A DNA stretch of 64,000 bases, taken from Camelus ferus. Its lineage: Eukaryota. Position 1 is the first letter of the stretch. Each line of letters opens with the position of its first letter. Under the pieces are notes generated by a model. The model saw only the letters and a list, made by a program, of their open reading frames with translations. It made no database searches and was not told the DNA's origin. Below are positions 1 to 64,000 of this stretch, in pieces. The stretch lies in the NCBI RefSeq assembly GCF_009834535.1, contig NC_045708.1:18972001-19036000 (forward strand). Reading direction: 5' to 3'. The translations under genes and the position numbers were made by a program.

Positions 1-384
1 TAGCAAAGGATTTGGTCTCTGGGTCCTGAGAGCCCTGTGTTCACCCTGAGGATGGCCTGAGGACAGTTCTAGCTGCAGCCCTCACGGCCCTGATCAGGTG
101 TCTGTCAGCTCATCGCAGACCCTGCAGTGCTGTGGTTTCCACGCTGGGGTTTCTGCAGGGCAAGGCAGAGGTGCCCCCTCCCCTCTTCTGAACAATTCCA
201 TTTTCAAAAATCTGATTTGCGTATTGGAGTCTACCTGGGAGTTGGTAGGGGTGGGTGAGTTCCAGTGAGGAAGACAAACATCAGAATGGATAGAAAAGTT
301 TTAAGGCCTGCCTGCTTCCCCTCAGCAGACTTTTAAGTCAGCCTTGGGGAAACGGGACACAAACAGGTACCGTACAAATCACCA

Positions 385-575
385 GCTGTTACTGAGCGCT
401 TACTGTGTGCTGATCAAGTGTCTCATTTATCCTCACCACAGCGCATGAGCCAGGTGCTCTCATCCCCACTTTAAGATGAGAAAAAGAGCACAGAGAAGTG
501 ATGTGATCTGCTCAAGATCACAGAGGTAGGAAGAGCGGAACCAGGATCAAACCCAGCAGCTGGGCTCCAGAGCCC
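385..575 (-). mobile_element. MIR SINE
   Basis: Core-like cccactttaagatgagaaaa, tctgctcaagatcacag and ggatcaaacccag; boundaries approximate. Confidence 0.65.
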
Positions 576-3469
576 CCACTGGAAACTACCGTGTGAGATG
601 GCCCCACTGGAGCACACAGGGCTGTGACCGACAGAAAGGGAGAACTGATGCTGGAGGCAAGAAAAAGGAAACTCTCCTTATGACAGTCCTATGAGATGGC
701 TGCCACTGTCCCTGTTTTACAAAGGGACAGAGTGAGTGAGGCTTACAGAGATTGTCATTGACCCAAGGCCACAGGGGACTGTGTGACAGAACCAGAATTT
801 TAACCCAGATCTGGGGCCTCAACCATGGGGGCTTAACCTGGAGACTGGCCAGTGCAGAGGCATTGAACCCCTGGCGGGGTGGCAGCAGGTGGGGAAGGCA
901 TTCTGCAGCCAGAAGCAGGGAGCACAGATGGACTAGGGTGTTGAAGGGACAGGAAGCAGAGCCTGTAGGCAGAGCTGTAAGGATGGAGGAGACAAGGACC
1001 AGTCCAAGCCATATAGGGGTTCTGTGGGTTAGGCAGCCCAAAGGAGGGTGGACTGTCTTGGGAGGTGAGGAGACACCTGTCAGTGAGTGTCTAAGCTGGG
1101 CTGGTTTGGAACAGATTCGTTAAAGGCTCAGAGGGTTCCCCCTGGCACCTTCCAAAGCTGAGGAATGACAGCTAAAAGTAGGGTGTTGAAAGGGCTCTCT
1201 GACAGCTGTGCAGTAAAGGGCTAGGTAGGGGGGTTGCTGAGTGTGGAGAGCAGGAGACAGGGAAGAGGAGGCTTGCAGAAGATCCTGGGCAGGGACTGAA
1301 ACCCGGGCAGTGGGAGGGCAGTAGAGATGGGGGACAGATGGGGAAGCTCTCAGAGGGAAGAGGGGGCAGTCCGGTGATTGGCAGTAAACATCAGGAGCGT
1401 GGTGCCAGGACATGGGGGCTGTTCACAGAAGTGGAAACTTGAAAATAGGAGAAAGTTTCAGTTGGGGAGGATTAATTGGAGTTCCAGTACAGAAGACAGC
1501 AGGAGAGGGTGGAAACATCGGATTCCAGAAGAGTCGCAGATAAAAGGATAGGCGATGAGAAAAAGGATGGGAATTTAGAAGCCAGAAGAATAAACAGCGA
1601 AGTTTGATGCCTTCCAGGGGTGCTAGCCGAGAGGTGGGGGCGGGTGGTGGAGGATGGTTAGAGAAGCATCCTTGGGAGGAGCCAGGAAAGAATGATGGGG
1701 AGGGGTGAGGATGCTGTTGGCCACTCTCCTCCCATTCTGGGAGACCTGCTGGAGGAAGTGGGCATCACAATAACCACTCCCATGTTCCCCCGGTGGACAC
1801 TTAATGAATATTATATATACAAATGCATATATGTATTTATTAAGGACAGGCAAGGATCTCATTGAACTTCAGGGAAGGATCTGAGGAGGGATTATTATCC
1901 CCATCTAATAAATGAGGAAAAAGGCTCAGAAAATAAGACTGACTTGCAAAAAATAAGTGGGGAAGCCTGGACCTTGGGCTAGGGGTGGAGGAGGGACCCT
2001 CAGGTGCTCAGAGTGTTGGTAGCATTCAGGACCCGGTTCCAATGAGGGGGAGGAGGAGTGGGTTTCATTCAGAGTCCACACCTTGCCCACCTTCTCTCTT
2101 GCAGGTCTGTGAGATGCCCTCTGACCTTCAAGCCATGGCAGCAGGTTGGACAGGAGAGGCAGGATGGAATGAAGCTGACTTAAGGGGTTTCAAGCTTGGG
2201 GAAGCTTTCATGGGGCCTCAGGCTCATGGTCCTGAAGCAAATGTAATCTGGGCCCAACCTTCTCAGGATGGGGCAGAATCTGGGAGCAGAACCCTGTCTG
2301 TCAGAGGAGATTGTAAGAGCCTCACTTTGGCCCTGGAAGAGTCCAGGCCTCCTCAAACAGATGGGGCCCAGAGTGGCAGAGGGGACAGAGCAGCTCTGCT
2401 GTGGCCAGCACCTCCTGGGAGGTATAGGTGGATATGGAGGGGCAGTGGTGGTCAAAATGGACTCTGTTGGCAAGGGGACACCGGCACCTACTATATGCCA
2501 GCTTGCGCCAAGCACTTTCATTTCCCTTAGAGGCTCTTCGCACTCTGCAGCCCACAGTTTGCATAGGAGGAAATTGCAGCTCAGAATAGTTAAGAGACCT
2601 GCTTAAGGTCACACAGTGGTAGAGCAGGAACTACTCAGGGTATCTGAAGACAGCCTTCAATCCTTCCACTACCCTGGTTCTTAGAAAGCTCTCTAACTTT
2701 GCTTTCAAAGTAAGTTCCTGTCAGCTCCTCAGTGGGCCGGTTGGGGCTGCTACTTACTCTGCAGATGGGGCAGCCGAAACTCTGAGGGACTGCTGCCAGC
2801 TCTGGTTACTGGAGTCACGGAGCAAGTCTGCAGGGGAGCTGGGGCCAAGCCCCAGTCATCTCCCACCCGCCAGTTCTGCTCTGGGTTTGCTGAAAGCACA
2901 GGCTGGGCCACGTCTCTGGGGAGCCAGGAGTCCAGGCCCGGTTTTGCATCAGGCCCTGTGAGAAGGTGTTTCCTCCTCCTCAGTGGGGCAGCAGGTCTGC
3001 TGGGCTGCCGGTTGAGTCAGCCTTCATCCCTCACTGCTCTTCTCCTGGTCCCTGAAACTCAGCTGCCAGGGGAGCCGGGGTTACCCTACGAAGGTGTCCC
3101 CTCCATACTGGACCCCTACAGGTAATACACCTTAGGGCTGGGGGTCCCCTGCGAGTGTCCTGAGGGGCAGGGACAGCCACCTGGTATCCTGAGCACCCTC
3201 TAGGACTTTGGGGTGGGGGAGGTGGAGCATGTCCAGTGCTGGAACAGCCAGATAGATGGACAGACCCTTATACTAACCAATGGGTCTGTCCCATCATGTT
3301 GAAGCAGAGTAGGGGGGACCAGATACTGGATTCTGCCCCTGGAACGAGAGGGTACTGCAGGGAGAGGGGTGTTGCTGGGGACCCTGGGCTCAGATCCCCA
3401 AAGCGCAGCCCAAGTTGACCTACAGGACAAGGACAGGATCAGTTCTGCGGACCTCCACCTCCATAGTCA

Positions 3470-3930
3470 CACATAAAGACCTGGTGGCCCCCGAGACACC
3501 AGAGCATACACCACAACACACAGCCCAGTCACACAACAGACAGTGTAGGAGATACACACATGCGCACACACCACACAGTGCTGCCACACAGCAAGTCATT
3601 GAACATACCACATGGCCAACAGTCACCCATGCAGCACCACACTGTGACATGACACAGACACACATGCAGTGATACAACATCCACACCCACAAAGTATACG
3701 GGTACATAGATCCCACAGGACGCAGACATGCCTGCCGAACTGAGACTCACAGTGGCACGAGGTAACACAGGGACAGCCACATGGGCTTCCCCACTATACC
3801 ACAGAAGAGCCCCAAACAGTGCGTCCGCTACACCCAGGACCAGCACACAGTAGATGTTCAGGAAATACTGTTAACATCAGGCACACAGGCATTCACACAG
3901 CGCTACACACGACACCTGGTAGAGACACCC
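3470..3930. repeat. Degenerate CA-rich low-complexity tract
   Basis: Repeated acacac and cacag units. Confidence 0.6.
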
Positions 3931-4549
3931 ACCCACCTCTGGGGTGAGGATGGGGCAGCAGCGGGGAGAGGGCTCCCTCAGCTGACTCACTGACTCAGCT
4001 GGGAGCGCATAGCATGGGCGGTGGCCACAAGCCAGGACTTGCCTGCTGAGCGTCCTCTTCCCATCTCAGCCCTGCCTGGTGCCCCAGGTGGGAGGGGACT
4101 GGAGGGGAGGGAGAGGAGGAGAGACCGCCCAGTGGGCTCAGGCCATGGCTCTGCCCACATCCCAGGCACGCGCCCCTTGCCACGTCCACACGCCCCTCAG
4201 GGCTGGACAGATATTTTCCTTCCGGAGTCACCGTAGTACCTGAGCTGCTTGGCAGCACTCAGCCTCCACCGCCAGGACCCCAGCCAGGTCCCGAGCCGGG
4301 GCGTGGGGAACCCATGTGGCCAGAGCAGAGGAGCCCAGGGTCTCCGAGCAAGAGGGCCGGGCTGGCAGCAGGGGCATCCCTGGGCTGCAGGCCTCAGTGG
4401 GAGTGGGTGCAGTGGTTACCTCCTGGGGAGGAAGTTGGGCTGTGGGCTGGGGAGGAGGTTGCCTCAGACAGGAAGGCCAAATGGGGCAGGGTGGAGGTGA
4501 AGGGTGGAGGAAAGACCCAGGTTGGGAGATTCCCAGGGCAGGGGGCGAG

Positions 4550-5125
4550 CAGATATGCGTGTGCGCCTGTGCACCTGGCTGCGTGTTTGTAGGTGTGTGT
4601 TCCTCCTGTATGTGCAGGTGGATTTCTGCATTTAACTTGTCAAACTTTTACCAGCGATCTGTTTTGTGCAAAGTTCTGGCTTTGGGGGTGAGGCCCTGTC
4701 CCTACCTTTAAGGAGACCACAATCCAGTTTGAAGAGGTAGTGTGTGTGTGCGAAAGTCTGTGTGATTTGTATATGCCTAGGGACGTGCCTTTGTCCCCAG
4801 GCTTATTCTTGTACCGGTGAACCCACCTGTGGGTCCTTGTCTGTCTTGTGTACACACGCCTGTGTGCAGGTTTAAGAATATGTTAGGTCCATCTCTTGGT
4901 CTGGATATGGGTCTGGGCCTTCGACTGCATAGGGGCCTGTACAGGGGAATGTGCATCCATGTGCCTCTTTGTACAGGTGTCAGTGTGCATGTGTGACCCG
5001 GTATGCATCTCACTGTGGGTAACTATCTACATATGTCAGTGTGCGTGCATGTATGTCTCTGTACACGTCTTTGCGAGTGGCCCTGACTATGTCCATGGGC
5101 CACTATATGTGTGTCCACAAGTGCA
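4550..5125. repeat. Degenerate TG-rich low-complexity tract
   Basis: Repeated gtgtgt and atgtgt units. Confidence 0.6.
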
Positions 5126-5306
5126 TCTCATGCCACCTTGATCTCAGTCTTCCTGGGCTTGTACCCTGCCCACCACCTGGCCATATATTTGGGCAGAAAA
5201 GGGCAGTCGGCCCCAGGCTGTGCCCTGTACATATGCAGGGCTTAACCTGACCCTTGGTCTGCCCCCAGGGAGCCACACGTGCCCAGCCGGGGCACTGCCC
5301 CAGCTG

Positions 5307-8300
5307 ATGCCCCAGAGGGGCCACCCATCTCAAGAGGGCCTCTGGGCCCTGGCTGGCCCTTTCATGGAGCGTGAGTCAGATCCTGAGGCAGACGGGCTAT
5401 TGGACCTCAGCTTCCTGACAGAGGAGGAACAGGAGGCCATTGCCGAGGTCCTGAAGCGAGATGCCCACCTGCGCCAGCTGGAGGAGGGACGAGTCAGGTG
5501 AGGCAGAGCAGGGGAGCCCAGGAGGAAGGGGCCTCAGGCCCTGGGGGGCTTGGGTGGCCCCCCACCATGTCCCCTTCCACCATGGAGCCTGTCAGATACT
5601 TGGGTAGGTCTTATATTTGCCCATTGGTCCCCTCTACCCTTGGCCAGCTCAGCTCATCACCTCTCCCAGGGTGGCTGCACCAGCTCCTCTGCCAGCCTCC
5701 CTGCCTCCAGGCCCACCCTTTCCAGCCCACCCGTCATGCTGCAGCTGGAGCTCTCCAGGCTGGTCCTTCATATCTCCTCCTGAGACCTCTTGTGGCTCCT
5801 CAGCATCCCCTGTCAGGGGCAGGCTCCTAAGCATGGTCCACAAGGCCTCCTTGGTTGGTGCCTGCCAGCCTCTCTGATCTCATCTTCCACCAGTTATCCC
5901 CACCCGCCAACACACATACACAAAGTGTCCACTACAGCCATCCAGGCACTCCACAGTCCCTGAACACACCCTTCACTTCTATACTGTTCTTCCTGCCTGG
6001 AAGAGCACAGTGGCAGAGGAGCATGGGACTTAGGAGTAGTGTTTGGGGACAGACAGATACCTCTTACCTTGTAATCTTGGCACCACTCTCCTCATCTGTA
6101 AAATGGGGCTAAGAAGCCCTATCTCACAGAATTAAGAAGGATTATTCACAATCATTTAATGAATTATAACTCATTTTCTTTACCAATTTGTCTTTAAGAA
6201 GCAACTCAAATGGTACTTCTTCTCGGAAGTCCTCCTGGATTCCTACAGGCAAAGCTGGCCCTCTCACATTTATCATGGCTCCTACCTCACTATATTGTAC
6301 CTATTTATTCTGGACTCAATCTCCCCACCAAACTGAGCTCCTCCAAAACAGAGATCAAGCTTGATTTGCTGTTATATACCAGGCCCCAGGTACAGGGCCT
6401 GGCACAGAGTGGGTGGCAAGAATGTTGATTGCATGAATGGTGACAGCCACACGCTCCCCATCCTCTAGCAAGCTCCGGGCCTCGCTGGCAGACCCTGGGC
6501 AGCTGAAGACCCTAACAGGGGACTGGTTCCAGGAAGCACGCTCCCAGCGGCACCACCATGTCCACTTCGGTTCTGACCTTGTCCGAGCCTCCATCCGCAG
6601 GAAGAAAGGCTCCAGGGGTGAGAGGAGATCCCCAGAGTGGGGCAGGCCTTGCACAGCCCACGGCACTAGATGTATGTGGACAGGGAGAGAGGGACTCTGG
6701 TTTCAGTTCCAGCTGCCCCTGGTACTGTGTGACTCTTGGGTGGGCATCACCCCTCCATGGGATATGGGAGGTGAGTGGGCCTCTCCAAGGGCCAGGCATC
6801 CTGAGAACAGGGGTTCACAGAACTTCTCACCTGGTGCAGGAGGCCAGGCTCAGGGCAGCAATGGCGAGGCTGAGGCTGCTGAGAAAGAGGCTGAAGAGGC
6901 ACTGGAGCCCAGGTGAGGAGGTGTGGCAGGGAGTGGAGGGTGCCTACCAGTCATCTGGGGCCCATCCCTGACAACCACCTCTCCCTCCTCCCAGTCTCCC
7001 CAGAGATGAGGCCACCCAAGAGAAGCTCAGTGAGGCTGAGGTGAGTAATAAGTGACCGAATAGGCTAATAAGTGAACCTACAGTGTCCCTGGAGTGAAGG
7101 TGGGATATGCTGGGGAAAGAGCTCAGCCTGAGAAGCAGGACACCCTGGCCTGGGCCTCTATCATTCTCCTGTCAAATGGGGGTGTGGACCCAGCCTTAAA
7201 GGGAAACTCTGAATCCAGCTATTAGGGGCAGAGTGGGGACTGAGCTGGCAGAGGTCCAAGACTCAGATGCTACTGTCCCCCACCAGTGGGACCTTGGGAG
7301 TCAGGCAGGGCAGGCCCTGAAGCGTGAAGGGGTGTGAAGTACAGGCCAGACTGGTTCTGCAGCTGGTTGCCAGTCCTGCCCTGAGGGCTGTGCAAAATCT
7401 GAAACTGGAGTAGCCAGCTGGAGCCTCTGACCTCTGACTCCATAACCTTTGACCCCCTTTACCACTAGCCCCTACTGTTACTTCTACCCTCTGTTTCTTT
7501 TAGGGACCTGATTTCCCCTCACCATATGTCCCCCTAAAGGCTTCAGAAGATGAAGAGCAGCCCCAGGCCCAGGAAGGTGAGCGGGAATGTGTGTGTTGGC
7601 ATAAAGAGGTTTCAGTGATCAGAGGTGGCTCTTAGTGACCCCAACCACCCATGTTCACCGTCCTCCTCCCCCTCCCCCGCCCCGCATTGGGGATGGGTAG
7701 GTGTGGTTTCCATGGGCAACCCCAGAGCTGCACTGGGGCCTGAGTGGGGGTATAAACCAGTCCCTGAAAATTTGCTCAGGGGCGGGCAGGGTAAGGGGCT
7801 CGCTGAGCAGTTTATGCCCCACCCAGCCCCTGGCCCAAGGGGCGCTCTCGTCTACGCCGCGGAGGAGGCGGACCCGGAGCCGGAGCGGCTGTCGCGAGGA
7901 GAGGTGGAGCCGCAGCCCCCTCCAGCCCAGGTAGGCGGGAGCGGCCGGCAGCTGCTCTCAAGACCCGGACCGGATTTCGGGCGGGGAGTGCCGCTACCCA
8001 AGGCGCCGAGCCTTCCGAGACTGAGAGCGGTCGCGGGAGGGGTGGGGGGGAAAGGGGCGCCGCCGTCACTCCCCGTCTCCCCAGACCCAGGCGACGTCCG
8101 AGATCCAGGAGAATGGGGAGGAGGCCCCGGGGCTCGACCCTTCACTCGACCGCATGCTCAGCAGCAGCTCCTCCATGTCCAGCCTCAACTCCTCCACGGT
8201 GAGGGAGTGAGGGAGAGGGCCTGAGATGAGGTGGGGGATGCCTCCCTCCGCATATCCCGACCCGTAGCCCCTGCATCACCCCCTCCCTTTTCCCGGACCA

Positions 8301-11300
8301 GACACTCCAGGCCCCAGGCAAGCTTCCTAGTTATACCCCTCCATGCCCGCCCCATCTGAACCCTCCGCGCTACCCCGCCCCCAGCCCCGACGTGAGCTAC
8401 CGCAGCCCACCCTGACCTCTCCACCCTCCGCCCGCAGCTGAGCGGCAGCCAAATGAGCCTGTCCGGGGAGGCGGAGGCAGGCGCGGTGCAGGTGCGCGGT
8501 TCCGTGCACTTTGCGCTGCGCTACGAGGCGGGAGCCGCCGAGCTGCGCGTGCACGTGATCCAGTGCCAGGGCCTGGCAACCGCCCGTCGCCGCCGGTTGG
8601 ACCCGTGAGTTCCCAACCCGGGCGAGGCGGGGGCGTGAGGGAGCGGCCCTCACTGCCCAGCCTCACTGCTTTTCCTCCTCAGTTTCCTCATCTTCAAAAT
8701 GGGAATGACGTTCTTGGGCGGCATGGGGGTTGGGTGAGATAACTCCCTATAGAGCGCTGCACAAAGCCTGGCACGTGAAGCTGTGTTCCGGCCTGTGGCT
8801 GGGGAAGCCCCGCGACAGGGGAGTAGGCGCTGGAAGGGCCTCCTTTACCTCCAATCCTCACCTCCCCCGCCCCAGCTATGTCAAAAGCTACCTCCTCCCG
8901 GACAAGCAGAGCAAGCGCAAAACATCGGTGAAGAAACGGAACCTGAATCCGGTCTTCAACGAGACTCTCCGGGTGAGGCTGCGACGACCGAGAGGGCCCC
9001 CATTAATGAACCGGGCACCTCTTCCTGCAGGGGGACGGGTGGCAGGGACAGCATGATATCTTCATTGCCTTCTGCGGACGGAACGGCAGGGAGGCCCTAG
9101 CATAAACGTGCTCTCCAGCGTTATCAGTCTAGAGATGGGCATGGCGCTAGTCCAGACCTCATTAATGTCCTCTGGGGCTCCCCAGGATCCCTTCCTGAGA
9201 GGAGTGTGGTAGGAGAAGCCCCAGCTAACACTCCCGCAGCACTGGAAGCCAGGGCCATCGACGCTGCTCCATTAAGGCGCCCCTCCTGTCCCCAGTACTC
9301 TGTCCCGCAGGCCGAGCTCCAGGACCGCGTGCTGAATCTGTCGGTGTGGCACCGCGAAAGCCTGGGTCGCAACATTTTCCTGGGCGAAGTCGAAGTGCCT
9401 CTGGACACGTGGGACTGGGACTCCGAGCCCACCTGGCTCCCCCTGCGGCCCCGGGTGAGCAGCTGACCCGCATGGGGGTACCCGCGGCACAAAACTGACT
9501 TTACTACACTGGGCTTTCCCTCTCAGCCTGTCTTCTGCAAAGCCTCCTTCAGCCTCGAAACCTTACGGCCCCATGGGAAGCTCTGGGCCCGGACGGCAGG
9601 TTCTGTGGGGGTGCTCAGATTCCCCAGGCGGTTCTCTCGGGAACTGCCCCGACAGACCCCCGCGGGGATAGGCAGGGCCGGTGGGTGTTTGGAGACTCCT
9701 CCCTCTATGGCCCCTTTCCCTAGGACCCTGTCCTCGCCCCCTTGACGAGCCCACCTCCCGCAGGTCTCGCCCTCTCCCGACTACCTTCCCAGCCGCGGGT
9801 TGCTTTCTCTGTCTCTCAAGTACGTCCCCGCCGGTTCCGAGGGTGAGTGACCATCCGCGAGAAGCCAAGCTGAACCGGCCCTGGGAGGCAGGGAATCCCT
9901 GTCCCACAAGGGTAGGGGGAACTCTGTCCGTGGGGCTGGACCTCAGCCGAGCCTCTCCGCAGGCGCAGGACTACCCCCGACTGGGGAGCTGCACTTCTGG
10001 GTGAAGGAAGCTCAGGACCTCGTGCCTCTGCGCTCAGGATCCCTGGATACTTACATCCAATGGTGAGGAGCATCGGGACCTCCCCTTTGCCTGCCTTTCT
10101 CCTAAAGTGGAGCTCACTGCCTCCAACAGATTCCTTCTAGTCACCCACTTTGATTCTGCAATCTGAGGACAGCCTGAGCTTTGTCTGGGGACAGCCTGAG
10201 CAAAGGCCTTGAGTCAGGAGAGTTGAGGACGACTTTGTAGAGCTGCATTTCAGTGACTGGCACCTAGAGGAGTTGTTGGAGAGCTGAGGCTGAGACCTGG
10301 GAGGTCTCAGGGGCCCTTCAATGGAAGACCTGGAAGGCCAGGCTGTGGGGCTTGGCGCTGAACTTGCAGTTCAGTGGTTTTCTTTGTTGTTTGTTTGTTT
10401 TTGTTTTGGGGGGGAGGTAAATAGGTTTATTTATTTACTTATTTATTTTGTTGGAGGTACTGGGGATTGAACCCAGGACCTCATGCATACCACACACTCT
10501 ACCGCTGAATTATACCCCCCACCCCGTAGTTTTCAAAGTAAGCTTCCAGGGAACTCAAGGGGTGCCTTCAGGTGCGGCCCCACCCTCAGAGTTAAATGGA
10601 GGTAGGCTGATGAGATTCTGAGTCCCCAGCCCTGATTCAACCAGAGACATTGTTTTTCTTTTAGGTTTTGTATTTCTGAGCAATATTTTGTCTTACAGAA
10701 GGGGCTCCAAGGCTTTAAGAAGTTTGAAAACTACTTCTGGGGGGCCACGAAGTTATTAAGCTAAGGAATAGCAGAATTGCATATCAGAGACTTCACTCTG
10801 GGGCCCTGTGAATAGGAGCTGTAACTTTCAAAGGCAGGAGATCTAAGAGGAGGCTGGTACAAATGTCCCAGGGTAGCAAGGGTTTGAGGCCAGTTCTCAG
10901 ACAGGAGCCAGAGGACATGGACATTGTGAGGGCCTATGGGTAGGACTCATTGGTTGGTTGGTTACTGGTTGGTTCTGGGGAGTGTGAGAGGGTGGCCACT
11001 TGATGCCAGCCCACCTCCCCCACAGCTCAGTGCTGCCTGATGACAGCCGGGCCAGCCGCCAGCGGACAAGGGTTGTGCGACGCAACCTCAGCCCCGTATT
11101 CAATCACACCATGGTTTACGATGGCTTCGGGCCTGCTGACCTGCGCCAGGCCTGTGCTGAGCTCTCCCTCTGGGACCATGGGGCCCTGGCCAGTCACCAG
11201 CTGGGGGGCATACGCCTCAGCCTGGGCACCGGTGAGTGGGGCAGATCCCTGGGGGAAGATGACACTAGGAGGCAGGGGCTTAACTCTTGGCCTTGGGCAC

Positions 11301-11577
11301 TTCTCTGCCCTTTCCTAATCTTTGGTGTCCACTGAGAACTGGGGGTGATAGTGCACAATCTGGACCAGGCAGGTGTTCCCTGGGACCGGGGGTGGCCAGA
11401 GTGACCTTGCCTTCCACCCCTGCCTGCCCACATCTAGGCAGCAGCTATGGGCTCCAGGTGCCCTGGATGGACTCCACATCTGAGGAGAAGCAGCTATGGG
11501 AGACCCTCCTGGAGCGGCCATGTGAGTGGGTGGACGGCCTTCTGCCCCTCAGAACCAACCTGGCCCCCAGGACATAG
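5307..11577 (+). CDS. SYTL1: Synaptotagmin-like protein 1 (Slp1/JFC1): Rab27-binding SHD plus C2A and C2B; 14 coding exons, 565 aa
   Basis: Exons (all GT-AG, phases consistent): 5307-5497, 6469-6617, 6840-6912, 6995-7040, 7504-7576, 7827-7930, 8085-8198, 8438-8604, 8876-8972, 9296-9454, 9764-9842, 9963-10062, 11026-11231, 11438-11577; total 1698 nt. Starts [15 protein letters not shown], has [17 protein letters not shown] and TGDWF, C2[17 protein letters not shown], ends [17 protein letters not shown]. The non-coding first exon was not located. Confidence 0.96.
6190..6440 (+). mobile_element. L2 LINE 3' fragment
   Basis: aaatggtacttcttctcggaagtcctcc...ggcctggcacagagtgggtggcaagaatgttgattgcatgaatg resembles the L2 terminus. 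Confidence 0.55.
7800..10000. other. Intragenic CpG island over the middle SYTL1 exons
   Basis: Visibly high GC and CpG density compared with the flanks; boundaries approximate. Confidence 0.7.
8665..8775 (+). mobile_element. MIR SINE in a SYTL1 intron
   Basis: cctcagtttcctcatcttcaaaatgggaatga...gtgagataa...aaagcctggcacg; boundaries approximate. Confidence 0.7.
10383..10525 (-). mobile_element. tRNA-derived SINE, camelid Vic-1-like, with target-site duplication
   Basis: tRNA-like head with degenerate A box TAATTCAGCGG and B box GGTTCAATCC, (AAAT)n segment, CTATTTACCTCCCC motif and A-rich tail; flanks GTGGTTTTC (10374-10382) and GTAGTTTTC (10526-10534). Confidence 0.85.
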
Positions 11578-11646
11578 CTGCCCTACAAGCCCTACAACAC
11601 CCCTCTTTCTGGACCCCCATCTCAGAGCCTGCCCGTGGCTAAAGTC

Positions 11647-11652
11647 AATAAA
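11647..11652 (+). terminator. SYTL1: SYTL1 polyadenylation signal AATAAA
   Basis: Canonical AATAAA 70 nt after the TAG stop. Confidence 0.8.
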
Positions 11653-12049
11653 TTCTGTTCTAAGAAACAAGGGGCTGATGTCTGCTTGGGGGCAGGAAAG
11701 AGCCAGGGAAGTGAAGGGTGCCAGATGAAGGAATTTTAGACTCAGACATAAAGACCCTAAGGAACTAATTCCAAGACCCCTCCCCATACTTCAGAAATTG
11801 CCAAGGTCCAGGGGTACCAAAGTGTTCTGTTTCATAGTCTTGCCTGGTGGTACTCAGTGAGCTTGGGGTGTCTCTGTTGTTGGTTCTTCCGACTAAGGTT
11901 AGGCCTGGGCACTACCCAGCCTCCCACCCACCTGGCCTCTTCCAGTTGCCCCTGGGTCCTGGGGCAGGTATATCAGAAACCTCTTGTGTTTTCTCCATTC
12001 ATCCATCCTTGGGTCTGGCCTCTTGTCTCTGATGTCCTCATTCAGCCTC

Positions 12050-15000
12050 CTAGGGGCTAGGGGGAACTGGCGTGGATCTTGCTCGCTGTGCCAAGATGGC
12101 TCTCCAGATGCGGCATACCATCCCTCCCCTGAGGGGTACCAGGCTCAATGTGACTCAGCCAGAAGAAGGCCCTGGGCTCTCTCTGGTACCCACTGTCTGC
12201 CTAATGACCCCTCTATCCCCAAGGGACCCTGGTATCCCTGTAGTTTCCAGAGAGGAACCCAGGCAGGCCTGTAACTAGGGGTAGGGGAAGGTGTCAGGAT
12301 CTGGCCAGCATGAGACCATATGTGTAGGTTATCCCTGGAGGGCCTAAGACATACCTGATGCGTGTGTAGATGAGGTCATCTCTAGTGGCACAGGTCAGTA
12401 GCGCATGGAGGGTGAAGCTGTGGTTCAGTAGCTGGTTGTGTACATAGAAACAGGGAGAGGTAAAATCAGAGAAAGATGGGTCCAGAGACTCAGGAACTAG
12501 CTCTGTTCTACTACCAACATGCTAAGGCAGATCACACTCCTTTCTGGGCCTCAGTTTTCTCATCTGTACAATGGCTGGGGTATAGTAAGTGCTTATTCAG
12601 TACTGAGATGCTCTGTGTCAGAGGGGAGAAAGTGAGAACAGCTCAAAGATGGGCAGAGATGAAGTCTTGGTTGGTGGGGGGTCAGGTATAGCCAGCATTC
12701 TCCCCCTCACCATCTGGATGGTGCCTGAATCCACCTTCAGTTCTTGTAGCCACTGTACCAGGCCCTGGTCCACTGTGAGAGCAGCTGTCAAGGAGAAGTC
12801 AGGTGGTGAACCCCAGGGTGCCTTTGTCAGAAGCTGCCTCAACCCACCATTAGCATTCTCCAGCCAGGTCCCACTCACCTGGGGGCTCTGAGGTCAGAGC
12901 ACAGGTCCTGGCCTCCCCACTGACCCGCTGTAGGGCTTGTTGCACCAGGGCCTGGCACTTCCGTTCCTTCTCAGCCAGGACATCTCGAAGCCTGTTGGAA
13001 GGCGGAAGGCAGTAGAATGCAGGGGGAGAAGGAGTGAAGCTCATTCAGAGGCTGTGGGTGAGTCCCAGGAGCTGTACCTGTTGGTCTCTGCTCGCAAGAG
13101 GCCCAGCTGCACCATCAGAGGTGGGGTGTCCTGCTTGGGTTCCCCAGGGCTCTGCTGGTCTGGGGTCTCTTGCTGCTTCGGCTGGGACTCCTCTTCTTTA
13201 CTGGACTCCTCGGACCTCAGTGGGACTGCCTCCTTCTCCGCCTCTGCCAATCCAAGTGGGGTGAGCTCAGGCAGGGCGAGAACACCCATTTAGGACCCCC
13301 AGACATTGGCAGAGGGCGTGGGGCTCTGGGAATGGGCCAGGCAGTATCAGTTTAGGAGATATCCATTTGGTCACATGCCAACCCCATCTCCCTTGGCACT
13401 GAGTCAAGCTAGGCTCCCACTGTCCACCCCTATTTGTGTTCACCATCCCCCAAGGAACACAGCCTAGCTCTCGGGCAGGCAGGCAGGCTCCACTCCTCCA
13501 CCTACCTGGGGCCAGCACAGCCAGGGCTGTCCGTACAGCCCGACTGAGCAGGGAGTCCAGCACGAACATCCAGTGTGGGCGAATCTGGCGCCTGCGGAGG
13601 ATCTGCTTCACCTGGAGTGGGAGAAAGAATGCAGCTGAGGCTGCTGAGCTTCAAATAGAGGTAGGGCTTCTGTCGGAGGCAAGTGGGGTGGGCAGACCCG
13701 GAGTGGAAAGAGGGGCTGGGAAGTTAGGGCCGGGCAGATGTCCCTTTTCCGATGGCTCTATCTTCATAGGGAAGACATGGAATCATGCAACATCAAGTCC
13801 TTACATATTCTCAAGCACTGGGAGTTCACTGCCTCTTATTGAGTAGCCCTAACTGTGAGAAAACGCCCTCACCGCATCCGGGAAGGCGAAGAGTGGTCCT
13901 TGCAGAAGCTCAGGCCCAAAGCCCTGGGCTTGAAGCTGCTCTTGCAGCGCCCGCAGCTCCTGGGCCAGCTGCCGGCGGTTGGGAGTGTGGATGTGTGCCC
14001 CGAGGCAGCGCAGTAGCTGTTCCACATAATTCCTCTCCAGACGGGGACCCTGAGAAGGAAGAGAAGGGTCATCAGCAGATATACCCACCTGAGCCAAGAG
14101 AGATGCTGTTGGAAAGGTGGGCTGGAGGCCATCGGCAGGAGTCCTGTCGGTGCTTGACCAGCAGGGGGCGCTGGGGCGAGCCGCCCACCTGTTCCTGCTC
14201 CAGACTCAGATTCTCCGCCAGCGCCGGCAGCTCCTGCTCCAGCACCGTGGCCAGCATGGCCCGGCGCTTGCTCTCTTGGTTCAGAAGGCTCACTCCTGAA
14301 CTCTCCTCAGGGGACGCGGGCTCCTCGACCGCAGACTCCTCGGGCACCCTGAGTGCAGTAAAGAGCAGACGATGGAGGGCAGGCAGCAACCCTGTCCAGC
14401 CATCTCCACCCCCCGAGTTTGAATCCTGGCTTTTATTTTGATGCCCACCTCACAAGGATAAGAGAGAATAACCCAGTGTTGAGAGGGCATGATAAATACA
14501 AGGAAGAGCATTTGGGAGGGGGGCACCAAACGTCATCCTTGCATGTAGTCAAAGTGCCCAGGTCCCCTGGAGGGAGTACACCGAGACAAAACCAGATGAA
14601 ATGAACCCAGCCCGAGCCCCTGGGTGCTCACCGGAGGTGGCTGGTGTCCCCATAACTGAGGCAGCGCTTGGGGGGACTGGGAGGATGCTGAGAGGGTGCT
14701 TGAGGGCGAGGGAACGTCTGGGACTGAGAGGCTGAGTCAGCTGAAGGAGTGGGGCTGGCTGAAGGGGCATCTGAGGGAGGGAGAAGGCTGTCAGCCTGGG
14801 CCTTCATGTAGTATTTTCACCACTACAGCTCCCCTGCCCTCACCCCAGTGTGCTCACTCCCTCCACCCACTTTGTACCTGAGGGCCTTAGAGCATGTCGC
14901 GGGGAGCTGGGGCTGCGGCTCCGCTTCCCAGGCTGCAGGAAGGGGTCCCCCAGCAGAGCTTGAGCACTGGCTCGGAGGCGGGGGTCTGGCTCAAAAGTTT

Positions 15001-18000
15001 GGAGGAGGAAGGCTTGAGCCTCGGCTGACAGAGAACTGGGCATTGGTGGATGCACCTTGTACATGCCCACCTGGGAGGGGGGCAGGGAGGGGAAACAAGG
15101 GACAAGTTTAGAGGTGTTCAGGGCCCAGACTGTCCCCACTCCACCTCATGAGCCAGGTCCTAAGGGTTCTCACCTGAAACATGGCAGCCTGTGGGCTCCC
15201 TAGCTCATGGAATGGTGGGCGACCTGTGGCCATCTCGATTACAGTGCAGCCCAGTGACCAGATGTCCGCCGCCTTCCCATACCCTCGTGGGCCCTGATCA
15301 ATGATTTCTGGGGCCATATACTGTAGGGTCCCTAGGACAGGAGCAGTAGCAATAATGCTCATCTAGGCTTTGTCACTGTTGGAGTGGCAGGGCCTCTCTC
15401 ATCCTCCAGTCACCTGCTCCCACCCTGAACTCTATCATCCAAAACAGTTTCTGCTACCACCCCTGGTCATTAAGCATCTATCCTGAGTTTCCTCATTCAT
15501 TTTAGGCTCCATCTCATTCCTGGGCTCCATCACCCAGAGTAGGTGCCGCCATCTGTCCTGGGCTGCATCAACCACTCTGAACTCTGACTCACATCAACAC
15601 TTCTGGGCTCCATTTCAGGCACTAAACTCAACATCATCAGCTATCTAAGCTGCAGTTCTGGAGTCTATCACCTCACCCCTGGCTCAATCACCTGCCCTGG
15701 ATTCCACACCACCCTCCTCATTAGGACTCTAACTCCATGCCCAGGAGAAACACCACTCCCTGGAGCACCCCAAGAGTTCTCTGTCCCATGTCAGCAACCC
15801 CACTCACCACCCTACACCCTGTTACCTGTGAAGGTCTCAGTGCAGGGTGTGATGCCTGCTAGCCGCTTGGAGGTGCCAAAGTCAGAAATCTTGAGCAGCC
15901 CACTGAAGGTGTTGATCAGCACATTGTCCCCCTGAGGAGAGTGGACATTGTGATCAGCGGACATCAAACTGGGCTCCTGGACCCTATCCTGAGATCTCAT
16001 CTCCTGGGAACCCCAGCCTGACACTGCCTCTAACAGTCTCCTCCCCCTGCCATCCCACTACTGCCCCTCTGGGAGCTGGCTTCGGATCTAAACATCTCCC
16101 CTTCTCTAGGGAACCTCCCTGATGAATTTCCCACCCTTTGCAAAGAGTCTGCCCACTTAGTCTAAACTGCCAGCCTCTGTCTGGGGCTGTATCTCTCCCT
16201 CCCCCTCCTGTCCTCCCCCACCCCAGCAAGCTAGAGTGGGCCAGCTACAGGCTGACCTTGATGTCTCTATGCACAATACGGTTGTCGTGCAGGTAGCTGA
16301 GTCCCTGCAGGATCTGGCGGGTGTAGAAACTGATAGTGCTTTCGTTGTCCTGCAGAGGTCCCCACACTGAACGCAGCAAGGAGGACAAACTGCCTGGGCA
16401 GATGTAGTTCAAGGTCATTGTTGGCACCCACCTACTCCAGCCGACGGCTCTCTGCTCAAGGCCCAGGCATACTAATGCTATGGCCTAGACGCCATTACCC
16501 AACCTCCAGGTGTCAGCTAATTGTGGGCTACACCACCCACACAAGCTAGGGTTCATTCTCCCAAAGGGGGCTCCACCCCCATGCCCCACAACTCCAGTTC
16601 CATTCCCATCCCACGCAAGGCAGGTACCTCCAGGCACTTCCTCCATGAAGATCTTGAGGTAGCCGCCCTGACTGGCTGAGCCCAGATAGCGCACGATGTT
16701 CTTGTGGCGCAGGCGTTTGTGCAGAGCGATCTCCTCATGCAGTGGCTGAGAGAACCTGGGGGTGGGGTGGGGAGAGGAACAGGTCAGACGGAGGCAGAGA
16801 TACTTTCTCAACTCCAGCCCCCCACAAGGCCAAACCCCCAGGATCTACCCCGCCCACAAGCTCCCAGACCTTCCGCACCTTATCACCCAGCCCACAGGCC
16901 TCTCCAGATGGTAGCCCGCCCGCCTGGTCCCTGCGGTTCTGCGCACAGTCCTGGGCCCACTGGGCTTGAACTCTCGCTTCTATGACCCCCTGCACTCGGG
17001 TCGACCCCGGAGGCACTTGGGCATCCGCGTCGCCCTTGCCTACAGTCCCGCGCACAGGACACTCTTAACTCGTGGTCCCGCCCATTTGACCCCGCCCACC
17101 TGGTCCCTCGAGAACCCTGAGCCCCGCCCGCGCGACCTTGGGCACCAAACCTGCTGTCCCGCTCCGGGATCTCCTTGATGGCGATGCGTACCCGCGTGTG
17201 CCGATCGCGGCCCGCGTACACCACCCCGTACGTGCCCTTGCCCAGCACCAGCCGCTCTCCCGACTCCGTGTACTCATAATCAAACTGCGGGGGCGGATGA
17301 GATAGGGGATTCAGCAGGGCGCTCTGCCCTTTCCCTTCCTGGAGCTGCACCCCCCTTGCTCACCTCCAGCACCTCCCCCACGCTCTCTGCCTCCTCCGCG
17401 GGCGCCGTGGAGTCCGGATTCGTAACCAAGGCCTGGATCAGGCCACAGAACCTGAGGGCGGAGAAGGTCAGATTAGTGGTTGAGGCAACTCTTAGCCGAG
17501 AGCAACTAGGGAACATGTTCTTTCCTTTCCCTCAATACCCCGGCATCCCGGCCCTCAGAGCACCCCGACCCGAGGGACTGCGCGCACCACTGGCAGTGCC
17601 CTCCGCTGGGGAAGCACAGCTGGACGTCCTGGGCCGGGGGAAGTGCGTAGAGGAAGCAGCAGCGCTCATCCTGCTTGGAGACGCTGGGAGGGATGAAGAA
17701 CCCCAGTGAAGTCGGGGCTGCCCAGCACTGCCACCCAGCCCGGACCTCCCCAGGTCTTGCTGCTCACCTGACACCACTGATGGAGACAACTGGGAAGGTC
17801 CAGCTGGATGGAACGTCCTGTGAGAAGAAAGGGGTCCGAGGGGGTGCTGGGGACAAGGAGAGGAGTCTGGGGATGGGGGAAATGTTCAAGAGAAAAGGTC
17901 ATAGATGTCAGTAGGGGCAACTCACCGGCAACTTCACCTGTGAATTGGGCTCCAGCAGGCTCAGGGTCACTGCGTTCACGGGGTTTGTACCCTGAACCTC

Positions 18001-21000
18001 CAGCCTGGCTGGCAGAAGCACCTTGTTCATCTCTAGGACCAGCACCTGCAGATGATGGAGGAGAGGGGTTGGTCAGAAGCAGCCTGCCCCTCTCCCAGGT
18101 CCCATGCCCTACGGGCCTCACCAAGCACTGGTCTCCTTGGGGACAAGTGGTCTTGAGTGGCTGGCAGGACTGTAGCAAGAAGTGGAGCCAGAAGTGTGCA
18201 CAGTGTGGGGTTTCTCCAGGTGGCTCTAGCGTGGGTCTGAAGTGCTGGTACAGCAGGAAGGTTTCCATCACGGACACCAGGTACCTGCAGACACAGCTTT
18301 ATCCTCAGCTCAGCCCAGGCACCAGCTAGCACTGCCAGGGAGAGTAGACTGGCTTGGATGCAGCCAGAATGTGGGCATTGGGTGTCATGGGTGCTGGTCT
18401 GGAACAGGCTCAGGCTAGATGCCAGTGGACATGGGTGTAGAAGCTGACAGCCTAGGCCAGGCTAAGACTGCAGAAGGGGCCACCTACCATATCGGGGCAT
18501 TGAGCTTGTACAGCTGCTCTGCAGCCAGTGCCACCTGGGTGAGGTCATTGGCGAGGATTTGAGCTCCCAGGTAGAAGCCTACATCCCAGTAATACTGCAT
18601 CTTCTCCACACAGCCTTTTCGGGCCAGCAGACAGCCCAGCTTCATGCCTGAGAGAGAGGAGCCTGGGTCATAGTGGATGTTGTTGCAAGTTTGGGCAAAG
18701 CCCAGGTGTAGACCACAAAATTCATGTGCGCAGGAACATAGAAATGGGTGAAAACTTAGGTATGGCCAGATCTCAGGTGGGAGTAGGAGTTCAAGCACAG
18801 GTGAGGGTTAGGAAACAAGTGTATGTGGAATTCAGTGTGTAAGGAACAGAGGTGTGGGCTCAGTTGTGGGCTCAATGGCTCATGAGGGCCCTGGACTGGA
18901 CAGGTATGAGGACCTGGGTGTGGGTTCAGGCAGAACAGGTCCAAAAGGGGATGGATAGGGTCAGACCCAGCTCCAACCCAATGTCCTCTCTCCCTGCCCT
19001 CTCCCAAGGCCCCTCTGAGCCCCCGTGGGTTGGGGGTTAGGGGTGCAGGATTGTGGCTCACCTATAAGCCTGAGCTCCTTGGAGTCCTCAAAGCGCTGGC
19101 CGGCAGCAATGAGGAGCACAGCTGCATTGATGCCCGAGTGGAGGCTGGGCTCTACATCAAAAGCCTTGCGATACCTGGGGTGAGGGTTGGGGGACACAGG
19201 GCTGGACTGATGCCCACAGCCCCATCCCTCATCTCATTAGCACAACCCATGTGGGCCCCTTACCAGTGATATGCCTGCTCACGGTACTCAGCATCCTGGA
19301 AGCCAGAGCTGAAGAACATGTCCTTGTAGACACGGCCACACATGCAGTACAGGTCAGGTGCCACCAAGCCCTCAAACTGTACCAGTGGCAGTAGCACGGC
19401 CAGTGCCTTCTCACGGTCCCCAGGCCTGTTCCTCCTAGGGGAAGGGGAAGATAGGCTGGGGACCTGCCTGATGGCCCTGCCCTACTCTGTCCAGGAACCC
19501 CCAGACCCTGAACAGCAGGGACCCTTCCAAGGGTCTGACAGTCATGAACCCAGAAGAGCAGTGACTCTGGTCAGCACTGACCTTCCTAGAGGTAGTGACC
19601 CCAGATGGAAGTGGTTCCTAGCTGCAGTGACTCTGAGGAGCAGTGGAAAGCTGTGACCCCTCCAAGGGCAGTACCACTACCCCACCCCACCCTAGGCAGC
19701 AGGAACAGAAAGATAGGGACCATTTGACATCAATGTGACCCTGGTCAGCAAATTCCCTGTACAGCAGTGGTCCCAGATGGCAATGACCTCACACAGCAGA
19801 GACCCATGTCCGCATGTGGCTATGACCTGCGCCGTGCTCTGCCACCCACCGGTTGAGGGCAAATGTGTAGTGGAAGCAGACGTTGTGCTGCTCGGCCACA
19901 TCACAGGTGGGCAAGGCCTGCAGTGTCTCCACCAGCTCAATGATGGCCGAGTAGTCCTGCATGAGGGAAGAGCACACAGTGGCCTGATGGCCTCTGGTGA
20001 GTCCGATTGGCCCAAGACCCTGAGGAAAATCCTGATCTGGGGCCCCTTCCCACCCCTGACACCCCATTTTCCCACGCACCATCCTCTGCACACTTCCCTC
20101 AGGCCCAGTATGTAGTGTAGAAACCACACCTTACATAGAGAACATGCTGTGTGCCCCAATCTCCCAAATACCCTGGGAGACAGTGACATGATCATCCCCG
20201 AATATAAACAAGGAAACCGAGGCTCAGAGATGTCAGATTATTTGCTCAGAATCACCAGTGAGCCAGTTGTACAGCCAGGAGCTGAAATCCCATTTGTCTG
20301 ACACTGAATCCACTGTCCCGACTGCCAGCCTCTCTGAGCACCACACACCTGCACATCACGGTAGGAGAGCAGCAGGTTCATGATGATGTCGGGGGTCAGC
20401 AGCTCCACACTGTCCAGTCTCCGCTGCAGGCGAGCCAGCTCCTGCCGCAGCTGCTGTCCGCTGAACCGCTCCCTAGCCAGCCGGATGTCCTGCCGAATGG
20501 TCTCCCGGAAATAGCCACTAATGCACATAACAGGGGAGGGAGAGAGAGAATGGCAGGGCCTGTTTCTCAGCCCCAGCCCCCTGTACCCTCACCAGCCTCC
20601 TCCTGGTGCACCTTATATGGGGCCCCATTACCAAGAGTCCGTGGGCGTGGCCTCCAGCAGGCGGGCAAGCCGGCCCACCAGGGGTGTGAGCAGGGCCTCA
20701 GTGCCCACCCCAGCTGGTACTAGTCCATCAGCCAGGCCCCTCAGGAGGCCTGCATCACCACACAGCACCCGACCGGTGGCTGTAACCACATAGGGGATCA
20801 GCGTGTAGCTGCCAATGCAATCCTGGTGGGAGGGAGGCAGGCATCAGTAGAGGTCAGAGATCAGTACTAGGTTAGAAAGGGGCAGTGAGGGGGTCAGTGG
20901 TCAGCACCAGTAGGGACTGGAATAGCAGGGAAGGGGCACACTTCATAAAGGGAAGCAATAGGGAACAAAGGGTCTTATGGATGTCAGGGGGCATTAGGGA

Positions 21001-23017
21001 GGGCAGAGGGGACAGACGAGGCCAGGAAATGTAGTGGAGGTCAGAGGTCATAATGGAGGTCAAAGGACACACTGGAGTGAGGGATGGATTCTGCTCACCG
21101 AGTTCTTCTGGAAAATGTCCTCCTGCAGGGGACAGACATTCAGATACTGGTATTCTGGTTAAGGCCGCCCCAGCCCTTGGCCCACCACTACCAGCCCCCG
21201 GCCACCTACCCTCAGGGCCTGCAGGTCAGGGAGGTCTGCCTGGGAGCAGAGGAGCACGTTGTTGGTCATGCTGAAGCTCTCTCGCACGCCCAGGTGGTAG
21301 AAGAGGGAGGGCTGTGCCAGGGAGCTGCTCACCTCCAGCACCACCACATCTGAGGGCACACGGCAGGAGGCTCTGAGCCCTGAAGCCCAGCAGGGGGAGA
21401 AGGAGCCTGGGGACCCATCCTGGCTCAGCCTGCCTTCCCATGTGACTCCATCAGGGTCCAGTTTTGCTCTGGGCCTCAGTTTCCCCTTTTAGAGTCCCTC
21501 TGGCTCTTATACAGAAATTACATCTGTGGTATTGCAAGAAGAGGAGGGGAACTCACCTGACTACCATTCACACCCCACTGTTTAGAGCCTGGGGACACTG
21601 GACATGGAGAAGGAGAGGCTGTGCACCAGCCCACAGCCTGTTCCAAGCTATTCAAGAGGCAGGAGTTGTGCAGATGTCCTCTTCTCTGGATGCTCAACCC
21701 AAGTCTCTTGAAAGGGGCTGGCACCAGCAGTGTGCTGTGCGTATACACGTGTATACACACATGCCATGTGTGTACAATGCTGTGCCTGTGTGTGTGTCTG
21801 TATCTGTGTGATAGTGTCTGTGACAGCCTATGTGAGTCAACATATATGCGATTTGTGAGTCTATGACTGTGTGTGTGTGTTTGTGTCCTCAAGGTCGAAT
21901 CAGCCTTCATTTTTTGGGCTGAGATTTTATGCAAATACGTTTATTGGGCTCCTGGATGAAAAAAATAAATATCGGGGGCGGGGCATCCGGGTTGGTGGGA
22001 GGGCGGGGTGACCCGCTCGGAATAGCCGCCTTCTGGCCCCAGTACCTGACCGTCCGACTCAGCCTCCGGTCCCACCCAGCTCCACGCATTCTCTCGGAAC
22101 TATGGGAGCCTCATAACTTAAGCTCCCTCGCTTAGAATCCAGCGCAGTTGGGTCCCTCTGTTTCTCTTTCTGCCTCTTTAGCCTAATCTTCGGAAGCAGT
22201 ATGCTAGGAACCCTGAACTACAGCCCCGCAAGTGCGGCGCCATTCCCTAGTCCAAGTTCCAACTCCCAGGATCCTCCCTCATGAGCTCCGCGCGAGATCA
22301 TCCTGAGACTGAGTTCTTCAAACTCCACTCCTGATATACCACACCCTGTCCCGTTCCCAGCCTCTCCCCAGTCCTAGCCTCGCTCCCTAGGCACGGTGCC
22401 GACTCGAGAGCTTAAGCTCCAACCCTGAATCCCGAGCCGGGCCTGGATCCGCTAAATCCCTGCCCAAGCCTGGTCGCGCTCCAGATCCCCTAAACTTCCC
22501 TTTTATCACAGCCGCGCCTCGAGCCCCTCGTCTTTAGCTCACATTATGGTCCCATAGCCCGGGCACCCACCTCGGGGTCTCCCAGGAGTTGCCGAGACAC
22601 GCCCCCTTCGGGCCCTCCCCAGCCCCCCCCAGCCCCCTAAGCCCCGCCCCTGCCCCGCCCCCAAACATGCTCACCCGCGTTGTAGAAGGAATCCAGAGCC
22701 GCGGTGTCTCCCAGCGCTAGGGTCCCAAAAGGCAGGCTGCACAGCTGAGGCCGCGGCCGCGGTCCGGGTAGTTGCGCGCAGGCCTCACGCAGGCAGCGCA
22801 GGGGCAGCGGCTCTGCTTCGGCTCCCGGCTCGGGCTCCACCCCGGGCTGGGGCTCCCGGGTCAGCACGTAGACCACGCTGAGCGGCCGGCTTCGCGCGCA
22901 GCCCCGGCCGGGGGATGCAGCGAGCGGCCGGCCCCGGCTCAGCGCCTCGGCCAGCGGATCCTGCCAACAGCTGCCGGCGCGCTCCAGGGCTCCGGACTGC
23001 GGGCACGGCCCCGCCAT
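12050..23017 (-). CDS. MAP3K6: Mitogen-activated protein kinase kinase kinase 6 (ASK2); 29 coding exons, 1289 aa
   Basis: Exons on - strand: 22675-23017, 21210-21349, 21099-21122, 20632-20822, 20349-20517, 19850-19956, 19264-19434, 19062-19174, 18488-18647, 18122-18284, 17938-18045, 17768-17817, 17588-17683, 17364-17451, 17151-17284, 16628-16755, 16257-16393, 15826-15931, 15174-15331, 14878-15070, 14632-14770, 14189-14348, 13873-14049, 13506-13611, 13078-13243, 12879-12991, 12711-12784, 12355-12431, 12050-12128; total 3870 nt with no internal stop. Kinase motifs [40 protein letters not shown] (14-3-3-type site) and the C-terminal SAM-like region are all present. Confidence 0.96.
16900..17700. 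other. Intragenic CpG island at the start of the MAP3K6 kinase domain
   Basis: Dense CpG across exons 13-15; boundaries approximate. Confidence 0.65.
20190..20300 (-). mobile_element. MIR SINE in a MAP3K6 intron
   Basis: aaggaaaccgaggctcagagatgtcagattatttgctcagaatcacc...ggagctgaaatcc. Confidence 0.6.
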
Positions 23018-23550
23018 GCGGGGGCGCTCTGGCGCGGGCGCCCGGCTTTGGGCACCCGTGGAGGGACAGGAGCCAGAGGCGACAGATCCAGGGATCTTAG
23101 GATCGGGAATCGGGTCGGGATCGGTAATCTCCTACGGGATCTTAAGTTCCGGAGATCCGGAGTACAGCCGAAGGTCCCGTACCAGGAATTTGGTGTCCAG
23201 GACGAAATCCAGGCTCCGATTTACAAGGTCCTGAGGATCTGAAATTGAAGGTCCCGGGAATCTAGGGCATCCAGGGATCCGCCTCTTGGAGTCACATAGG
23301 GGGATCCTGGGAATCCGTCCGTCTGTGCCCACCAGCGCCGGCCGCTGCTGTCTCCTGCCCTCACATGTAGGCCGGGCCCAGCCCTTTCCCGGCCGACCGG
23401 GAAAGCTCCACCCTCGGCCTTGGGGCAGCACCGCTCCCTAGCGGCCTGGGACTCGGCCTCTTCCCTCCCTCCTCTCCCGCCAGAATCTCTGAGGCAGGCT
23501 GCTTCCGGAACAGCCTGTGCCCCTGTACACGGCAACCATTATGGATTGCT
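21950..23550. promoter_or_regulatory. MAP3K6: MAP3K6 promoter and exon 1 CpG island
   Basis: High CpG density around the ATG at 23017; boundaries approximate. Confidence 0.75.
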
Positions 23551-24499
23551 CACAGCAGGCGCTTATAGGATGTGTGCCCAGGCCAGGGCTAAAGCAGAAG
23601 TGCGAATTGCAGGCCCTCTCTGTTGAACAAATGAATCTCCAGAGACGTCAGGGTGTGTAGAACATGGTGTAGAGTGCCTGTTCTCCAGGGCCCTGTTGTG
23701 CAGGCAGGGAGGAATTGGAATGGAAGAAGTCTGCTTCTTGGCCTGCAAGGAGCATGGGACTCTGCATCTGAACCCTGCACCCTTTTGCCAGGAGGCTGTT
23801 TTCCCCAGAATCCAGTCGGCTATGGAGCCCTGGTGACCTTTGACCTCCACCCAGAACATGACCATAGGACGGGAGAAGAGTCCCCATGTAGATGTTTCTT
23901 TACCTACCTGAAGGAGAATCCCAGGAACTCCAGCTCTTGGGTACAGCAGCTTCCCAGCTCCAGTCCCCAAGAATCCCTAACCTAGTGTGAATTAGTGAGG
24001 CAGCAGCCTGGTGTAAACCTCAGTGGACTCTGAAATCAGGAACTGGGAACTTAGAGAGATTGAGTAACTTGTCCAAGATCACTCAGCTGCATAACAGAGC
24101 AGGATGCAAGCCCAGGACTACTTGTCAGACTGCAGAGATCAGATTCTTACCCATTTATTGCTCTGCCACTTTCTAGAATGTGACTCTGGCAAATTAACTA
24201 ACTGCTTAATAAATACTCGTTCAGTAACTGCCGTTTCACTGTCTTGTTGCCCAATGGAAGAAAAATGTACCTTCCTTGGTTTGACTGTGAGTTCCCATCA
24301 GCCCCTAATGGGACAGGCAAGAAGTAGCAGAGAATGAGAACTTGACTTACAACAGAGCCTGGAAAACTGACAACTTATAAGGGACAGGCAGGAGCAACAA
24401 AGAGAGTGAGATAGCTGTGCAATTCCCACCACAAAACTATCTACTGGTAGGACACATAGGGCCCAAGAGTACTGTCAGTGGATGCTTTAATCCTTCCAA

Positions 24500-24780
24500 G
24501 TCCTTCGCTAAATGCTTCTCTGGTGTCCTCAGCTTGCACACCTCTAGAGACGAAAGCCTCACTACCTTTTTAAAAAATTTTATTTTTTAATATCTCTTTT
24601 TTATTTTATTTATTACTGTATTATTTATTTTATTTTGGTGGGTGAGGGGAGGTAATTAGAGCCTCACTACCATTTGAGGCTGACTCTCCCATCTTCCTGA
24701 CTAGAAGGAAGGTCTTCCTTGAAAGAAGCTGAAACCCGTATCCCTGCTCTGCACTCTTGAGTTTCTCCCAGTAACTGAAA
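24500..24780. mobile_element. Ancient CR1/L3-like fragment interrupted by the tail-only SINE
   Basis: cacacctctagagacgaaagcctcactacc...ttgaggctgactct...gaaggtcttcct resembles the CR1/L3 3' region (pattern recall only). Confidence 0.45.
24567..24659 (-). mobile_element. 5'-truncated, tail-only SINE insertion with a perfect 12-bp TSD
   Basis: AGCCTCACTACC at 24555-24566 and 24660-24671 flanks a T-rich tail ending in gggaggtaattag, the same internal motif seen in the SINE at 10383. Confidence 0.8.
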
Positions 24781-24813
24781 GAGGCTTGAAAGCTAGGAAA
24801 GGGTTAAAATGAT

Positions 24814-24819
24814 TTTATT
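24814..24819 (-). terminator. FCN3: AATAAA poly(A) signal of the FCN3 pseudogene
   Basis: tttatt on +, about 105 nt downstream of the ancestral stop. Confidence 0.55.
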
Positions 24820-25669
24820 TTTAACATGTGGACAGGAGACTAACAGTGGTTAGCAATGGGGAGGGGTAGCCAAGGGTACGGAAGCTGTAGAGGAGAGATA
24901 AGGATGCTGGCTACCCGGGTGCCCTAGGGGAGGCATCATGTGAACCCTGCAGTAAGGGTGGCCTATTCCTTGGCCTGAGGCCCAGTTGATACCATAGTTG
25001 TGGGCGGTGGCTTTGGACATCCAGTAGATTGAACTGATAGCAGGATCCGCACCACCAGGCACCATGGATAGTCACCTCGCGGTTGCTCCTACTTGTATCC
25101 TGGCTGGCATCATAGGTGGTAAAGGGCCTCCCACCATGGAAGCTCAGGGAGTCCCCTGGCAGGAAGGGGATGAGAGGCACCAAGGTGCCAGCACCATGCC
25201 TGGCACCCTTGAAGAGATGATTTCACAGGAGCCTCAGAGAAGCTGTGAGGTGGATATTTTCAGGCCCCATGAGAAAACAGCAGAGCCAAGGAGCAAGGAT
25301 GTTTGCTCAAGCTCACTCACTAGTCACAGGGGTACTGGGACTTTGGCTCAGGACTGTGGCTCCAAAACCACTGGCTCTTACCCCTGCCTCGTCCCTTCCC
25401 AGAATCCCCAGCTTCCCTCTTGCTCCTCTGTCTCTTCCCTCATCAGCAGTTGGATCAACGCTGCCAGGAAGAGCTGGGAAGGACTTCTCAGATGGCTAGG
25501 CAGGAAAGGGGGCTCCCCTGGGGCACCTCCTCATAACCACTTCCCTCTTTCAGGTCTCTCAACAGTTGGTGTTTCTCTGAAAAAAGTCTTTCCTGGTTCC
25601 TCTTCCAAAGCAGATAGCGTTAACACTCACCAGAATCTCAAACGGCTCCCACAACCTCCCTCCCTGCCT

Positions 25670-25900
25670 CCTTACAGGTTTTATAGGGGAGGAAACTGAG
25701 GCTTTGACCCTGGAGGGACTTGCCCAAAGTCACAGAGTTAGTAAATGACAGAGCTGGATTTAAACTCAGGATTGTTGGCCTCCAGAGCCCAGCTTCTTCA
25801 CTCCTTCACTCCTTCACATCCCTGTCTGATGATTGCTGTTTTGCAGATGAGGAAACTGAGGCCCACAGAGGGGAAGGAAGTGCCCTGAGTCATTCCTGGA
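25670..25900 (-). mobile_element. Two adjacent MIR fragments
   Basis: gaggaaactgaggc occurs twice (about 25690 and 25850), with gacttgcccaaagtcacag and ggatttaaactcagg. Confidence 0.65.
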
Positions 25901-26466
25901 GGCCGTGGCAGCAATGGGAAAGGATCCAGCCTCCCTCACCTTCTTTTTCTACTTCAGGGCCACACCTTTAGCTCACTCACCTGCAGTGCCCTCTGAGAAC
26001 TTGCCCAGAACCAGCTGGTAGTGATCTGCCTCCCTGAGGAGACGGAAGGCCCCACAGTGAGCAAAAGTGCAGTTGCCTTTAAAGTCCTCCAGCTCCACCC
26101 ACAGCTCCCAGGTACTTGGGCAGACAGGGAAGAATCCTCAGGTCCTGGGTGGGGAGTCAGAATGCCAGAGGGATGCCCATCAGGCTCCCTGGACATCGAG
26201 AACCTACTCTGGAGAGTAAGCTGGTGCAACCTCTCATTCCCCAGCCAGAAATCAGAATACTGGCTCCCAAAACCTGATTTGTAGGAGGACAAAGAGTGGA
26301 AGAAATCCATGGAACCATCCTGTCACCTCTGGAACACCTAGGGAGGCAGAGAAGGCTAGCATAGCAGCCATTTCTCTAGGCTGAGCATGGGATGAGGAGA
26401 AGCAGGGGCAGTGGCAGCTGAGAAGTGGGTGTGCTGTGAGGGGTGGGTGGACATGTGCCCCTCTCT

Positions 26467-26571
26467 CTTTTTTTTAAATTAAAAAAAATTTTTAATGAAG
26501 GTACTCGGGATTGAACTTAGGACCTGGTCCATGCTAAGCATGCACTGTACCACTGAGCTATATCCACCCAC
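26467..26571 (-). mobile_element. tRNA-derived SINE, camelid Vic-1-like, short form, inside an FCN3 pseudogene intron
   Basis: A box TAGCTCAGTGG, B-box-like GTTCAATCC and A-rich tail; imperfect TSD catgtgc(a)ccctct at about 26452-26464 and 26572-26585. Confidence 0.85.
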
Positions 26572-26899
26572 CATGTGCACCCTCTTTGGATTGAGAGCTT
26601 GTTGATAAAGTGTGTGTCCAGGTGAGCCTTGCCTGTGACTATACTGATGAACTCTGCATGTCCTTATTAACTCTTACTGACATTCAACTTCACGCCGCAG
26701 CCTCGAAAGCCCTGGGAGGACTGAAATGGTAGAAATATTATCCCTGCCCTTAGGAGATGGTCAGTTTTTTTTTTGGGGGGGGGGGTCACATTCAAAATAA
26801 CATGCTTTAATTTTTTATGATAAAACCAAGATATTAGAGCAGAGAGGTCACCTCCAGAGGCCTTACCCTGATGCTCCCTCTGAACCCCACTTTCCTCTT

Positions 26900-27445
26900 C
26901 AGGCCAAGCAGTCCCCAGGCCCTGTAGAGTTTCTTTCCTAAATATCTTTCAGTCTAAGAGCCTCTACTTCCATTGCTGCCACTGCCCACCTGCTTGTTCT
27001 GGTCGGATCCCTACAGCCTTCTTAACTTGTGTCCCTAACTCCATTCTGGTCCCCACTGCAATACATCTCCCTTGGTGCAGCCTGAGTCTTCTTTCTAAAA
27101 CATAAGTCTGACCTGGTCCCTCCCTTGCTCAAAACTCTCCCATGGCTCCCTATTGCCCTCCATGCTCCTCAGTCAGCCATTCAGTGCTTGGCCCACACCG
27201 ATAGACCTCAGCCCACCACTCACACCTGCTCTCAGCTCATTCACACTGTCTCCCCACGCCTTCTTGTACTCTCCGGCCTCCCTGCATTTGTCTTTCCCTC
27301 TGCCTGAATGCCCTTCTGCACCTCATATGTCTTGAGAACTTCTACATAGTCTTCAAAGCCCTTTCAAATGGCATCTCTTCTATGAAGCTTTCCCAAACTT
27401 CTTCAGGTCCTCTGGGAGCTCAGTAATCATTTGTTAGTGAATTGT
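26900..27445 (+). mobile_element. L2 LINE fragment within the FCN3 pseudogene
   Basis: cagcctgagtcttctttctaaaacataagtctgacc...aaaactctcccatggctccctattgcc...tgcctgaatgccctt...catttgttagtgaat. Confidence 0.65.
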
Positions 27446-28299
27446 GTTAAAGAATGCCTTGGCTCCAGTAGGCTCTGGCTCCCCCTAGGGGCCAAGGGGA
27501 AGGCATGCCCACTGGGCCTGACCTGCAAGTCCCTTCTCTCTGGCACTCACCAGCCAGCCGTCCTCTGTGCTGTCCATGTGACAAAAGACAGGGATGGTCC
27601 CATCCTTGGGTAGGCACATGGTAGGTAGGTAGATGGTACCAGCTGCTCAATCCTGGCAGCTCCTGGGGCCTGGGGAAGGAGAGAGGGACTCAGGGGGGCC
27701 CTCAATTTACAGTTACTCCCCAACACAAACCCCAGGTAATGGAGTAGGCCAAGTGTGGGAACCCAGGAGTCCTCTTGACTCCTCTGGACCCCTTAGGATG
27801 GGTTTTGGGGCAGGCTGGGCCACGCCTGGTGGTCCACCAACACCCCAGCACCATCTGATTCCAAGTGCCTGGCTCCTCCAAAGGCAGCCTCACCCTCGTG
27901 GCGCTGGAGCAGTTTCCCTGGGTCTCCTGCCCCAGGCAAAGATGAATGCTGGCTCTGAGGTCTGAGTACCCCCAAGGGAATACCCATGACCCACCAGAGG
28001 GGAGAGCGGCTGGCCCTTCTTCTAATTCTCCCCACTGCTCCCAGCCTTCCATCCCCCGCTGCAATCATAGCCAACTCCTGAGCAGCAGCCAAGCAGAGAC
28101 ATCCCTCTCTCTAGTTCAGGGACCGAGCAAAGAAAGGAGAGGAGACTCCAGTCCCACACAGTCACCAGGCTCACCCTTGGGGCCCATCTTGCCCAGTGGT
28201 CCTGATTGCCCCGAAATCCCAGAGGCAGAGATGCCTTAAGTCCCATCCCATGTCTGGAGCCAAAAAAACAATGAGGGATTTGGAGCCAGAAGTCAAATC

Positions 28300-28455
28300 T
28301 CAGCTGCACCCTTTACTGGCTCTGTGAATAAGGGCAAATGACTCCTCTCTGAGCTTCAGTTTCTCTCTCAGCAAAATGGGGATGGTACCACTTACCTCAC
28401 AGGGTCAATCCTAGGATGCTGAGTGTCCAGCCTGGAGCCTGACACACAGTAGGTT
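28300..28455 (+). mobile_element. MIR SINE
   Basis: ctgtgaataagggcaaatgactcctctctgagcttcagtttctc...aaaatggggatggtacc...gcctgacacacagtagg. Confidence 0.65.
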
Positions 28456-29055
28456 CCTTGCCCCTTCGTCATGGCCTCTCAGCACAGACTGTGATTGCTG
28501 CATCCCCACCCTCCCCAGTTTACCCCAAGTTCCTGCCCCACCCGCTGGCTTTTCTCACCTTGAGGACCTGGAGCTCTCTATTCCCCAGAACTTCCTAGGG
28601 CACCAGGTAACTTAGCAGGAAGACAACCTGGCTGCCTTCCAGTTCCCTGGGTTCTGCAGGGAGACATGGGCTGGGTGGGCATGGGGGGAGTACGCATGTC
28701 TCCCACAGACCCCGCTGCATTTCTCATTCCCTCTCCCAGATCCTAGCTGGCAGGACACTTGCCTCCAGAGCTGACAAGGGTTTTCACCATTTGCATCTAT
28801 TTGCATACATTTTTGTGCAGAACTCAGATTATCAAACCCCACCCCGCTCCTTGAAGCTAGTGAGCCTGGGTGAGAGAAGGATACCCAGGGAGGGAATGAG
28901 GGTGGGTTAGTGGGGAGGGCATCCTAGGCCCCTTCCTGGGCAGCTGGAGTGGTCCTGGGTCCTCAGACAGGCAGGGTCTCCAACAAGAGGAACAAAAGGG
29001 AGAGTGAGGGTCACACTGGTCCCATCTTGCTGGGGCCCCTTAGGGAGGGTGCCAG

Positions 29056-29061
29056 TTTATA
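29056..29061 (-). promoter_or_regulatory. FCN3: TATA box (CATATAAAC) of the FCN3 pseudogene
   Basis: TATAAA on the - strand, 31 nt upstream of the ancestral ATG at 29025. Confidence 0.55.
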
Positions 29062-30149
29062 TGGGGGTCAGGCTGGTGGGGGGCCATGAAGCAATACTTC
29101 CTCCCAATTTGCCTCCCCAGGGACACCCCATGCAGGCTAGAACCAGCAGGAGATGGGGGCATTTTCTCCCTCAGCCCTGGAGAGAACGGACATATCCCTG
29201 CCTGGTCTAACCACAGTGGAGTCCAACTTCTGATCCTGGCCACCAGGGCTCCACAGCTATCTCTCAAGACCTCTGGATTCACATGAATTTTTCCACCTTT
29301 GAACCTTAGCTTATTCAGTAACTTCCACCTGTAATCCTCCTCCTCTCCCTACGAAGCTCCGCCTGTCCGTGAAGGTCCAATGCTAATGCCATTTCCACTA
29401 GGAATCGTTCCTTAATCCTTGTCACCTGCAGCAGGGATGACCACCGCTACCATCTGTTGGGCACCTACTGCACCACACGGCTCCTGCTGGGTGTGGTTTG
29501 AATATCACCTCCCATCCTTACACAGCCCCGCTCACGGTTGTTATTATTGGCCCCAGATTAGAGGCAGGTACAAAGCAGATGCTCAATAAATGTTAGTTAA
29601 ATGAACAAATGAACAAGGAGAAACTGAAGCCCGGAGACAGGATATGACTTGTGTTCTCTCTGGCACTTACATGCCCAGAACCACAGAGATTTTGCCCCAA
29701 TCCATTCCCCTCACCAAGGAGAAGCACCCCTTGCAAGGTGACTTCATGCCTACCCTCAGGTCTGTTGAGGAGCCACTAGGAGTGCCTAGAAAACATCTGC
29801 TAACATGGGCCATGGGCAGAACATGCAGGGCAGGTGTGGAGGCTGGGAGGCCAGTGAGGAGGTAGTAGCCTTGGTCCAGATGTGAGGGGTGAGGTCTGAG
29901 CTGGAGAGGAGCCTCTAATAATAGGGAAAGGGAGGAAAGTCTCATTCATTCATTCACTCATTTATTCATTCATCAAGCCCTCCCTGAGGGCTTCCTTTGT
30001 GCCAAGTCCAGTGCTTGTGGGGGTGGGGAAGGCTGAGGTCGAGGGGGTGTTGGGGAAAATGGAGGCTGAGTTTGCCAGGCAGGATGGGTCCATGAGATGG
30101 ACACTGAGACTGCAATTCCAGCTCTAGGAATCTCTCCTCCCCACACTTT

Positions 30150-30545
30150 CTCACAGGTGTTTAAGGATCTGTGGACAAGCTCTTTTATCATGATGCTGTT
30201 TATAATAACCAAAGTGGAAATAACCCACTTGGACATGGATAGGATGCAGGCAAATAAATTATCACCATCGGGACAAGTCATAGGGCAAATCTGATCTATA
30301 ACAAAACGGGCGAAGTTGCAGAACAATATGTAAGGCATGTTCTCACTTTGTATTTTAAAAAAGCTAAATGTGTGTAGGTGTGTATGTTGTAGGTGAATTC
30401 ATAGAAAAAGGTCTGACGCATCCTGTTAAGCATAGTTATTTCTGGGGAGTGGGACCGGGGGAGAGTGATTCTCTTTCTTTATATAAACTTCTATATAGTC
30501 CTTTGGTTCCTTACAGGCATTTACTACTTTTGAAAAAGAAAACAT
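30150..30545 (+). mobile_element. Old L1M-type 3' UTR fragment
   Basis: gatgctgtttataataaccaaagtggaaataaccc...gttgcagaacaatatg...ttctttatataaacttctatatag, with an A-rich end; pattern recall only. Confidence 0.5.
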
Positions 30546-31875
30546 CCAATCAAGAAATTTCCTTAACTAGGCGGAAGGCAGAAGGAGGTGCGGGCATTTC
30601 CTCCCTCAGCCCCGGAGAAAACGGGCATCATCCCTGCCAGGATTAAGTGTTGCATGGAGAAGCCAGGGGAGGGTGAACCTGGCAGGAGAAACTGCGGGTG
30701 CAGAGGCTTGGAGAAGAGAGAGAGCAAGGCAGGCCGGGTAACAAGCAGTAGATCCGGATGGCTGGAGGGGGACTGATGTCTGAGTCTATGGGGGGTTTCG
30801 CTGGAAGTGAGAGTTGAGGGGGAGGGATGAGGCGGTGGACTGTGTTTGGTATTGTCTGTGGTGTGCAATGTGCAAGCAGGTGAGTCCTCTGTGAGGCCCC
30901 AGAGTAGCTGGAACTACCTGTGGACCCCAGGGGCCCTCAAAGCCCTTCTAGTTGCAGCCAGAGACCCTGCAGCAAGGCTAGGCCCTGCGGAGGAAGAGGG
31001 GCAGGTGGCTGACCCGCACACCGCGCAGCTGGAAGGGTGGATGGGTGCCCTGCAATGAAGCAGACGGAGCACATGCGCCTGCTCTGAACCTTTCCCACAT
31101 CTCACTGAGATGGATACTGCTGTTACCTGACTTTACACATGAAGCAGAGGCCCAGAGCTGTTAAATAACTTGCTCCAGTTCACTTAGAGCACTGGGGTTC
31201 CACAGGCTGAACACTTGCCTATTCCCTTCTGTTGCCTTTACAGCTTCCTGGGACAATCCTGGGACTAAATCAGAGACTGATGTCAGATTCCTAGCCACAT
31301 GCCTGGTTTCCAGCAAGTACCCCATCGGTGGGAGATGTTATTTGTCCAGGAAGACTTCTGGGCCCAGGGATGGCGGGGTAAAGAGGGGGAGGTGGGCATG
31401 GGTGAGGGGGCTTTGGGGGAGGTGGGGATTTCCAGGAAGGCCTGCATGAGGAAAGCCAGAAGCACAAAAATGGCTGTAGAGGGTCCCAAGGGCATCTCCA
31501 TCTTGGCCCTGGGGCAGAAACCTAACTTTAAAAGCCAAAAGAGCACCAAAAGAGGGGTGCCTCTGCAGATGAGTTCTGAAGCTCTGTCATTCTGGAGTCA
31601 GAAAAACCTGCATTTCAATCCCAGCCCTGCCCCATCCCACTCGGTGCGATCTTGAGCAGGAGTGCTCACCCATCTGAGTCTCTGTACCCCCATCTATAAA
31701 GCAGTGGAGGGAGGGAATTAAACACATATAACAAAGGACAATATATTAAAAGATGACAACAACAGCCTGAGGCTGAATTTCCATTAAGGAGAGGACAGTG
31801 GCTGTGCCCTAACCCCGTCCAATCCACACATGGCTCAAGACATGGGACATAAAGCACAGTGCTGGAAAGAGCTCC

Positions 31876-31881
31876 TTTATT
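31876..31881 (-). terminator. CD164L2: CD164L2 polyadenylation signal AATAAA
   Basis: tttatt on +, about 300 nt downstream of the stop at 32178. Confidence 0.75.
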
Positions 31882-32177
31882 TGAGGGAAGTGTCCAGGCC
31901 AGGTTGATGGGAAGAGGCAGGCCCAGACCTAATACCAGGCAAGGGGCCTGCAGGGATGATGGATGAGACTGGAGGTGGTTGAAGGATGCTCTCAGCTGCA
32001 GGTTCCAGGCCCAGGACAGGAGGGGATGCAGGTATTGGGCACTGAGCCTGCTCAATGCCCACAGGGGCCAGAATTTGGTGGTCAAAGTTTTTCCCACCCC
32101 CAGTGTCCACAAGGGGGCCAAGAGGGCAGCCTCTTCATCCTCTTCCCCCTGAGTGTGGAATCAAGGCCTGAAGGGGA

Positions 32178-36400
<4,223 letters not shown>

Positions 36401-36959
36401 CCTTGCACCCTCCTCTCTTCTTCCCCTCAACGCTCCGTGTCTGTCTGGCACCCGACTGCAAACCATGGTCACATCTTCACCCCCTCCCTCTGTCTCAGGC
36501 CCCAGGCTGAAGTCCTGCAGATTCTGCCTCTGCGTATCCCCTGGCTCCTGTTCCCTCACCTTCCCTTTGCTGGCTTCACTGCCTCTCAGCCTCCAGGCCC
36601 CTCCCCAAGTCAGCCTTCACAGTGCAGAGCTCTCCTGAAAATATGGATTCAACCATGAAACAACTTTTCAGCTCAGCTTGGTCTCCACGACCCTTTGATT
36701 CCTGGTTCTAGAAGTCTCTACAGCATGTCTTGTGCTCACCCAAACACCTTTTTACTCTCTGAGAAAATAGAATAGCCCCTTCTCAACACACACCCTCTTT
36801 TGTACCTCCTTGCCTTTATCCTATAGCTATTCTCTCTCCTGGAGGTTCCTTCTCCTCTCCTGACTCCGTATGTCTGGCAAAATAATCCTTCATGACACCA
36901 CTAAGAGGCCACCTCCTGCAGGAAGCCCTCTATAACTGTCCCAGAGCCAGGCTGAGCTG

Positions 36960-37780
36960 CTGCAGCACTTGTCCCAGCTGCACCCAAGCCCTCATCCTCT
37001 CACCATCTCTTGCCTGGGTGACTGCAGTGGCTTCCTGGTAGAGCTTCTGCTTCTGCTCCCCACTTCCAGTCTGTTCTCCACTCAGTAGCCAGAGTGATCC
37101 TTTGAAAATGTAAGTCAAATCACATCATTTCCCCATGTTTAAGCCCACCAATGGCTCTCATCTCACTGCTTTCCAAGACTTACATGATCTTCCCCCTGCC
37201 CACCTCTCTGAGCTCAACTCCTACCTCTCCTCTTGCCTCATTTGGCTTCAGACACACTAGCCTCCTCTCTATTCCTCAAACACGTCAACTCTTTTCCTCC
37301 TCACACTTTGCACCTGCTGTGTCCTCTCCTTGAAACTCTATCCTCTCATCAACTGACTTGCTCCATCACCTCCCTACTTAAAAGAGGTCTCCTGGTTTGT
37401 TATTCTACATCATGACACTTCCTATTCCCTTCAGAACATGTATCAACTGTATAATTAATTACTCATTTGTTTCCTAGGCTATAAGTTCCATGAAGGCAGG
37501 AACCATGTTTACCTTCACCTGCACACATAAAAGTTAAGTAGGTGCTTATTAAATAACCACAATTACCATGTTGTGGCCATGTACATGTTTGTCTGTTCTG
37601 CTGGTCTGTGAGATCCTCAAAGTCTCCCTACTTAATATCACATTACTTACTTGTATATTGTCCATCTCTCCCCACTGGGATGGAAGCTCCATGAGGAAGG
37701 AAGTGATTTTTGTTCATTGCTGTATCCTCTGTGCTAGAACTGTACCTGGGAAACAGTATATGCTCAATAAATATTTACTG
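36960..37780 (+). mobile_element. L2 LINE 3' fragment(s)
   Basis: gtagccagagtgatcctttgaaaatgtaagtcaaatcacatc...tggctctcatctcactg...atgctcaataaatatttactgaatg. Confidence 0.7.
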
Positions 37781-40746
37781 AATGTTGAAAATGCAGGGAT
37801 ATGGCCAGATCATCTCTCTGTCTGTAGCACCCACTCAAACTCAAGCCCAGAGGAACTGTCAGTGAATATTGGCTGAACGAATGAATGGGTCTGTGCTAAG
37901 AATGTATGCATTGATGATGCCCAGATTTGGGGGCTTGGACAAGGAGTTTGTGTGGATATTACCTGTGTCTCTTGCACACACACCTCTCTTCAGAGCCTAA
38001 ATGGACAGGATTCTCCAGGTTGAAGAGAAAAGAGGTAAAGTCTTACCTGGAAGTGAGAGCTCCCAGCCATCTCGTGGTCACCTGGGGAACTGCAAGCATT
38101 GTCAGCCCTAGTCAAACTTCACTTTCAGTCCTTTCTGGGGAGATGGTGATAGCTAAGCTAGAATGAAAGGCACACTGGATTTGGTTATAGAGAGACTGAC
38201 TTCTGATCCTAGCTCTGCCATTTACTGTGTGATTTGGGGAAGTCCTTTGGCTTCTCTGGGCTTCATCTATGAAATGAGGATGCAGGATTATTATAAGCAT
38301 TGGGCTCTCGTCTGGCACCTGGTGGGTAAGAAGGACTGGAGGGGGGTGTCAGTGATGGGAATGAATCAAGGAGGCAGGGCAGAGGGCATGAGGAGGAGAG
38401 AGGAGGATGGGCTTCCCCTTCCCCTAGGCAACTGATCTTTGGGAAAGAGAGACCTGGTTGGCAGTGATGGCTTCAATGGTCCTGTAGACATGGGGCAGTT
38501 TTGGAGCATAAGAGTGTTCATGTGAAAATCTGTAGCCTCACTTGAGTCTCTTTGAGTTTCTGGGGTTTCTTATGGTTAGAAATATCACTGCAGTCTTCTC
38601 CCTGGATGCCTGAGGATCACCTCCATCACAAATGACCCTGTAACTATCTGGGTCAGGGAATTCTGGCCAACCAGCTACTTCAGTGGAAACATGATCATCA
38701 ATGTTGTTTACCCTGGAAGGGCAACTCAGTACCCAAGACAGAAATTTGGGGAAAACTAGCCAAAAGTTACAAGACCACACCAGACGTCATCTTTATATTT
38801 GGAGTCACAACCCATTTTGGTGGCAACAAGACAACTGGCTTAGGCATGATTTGTGATTCCTTGGATTATGCAAGGAAAATAAATCAGCACAGCCTTGCAA
38901 GACATGGCCTGCCTGAGAAGAAAAAGAACTCAAGGAAACAACATACGGAACACGAGAACAGAATGAAGGAGGTCCGGGGGACCACAAAGGCCAATGTTGG
39001 TGCTGGCAAAAGGAAGGTGGGGGAAAAAAAGAAAGGAGTGGAGATTCAGTAGTGACTTTATCTGTGATGATTGTGCAGATTTTTCATGAGAGGATTAACA
39101 AACTATGAAAAATTAAAAGGATCACTACCACTCAGAATAGCAGAAGATAGTCTCTCATACACTGTTTCATGCCAGCTTCCCAGCAAACTTCATGCTTCTC
39201 TGCGACCAGCTGGATAGTTATTGGTACCCAGCTCTGATGGGGGAGAAAGTGGATACCTGGGTCCTGGGGCACTGATGGCCTTGTATTCTAATGCCCCCAA
39301 ATTTCTTGACACCTTGACACATGCAAATTACTACTTTTTCTGAGTTTTCCTTCTCTTTTTCTAGATGCTATGTTTAGTTTAATCATCCACTCAACAAGTA
39401 TTTATTGGATACTCACTATACGCCAGGCGCTGTTCTCCAGGATAGGACAGAACAAAATCTGTACCCTCCTGGAGCTTATATTCTGATGGGGCTGACACAT
39501 ATTTAAACACACACACATGAATAAATTTATAATTTCAGGAGCACTAAGTGCTCTGAAAAATAATAAATCAATTTCATACCAATAGCTTGGAAAAATAATT
39601 CAATTTTAACTTATGTCTGCTGCCTCTTATTTACCTCTCATTTATTTGCTCTACAATCCTGTTTCTAGACTTTTGTATAACATAATGATGGATAGTGAAA
39701 TTGGTTTATCTCCTTGAAAAAAAATCAAGGAAAGGGAGGAGAGAGTGATGGGAAGGGGAGTAGTAATCTAGAGTAAATGTCAGGAAAGCTTGCTCTGGAA
39801 GAAGTGACTTAGGTGCAGAAACCTGAGTGAAGTGAAGGAGTTTCAGGCAGAGGGATTAGCCAGTGCAAAGGCCCAGGGGCAGGAACACACCCATCCACAG
39901 TCTGTGCTCTCAATGGTGAGGTTCCCTGAGGCTCCTCCTCACTCTCTGCTCCCTCCCCTGGTGATGTCCTCTACCCCTAGAACCTCAGTCACTAATCTGC
40001 ACACCTGTGCCTCCCAGGTCTCCTCCTCCTGTCAGATATACCGATAGTCAACACAGCCACTGCTGATAATGTGCCAGGCTCCTCCTGACAAAGTAGATAC
40101 TAACATTCTTTCCATCTGATAGATGAGAAAACAGGCACAAAGAGCCTAAGATATTCACCCAAAGTCACACAGCTAGGAAATGGAGGAATTGGGATTTGAA
40201 CCCCAGTCTATACTCCTAACCACATCTACCTGCTAAACACCCCAAACTCACCATATCCAATCTGAAGTGCATTATCTTCACCAGCCCTGACCCTCTCCTT
40301 TTCCCATGTACCCTTCCACCTCCTTCCCCTGCCCTGCACCGACTGTGGGAGCTGTAGTGATTCTGTTTTGGGAAGAGAAGTTGGTGGGGCCCGGAATCTG
40401 GGCCCCTCTGGTTTCCTCAAGCCCTAACCTGATCCCTGCCCCCCACCCCCATCCCACAACAGGTCTGGTTGATTCCAGTGAGTATGAAAGCTAGAGATGG
40501 AGGAAGAGCAGCCAGTTCTCTTCCCCCAGGACCAGCCAAATCTGTCATGTCTGGAGAAGTCAGCTGAGAGAGGTTCCCTGGGAACAGGCAGGGTTGGGGA
40601 AGGGGGAGCTCCTTCTCCGTGCCCTATCCTGCCAGGGTGCCTAAGACGGGTGGTTGAGAGATGCCTGCCCTAGGGACTGAGCTGCCAGGTTTTCTGCTTC
40701 CGAGTTTTTCCCGGCTCCCGACTCCTGCTGCTTCGGGGAAGTGCCC

Positions 40747-40764
40747 CCACCACCACCACCACCA
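40747..40764. repeat. (CCA)6 microsatellite
   Basis: ccaccaccaccaccacca. Confidence 0.8.
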
Positions 40765-40868
40765 CCCTGCTGGCTTTCCAGATCCTTGAATAAATAATTC
40801 AGGTTTTGAAATCTTGCCAGGCCCACCCCACCTCCCGTGCTGTGAGGGCGCTATTGGGCTGACATGAT

Positions 40869-40876
40869 TGACGTCA
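40869..40876. promoter_or_regulatory. GPR3: Distal full CRE TGACGTCA upstream of GPR3
   Basis: Exact palindrome about 0.9 kb upstream of exon 1. Confidence 0.65.
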
Positions 40877-41679
40877 CTCAGCTCCTTATGCCAGCCCCAG
40901 CATCACGAGGACCTGCCCTGGCAGCAACTTACCTGCCTGGTCACTGTCAGTCCAGACCCTCTCCCCTGTCCCAATCACCCTGGGGCCCACTCTCCACAGT
41001 CGCTTTATATCTTCATTCAAGGACCCTGCAACCCTTATCACAGCCTTGTCACTTCAGTACGTCAGCACTTGTGACAGGGTCACGGTGACCTGAAGTCCTA
41101 TCACCTGGACACACAGTCTTCCCTTTCCCTTGCCACTGTCTCTGCCATCCTGGGACCCCTGAATCCCATCATGCCACACAGTCACCCTGACGCTGCTTCC
41201 CTCTCTACCTCCGCGTCCCACAGCCACCATCCCCCAAGATCCTGTCATCATGCTCATACTGTCACGGCCACCCACCTCCCTGCTCCTTCGTGCTCCTGTC
41301 ACCGTCACCTCAGGGCCCCATTATCTTAGCAACCCCCGTCATCTTCACCGGGGGCGCTCATTCAGCCCCATCACTTTGTCTCCGTCACTTGAATTCCGTC
41401 AGCTTGTGTCTGCCACCCAAGGGTCCCAGCACCCCACAGCCTATTCAGGTCCCCTTTCTGCTCCCCACATACATCCCCTTCAGCCTCCCTAGGACTTCTC
41501 CAAGCCTCTCGCACCAGAGCCCCCGAAACCCCTGGCCGGTAGAGGGCGCCGCGTCAAGGACAGCGAGTACCGACTCAGGAGGGGGCGGGGCCGCAGCCAC
41601 GGTTGCTTTTTATGAATGGGGGAGCGGGCGGCACGAGGCCTCATTACTATGCCGAGAGGAGCGCGCTGCGCCCCAGCGC

Positions 41680-41760
41680 GACGCGCCCATTGGCCAGCCG
41701 GGCCGCTGACGTCACTGAACCGGTGGCCGGGGGCGGGGCGGGGCGGGGTGACTCACGCCG
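41680..41760 (+). promoter_or_regulatory. GPR3: GPR3 core promoter: inverted CCAAT (41689-41693), full CRE TGACGTCA (41707-41714), tandem GC boxes (about 41729-41748), AP-1 TGACTCA (41749-41755)
   Basis: Exact motif matches within a CpG island, upstream of the first-exon donor. Confidence 0.75.
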
Positions 41761-41862
41761 CTTCTCCCGCGGCCGCGGGGGCTTCTCGGGGTCCCCACAT
41801 ACCCTGTGCAGCCCGAACCCAAGCGGAGCCTCCCCTGGCCCTGCCGCGCCCGGTCCCGAGAG
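41760..41862 (+). other. GPR3: GPR3 non-coding first exon (5' boundary approximate)
   Basis: Consensus donor GAG|GTGAGT at 41862/41863 inside the CpG island, just downstream of CRE, GC-box and AP-1 motifs; pairs with the acceptor at 42895. Confidence 0.7.
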
Positions 41863-42899
41863 GTGAGTAGCGGGCCCCGCAGAGGGCACCTGGCGTCCGG
41901 GAGAGCACGTAGGATGCTGGGGCGCTGGGCCAGCGGTAAGGCTCCCAGTGGGTGGCTGGGGTCGGAGGTCGAGACCTGGAAGCCAGATTCTGGGCTAGCA
42001 AGAGGGGACTCAGTGTCTGCGTGCTGAGAGCCCTCAGTTGGGTGACCTGGCTCGGGGGTGAGCACTCCTGCAGGGACTTGAGGCCCTGTAGGAACCAACG
42101 GTCATCTGAGGTTGGGCCGGCAGGAGGCGTCTGGGAAAGAACCCAGGCGTCCGAGCAGGAAGAGTGTCTGACCTAGGGATCCAGACATCCGAGCAGGAGG
42201 CGGAGTCAGGCCCAAGATCCAGGTGTCCGAGAAGAGGTCTGACTCAGGGATCCAGGCTTCCAGCAGGGGGTGTATGTTCCAAAGACCCAGAGGTTCAGGC
42301 AGAAAGAGTGGTCTGGCTAGGGACAGAAGTCTAGGCGGATGTGTGTTAGGGGGGCTGAGTTCCAAAGTGTTGCTACCCTAGGAGGGCAATGCGGGGGCTG
42401 GCGGTAGCTTCATGAGCATTCTCTTGGGGTGGAGTCTGGGGATGGCAGCACTGAGAATCGTGAGGGGTCTGGTGAGCCTCAGAAACTGAGCATCATCCTC
42501 CCTGGTGGGGAGGGAGCAGAGCTGCCCTCAGTCTTAAGATGTTTCCCTCCCCAAGTCCTTGGCCTTTCCAGGCGTCTCCTGGATCCTATGGGCCTCCATC
42601 CACTTATGGTAGTCCTTCATCTTGTTCTCCTCTGGTCACACATGTGGGAGAAAGAGGCCTGTAGGACTCAGGGAGTTGGAAGGGAGGATGAAGACGACCA
42701 GGACAGTGATCCCCAGGAAAAGAGACCCCTGTTGGCCTGGGGGCATGAGAAAGGGAGAGTAAACGTATCCTGGAAGGAGGTCCAGGGCACGAGTCAGGGA
42801 ACAAGGCATTGGGACCCAGCCAAATATCCTGTCAGCAGACCCCTTCACCCAGCACCCAGGCCTGCCAGCTTCTCATAGGGCCTTTCTCCTGCAGGTACC

Positions 42900-43892
42900 A
42901 TGATGCGGGGTGCAGGCAGCCCCCTGGCCTGGCTCTCTGCTGGCCCAGGCAACATGAACATGAGCAGCGTGGGCTCAACAGAGAGGCCCACAGACCCAGA
43001 TGCACCACTGCCCTCACCTAGCGCCTGGGATGTAGTGCTGTGCATCTCGGGTACCCTTGTGTCCTGTGAGAACGCACTGGTGGTGGCCATCATTGTGGGC
43101 ACTCCTGCCTTCCGTGCCCCCATGTTCCTACTAGTCGGCAGCCTGGCCGTGGCAGACCTGCTGGCAGGATTGGGCCTGGTCATGCACTTTGCTGCTGTCT
43201 TCTGCATTGGCTCAGTGGAGATGAAGCTGGTGCTGGTTGGCGTGCTGGCGATGGCCTTTACTGCCAGCGTAGGCAGCCTACTGGCCATCACTGTCGATCG
43301 CTATCTTTCTCTGTACAATGCCCTCACCTACTACTCAGAGACAACAGTGATGCGGACCTATGTGATGCTGGCCCTGGTGTGGGGGGGCGCGCTGGGCCTG
43401 GGGCTGCTGCCTGCGCTGGCCTGGAACTGCCTGGATGCCCAGACCACGTGTGGCATTGTATATCCACTCTCCAAGAACCATCTGGTGGTCCTGGCCGTTG
43501 CCTTCTTCATGGTGTTTGGCATCATGCTGCAGCTCTATGCCCAGATCTGTCGCATCGTATGCCGCCACGCCCAGCAAATTGCCCTCCAGCGGCACCTGCT
43601 GCCTGCTTCCCACTACGTGGCCACCCGAAAGGGCATCGCCACCCTGGCCGTGGTGCTTGGGGCCTTTGCCGCCTGCTGGCTGCCCTTCACTGTCTACTGC
43701 CTGTTGGGCGATGCCCACTCCCCGCTCCTCTACACCTATGTCACCCTGCTCCCTGCCACCTACAACTCCATGATCAACCCCATCATCTACGCCTTCCGCA
43801 ACCAGGATGTGCAGAAGGTGTTGTGGGCTGTCTGCTGCTGCTGTTCTTCTTCCAAGATCTCATTCCGATCCCGTTCCCCTAGTGATGTCTAG
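42900..43892 (+). CDS. GPR3: G protein-coupled receptor 3 (constitutively active Gs-coupled class A GPCR), 330 aa, single coding exon
   Basis: Intact ORF with 7 hydrophobic segments, GTLVSCENALVV, LAVADLL, DRY, CWLP and NPIIY; ends FRSRSPSDV*. Splice acceptor cag|gtaccATG at 42894/42895. Confidence 0.98.
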   Translation: MMRGAGSPLAWLSAGPGNMNMSSVGSTERPTDPDAPLPSPSAWDVVLCISGTLVSCENALVVAIIVGTPAFRAPMFLLVGSLAVADLLAGLGLVMHFAAVFCIGSVEMKLVLVGVLAMAFTASVGSLLAITVDRYLSLYNALTYYSETTVMRTYVMLALVWGGALGLGLLPALAWNCLDAQTTCGIVYPLSKNHLVVLAVAFFMVFGIMLQLYAQICRIVCRHAQQIALQRHLLPASHYVATRKGIATLAVVLGAFAACWLPFTVYCLLGDAHSPLLYTYVTLLPATYNSMINPIIYAFRNQDVQKVLWAVCCCCSSSKISFRSRSPSDV

Positions 43893-44330
43893 TCTCATCC
43901 TGTTGACCCTTCAGCCCTGATCACTACAGAATTCCAGAATGTTAGGTCCTCCAGGGCTTTGTCCCAACCCTCCCAGCTCCACACCCCCAAGATCCAGCTG
44001 GTTCTGGAGTTCTAGGACATTGGGTGTTTCACAGGATTCTGTTCAGATCCATACAGGGCCCAGCTGGCTCCATGGTTCCAGAATGTTCAGGTGGTCAGGG
44101 TTCCACTCAGAAATGTCCCACAGCCAAGCTAGCTTGGAGTTCCAGCATGCTGCTGGGTGTTCTACAGTGCCATTCCAAGTCCCTGATCTTCCTCCTCCCT
44201 TGACCTTGATCATGTCACTTTACCTTTGAGTTTCTGAGCTAAAGAGTCAGAGAGGTTAGTTACTCAGTAGCCTAGATAAGAGAAAGAAAGATTTACCTGT
44301 ATATATGAGCACATACAAAGAAGAATATCT

Positions 44331-44362
44331 ATTTACTATTTATTTATTTATGAATTTATTTA
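44331..44362 (+). promoter_or_regulatory. GPR3: AU-rich element (clustered, overlapping ATTTA) in the GPR3 3' UTR
   Basis: Six ATTTA pentamers in 32 nt (44331, 44338, 44342, 44346, 44354, 44358), including TTATTTATT nonamers. Confidence 0.7.
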
Positions 44363-44663
44363 TGGGTGTTAAGGGGAGAAAAGAGACCCACCCCTTGAAA
44401 TCCAGGCCATACCAGGGTACTCCTAGTCCCCAACACCCCCATTTCTGACCTCAGTTCCTAGAGGGGGGGAAGGGAGAGAGAGAAACCACGTATTTTGTTA
44501 TTATTTTTGCTTATTTTTTAATCAAAGAGATCATAGAAACCAGAGCCTTCTTCCCAGACCCGCCCCCCTCGGGTTTGCAGGGGGAACACACCAGCCTCTG
44601 GTTTTTTATTTTTTTAAGAAGCCATCACCTGAGAAACCGAGAATTCCTCTGCGCTGGGAGCCG

Positions 44664-44680
44664 GCTGCCCTCTGGTGGCC
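44664..44680 (-). promoter_or_regulatory. CTCF-binding motif GGCCACCAGAGGGCAGC in the GPR3 3' UTR
   Basis: Near-perfect match to the CCASYAGRKGGCRS core; binding is not shown. Confidence 0.65.
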
Positions 44681-44899
44681 GTTTTGGGGAAACTGCAGCC
44701 CGGCCAGGCAGCCGGGACCAGGCCAAGCAACCCCAGCTCCACTCCAGCCTGGCATCCAGCGCCACAGCCAGAGCTTGGGGGCCAGGCCCCACCCTGCGGT
44801 GCCCTAGAGGAGGCAGGGTGCAAGCCAACACCTGACTCCTCTGCCAACTGGGGTATGGCCCCCAGTGCACTCCCTATTTCTGTCCCTGACCCAATCCTC

Positions 44900-44905
44900 A
44901 ATAAA
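44900..44905 (+). terminator. GPR3: GPR3 polyadenylation signal AATAAA
   Basis: Canonical hexamer about 1 kb after the stop, followed by a T/GT-rich downstream element (ttttgtttgtgtgtgtg). Confidence 0.8.
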
Positions 44906-45269
44906 AAATGATTTTGTGATAAATACTTTTGTTTGTGTGTGTGGAGGGTGTGGAGTGGGGCCTGATGGAGGATAGCCTTGAATGGGAGGATTAGGCCAGG
45001 TCTGGGGGCCTCTGGGGTATCTGGGGAGCTGGAGAACCAGATGGAGTATGGCTGGCAGGAGTATGACACCTCCCACCCCAGGGTGCCAACCAGATGTGTC
45101 CCTCTGCTCAGACCTAGGCACCTCCAGGCAAGAACCCATCTCCTCCTGGGGACAGGAACCCCTGGTACTGGACCCTTCTTGGGTTGAGGATGCCCACATC
45201 CTGCCTACATTAACTGTAGTTTGGGGCTTTGGCATGAAGTATATACTCAAAGCATGTAGATGTTCCAGA

Positions 45270-45495
45270 CAACCCCTTCTAATCATGAGTCTTTACTGTA
45301 TGCTAGGTACTGTGCTAAGTGTACTATGTACATTACCTAATTTATGCCTAACAAGCATCCCATGTCACAGGTAATATCTTCTCCATTTTACAGATAAGGA
45401 ACCAGGCCGAAGGAGGTTCAGTGACTAGCTCAGGTGACTGGCTCATACAGCTAGGAAATGGTAGAGCCAGGATTCAAACCAGGAACCTGTGCACT
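45270..45495 (-). mobile_element. MIR SINE, near full length
   Basis: tactgtatgctaggtactgtgctaagt...ccattttacagataaggaacc...gtgactagctcaggtgac...aggattcaaaccagg. Confidence 0.7.
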
Positions 45496-47879
45496 GTACT
45501 GGCCAATGGTCCCTTCCCAAGCCTAGGGCTTAGGAAATTCTGGACCCAGATTTGTGTTGGGGTTCAATCTCAGAGCCAGTGGCCACATTTTGGGAGGTGG
45601 TTGATGGGGTCTGTATATTCAGGAGCTGGAAGAGATTTTTCTACGCAAAGGTGAATGATGGTAAGTGTGTGCATGTGCCCTTGTGTGCATTTGAAGACCT
45701 AAGTGTGCAGGACCCTGAATTTGGGTGTTTTGGAACCAGAACGTGTTCACCAGGCAAGGGCAGGAACACGTTTGGGGTGTGGCTGAAGAGGAAGCTCTGA
45801 CTAGCTAAACCCCCTCAGCCTCCCAGATGTGCAAAGCCTGGAGGCGAGGCCCTCAGAGCATCTCCATTGTACAGATGGGGAGACTGAGGCCTGACGAGGA
45901 ACAGCCACTTGCTCAAACTCAGATAGCTGTGCCAGTCTAAGACCCAGGTCTCTCCCCATTTCCCTGGCCAGAGATCTTTTTGGTGTTCAAGACTCCTCCC
46001 CAATAGTAGCCATGGGAGTCTAAGGGGAGTAAACATGCCAGCAGGGGCTGGGTCAGAGCCGGTGGAGGATGGGTCTGGGCTGAGCTCCAGTCTAGGCACA
46101 AAGTGGGGAAGCTCCACCTGGTCAGGTCAAGTTTTATCTTCTCTCCCCACCTTCCTGGAAGGTCCCTGGGAAAAGATCCCCTCTCAACAAGCGCCCCCTC
46201 AACCCGGCCACACTAAACATTTCACACAACATCACCGTGGCCCACTGGATGGTACTATTACTCTCCCCATTTTACAGAAGAGAAAGTTGAGGCTTTGAGA
46301 GTAATGGGCTTTCATTCATTCAATGCTTGTCCTTGTGGGCAGCATAAATTCTAGCCAGGGGAGGCAGTAATTAAGAGACAAGTTAAAATATGGTAATGTC
46401 AGAGAGTGATAAGTGTTCAGAGAAAAAGAGAAGGGGCACAGGAAATGCATGTAATCTTTAAGGAGGGTGTCCCAAAAAAGATCTTACTGAAGATGGCTTT
46501 TGATTTGCCTAAAGTCACACAGTAGGAGTTGAGCTGAGATTTGAACCCAGGTCCATTTTTCTCTAAATCTGTTTCTCTCCTAGGTGAGGGAATAGGTTTC
46601 AGAAGCAGCTCAGAAACAGCAAGCAAGGAAACCAGGGCAGGGAGGGGAAAAGTTGAGGGTCTCCAGGCTACCCCCAGACCTTTGAGAGGGCCAGTGTACG
46701 AAAGGGCCTCCTTGCTGCCTCCGCCACACTCCCAAGGAGCCCCCACCAAGGTCCAGAAGGAGATGGGACCAGGTGCCTATCCTACCCTGGGTGGACTTAG
46801 CCCTTTGCTTCCCCATCCTGGCTTGTGGCTCTAGGGCCCAGCAGAGCCTACTGCTTGCCAGCTTCGTGTCTGTGAGGGCCTATGGGGGACCGTCATGCTG
46901 TGAGTCCTTCTCTGTCTGGGTTTGGTTGTGTGGTGGATCTGAGGCATTTCTGGGAGCCTGCATCTATAGTCCCTGCCTTGGGTCCTGGGCCTACCCGAAG
47001 AGTGTCTGAATCTGCCCCTGGGTTGGAGCCCGTGTGTGTGGTGGGGCTAGCTGGCCTCTCCCTCCTCCCGGGATTCTGCAGGTACACCTGAGGTCCTCTG
47101 TATACCCCCACTTCAAGCCTCCTCCAGGAAGCCTCCTTGGCTAAGCCCTCCTGTGGCTGTGAAGATGTGGTTTGTACAACACACCTTGCTACAATTCTCC
47201 TTAGTAAATATTTATAAAGAAGTCTTGCCTTCCTTGTCAGAATGGGGGCCCATTAAGGCTATGTCCCCCTTCAAAATGAGAGTCCCTGAGAGAAGGGGCA
47301 TGTCTACCCCCTCAAACTAAAGCCTTCTATGTCTCTTTCAGACTCAGACTCATCTGGCACTCAGCCTGGGGCTGCTCAGCACTACACACCTGTGTGTGTG
47401 CATGCATGTGTGTGTGTCTGTATGTGTTTTGGGAGTAGGGTAGCCAAGCCTTCCAGCCTCTCTGCCTTTGCCTGTTGTCCAACTCCATGCCTGATCCCAC
47501 CCAGTTACAGAGGCTGGGGAGGGTGAACTGGGCAGTGGGGGCTCCCTGGCTTGAGGGAGGCAAGGGCTGGGGCCCAGAGCCCTGCCTTCCTGCTGGGGTA
47601 GGCCTTGGGGTGGGGGTGGGGGTGTGTCCCACCTCTCCTCCCCTTCTTCCCAGGTCCTGTGTGGGGGAGGGGGCAGCCCCCGCCAGGGCCATGACCAGCT
47701 CTCCCTGCAATAAGTGAGGAGACAGCAGCTATTAATATAAGATGAGTTCACGGGCTCACAGCTTCTGCAGGCTGGAAAACAGGCTCCCGGGGCTGGGGGC
47801 TGCGGCAAGTCTCGTCTGTCAGATTCTCTCCTGGAGCCTAGAGCCTAGAGCCCGCCAGCCCCACATCCCCCAGATCCCT

Positions 47880-49110
47880 ACATGCTGAGACCTGTGCGCA
47901 CACAGCTACGCGAACAAGGGCATGTGCACAGGGGCACATATGTCACTGGATGTTCAGAGAACATACACACATGCACACACATCCAGACACGCACATATAC
48001 CCAGATGTGTCTGCACACTGGTACACACAACTGGCCGCACAGATAAATCATAGCACACATGTGCACAGGCTATGTCAACTTAATGTGCACATGTTTGCAC
48101 ACAGAAGCACATGCTTAAATGTATGCACATGCCCTTGCACACACATATGTATACAAACTTACCCTGTATATACATGTGTGCACACAGTTCCAGACATGCT
48201 TGCATACCCAGACCCATCTGTACACCACTGCACACCATGTATCTACAGACACAAAACGGCACATGTGCATACACATGGTATCCATAATCATGTACACACA
48301 TCTGCATACAGAACCACAGTCAAGGACTTGAATGTCCTTCTGCGCAGTGTACACAGTCACACAGGCTCCTCACTGTCAGTGCTCAGCAATCATGAATTCA
48401 TAGACAGACCCTTGGTTTCCAGCACCATCCAGTGGGCTCAGGCTCCCCTCCCCCAGCCTCATGACAGGCAGCTCATGCTCCTGCCAACCCCAATGCCTGC
48501 CTTGGCTTCCCACCCCCCGGGGGTCCCCAGATCCCTGATTAACCCCTCGCTAATTGGCCACCAGCCCCTTGACTTTGCTGCAGGCCTTCTGCAGGCCTTC
48601 TCGGGAGCTGGGAGTGAGAGGCTGCAAATTGGCCAAGCAGGATGGGTCTGGGGAATAGAGTGCAAGGTGGGGTGGGGGTGCTGCGAGCCCTGTGCCTGAC
48701 TGGAGTCAGGAAGGGCACCCCTATTCCAGGGCTGGGGGAGGGCACTCCTAGGATTCGTGTGTACCCAGTCACTTGAAGCCTTCCATGCACGCAATTTTCC
48801 ACACACTCAACAGTTGTGTGTGTGGACATGTTCCACCCCACTTCTTCACACTAATGCATGTGGACATTTGCACACACTCAAGTACTGAATAAACCCAGTA
48901 TGCACACAAGCAAAATCTCACACATTCATAAATTCACCTACCTTATATGCAGAAACCATTTACATATGTACATTCAAACACACTTCACCTAAACATACAA
49001 ATGTAGTCACAAGTATACAGGCTTGCAAACACAAATTTACATGTCTATAAATGTATACCTAAGTAAACTTATAGGCATGCATGCACATACCACTCACATG
49101 TGTGTACCTA
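47880..49110. repeat. Long degenerate CA/CATG-rich low-complexity tract
   Basis: Repeated cacaca, catgtg and tacaca units; generates spurious His/Thr/Cys-rich ORFs. Confidence 0.65.
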
Positions 49111-51829
49111 CCTTGATGAACAAGATACCAAGTGGCCACAGAATAAGGAGAACCCCTCAATGGAGGGCCAGCCACTGGCTTTGCAGAGGAATAGGAAGCT
49201 TGAGGTTCCTACAGTCTACAGATGGGAGTGGGCAGTGGTGGAACTCACCCAGGTTCCAGGTTGCCTTTTCCCAGCCTCCATGCTAATGCCCAAGCCTGGG
49301 ACGTCTTCTGGGTTCTCCTCAGCCTTCAGGGCTCCTGGACAGAAGGGCAGAGGTTGTGGCTTTCACTTCTGTAGTTCCTGTTTCCTTGGCTCTGGGCCAG
49401 AGTGCACAGGGTGTTCTACTCTCTTGCAGGTGGCCTGGGGTATTGGAAAGAAGAGGGTTTCTATTTCCATGCTTGCTGCCAACTTGCTGTGTGACTCTGG
49501 GCAAGTTGTTGTGCCTCTCTGTGCTTGTGTTTCCTCAACTATAAAATAGGAATAAAAAGCTATGTGTTGGTAAACCTCCCAGGACTGACCTGAGGAGTCC
49601 ATGGGGGCATGTTTATGGATGTGCGTTACTTAGGCACATATGTCTGGGAGAGTTTAGTTCCCAAGATAGTGAATGAAACGCCAGAGTGGAGGGGCAGCAT
49701 ACATCATTCTGATCAAGTCCTCATTGAATAGGTGAGGAAGCTGAGGCCCACAGGGGAAAGAGCAAGGTAGGAACTAGAAGACCTGACTGTTGACTTAGCC
49801 AGGAAGTCTGCTTTAAATATGCATGCAGAGCATGAGCAGGTGTGTGCATATTCCCAAGATAAGGGAGGGGGTGGCTGCCTGCTGTGGTGGGAGGGAGTCT
49901 ATGCAGACTCCCGCCACCATGATATTGACAATTTTATCATGAGAGATTCTTTTGGGTGTGGAAGGCCTTTTTTTGTCCTCCAGTTTGTCCCCTACTAGCA
50001 CCATCATCTCCTGAGGCTAAGGCTGGCCTTAGGGAGCACCTGAAAATGCTCCTAGCCTCCTGTTTTAGGAGAGAACTAGCTGACAACTACCCTAGAGCAG
50101 AACTTACAGGAGATGGTGCCAGGTTGCCCTGGCCACTGGGCAGCCAGGAGAGGGCAGTGAGGAACTGGCAGAGGCAGCACAAAGGGAGGGGTGGGTCCTG
50201 AGGACTTTGTGTGAGGTTTGCTTGCACTTACGTGTGTTCCTGTAACTGCGTGCTGATCTGTGTCCTTGTTTGCACAAGGACAGGGCTCTGTGTGCATGTG
50301 TCCCTGGGCATGGTTCTCAAGCGTGCCTACTCACATGTGCAGGTGTCTCTGAGTGTGCACAAATGTGTGCACCTGAACAGGTGTGTGTGCACATATTGAG
50401 GGTGTGTCTGTTGGAAGCCCCAGCCCATACCTAGGGAATCCACTTTGTTCCAAGTAGTTGAGGGCACATGGTACTTCTAATTCTAAAGGATAGCTGGGCC
50501 CTCAGTCTAGCACTTGACTTCAAAGTAAGAGCAAAAATAACCATCACCTATCAAACTGGGCACCGGGGGGTGAGGTAGACCATAACAGAAAACCTTTAGC
50601 ACGCATCCTATGGCACTAAAGACTATGATTCCAGACGAAAATATTCTGAAAACTGTTTTAAGTTGCACAGTGGACAGAGCATGGGAGACCCATGTGTGAA
50701 CTGTGGCTCTTCTCTGGGCCAGCTATGTGATCTTAGGCAACTCACTTAACCTCTCTGAATCTGTTTTTCTTAAGTGTAAAATGGAAGACCCTTGACTCAT
50801 AAGGTTGAAATAAGCTGAAGTGCAGGGTCACAGCTCCCAAGTGGAGGAGCTGGAATTTAAGCCCAGACTTCTGGCTTCCCAGAACCACATTCCTTCCCTC
50901 CAATTCTCCAGCAAGGGCGGCTCCCGACACCACCATTTTGTCTTCTCCCAGGGCGGGCGTCTGGCTGCCTGTCAGTCACCGGCCTCGGGAAGCCAAGTGC
51001 TGACTAAACACAGGCCTGAGCAGGAGGGTGGAGAGAGGGGCTCCGCTGGGGCGAGCCGGCTCCCGCGCCCCCTCCCCTGCACCCCCACCTTCAGCGATGA
51101 GCTCAGAGTGGCTGGCGCAGCAGTTGCTGACAATTCAAAACTTCTGCCCCCTCTCCTGGGATGCCAGTGGGTGACTGAACAGCAGGCATGACCAGCCAAG
51201 TCACCAACCCTGTTCCTACCCCTCTCCTGGGGCCACTCCACTGTGTCTGCTGGCCCAGGAATTGGGTGTCTGCTCATAAATTACCCCCAGGGACAGTTAC
51301 CCGCAGCAGCTGCGCTCAGAACCGTTGCTTCCTGGGTAGGTCATTTTTTGGGGTCAGAATATAAACCCAGCCCCCTTGACTTCCCAGGCAGGAGAGGGGG
51401 TGTGGAGCAGCCTAAACCTTTTATCGGATTCCATTGTAAATCGTTCTATTTAAGGTAAGTTGCTTGGGTCTGAGAGGCAGACAAGATGCCGGCCAGATGT
51501 TGGGAGGCAGCATCAGCATTCAGCTTGTGCGTCTCTCCTGCCTGATGCAAGGAGTTGCCGGCAGCCCCTGCCAGCTGAGGGCCTCTAGGTCCCCCAGTTA
51601 AGGTTCCTCCTAAACCAGAAGGGTTTTGGCCTTTATCCCCCACCTCCTGCACGGGGTGCACAATCCAGACCCAGAGGCCTCCTGCCCTCCGAGCCCACCC
51701 ACACCACCCTCCCTCCGGAACTCTGGCCACCACCTGTGGCTATCAGTGTTGCCCCCTTCTATTTCTCCCATTAAACACATACAGACACACAGACACACAC
51801 ACCAGAGGTGGCTGAGTGGCTACAAAGAC

Positions 51830-51835
51830 TTTATC
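51830..51835 (-). terminator. WASF2: Probable WASF2 distal poly(A) signal, variant GATAAA, closing a ~4 kb 3' UTR
   Basis: tttatc on +, followed on the - strand by a long GT-rich tract (about 51770-51802) that resembles a downstream element. I saw no AATAAA nearby. Confidence 0.5.
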
Positions 51836-53116
51836 AAATTACTTAAAATGCTGGCATTTATGTATTCGCATGTATAGATAAAACAGTTACATGGAATCTT
51901 CAGGTCACTGGGGTGCTAATGTAGTACACACATGAGCCTGGCAAGGACTCAAATGAGACCGGGCTTGGAGGCACAGGGCTTTAAAAAACTGGACATCCTT
52001 CCAAGGACCTGAGAGGAGTAGGGTGAAGAGGAAAGGGTCACTTTAGGTGTTTGGCTTAACCCCATTACTCAGATCTCCACCTTAAGCTCCTTTCCCATCT
52101 TCAGGGGAAGGGGACCCATCTTCAGACTGTAGCCCCACTACATATATGCCCAGTCCCTAAAATCTTGATGTAGCAGACACACCCAAGAATCCACTGGATC
52201 AGGTCCTTATAAATATATTTATAACAGAGAAAACAAGGCACTTTGGGAGCTCTCCTACACATACATCATTCTAGACAGAAAGTAAAAATTGGTTAGTTTC
52301 TCAAGTGAGCTGAGTAAAGTTAATACAGTAACAAAATTGTTCCCTAGCCCTTCCTGAGGCACAGGATGAGGCGCATCTCTGGGCAACACCTGGTCCCAGG
52401 TTAGCTGGAGCCCAGTACAGCTCAAAGCCTGATGCCCCTAGAAAGCCTGACATCTCTCCTGAGCAAAAGTCCCTGGCCTTGGGGCACTGCCCACCCCCCT
52501 CCCAGGCCCTGAGGTCAGGTGAGGGGGGCTGCAGTGGGAGGCAGGCTGAGCGCAGAGCTGGGACACGGTGGGAATGCTTAAGCAGGGTCACCAAAGCCAC
52601 AGAGACCTCAATCTGTCCAAGCTGGCGCTGCAGAGCCGGAGGATCGGCGCCACGGGAAGAGATTTCACATTAGCCCTGACAACACCGCCTCAGCTCTGTG
52701 GTGACATTGGCCAGGGTCGTTTTTGAGGGCGCTTGAGCTTCCGCTGGAGGAGAGCTAGAGCTTGGGCCAGCTGCTCTGAGCCTCCAAGGGATCGCTGAGC
52801 CTGCCCCCTCCCCATGGTTGCTTCTTTGGAATGTGCTCATCTCACAACCACGGCAAAGCCACAAGTCACTTCTGACCTTGCCGACTGGAAGCTGGGCCCC
52901 TGGGCCACAGGAATGGGGGCAGGACCCTGGACTGGGCAGACCAGGGAAGGGAGGTGGCTCCCAGGCTTCAGCCCTTAGAGTCCTTATGGGCCATTGCTCC
53001 ATATTCTTACCAGCCTCAGCCCAATTTAAATAATCACTAAACTTTGCATTCTATAATTACAGGATTCCAAAGACACACAATTACCTGCACAAGGTCCTTT
53101 ATCATCTTAAAGGAAG

Positions 53117-53292
53117 NNNNNNNNNNNNNNNNNNNNNNNNNNNNNNNNNNNNNNNNNNNNNNNNNNNNNNNNNNNNNNNNNNNNNNNNNNNNNNNNNNNN
53201 NNNNNNNNNNNNNNNNNNNNNNNNNNNNNNNNNNNNNNNNNNNNNNNNNNNNNNNNNNNNNNNNNNNNNNNNNNNNNNNNNNNNNNNNNNNN
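53117..53292. other. Assembly gap (176 N) in the WASF2 3' UTR
   Basis: Run of n. Confidence 1.
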
Positions 53293-55800
53293 AGAGGGCC
53301 TCTCGGCTGACTGGGTCCCCAGCACCCCCCCCCCCCCCCAGCTGAGGAGGCTTCGCAAGGCTGGCTGCTACAAAGCGCCGAGCTTGGCTGCATAGATTTT
53401 AATGAGAGCATTGGGTAGAGCTGTGCTGTTGCTCTCCGGGACTTGCAGATCATTACCAAACCAGCTGTAGGATGAGAACACAGCACACAGAAACCCTAGG
53501 AGGTCACTGAGCTAATGATCTAATCCTACCTTCCGCAGGCAGTGCTCCTCCCCACCTCCTCCTGCCCCCAGCCCTTTCCACAGCGGACTCTGTCCATTCC
53601 AGAAGCCAGGCCAACACCACCCCCTTCAAGGTCAGAGCAGAATGATAGTGAGTGGTGCTGGCTCCCCCTTTTCCAGGAAGGAGGGGGATGGGGGTAATTT
53701 AGTCAAAGCCATTAGGCCCAAACCCTGGCCTGGCCTGGCCAGGCCCCAGGACACCTATTTGGAAGAACCACTGTTCTACGCCTGCCGCTTCAGCCACTGC
53801 TGGGCTGCAGCCAGGGGCACCTTCAACAGCCATTTTAGGTTCTGAAGAAAGCCCCTTCAGCTCCCAGATCGCAAGGTGGGAAGCAAGGCAGGGGTGCACA
53901 CCGTCTGATATGCTCCTCACTGGGCCGGTGCCAGCCCTGTGCCAGAGACATCTGATCTGGGGAGAGCAGCCCCTGCAGGAGGGCATGCTGGCCTCTAAAG
54001 GCTCAGTCCCCACACCTGGAGTTCAAGGAAAGAAGAGGGGGAACATTCAGCCAGGGCACAGCAGCAGCACCCGTGCTTACACACTCCTCAAGCCGGAGGG
54101 GTTTATGAGGGCTTTGACAATTACTATAACCATTTGCTGTGCTGGGTAGAGGCAGATCCTGTTTCTCTTTGTTTCAGGGCTCTGAAAGCCAGAGAAGCCA
54201 GGAGAAGCCGGTTTCAGCATAAGAGGCTACACAATAGTTAGGGCAGAAGAGAAGAAACCTCACTGTTGGCCAAAGCTGACCAGTTTTTTCCTGAATAATA
54301 GCACCTGTGTATTAGCTCTGGGAGAAAGGGGGAGCAAGGAGGGAACATCATCGTGTGCAGTGAGGAGAGGAGCTGGAAACAAGACCCAGAGTCCCTCTGC
54401 CTTTCAGCCCTTCTCATGGCTGCCAGGCCCCTCCAGGCAGCTACCTGAGGCGGCTGCCAGCCTGAGGGACTGAAGTTTCTACAGTTGGCAGAACCTACGC
54501 TTATATTGGGGAAATAAAAGGGGGAGGAGTTGTAGAGGAATTGAAAGCAGCACCTGTCACGCTGCCTACCCTCTTCCTTCTCTCACTACCTCTGGTCCCC
54601 CAAAAGGGCAGCTCTCAAGGCCAGGTGGTTGGCTGGTGATAGGAAAGGGGGAGCAAAGAATTACAATAGAGGCTATAAGGGTCTGAGCAGCACTGACAGG
54701 CCTGGCACAGGCCCTGAGCCCTTCTACTGGGACCCCCACCTGTGGTGAGGTCTAGAGTTACACAATGCCAAGACTGCTCTGCCCAGACTCCAGGGGTGCC
54801 CACTATTTGGTCCCAGAAAGCACAGGTGATTTGGAATCAGGAACTCTGGGCTCTAGTTCTGTCACCATCCAACTGTGTGACCTTGAGCAAGTCACCTTCC
54901 ATCTCTAGGCTGCAGCATCATTAAGAGGGCAGGACCCAAGGAGCTCTACCATTTTTCCAGTCCTGTAGTTCCAAGTCTCTAACCTTGGCTCCTGACAGCC
55001 AGCAGAGGCCCAGATCCCTGCGTGTCAGAGCTAGTTTGGTCATGGGTATTAGAGGTGAGAACTGGGCTATGGTGATTGGAGGCACCTGGTGGTGGGGGAG
55101 AGGCATTTTAGGGCCACCTGAACACCACATTCATGAGAGGGAGCCTGGGAGGGAGGCAACCAGCCCTGCTTTCAGAAAGGCGTCATTTCTGAGCAGAAGG
55201 GGGAGTGTGTGACACATTTCTTTAGGGGCTTGATGGCCCCAGGAATAAAGGGCATCCAGATACAGAGGCGGCTTAAGCAAAAAGTAGCCTCACCCTGCTG
55301 ATTAGGGCAAAAGGGTGAGGCACTCGGGTGTGTGGCCTGCTCTGCCCTCTTAGTGCATGGGAAAAGGGGCCAGCTGTGTCCCTCCAGGCTTTAGAACCTG
55401 AAGATGGCTGGCATTATTCGAAGTAGCTGAGGGCAAGGATTCTGGAAGAAGACGACAGAAAATGGCTCTTAGGAGAAGGCACCAACTCCAATTTAAACCC
55501 AGTCAAAGGGATCTGCTTTGGGGTTTTTCCTTCTCTTCAATATGCAACAGTCACTTGAAGGGAACAGGAAACATCTCAGCTACTGAATCTCAGGAGTCCC
55601 ATGGGGCCTGACTACGGGAAGATGGGAAATACATGTTGATTTGGAGGAAGCACTTGGATACATCTTTGGTTGTTTTAGGGAAGGCTTTGGCCCCTGGAAA
55701 TTTTTTTTCTCCCTTTTCTTCCCCTTGGGACTGTTGGGATAGGCAGCAAAGAAGGCAGGTAGGAAGGAAAGAAAAAGGAAGTGGGCAGCAGGCAGAAGAG

Positions 55801-58800
55801 TTAATCCGACCATTCGTCCTCATCAAACTCAGAGGAGTCATCTTCTGAGTCGCTGTACTCCACAGCAATGCGACGCGACAAGATGGTGGCCACGTCATTG
55901 CCCACAACATCTCGCTTTTCTTGTTCCCGCTGCTCCTCAACCCTGCGCAGCTGAAAGCCTGGTGGGAGAGAGAAGGGTTAAAAAGGCAAGTCAGTCTCAG
56001 AATCCATTCCAGACTGAGGAAGAGGGAGTGGCCCTGGTGGCTGTGGTGGGGTTAGGTACTGGAAAGGACAACAAAAAAGAAGGATCCTCTGGGAAAGCCA
56101 AGAGGGAAAGGGGGAAACGGGACAAGAAGTAAAGATGAGGTTTTATGAAATCGTGGCCCCAGCACTATAGGTGTTTCTGAAAGGAAGCCTGCCATTCTTC
56201 CCGATTTCCGCGCTCTCAGGCCGATGAGGATGGTACTTCTAATGAGGATCTGAGTGGGCAGAGTCTGCCCGGAGTGCAGCAGGCACTCAGTCTGCCCAAT
56301 TCATCGATTTTCATGGAGCTCAGCTAGGTTGTCTCCTCTAGACAATCCTTCAGTCCCTTCAGGATCAAACAGAAGAAACCACTATAACCCCTTGGCACCA
56401 GACCCAAACTCTGACAGAAAAAGAATAAATGCTCCCAAGGGTAAACTGATCATGAGGGAGGGGAGAAAGGTAGAGAGAAAGGAAAGGAAGGGGATAGCAA
56501 GAAAGGGGGAGAAGAAGGGGGTGGGAAGCAGGAGTGGGGGGAGTAGGGAGGAAGGATATAAAAGGCAAAAATGGAGGACAGGGGGGTTACAGTCCAGCTG
56601 AGGAAGTACCTTCTAGGACAGTGATGCTTGTTTTCCCCTGGGGCACAAAATAGATGCAAACACACACAAAGCATACATTTTCAAGTTCAAAGATCCCACG
56701 TTAAGAGTCCTTTACTTTAAACCAAGGTGGAAAGAAATATAAACCTCTGTTTTTTTAGAGTGAAGCCTTCCTTCAGACTGATCCAAGGTCTGAGGTCCCA
56801 ATCTCTCCCCACCCAGTGAAAGCTAGTCCCTTAGAAGGGCACAGAACCCCTTGTCCACCCTCCAGTCAGTCATCCCAGCTGTAGGAAGACAAGGCTTCAT
56901 GATTTTACCTTGACGGATTGCTGAAAGCAAGTCGCTGCGGGCATCACTCACAGGTGGCAAGGAGGACTTGGGCTTGGTGGTATCAGAAAGTGGCGGAGGT
57001 GCAGCAGGCTGGCCATCTGCACCACTGAAAGGGGGAGGTGGGGGCCCCGGAGGAGGTGGGGGAGGCGGAGGGGGAGGGGCTCCTCCTGCTGGTTGGGACA
57101 AGGGAGGTGGTGGCAGTGTTGAATAGTCAGCTGCTGGTGGTGGGGGAGGAGGTGGAGGGGCAGCAAAATCGGGGTGAGGTGGGAAAGATGGGGGTGAAGG
57201 TGGTGGTGGGGTCCCTGGAGACCCAAATCCTCCAGGCAGTGGTGGGGGTGGAGTGTTCATCATTGGAGGTGGAGGCGGAGGGGCAGGTGGTGGAGCAAAC
57301 CCGGGTTTGGGGCCTGGTGGAGAGCCCAGAGGAGGAGCTGGTGGTGGATGGCTTGGGCTAACCACACTGGATCTTTTGGGTCCAACTAAGCCAGACCCTC
57401 TTTGGTTACTGTCTGCTGGGTAGCTGAAATGACAAAGAAAAAAGACCCACCATCACTTTCAGGATGGAAACATCCAGCTATAGTTAAGCCTCTCTATAAG
57501 CCTAGGTTCATTATGGTTGATAGTATCATTTCATTTTGACTCCAAAAGAAAGAAAAACCTGGAAATGGTCAGAACAGAACAATGATATGGGCAGCCTTAT
57601 AAGATAATGAGCTTCTTGTAAGGTAATGAGCCTCCCATCAGCAGAGGAATATAAGCAGAAATTTAAAAAAACTGAAAGAGTGGACTTAGGATTCTTCTAA
57701 CAGGTAAGGGCTGGCCAAGATCATCTCTTCAAACACCACCCACCCACCAGGATCTGTTCCACAGGCTATTAACATTCACCAGATCCTGTGAGGGCAGGAA
57801 ATCCAAGCCAAGCTAACCAAACTTGAGCAGGGTACAGATTTAGGTGAATGCACCTTCAGTGCTCATGTGGAAAAACTTGAGAGGGAATGAGGGCTGGAGG
57901 GTCAGCAGAGACGGGAAATGAATGTGGCACCAGACTTGACCCGGGTTGAGAGAGGATTAAGACGCACTTCTCCTGGGTCAGGCATGCTCCACTGCAGCTG
58001 CAAGGTCTCAGGCTATGTGTGAGACTGAAAGGCTTCTTTTTCCACCTTTGTATCTGCCCTGCACTAATAGCTACTCCTTAGAAAAGCATCCATCTTGGAA
58101 TTTTCCACAGACCTTCAAGCCTTAGTAGCATCCGACAGGGCAACCAGCAGGAAGTGATTTGGGAGGCAGGAGATTTGAGATTAGTGGTGTCAAGAGCCAA
58201 GAATGGGCTGAGGAGTGGGGGTGACAGCACTGCTTTAGGTCTCCATCTGAGGGGTCCTCAACATATCCAATCACTGATTAAACAGTGTCCAAGGAGAAAA
58301 GCATACCTTTCAAAACTCTCACTTGTCAGGCATCAGACAAGACAAAGAAAAGTAACTACGAGGAAACACTGAAATCTGAACACTCCCCAGATCCCTTCCC
58401 CTTTCAGCTATTACTTGCTAACTCTTCTCCTACACACCTCCACTGTCAATTTATCACAATGACACTGACAAATTATCACAATGGTCACATTCTAAGTTTC
58501 ATCTCTTTTCCTTTTGTTTCATTCTTTCTGGAGATTCTACCCAACAGTGGAATGAACCAGAGGCAACAGGAGGAAAGGGTGACTATCTTCTAGATAACTG
58601 GGCAAGATGTCTGCTCAATATGGATAGCAGCAGATTATACCATCTCATTTCATGCAGTGTCAAAGCTAAGTAAAAAACAAGTGATAAGCTGGTGACTTCT
58701 GTCACATTCAGGTATAGCTAGTAGTTAAGAACACAGGCTCTGGAGTCAGACTGGCCTGCTTTCCAACTATCACTCTGCCACTAACTGGACATGTGATCTT

Positions 58801-61512
58801 AGATAAGTTCACTGACCACTCTGTGCCTCACTGTTCACTCATCTGAAAAATGGGTTCCTATCTCAAGAGGACTCTTGAATAATTAAGTAACATACAGTGT
58901 CTGGCATAATGCCTGGCAACTTACAAACACTTCATAAATGTTAATTACTTTTATTATCTAGACAGACTTGCCTGAAGTTATTTTAGTGCTCCTGGCCTGG
59001 ATTTGGAACTCCTACCTTGTTCTTGAGTGTTTAACCATCCAAAGTAGATGGAAGAGGTACCACCATTTACCTGAATTCTGCTGGTGGGGGAGGCAAGCTG
59101 TCCTCAGAGAAGGAAGGAGAAGGTGGGGAAGTGGAGTCTGACTGTGGTGGTGGTGGGTAGTTGCTTGCATCCACGTTTTCAATAGAGCCAATGCTGCCAT
59201 TCTGGTACACCAAGGTGGGTGGATACCTGAAAATGAACGCAAGGCCAAAACTGACATTTAAAGTCTGAGTGGTACTCTCTTATTTTTGCAAGAGACCCCA
59301 CAAAACTACATTTGATATAAAAGCTATTAGGGGGAAATAAAATTGGTATATTTCCCATACAGTTTCCGTTGTACTGAAATTTTATTTTAGGACTAAACAT
59401 ACTATTGCTAAAATATCTCCCAGATGTTTCTGCTCAATTGTCTGTATAAATGGGATTCAACTCAGGTTACCAAAACCATGCTGTTGCTCTCCCAGTGTTG
59501 GCCTTGTTAAACCCAGCACTTCTTTTAAATTCTCTCCCAAATATTAGGAGCAGCCCAGACCCAAATCCCAAAGTCTGTCTTGTGGCAAAGGGCAAAGCCA
59601 AGCCCCAAGGCTAGTGAGCTACAAACACGTGACTGGCACACAGCCTGGTTTTGAGGTCAGCAAGCCTCTAGAGCGCTCAAAGGCCAAGGAGGCATCTGAT
59701 TGCAAAATCAAGCTGAGGACAGATGCATGTTGCTGTGTGGTAGTTAGACATGGTCTCTGCCAGGTCTCTTTATCTAACAAAATGAGCTGCTGATTAAAGT
59801 GGGGTGCTAGGGCTTGCCTCGTGAAAACCTCCTGTTCTCACAGAACTGGGCCTTGGGTGAAATTGTTCTCGGTGGATGGCAAAAAACTTCCAAACAAGCA
59901 CAAATACAGCAAGCAGCAGCTAGCAAAATGGGGCCTGTTGTGCTCTACCTCCCCCTTCTTTCCACCATTGTTGGGTTCTAAGGAACTCATGTAAACAGAC
60001 TCCAAGAAGAGAGTTGGAGGGAACTAACTTAATCAAATGATGCTCTGATGTTGAGAATCTCCAAGGCCTGTAGCCCTGTAGATTTGGCATATCTCTTTAC
60101 AGCTTCACCAATAAGCATCTGCAGGTAGACAGCCATGCTGACCAATCCCAAACCTCTTGGACAACAGGAAAATGGGAGGCAAAGTCCTCCTTTTCACCAC
60201 CACAATTACACAGACACACAGACTCACAGACACACACACACATACACACACAAAATCGTTGGTTGGCATTCCGAATATGCAAGCTGCTGGCCTTAGAGTC
60301 ACTGAACCATCATATGACAAGGGCCTGTCTGAACAGCATGGAACTGTGGAACAAAATGGCCCCTTTTTATCAGGAGGAAGGTAACGGAGGTACCCTCAGG
60401 GCTGATTCCCCCGTAGAAAGAAAGGTTTATTTTTCCTCTCACCATCTTCATCACTCTTTAAGACAAATCTCTTAATTCAGGAAGAACAAGTGTCAGAAGT
60501 GTCAAGATTTCTAAAAGTCAAGATTTTCAAGGTAGAATTATTCCTAAAAGCAAGAACAACTCATCTCTTTCCTTTTATCATTCCTAGATACCAGGCATTG
60601 GCTGGCATGGTTCTCTGAGAGCCAGGATGCAAGGTATTTAAGGGAAAAACCAGGGCGACATTCATGCCAAGCAGTCGTGGTGACTTGGCTTTGAATGTCA
60701 CACAGGTCGGACACCAGGATAAGCATCAAACCAAGCTTTAAAACCATTTTTTCCCTTTTAAACCTCTAGTGTGATTTGGTATTGGGAAATGGGGTCAAAA
60801 TGACATCTACTATTTCTCCACAGAGATATATAGCCTCAATATTGGCTGAGCGACCTTTCCCACACTGTCTCTTAGGTCTGCTTTCAGTCCCTTGGCCAAC
60901 CTCTCTTCTGAGACTGACAAAGGCTGACTGAAAAGTTGCTTTGGTGATGCACACAAATTCTGCCTGGCCCTCCCCACTCCCGTGAACTGCCCAGCTCTTA
61001 GCCATGACCTTCAAATCAATGCTCTGGAGGCAAAAGCCTCCCAAGATCACTTCCCTTTCCTTTCTAGTCTTTCCTTTGAGACCCTCAGACATACCAGTGT
61101 CTGGCAGAGTAAGGGCACTAGAAGGCATGGGCTTTCTTTTCCAGACCACTCTGGTCACCTCATTTAAACTGCCGAGTCTCTTGATTTTTTTTTTTTTTTA
61201 GCAAATTTTAATCACCAGATGGAGGCACTTTAAACTAGCTGCTTAACAGTGGTATTGATTTAAGCCACACAGCCAGACTTCAGGGGGTATGAAAGGTATC
61301 ATGCTAGAGCTGTCAGACTGCTGTCCCCAGGTGCCCAGCACCTTTAAAGAATGCTACCAAGACAACAAAAGCAACACCTACCCAGAAGGCCCCAGCTTCT
61401 CTTTGGATTCCACAAATTCTTGACCCATCTTCATTTTCTCCCACTCTTCCTTACGTGTCTTGATTTTACGCGGGTTTACATTCCCTCGATTTGGATTCTC
61501 TTTCTTTTCTTT
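55801..61512 (-). CDS. WASF2: WASP family member 2 (WAVE2), last four coding exons only; the gene continues past the gap and window end
   Basis: Exons 61382-61512 ([33 protein letters not shown]), 59071-59226, 56909-57423 (proline-rich region and WH2 start [13 protein letters not shown]) and 55801-55958 ([14 protein letters not shown]...[31 protein letters not shown]). Phases are consistent. Confidence 0.96.
58715..58945 (+). mobile_element. MIR SINE in a WASF2 intron
   Basis: ggctctggagtcagac...tgtgatcttagataagttcactgaccactctgtgcctcactgttcactcatctgaaaaatggg...gtgtctggcata. Confidence 0.7.
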
Positions 61513-62464
61513 CTATAATGAAAAGAAACAGAAAAGCCTTAAAACATTTCCCAAAGTTCTTCATTAAAATTCCATCCACCTTCATAGATGCACACCCAAG
61601 AGATGATCTGCCTAGACAACATACAAAAACTACAGAATTTATAGAATTGCTGGGTAGAGTAACCTAGCGGTCATCCAATCCAAACTACCTCCTGGGCTCA
61701 AACACCTCTAGGGATGGAAACCCACTCTTTGAGTGGGTTTGAGTAACTGAAAGTTACTCTTTGGGTAACTCATTCATGTTTTTAAGCAGCTCTAATTGTT
61801 AGGAAGTTAGTAAATAGGTATTTGTTATTTGCTCTGCCACAAAAGGTCAGTCAAGAGAGAAGAGAAATAATAGCAGCTGTAGGTATCTGGGACAGAAATA
61901 AGGAAATAGCTAAAAAAAAACCAAAACCGAAATAACCAATGAAGAATTCTTCAGCCTGTACATCTGCACTAGCCCCTGGCACTCTCTTAGGCCTCCCAGC
62001 AGCCATGCTAATGGGACTGTGAGGATGCAACTGGTACATCATATGCTTATACACATCACTGGGAGTCTAAGGGGAGGGGAGCATCTCCCAAAACTAGGCC
62101 TACACTCCCACTCCTGCCCCGCACAATCGGTAGTCAAGGTGTTAAAGTGCTCCTGTTGCAAATCAAACACTGTAGAGCCTTGTGCTGATCTCTGAGAAAT
62201 GAGCTGCAGAACTGGTAGGGAAGGGACTAGCTTAGCTTGAGTGTCCAGCAGAGTCAGGTGCAAATTGCAAGAGAAATAAACTGTGACTAGAAAAGTCAAT
62301 TTCTAAAACTCAGCCTGAATATACTCAATTGTTAATAGCGCTGGGGGGAACAAACATATTTTTGGTATGATTTATACTTTCATCTTGGTTGTGTTTGGAG
62401 TGGACACATTTTTTTAAGAGTTTCACCTGGCATCCAAGCAAGCAGCCACTCGGAATGATTACTT

Positions 62465-62664
62465 NNNNNNNNNNNNNNNNNNNNNNNNNNNNNNNNNNNN
62501 NNNNNNNNNNNNNNNNNNNNNNNNNNNNNNNNNNNNNNNNNNNNNNNNNNNNNNNNNNNNNNNNNNNNNNNNNNNNNNNNNNNNNNNNNNNNNNNNNNNN
62601 NNNNNNNNNNNNNNNNNNNNNNNNNNNNNNNNNNNNNNNNNNNNNNNNNNNNNNNNNNNNNNNN
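62465..62664. other. Assembly gap (200 N) within WASF2, probably hiding a coding exon
   Basis: Run of n; see findings. Confidence 1.
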
Positions 62665-64000
62665 GGGATAGAAATGAAGACAAGCAGCTGTCAGTGGACA
62701 GATGAGCTCCCAACCAAATCCAATATTCCAAACACCTACCAGTTAGCAGTTTTTACACTGAGGAATCAAAAAGTCATTCAAATCGATTGCATATTTCCTC
62801 TCCCATATCAGCGTTCCAATGACCCTGAATGGCACAACACTTCTTTACTTGTCTGGCTTTTTAAGAACCTTAGCTTTACTTTCAAATTCTGGTAGAGGAA
62901 TTTGCATGATCAGGGCAAGAATGAGCTACAGCACCAGGGATTCTGATTATTTCTAATGATCTGCATGGCCACAGACATCTCCCTGAGGACATTCTGATAT
63001 CTTGGCACATCAGATGGGATTTCTGCCGCTGGTTCCCCTAACACCATCAACTGCCCAGGTCTGTCTAGAAATCATTAGTGGCTTCCCAACCACCCAAAAC
63101 CTGTGCACACATGTGCAGGTTCACATGTGTACACATGTATGCATATAAACCCATGAATATGTGTAGGTGTGCAGCTGTTATTCTTCTGTAAATACAGATA
63201 ATCACAGTACTCCACTTCCAATTGCTCCCTTCCAGAATAGCTCAGCTTCCGCCCCCAGCCCCCAACCACAAGGGGGCCCCAGTGAGAAAAGATGGCCAGC
63301 TGTTTTATGACCACAAGATTTAATTACCATCTCTTAGTGGCTGTGACAGAAGTACAGAGTGAGCTACTGAGTGTCAATGTAAGGATTATCTGCCAGACTC
63401 AATGACCTTGGTTGCAGTCCCGCACCTTGGCATGGCTAAGTCTCTCTCGCTTTCCAGAAAGCATGTCCGTAAGGATAGACATTTATTTTAACACTACTCT
63501 GAAGTAAAAAGAATTGGAAAGGCAACTCTTCCTTGACCTCCAATACTATCACAACACACAGAAAGCATTTCCAAATCAAGCTCTAATGATTTTTATATTA
63601 AATCGTGTTCTGAGTTAGCTACACCATTGCTTATTTCTGTTAGGCCAAATCCAGATAACTGAGTGGAGAATGTTAAAAAGGAAAATACTCTACATTAACT
63701 GAAAAATAAACTTGTCTTCTCATACTCCCTTCAATATTATCAGGTGTGTTGTCCGTTCTTGCCCCACAACCTCTCTGCTCAGATATAATCAGACTAAACT
63801 GATGGAGGCTACAGAGTCAAATCTCTGCTCTGCTGTGTTAGCGAGCCCCTTCGAGAGGCAAACATAATTTCACCCAGTGATAATACAGGATAGATGTCAT
63901 GTACTTTCCTGTGTCTGTGTGAGAAGCGACTGTGCTCCTATTCCGGCTCTCTGGATCAGGTGGGTGTCCTTGAATTTCACACACACATATCCTACTTTGC

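What the first reader, a model, noticed from the sequence alone, without database searches (positions are those of the whole stretch)
24924..29025. FCN3 (ficolin-3) is a multiply disabled unitary pseudogene in this probably camelid genome
Seen in the sequence, compared with human FCN3 from memory. Exon 1: W5 is TGA (29011-29013), the exon is 90 nt rather than 91 (-1), and the donor is GA not GT (28934-28935). Exon 2: 95 nt rather than 96 (-1), with TAG at 28595-28597 and 28578-28580. Exon 3: acceptor GG not AG (28211-28212). Exon 4: intact. Exon 5: about -22/+13 indels, with TGA at 27647-27649. Exon 6: VFQR*QDG, TGA at 26323-26325. Exon 7: acceptor AA not AG (26116-26117). Exon 8: about 11-nt deletion near 25025, Cys to Arg at 25079-25081, YDAD to YDAS in the Ca-binding loop, and a +1 shift that moves the stop out of frame. 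Ficolin-3 is the main lectin-pathway ficolin in human serum and is known to be a pseudogene in mouse and rat. So many independent lesions imply an old loss, probably separate from the rodent one, and a complement lectin pathway that runs without H-ficolin.
Basis: partly seen in the sequence, partly recalled or inferred. Interest (0 to 1): 0.72.

Follow-up and report, generated by a model that had tools for sequence, protein, structure and literature searches.

The report
Dead ficolin-3 gene in camels
The camel's copy of FCN3, the gene for the blood lectin ficolin-3 that starts one arm of the complement system in people, is a long-dead gene sitting in its normal chromosomal place; deer, a whale, a cat and a bat have also lost it, so this is an ordinary example of a gene that mammals lose repeatedly.

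Summary
The window is Camelus ferus chromosome CM020780.1 (100% identical over about 20.8 kb). On the minus strand, between CD164L2 and MAP3K6, lies an intron-containing FCN3 orthologue with the canonical eight exons. It carries 12 independent disabling lesions: 3 splice-site mutations, 6 indels and 3 nonsense codons in the ancestral frame. There are also 2 stops in shifted or restored frames. All 12 are identical in an independent Camelus dromedarius assembly, so assembly error is very unlikely. Horse and a vesper bat keep an intact gene at the same place. Along the whole camel branch, codon positions 1+2 changed as fast as introns (ratio 1.05, bootstrap 0.77-1.39; bat 0.22, horse 0.45). The gene has therefore drifted neutrally since about the base of the camelid lineage.

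The loss is not special to camelids. Red deer, fin whale, Iriomote cat and a bat contig also carry dead FCN3 genes, each with its own lesions. Black rhinoceros has one nonsense codon. The only lesion camels share with deer and whale is CGA>TGA at codon 136. That is a CpG hotspot also hit in the rhino and the bat, so a single loss in the artiodactyl ancestor is likely but unproven.

It is a new member of a known kind, of modest interest.

The parts
24924..29025 (-). FCN3 (ficolin-3) unitary pseudogene. It has eight exon remnants with introns retained, and runs from the old ATG to the old stop codon.
   Evidence: PDB phmmer gives ficolin-3 as the best match. Pfam Fibrinogen_C hits. Exon map against the intact bat gene.
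28936..29025 (-). Exon 1 remnant (90 nt instead of 91). ATG is at 29025-29023. Codon 5 is TGA at 29013-29011. A 1-nt deletion lies between 28984 and 28983. The donor is GT>GA at 28935-28934.
28559..28653 (-). Exon 2 remnant (95 nt instead of 96; collagen-like region). A 1-nt deletion lies between 28608 and 28607. The frameshift produces TAG at 28597-28595. Codon 56 is TAG at 28580-28578 in the ancestral frame.
28166..28210 (-). Exon 3 remnant (45 nt, reading GKMGPKGEPG). The acceptor is AG>GG at 28212-28211.
27894..27926 (-). Exon 4 remnant (33 nt). Frame and splice sites are intact. In C. ferus only, Cys86>Arg is at 27903-27901; the dromedary keeps TGC.
27551..27669 (-). Exon 5 remnant (119 nt instead of 128). 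A 22-nt deletion lies between 27651 and 27650. A 13-nt insertion lies at 27631-27619. TGA at 27649-27647 sits next to the deletion junction, in the reading frame.
26208..26337 (-). Exon 6 remnant (130 nt). Codon 136 is CGA>TGA at 26325-26323. The same change is seen in deer, fin whale, black rhinoceros and a bat contig.
25981..26115 (-). Exon 7 remnant (135 nt, open). The acceptor is AG>AA at 26117-26116. The polypyrimidine tract upstream is shortened.
24924..25155 (-). Exon 8 remnant (232 nt instead of 242). YDAD has become YDAS. Cys245>Arg is at 25081-25079. An 11-nt deletion lies between 25028 and 25027. A 1-nt insertion at 24933 puts the old TAG (24926-24924) out of frame.
32736..35427 (-). 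CD164L2, the conserved upstream neighbour. The last coding exon ends at 32736. The large MGC-24 exon lies within 35131-35427.
   Evidence: ORF translations. Gene tables for L002 and L003 list PF05283. CD164L2 homologues. Mapping to the window.
19973..22870 (-). 5' part of MAP3K6, the conserved downstream neighbour. The dromedary model's start maps to 22870. The gene continues below 19973.
   Evidence: L003 gene table mapped to the window. The same neighbour follows FCN3 in rhinoceros, bat and cat.
42900..43892 (+). GPR3, a single-exon gene of 330 codons. It was used to identify the genome.

Best explanation
This is the camel orthologue of FCN3, dead in place. It keeps the ancestral eight-exon, intron-containing layout between CD164L2 and MAP3K6, but it can no longer yield a ficolin-3 protein:
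- The signal-peptide exon has a stop at codon 5, a frameshift and a dead donor.
- Two further splice sites are lost.
- Five further indels lie in exons 2, 5 and 8: three shift the frame, and the exon 5 pair cancels in length but leaves a stop at its junction.
- Two further nonsense codons lie in the ancestral frame.
- Two structural cysteines and a probable calcium-ligand aspartate of the fibrinogen-like domain are replaced.

Shown here: the lesions are fixed in two Camelus species. The coding sequence has changed at the neutral (intron) rate along the entire branch leading to camels. Inactivation therefore dates to about the base of the camelid lineage or earlier, which is tens of millions of years ago.

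Inferred, at about 55%: the gene was already disabled in the common ancestor of living artiodactyls, perhaps by the CGA>TGA change at codon 136. Camels, ruminants and whales would then have each added their own private lesions.

Consequence, inferred and not tested: camels make no H-ficolin. Lectin-pathway recognition must rest on MBL, collectins and the FCN1/FCN2-type ficolins.
For: Identity of the gene:
- Exon 6, 7 and 8 pieces hit PDB ficolin-3 at E = 1.9e-14, 4.3e-18 and 7.5e-16. The next family scores 1.3e-10, 2.9e-07 and 6.1e-09.
- Pfam Fibrinogen_C hits.

Orthologous place:
- The order CD164L2 - FCN3 - MAP3K6 is found in camel, rhinoceros, bat and cat.
- Exon sizes and phases match the intact bat gene.

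Lesions:
- There are 12 independent lesions at exact coordinates.
- The C. dromedarius assembly GCA_000803125.3 is an independent assembly. It is 99.5% identical over 13.6 kb and carries the identical 12 lesions.
- Horse has no lesion and the bat serves as the intact reference.

No intact camelid copy is on record:
- The 120 best ficolin-3-like clusters include no camelid.
- The only camel entry is an 86-aa model stitched from exon 5 and 7 remnants.
- One C. ferus annotation even runs a gene model from CD164L2 to MAP3K6 across the locus, with no fibrinogen domain.

Neutral evolution:
- Exon/intron branch-length ratio is 1.17 for camel, against 0.49 for bat and 0.59 for horse.
- Codon positions 1+2 over intron give 1.05 (bootstrap 0.77-1.39) for camel, 0.22 (0.13-0.36) for bat and 0.45 (0.17-0.74) for horse.
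- Pairwise dN/dS is 0.65-0.68 among camel, deer and whale, against 0.17-0.26 among bat, horse and rhinoceros.

For the older, shared loss:
- Deer and fin whale orthologues are also dead.
- Their branches are also neutral over their whole length (1.04 and 1.66).
- TGA at codon 136 is common to all three lineages.
- A 2025 review lists pig ficolin-3 as a pseudogene.
Against: - No whole-genome search for a second FCN3 copy in camels could be run.
- Raw reads were not examined.
- No Lamini genome (alpaca, llama) could be fetched, so none of the 12 lesions is dated by sharing beyond the genus Camelus.

Against the single artiodactyl-stem loss:
- Not one indel or splice lesion is shared between camel, deer and whale.
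- The one shared lesion is a CpG transition that arose independently in black rhinoceros and in a bat.
- The stem-branch ratio is uninformative (0.73, bootstrap 0.26-1.42).
- Codon changes shared by camel with deer or whale look only partly relaxed, with 11 nonsynonymous to 10 synonymous against a neutral expectation of about 3:1.
- The review's sources for pig are general ficolin papers.
Confidence: 0.92

Rival explanations
1. The loss is camelid-specific. FCN3 was still working in the artiodactyl ancestor and was disabled independently, soon after the basal splits, in the camelid, ruminant and cetacean lineages. The shared TGA at codon 136 would then be three parallel CpG hits.
For: All indels and splice lesions are private to each lineage. 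TGA136 demonstrably recurs: it is present in black rhinoceros, whose sister lineage horse keeps CGA, and in a bat contig that groups with Eptesicus, which also keeps CGA. Shared derived codons show a nonsynonymous:synonymous ratio of about 1.1, below the lineage-specific 1.9-2.3. The Cetruminantia stem ratio is low, at 0.47 (few changes).
Against: It needs three or four independent losses, each at the very start of its branch, because camel, deer and whale branches are all neutral along their full length. A single loss shortly before the rapid basal radiation predicts about one shared lesion, and one is seen.
Confidence: 0.4
2. The lesions are assembly or sequencing errors, or a rare null haplotype, and camels have a working FCN3 at this locus.
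For: Only assemblies were examined, not reads.
Against: Twelve lesions of different kinds are identical in two species assembled independently. Substitution rates are neutral over tens of millions of years. Annotation pipelines produced no full-length model in C. ferus or C. dromedarius.
Confidence: 0.01
3. This is one of two copies. An intact FCN3 paralogue elsewhere in the camel genome carries the function, so the loss is not unitary.
For: The rest of the genome could not be searched with these tools.
Against: The dead copy sits at the ancestral syntenic place with its introns. No camelid ficolin-3 of normal length appears among the best 120 clusters, out of 817 hits, in a 5.8-billion-protein collection that holds RefSeq and UniRef. 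FCN3 is single-copy at this place in every other species fetched.
Confidence: 0.03
4. The locus still does something: a truncated peptide, a non-coding RNA, or a regulatory element for MAP3K6 or CD164L2.
For: Exons 4, 6 and 7 are still recognisable. The locus lies 2 kb upstream of MAP3K6.
Against: Exons evolve no more slowly than introns. There is no Rfam match. Plus-strand ORFs have no family. The start region is hit three times.
Confidence: 0.04

Closest known systems
Mouse and rat Fcn3 (H-ficolin) pseudogene (Endo et al. 2004, Genomics 84:737, as cited in PMC3364236 and PMC3240626)
   Same: The same gene has become an intron-containing unitary pseudogene with several stop codons at the orthologous place. 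The animals rely on the ficolin-A/B (FCN1-type) genes and MBL.
   Different: It is an independent event in a different superorder. Other rodents (Dipodomys, Heterocephalus, Fukomys, Jaculus) and the Laurasiatherian outgroups horse and bats keep annotated FCN3. The lesions differ.
Human and primate FCN3 (ficolin-3, H-ficolin, Hakata antigen; PDB 2J5Z/2J60/2J64)
   Same: It is the orthologue. The eight-exon layout and the neighbours are the same. Across the exon 6-8 pieces aligned to the crystallised fibrinogen-like domain, about 70-80% of residues are identical.
   Different: The primate gene is intact and highly conserved, and is reported as the most potent human lectin-pathway initiator (PMC3240626, PMC3078537). 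The camel gene cannot encode a protein.
FCN3 remnants in red deer/wapiti, fin whale, Iriomote cat and a bat, and the single-nonsense allele in black rhinoceros
   Same: They have the same locus and the same fate. Codon 136 is CGA>TGA in deer, whale, rhinoceros and the bat contig.
   Different: All other lesions are lineage-specific. Deer has a 559-nt insertion in exon 5 and three splice mutations. Whale has lost the start codon and has three frameshifts. Cat has two Trp>stop changes and keeps Arg136. Rhinoceros has nothing else broken.
Pig and rabbit 'ficolin-3 pseudogene' as stated in a 2025 review (PMC12165806)
   Same: If correct, another artiodactyl suborder lacks FCN3. That fits an order-wide loss.
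   Different: The review cites only general ficolin papers. No pig sequence could be fetched here, so this was not verified.

Membership tests
FCN3 (ficolin-3 / H-ficolin) orthologue | Sequence is closer to ficolin-3 than to ficolin-1, ficolin-2 or other fibrinogen-related proteins. | tested here: met
   In PDB phmmer, ficolin-3 ranks first for three exon pieces, by 4 to 11 orders of magnitude. In the representative search, the best full-length relatives are ficolin-3 proteins.
FCN3 (ficolin-3 / H-ficolin) orthologue | Conserved position between CD164L2 and MAP3K6, on the same strand as both. | tested here: met
   Gene tables and mapping. The same order holds in rhinoceros, bat and cat loci.
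FCN3 (ficolin-3 / H-ficolin) orthologue | Eight coding exons with ancestral sizes and phases: signal peptide, collagen-like Gly-X-Y exons, then fibrinogen-like domain. | tested here: met
   The bat reference is 91/96/45/33/128/130/135/242 nt. The camel remnants are 90/95/45/33/119/130/135/232 nt, aligned exon for exon. Fibrinogen_C hits for exons 6-8. Gly-X-Y remnants in exons 2-3.
Unitary pseudogene | The open reading frame and/or splicing is disabled. | tested here: met
   Three splice-site losses, six indels and three ancestral-frame stops.
Unitary pseudogene | Not a processed or duplicated copy: introns are retained and the locus is orthologous. | tested here: met
   All seven introns align to those of horse, rhinoceros and bat. 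The alignment has 2268 ungapped intron columns.
Unitary pseudogene | No functional copy elsewhere in the same genome. | tested here: inconclusive
   No camelid ficolin-3 of normal length appears in the protein collections. A whole-genome nucleotide search was not possible.
Unitary pseudogene | A functional orthologue exists in related species. | tested here: met
   Horse and Eptesicus loci have no lesion and evolve under constraint. Many annotated mammalian ficolin-3 proteins exist.
Unitary pseudogene | Lesions are real and fixed, not artefacts or rare alleles. | tested here: met
   An identical lesion set is found in an independent assembly of a second species. Reads and population data were not examined.
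Order-wide (stem Artiodactyla) gene loss | At least one inactivating mutation is shared by all major artiodactyl lineages and is unlikely to be convergent. | tested here: inconclusive
   Only TGA136 is shared by camel, deer and whale, and it is a recurrent CpG hit. Suina, hippopotamus and Lamini were not available.
Order-wide (stem Artiodactyla) gene loss | Relaxed constraint is already present on the stem branch. | tested here: inconclusive
   The stem ratio is 0.73 with a bootstrap range of 0.26-1.42. Shared derived codons give N:S of about 1.1.

The most novel reading that the evidence does not exclude
FCN3 was knocked out once, in the last common ancestor of living artiodactyls, by the CGA>TGA change at codon 136. 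Every camel, pig, ruminant, hippopotamus and whale would then lack H-ficolin. The same CpG codon would also be a recurrent 'weak point', taking the gene out independently in black rhinoceros and in at least one bat lineage. Together with the separate losses in cats and murid rodents, this would make the most abundant human lectin-pathway recogniser one of the most frequently discarded innate-immune genes in placental mammals.
Probability: 0.5. Interest if true: 0.5.

Novelty: new member of a known kind. Interest (0 to 1): 0.35.

Why it matters
Ficolin-3 is reported as the most potent initiator of the human lectin pathway (PMC3078537). Even so, only the mouse and rat pseudogene is documented in primary work found in the searched library. 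A recent review of camelid immunity says that careful studies of camel complement are lacking (PMC13343275).

Three practical points follow:
- Camels are natural FCN3 nulls. This matters for reading camel complement assays.
- It also matters for using camelids, and livestock generally, as models of lectin-pathway biology.
- Fragmentary or mislabelled database entries need correcting. Examples are an 86-aa 'Ficolin-3' in dromedary, a 341-aa model with no domain in deer, and 'tenascin isoform X1' in a cat.

The wider pattern seen here is repeated loss across Laurasiatheria, with a shared CpG nonsense hotspot. It argues that FCN3 is dispensable or redundant with MBL, collectins and FCN1-type ficolins in many mammals. 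That fits the existence of human FCN3-deficient individuals (my own knowledge, not checked here).

Tried and rejected
- Alpaca or llama locus. No handle was found. The CD164L2 search returned no lamine protein. A search with a camel pseudogene ORF returned one weak, unrelated hit. GPR3 lies 14 kb away, beyond the 10-kb flank limit.
- Pig locus. The warthog CD164L2 isoform and protein P0003 are not on record as gene products.
- Horse isoform X2 also failed. Isoform X3 worked.
I used branch lengths of codon partitions against introns, pairwise Nei-Gojobori distances and plain site-pattern counts instead.
- Strict 'all outgroups versus all artiodactyls' codon patterns gave only 4 codons, too few to decide.
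- Plus-strand ORFs and a 120-aa minus-strand ORF inside the locus have no Pfam family.
- There is no Rfam family and no tRNA in 24-30 kb.
- Earlier notes of this scan hold nothing on ficolins in this genome.
- Literature searches for FCN3 loss in camelids, ruminants, cetaceans or in gene-loss screens found nothing specific.


Full report
WHAT THE WINDOW IS. The single-exon GPR3 ORF at 42900-43892 is encoded identically on two Camelus ferus assemblies. Locus L002, from GCA_009834535.1 chromosome CM020780.1, is 100% identical to the window over about 20.8 kb. The two N runs (53117-53292 and 62465-62664) lie far from the finding and were left alone.

IS IT FCN3? Against all PDB chains, the exon 7 piece matches ficolin-3 at E = 4.3e-18, with ficolin-2 next at 2.9e-07. 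The exon 6 piece after the stop matches at 1.9e-14, with ficolin-1 next at 1.3e-10. The first part of exon 8 matches at 7.5e-16, with tenascin-R next at 6.1e-09. All three pieces hit Pfam Fibrinogen_C.

The locus lies between CD164L2 and MAP3K6, all on the minus strand. The last coding exon of CD164L2 ends at 32736. The MAP3K6 model starts at 22870. The same order is seen around FCN3 in black rhinoceros, Eptesicus and a cat. This is the orthologue at its ancestral place, with all introns retained. It is not a processed or dispersed copy.

THE LESIONS. I mapped the intact 299-codon Eptesicus fuscus protein (P0042) onto its own gene. This gave eight exons of 91, 96, 45, 33, 128, 130, 135 and 242 nt with GT-AG introns. 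I then aligned eight genomic loci and read the camel against the bat, exon by exon. The result:
- Exon 1: TGA at codon 5 (29013-29011), a 1-nt deletion (28984/28983), and donor GA (28935-28934).
- Exon 2: a 1-nt deletion (28608/28607) that brings TAG 28597-28595 into frame, and TAG at codon 56 in the ancestral frame (28580-28578).
- Exon 3: acceptor GG (28212-28211).
- Exon 4: frame and splice sites intact.
- Exon 5: a 22-nt deletion (27651/27650) and a 13-nt insertion (27631-27619). Together they restore the frame but leave TGA 27649-27647 next to the deletion junction.
- Exon 6: CGA>TGA at codon 136 (26325-26323).
- Exon 7: acceptor AA (26117-26116), with a shortened pyrimidine tract.
- Exon 8: Asp>Ser in the YDAD motif, Cys245>Arg (25081-25079), an 11-nt deletion (25028/25027), and a 1-nt insertion (24933) that puts the old TAG out of frame.

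That makes 12 independent disabling lesions: 3 at splice sites, 6 indels and 3 ancestral-frame stops. The only omission is a C. ferus-specific Cys86>Arg in exon 4 (27903-27901).

I infer two functional readings from the general fibrinogen-related-domain fold, and did not test them. The mutated Asp would be a calcium ligand. Cys245 would be half of the conserved disulphide next to the calcium site.

NOT AN ARTEFACT. The representative search returned an 86-aa protein 100% identical to the exon 7 piece. It is GenBank KAB1268361.1, 'Ficolin-3 [Camelus dromedarius]', a model stitched from the tail of exon 5 and exon 7. Its locus L003, from GCA_000803125.3, is 99.46% identical to the window over 13.6 kb. 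Inside the aligned FCN3 locus (about 4.35 kb, slightly beyond the gene at both ends) it differs at only 16 of 4354 aligned positions. It carries exactly the same 12 lesions. Two species, assembled independently, share every lesion. The lesions were therefore fixed before the two Camelus species diverged, and assembly error is very unlikely.

IS IT UNITARY? A search with the fibrinogen domain of a bat ficolin-3 listed annotated ficolin-3 proteins from many groups: bats, horse, rhinoceros, primates, xenarthrans, shrews, hedgehog, several non-murid rodents, marsupials, reptiles and amphibians. None of normal length came from any camelid, ruminant or pig. One C. ferus annotation runs a single 1348-aa model from CD164L2 to MAP3K6 straight across the locus, without a fibrinogen domain. 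This supports a unitary loss. I could not search whole camel genomes, so a second copy is not formally excluded. I put that at about 3%.

HOW OLD? With the topology fixed and confirmed on introns, I estimated branch lengths separately for 839 ungapped exon columns and 2268 intron columns. The exon/intron ratios are:
- bat 0.49
- horse 0.59
- perissodactyl stem 0.21
- camel branch 1.17
- deer 1.04
- fin whale 1.57
- artiodactyl stem 0.99

Using only codon positions 1+2 (273 codons), the ratios with 100 bootstraps are:
- bat 0.22 (0.13-0.36)
- horse 0.45 (0.17-0.74)
- rhinoceros 0.61 (0.29-0.95)
- camel 1.05 (0.77-1.39)
- deer 1.04 (0.71-1.47)
- whale 1.66 (1.13-2.26)
- artiodactyl stem 0.73 (0.26-1.42)

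Pairwise dN/dS is 0.17-0.26 among bat, horse and rhinoceros, and 0.65-0.68 among camel, deer and whale. So the camel sequence has drifted at the neutral rate for essentially the whole branch, from the split with other artiodactyls to the Camelus ancestor. 'An old loss' is well supported. Even at the lower bootstrap bound, well over half of that branch was neutral.

NOT ONLY CAMELS. The neighbouring-gene route brought in red deer and wapiti loci. The whale and cat loci came from fragmentary gene models. Findings by species:
- Deer has three splice mutations, a 559-nt insertion in exon 5, four frameshifting deletions, one in-frame 9-nt deletion and three stops. Its 341-aa gene model has no Pfam domain.
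- Fin whale has GTG for the start codon, three frameshifts and TGA136.
- Iriomote cat has two Trp>stop codons and no detectable exon 4, and keeps Arg136.
- A 4.3-kb Logan contig (ERR3348237, L004) groups with Eptesicus at 100% bootstrap, so it comes from a bat. It has two stops, frameshifts and lost splice sites.
- Black rhinoceros has a single lesion, TGA136, which its gene model simply skips.

Horse and Eptesicus read CGA at codon 136. TGA136 is therefore a CpG transition that has happened at least three times. It is the only inactivating change that camel shares with deer and whale.

ONE LOSS OR SEVERAL IN ARTIODACTYLS? Evidence for one loss on the stem:
- All three sampled suborders are dead.
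- All three crown branches are neutral from their base.
- All three carry TGA136.
- A review lists pig ficolin-3 as a pseudogene (PMC12165806), though its sources are general.
- A loss shortly before the rapid basal radiation would leave time for about one shared lesion, which is what is seen.

Evidence against:
- No indel or splice lesion is shared.
- TGA136 is convergence-prone.
- The stem ratio is uninformative.
- Codons where camel shares a derived state with deer or whale show 11 nonsynonymous to 10 synonymous changes, against a neutral expectation of about 3:1 and lineage-specific values of 1.9-2.3:1.

I put a single stem loss at about 55%, and independent early losses at about 40%.

LITERATURE. 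In the searched library, the primary record of an FCN3 pseudogene concerns mouse and rat (Endo et al. 2004, cited in PMC3364236 and PMC3240626). One 2025 review adds rabbit and pig. A 2026 review of camelid immunity never mentions ficolins or the lectin pathway, and states that careful studies of camel complement are lacking (PMC13343275). Searches aimed at gene-loss screens, cetaceans, ruminants and cattle found nothing on FCN3. Genome-wide orthology catalogues very probably already flag the gene as lost in these species, but I could not check them.

MEANING. Shown here: the camel cannot make ficolin-3 from this locus, and has not been able to for tens of millions of years. Inferred: lectin-pathway recognition in camels rests on MBL, collectins and FCN1/FCN2-type ficolins. 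None of these was examined. The finding is sound but ordinary. It is another lineage in which a known dispensable innate-immune gene has decayed. The modest added value is the picture of repeated loss across Laurasiatheria and the CpG hotspot at codon 136.

Noticed in passing
L007:4621-4623 (Diceros bicornis minor, GCA_013634535.1): Black rhinoceros FCN3 is intact except for the same CGA>TGA nonsense at codon 136. The deposited 293-aa model (P0045) skips the six codons around it. The rhinoceros branch shows partly relaxed constraint: positions 1+2 over intron give 0.61, against 0.45 in horse.
   Followed up: partly
L005:16946-21768 and L006:16951-21792 (Cervus, GCA_019320065.1 and GCA_910594005.1): The gene called downstream of CD164L2 (341 aa, no Pfam hit) is a dead FCN3. 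It has a 559-nt insertion in exon 5 flanked by a duplicated GTCTTTTGTGAC, three splice-site mutations, four frameshifting deletions, one in-frame 9-nt deletion, and stops at codons 115, 136 and 295.
   Followed up: partly
L008:3001-6834 and about 400 nt upstream (Balaenoptera physalus): Fin whale FCN3 has GTG in place of ATG, 4-nt and 1-nt deletions in exon 1, a 1-nt insertion in exon 7, and TGA136. The deposited partial model (P0096) and the Phocoena Ensembl model (P0095) both step around the stop.
   Followed up: partly
L011:4215-8235 (Prionailurus iriomotensis): Felid FCN3 is also broken. It has Trp>stop in exon 6 and in exon 8, and exon 4 was not found. It is annotated as two fragments, one named 'tenascin isoform X1'. 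Arg136 is intact, so this is a separate loss.
   Followed up: partly
L004:941-3885 (Logan run ERR3348237, 4.3-kb contig): An unidentified mammal that groups with Eptesicus (100% bootstrap), so a bat. Its FCN3 has stops at codons 99 and 136, frameshifts in exons 2 and 5, and lost exon 5 splice sites. Several bats in the protein list are flagged 'LOW QUALITY PROTEIN: ficolin-3'.
   Followed up: partly
window 27901-27903: C. ferus has CGC (Arg) where C. dromedarius keeps TGC (Cys86). It is one of only 16 differences between the two species in the aligned 4.35-kb FCN3 locus, and shows that decay is continuing.
   Followed up: yes
window 26480-26575 (intron 5, minus strand): A stretch that looks tRNA-derived (it begins like GGATATAGCTCAGTGG and ends in an A/T-rich tail), probably a SINE. 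ARAGORN calls no tRNA there and Rfam gives no hit.
   Followed up: partly
L001:1-2058 (C. ferus GCA_000311805.2): The older assembly's annotation fuses CD164L2 and MAP3K6 into one 1348-aa product that spans the dead FCN3. This is an annotation artefact worth flagging.
   Followed up: no
L009 exon 6 donor (Equus caballus): In the alignment, the horse FCN3 exon 6 donor reads GC rather than GT (a GC-AG intron). This is probably why a strict GT-AG mapper failed on the horse gene.
   Followed up: no
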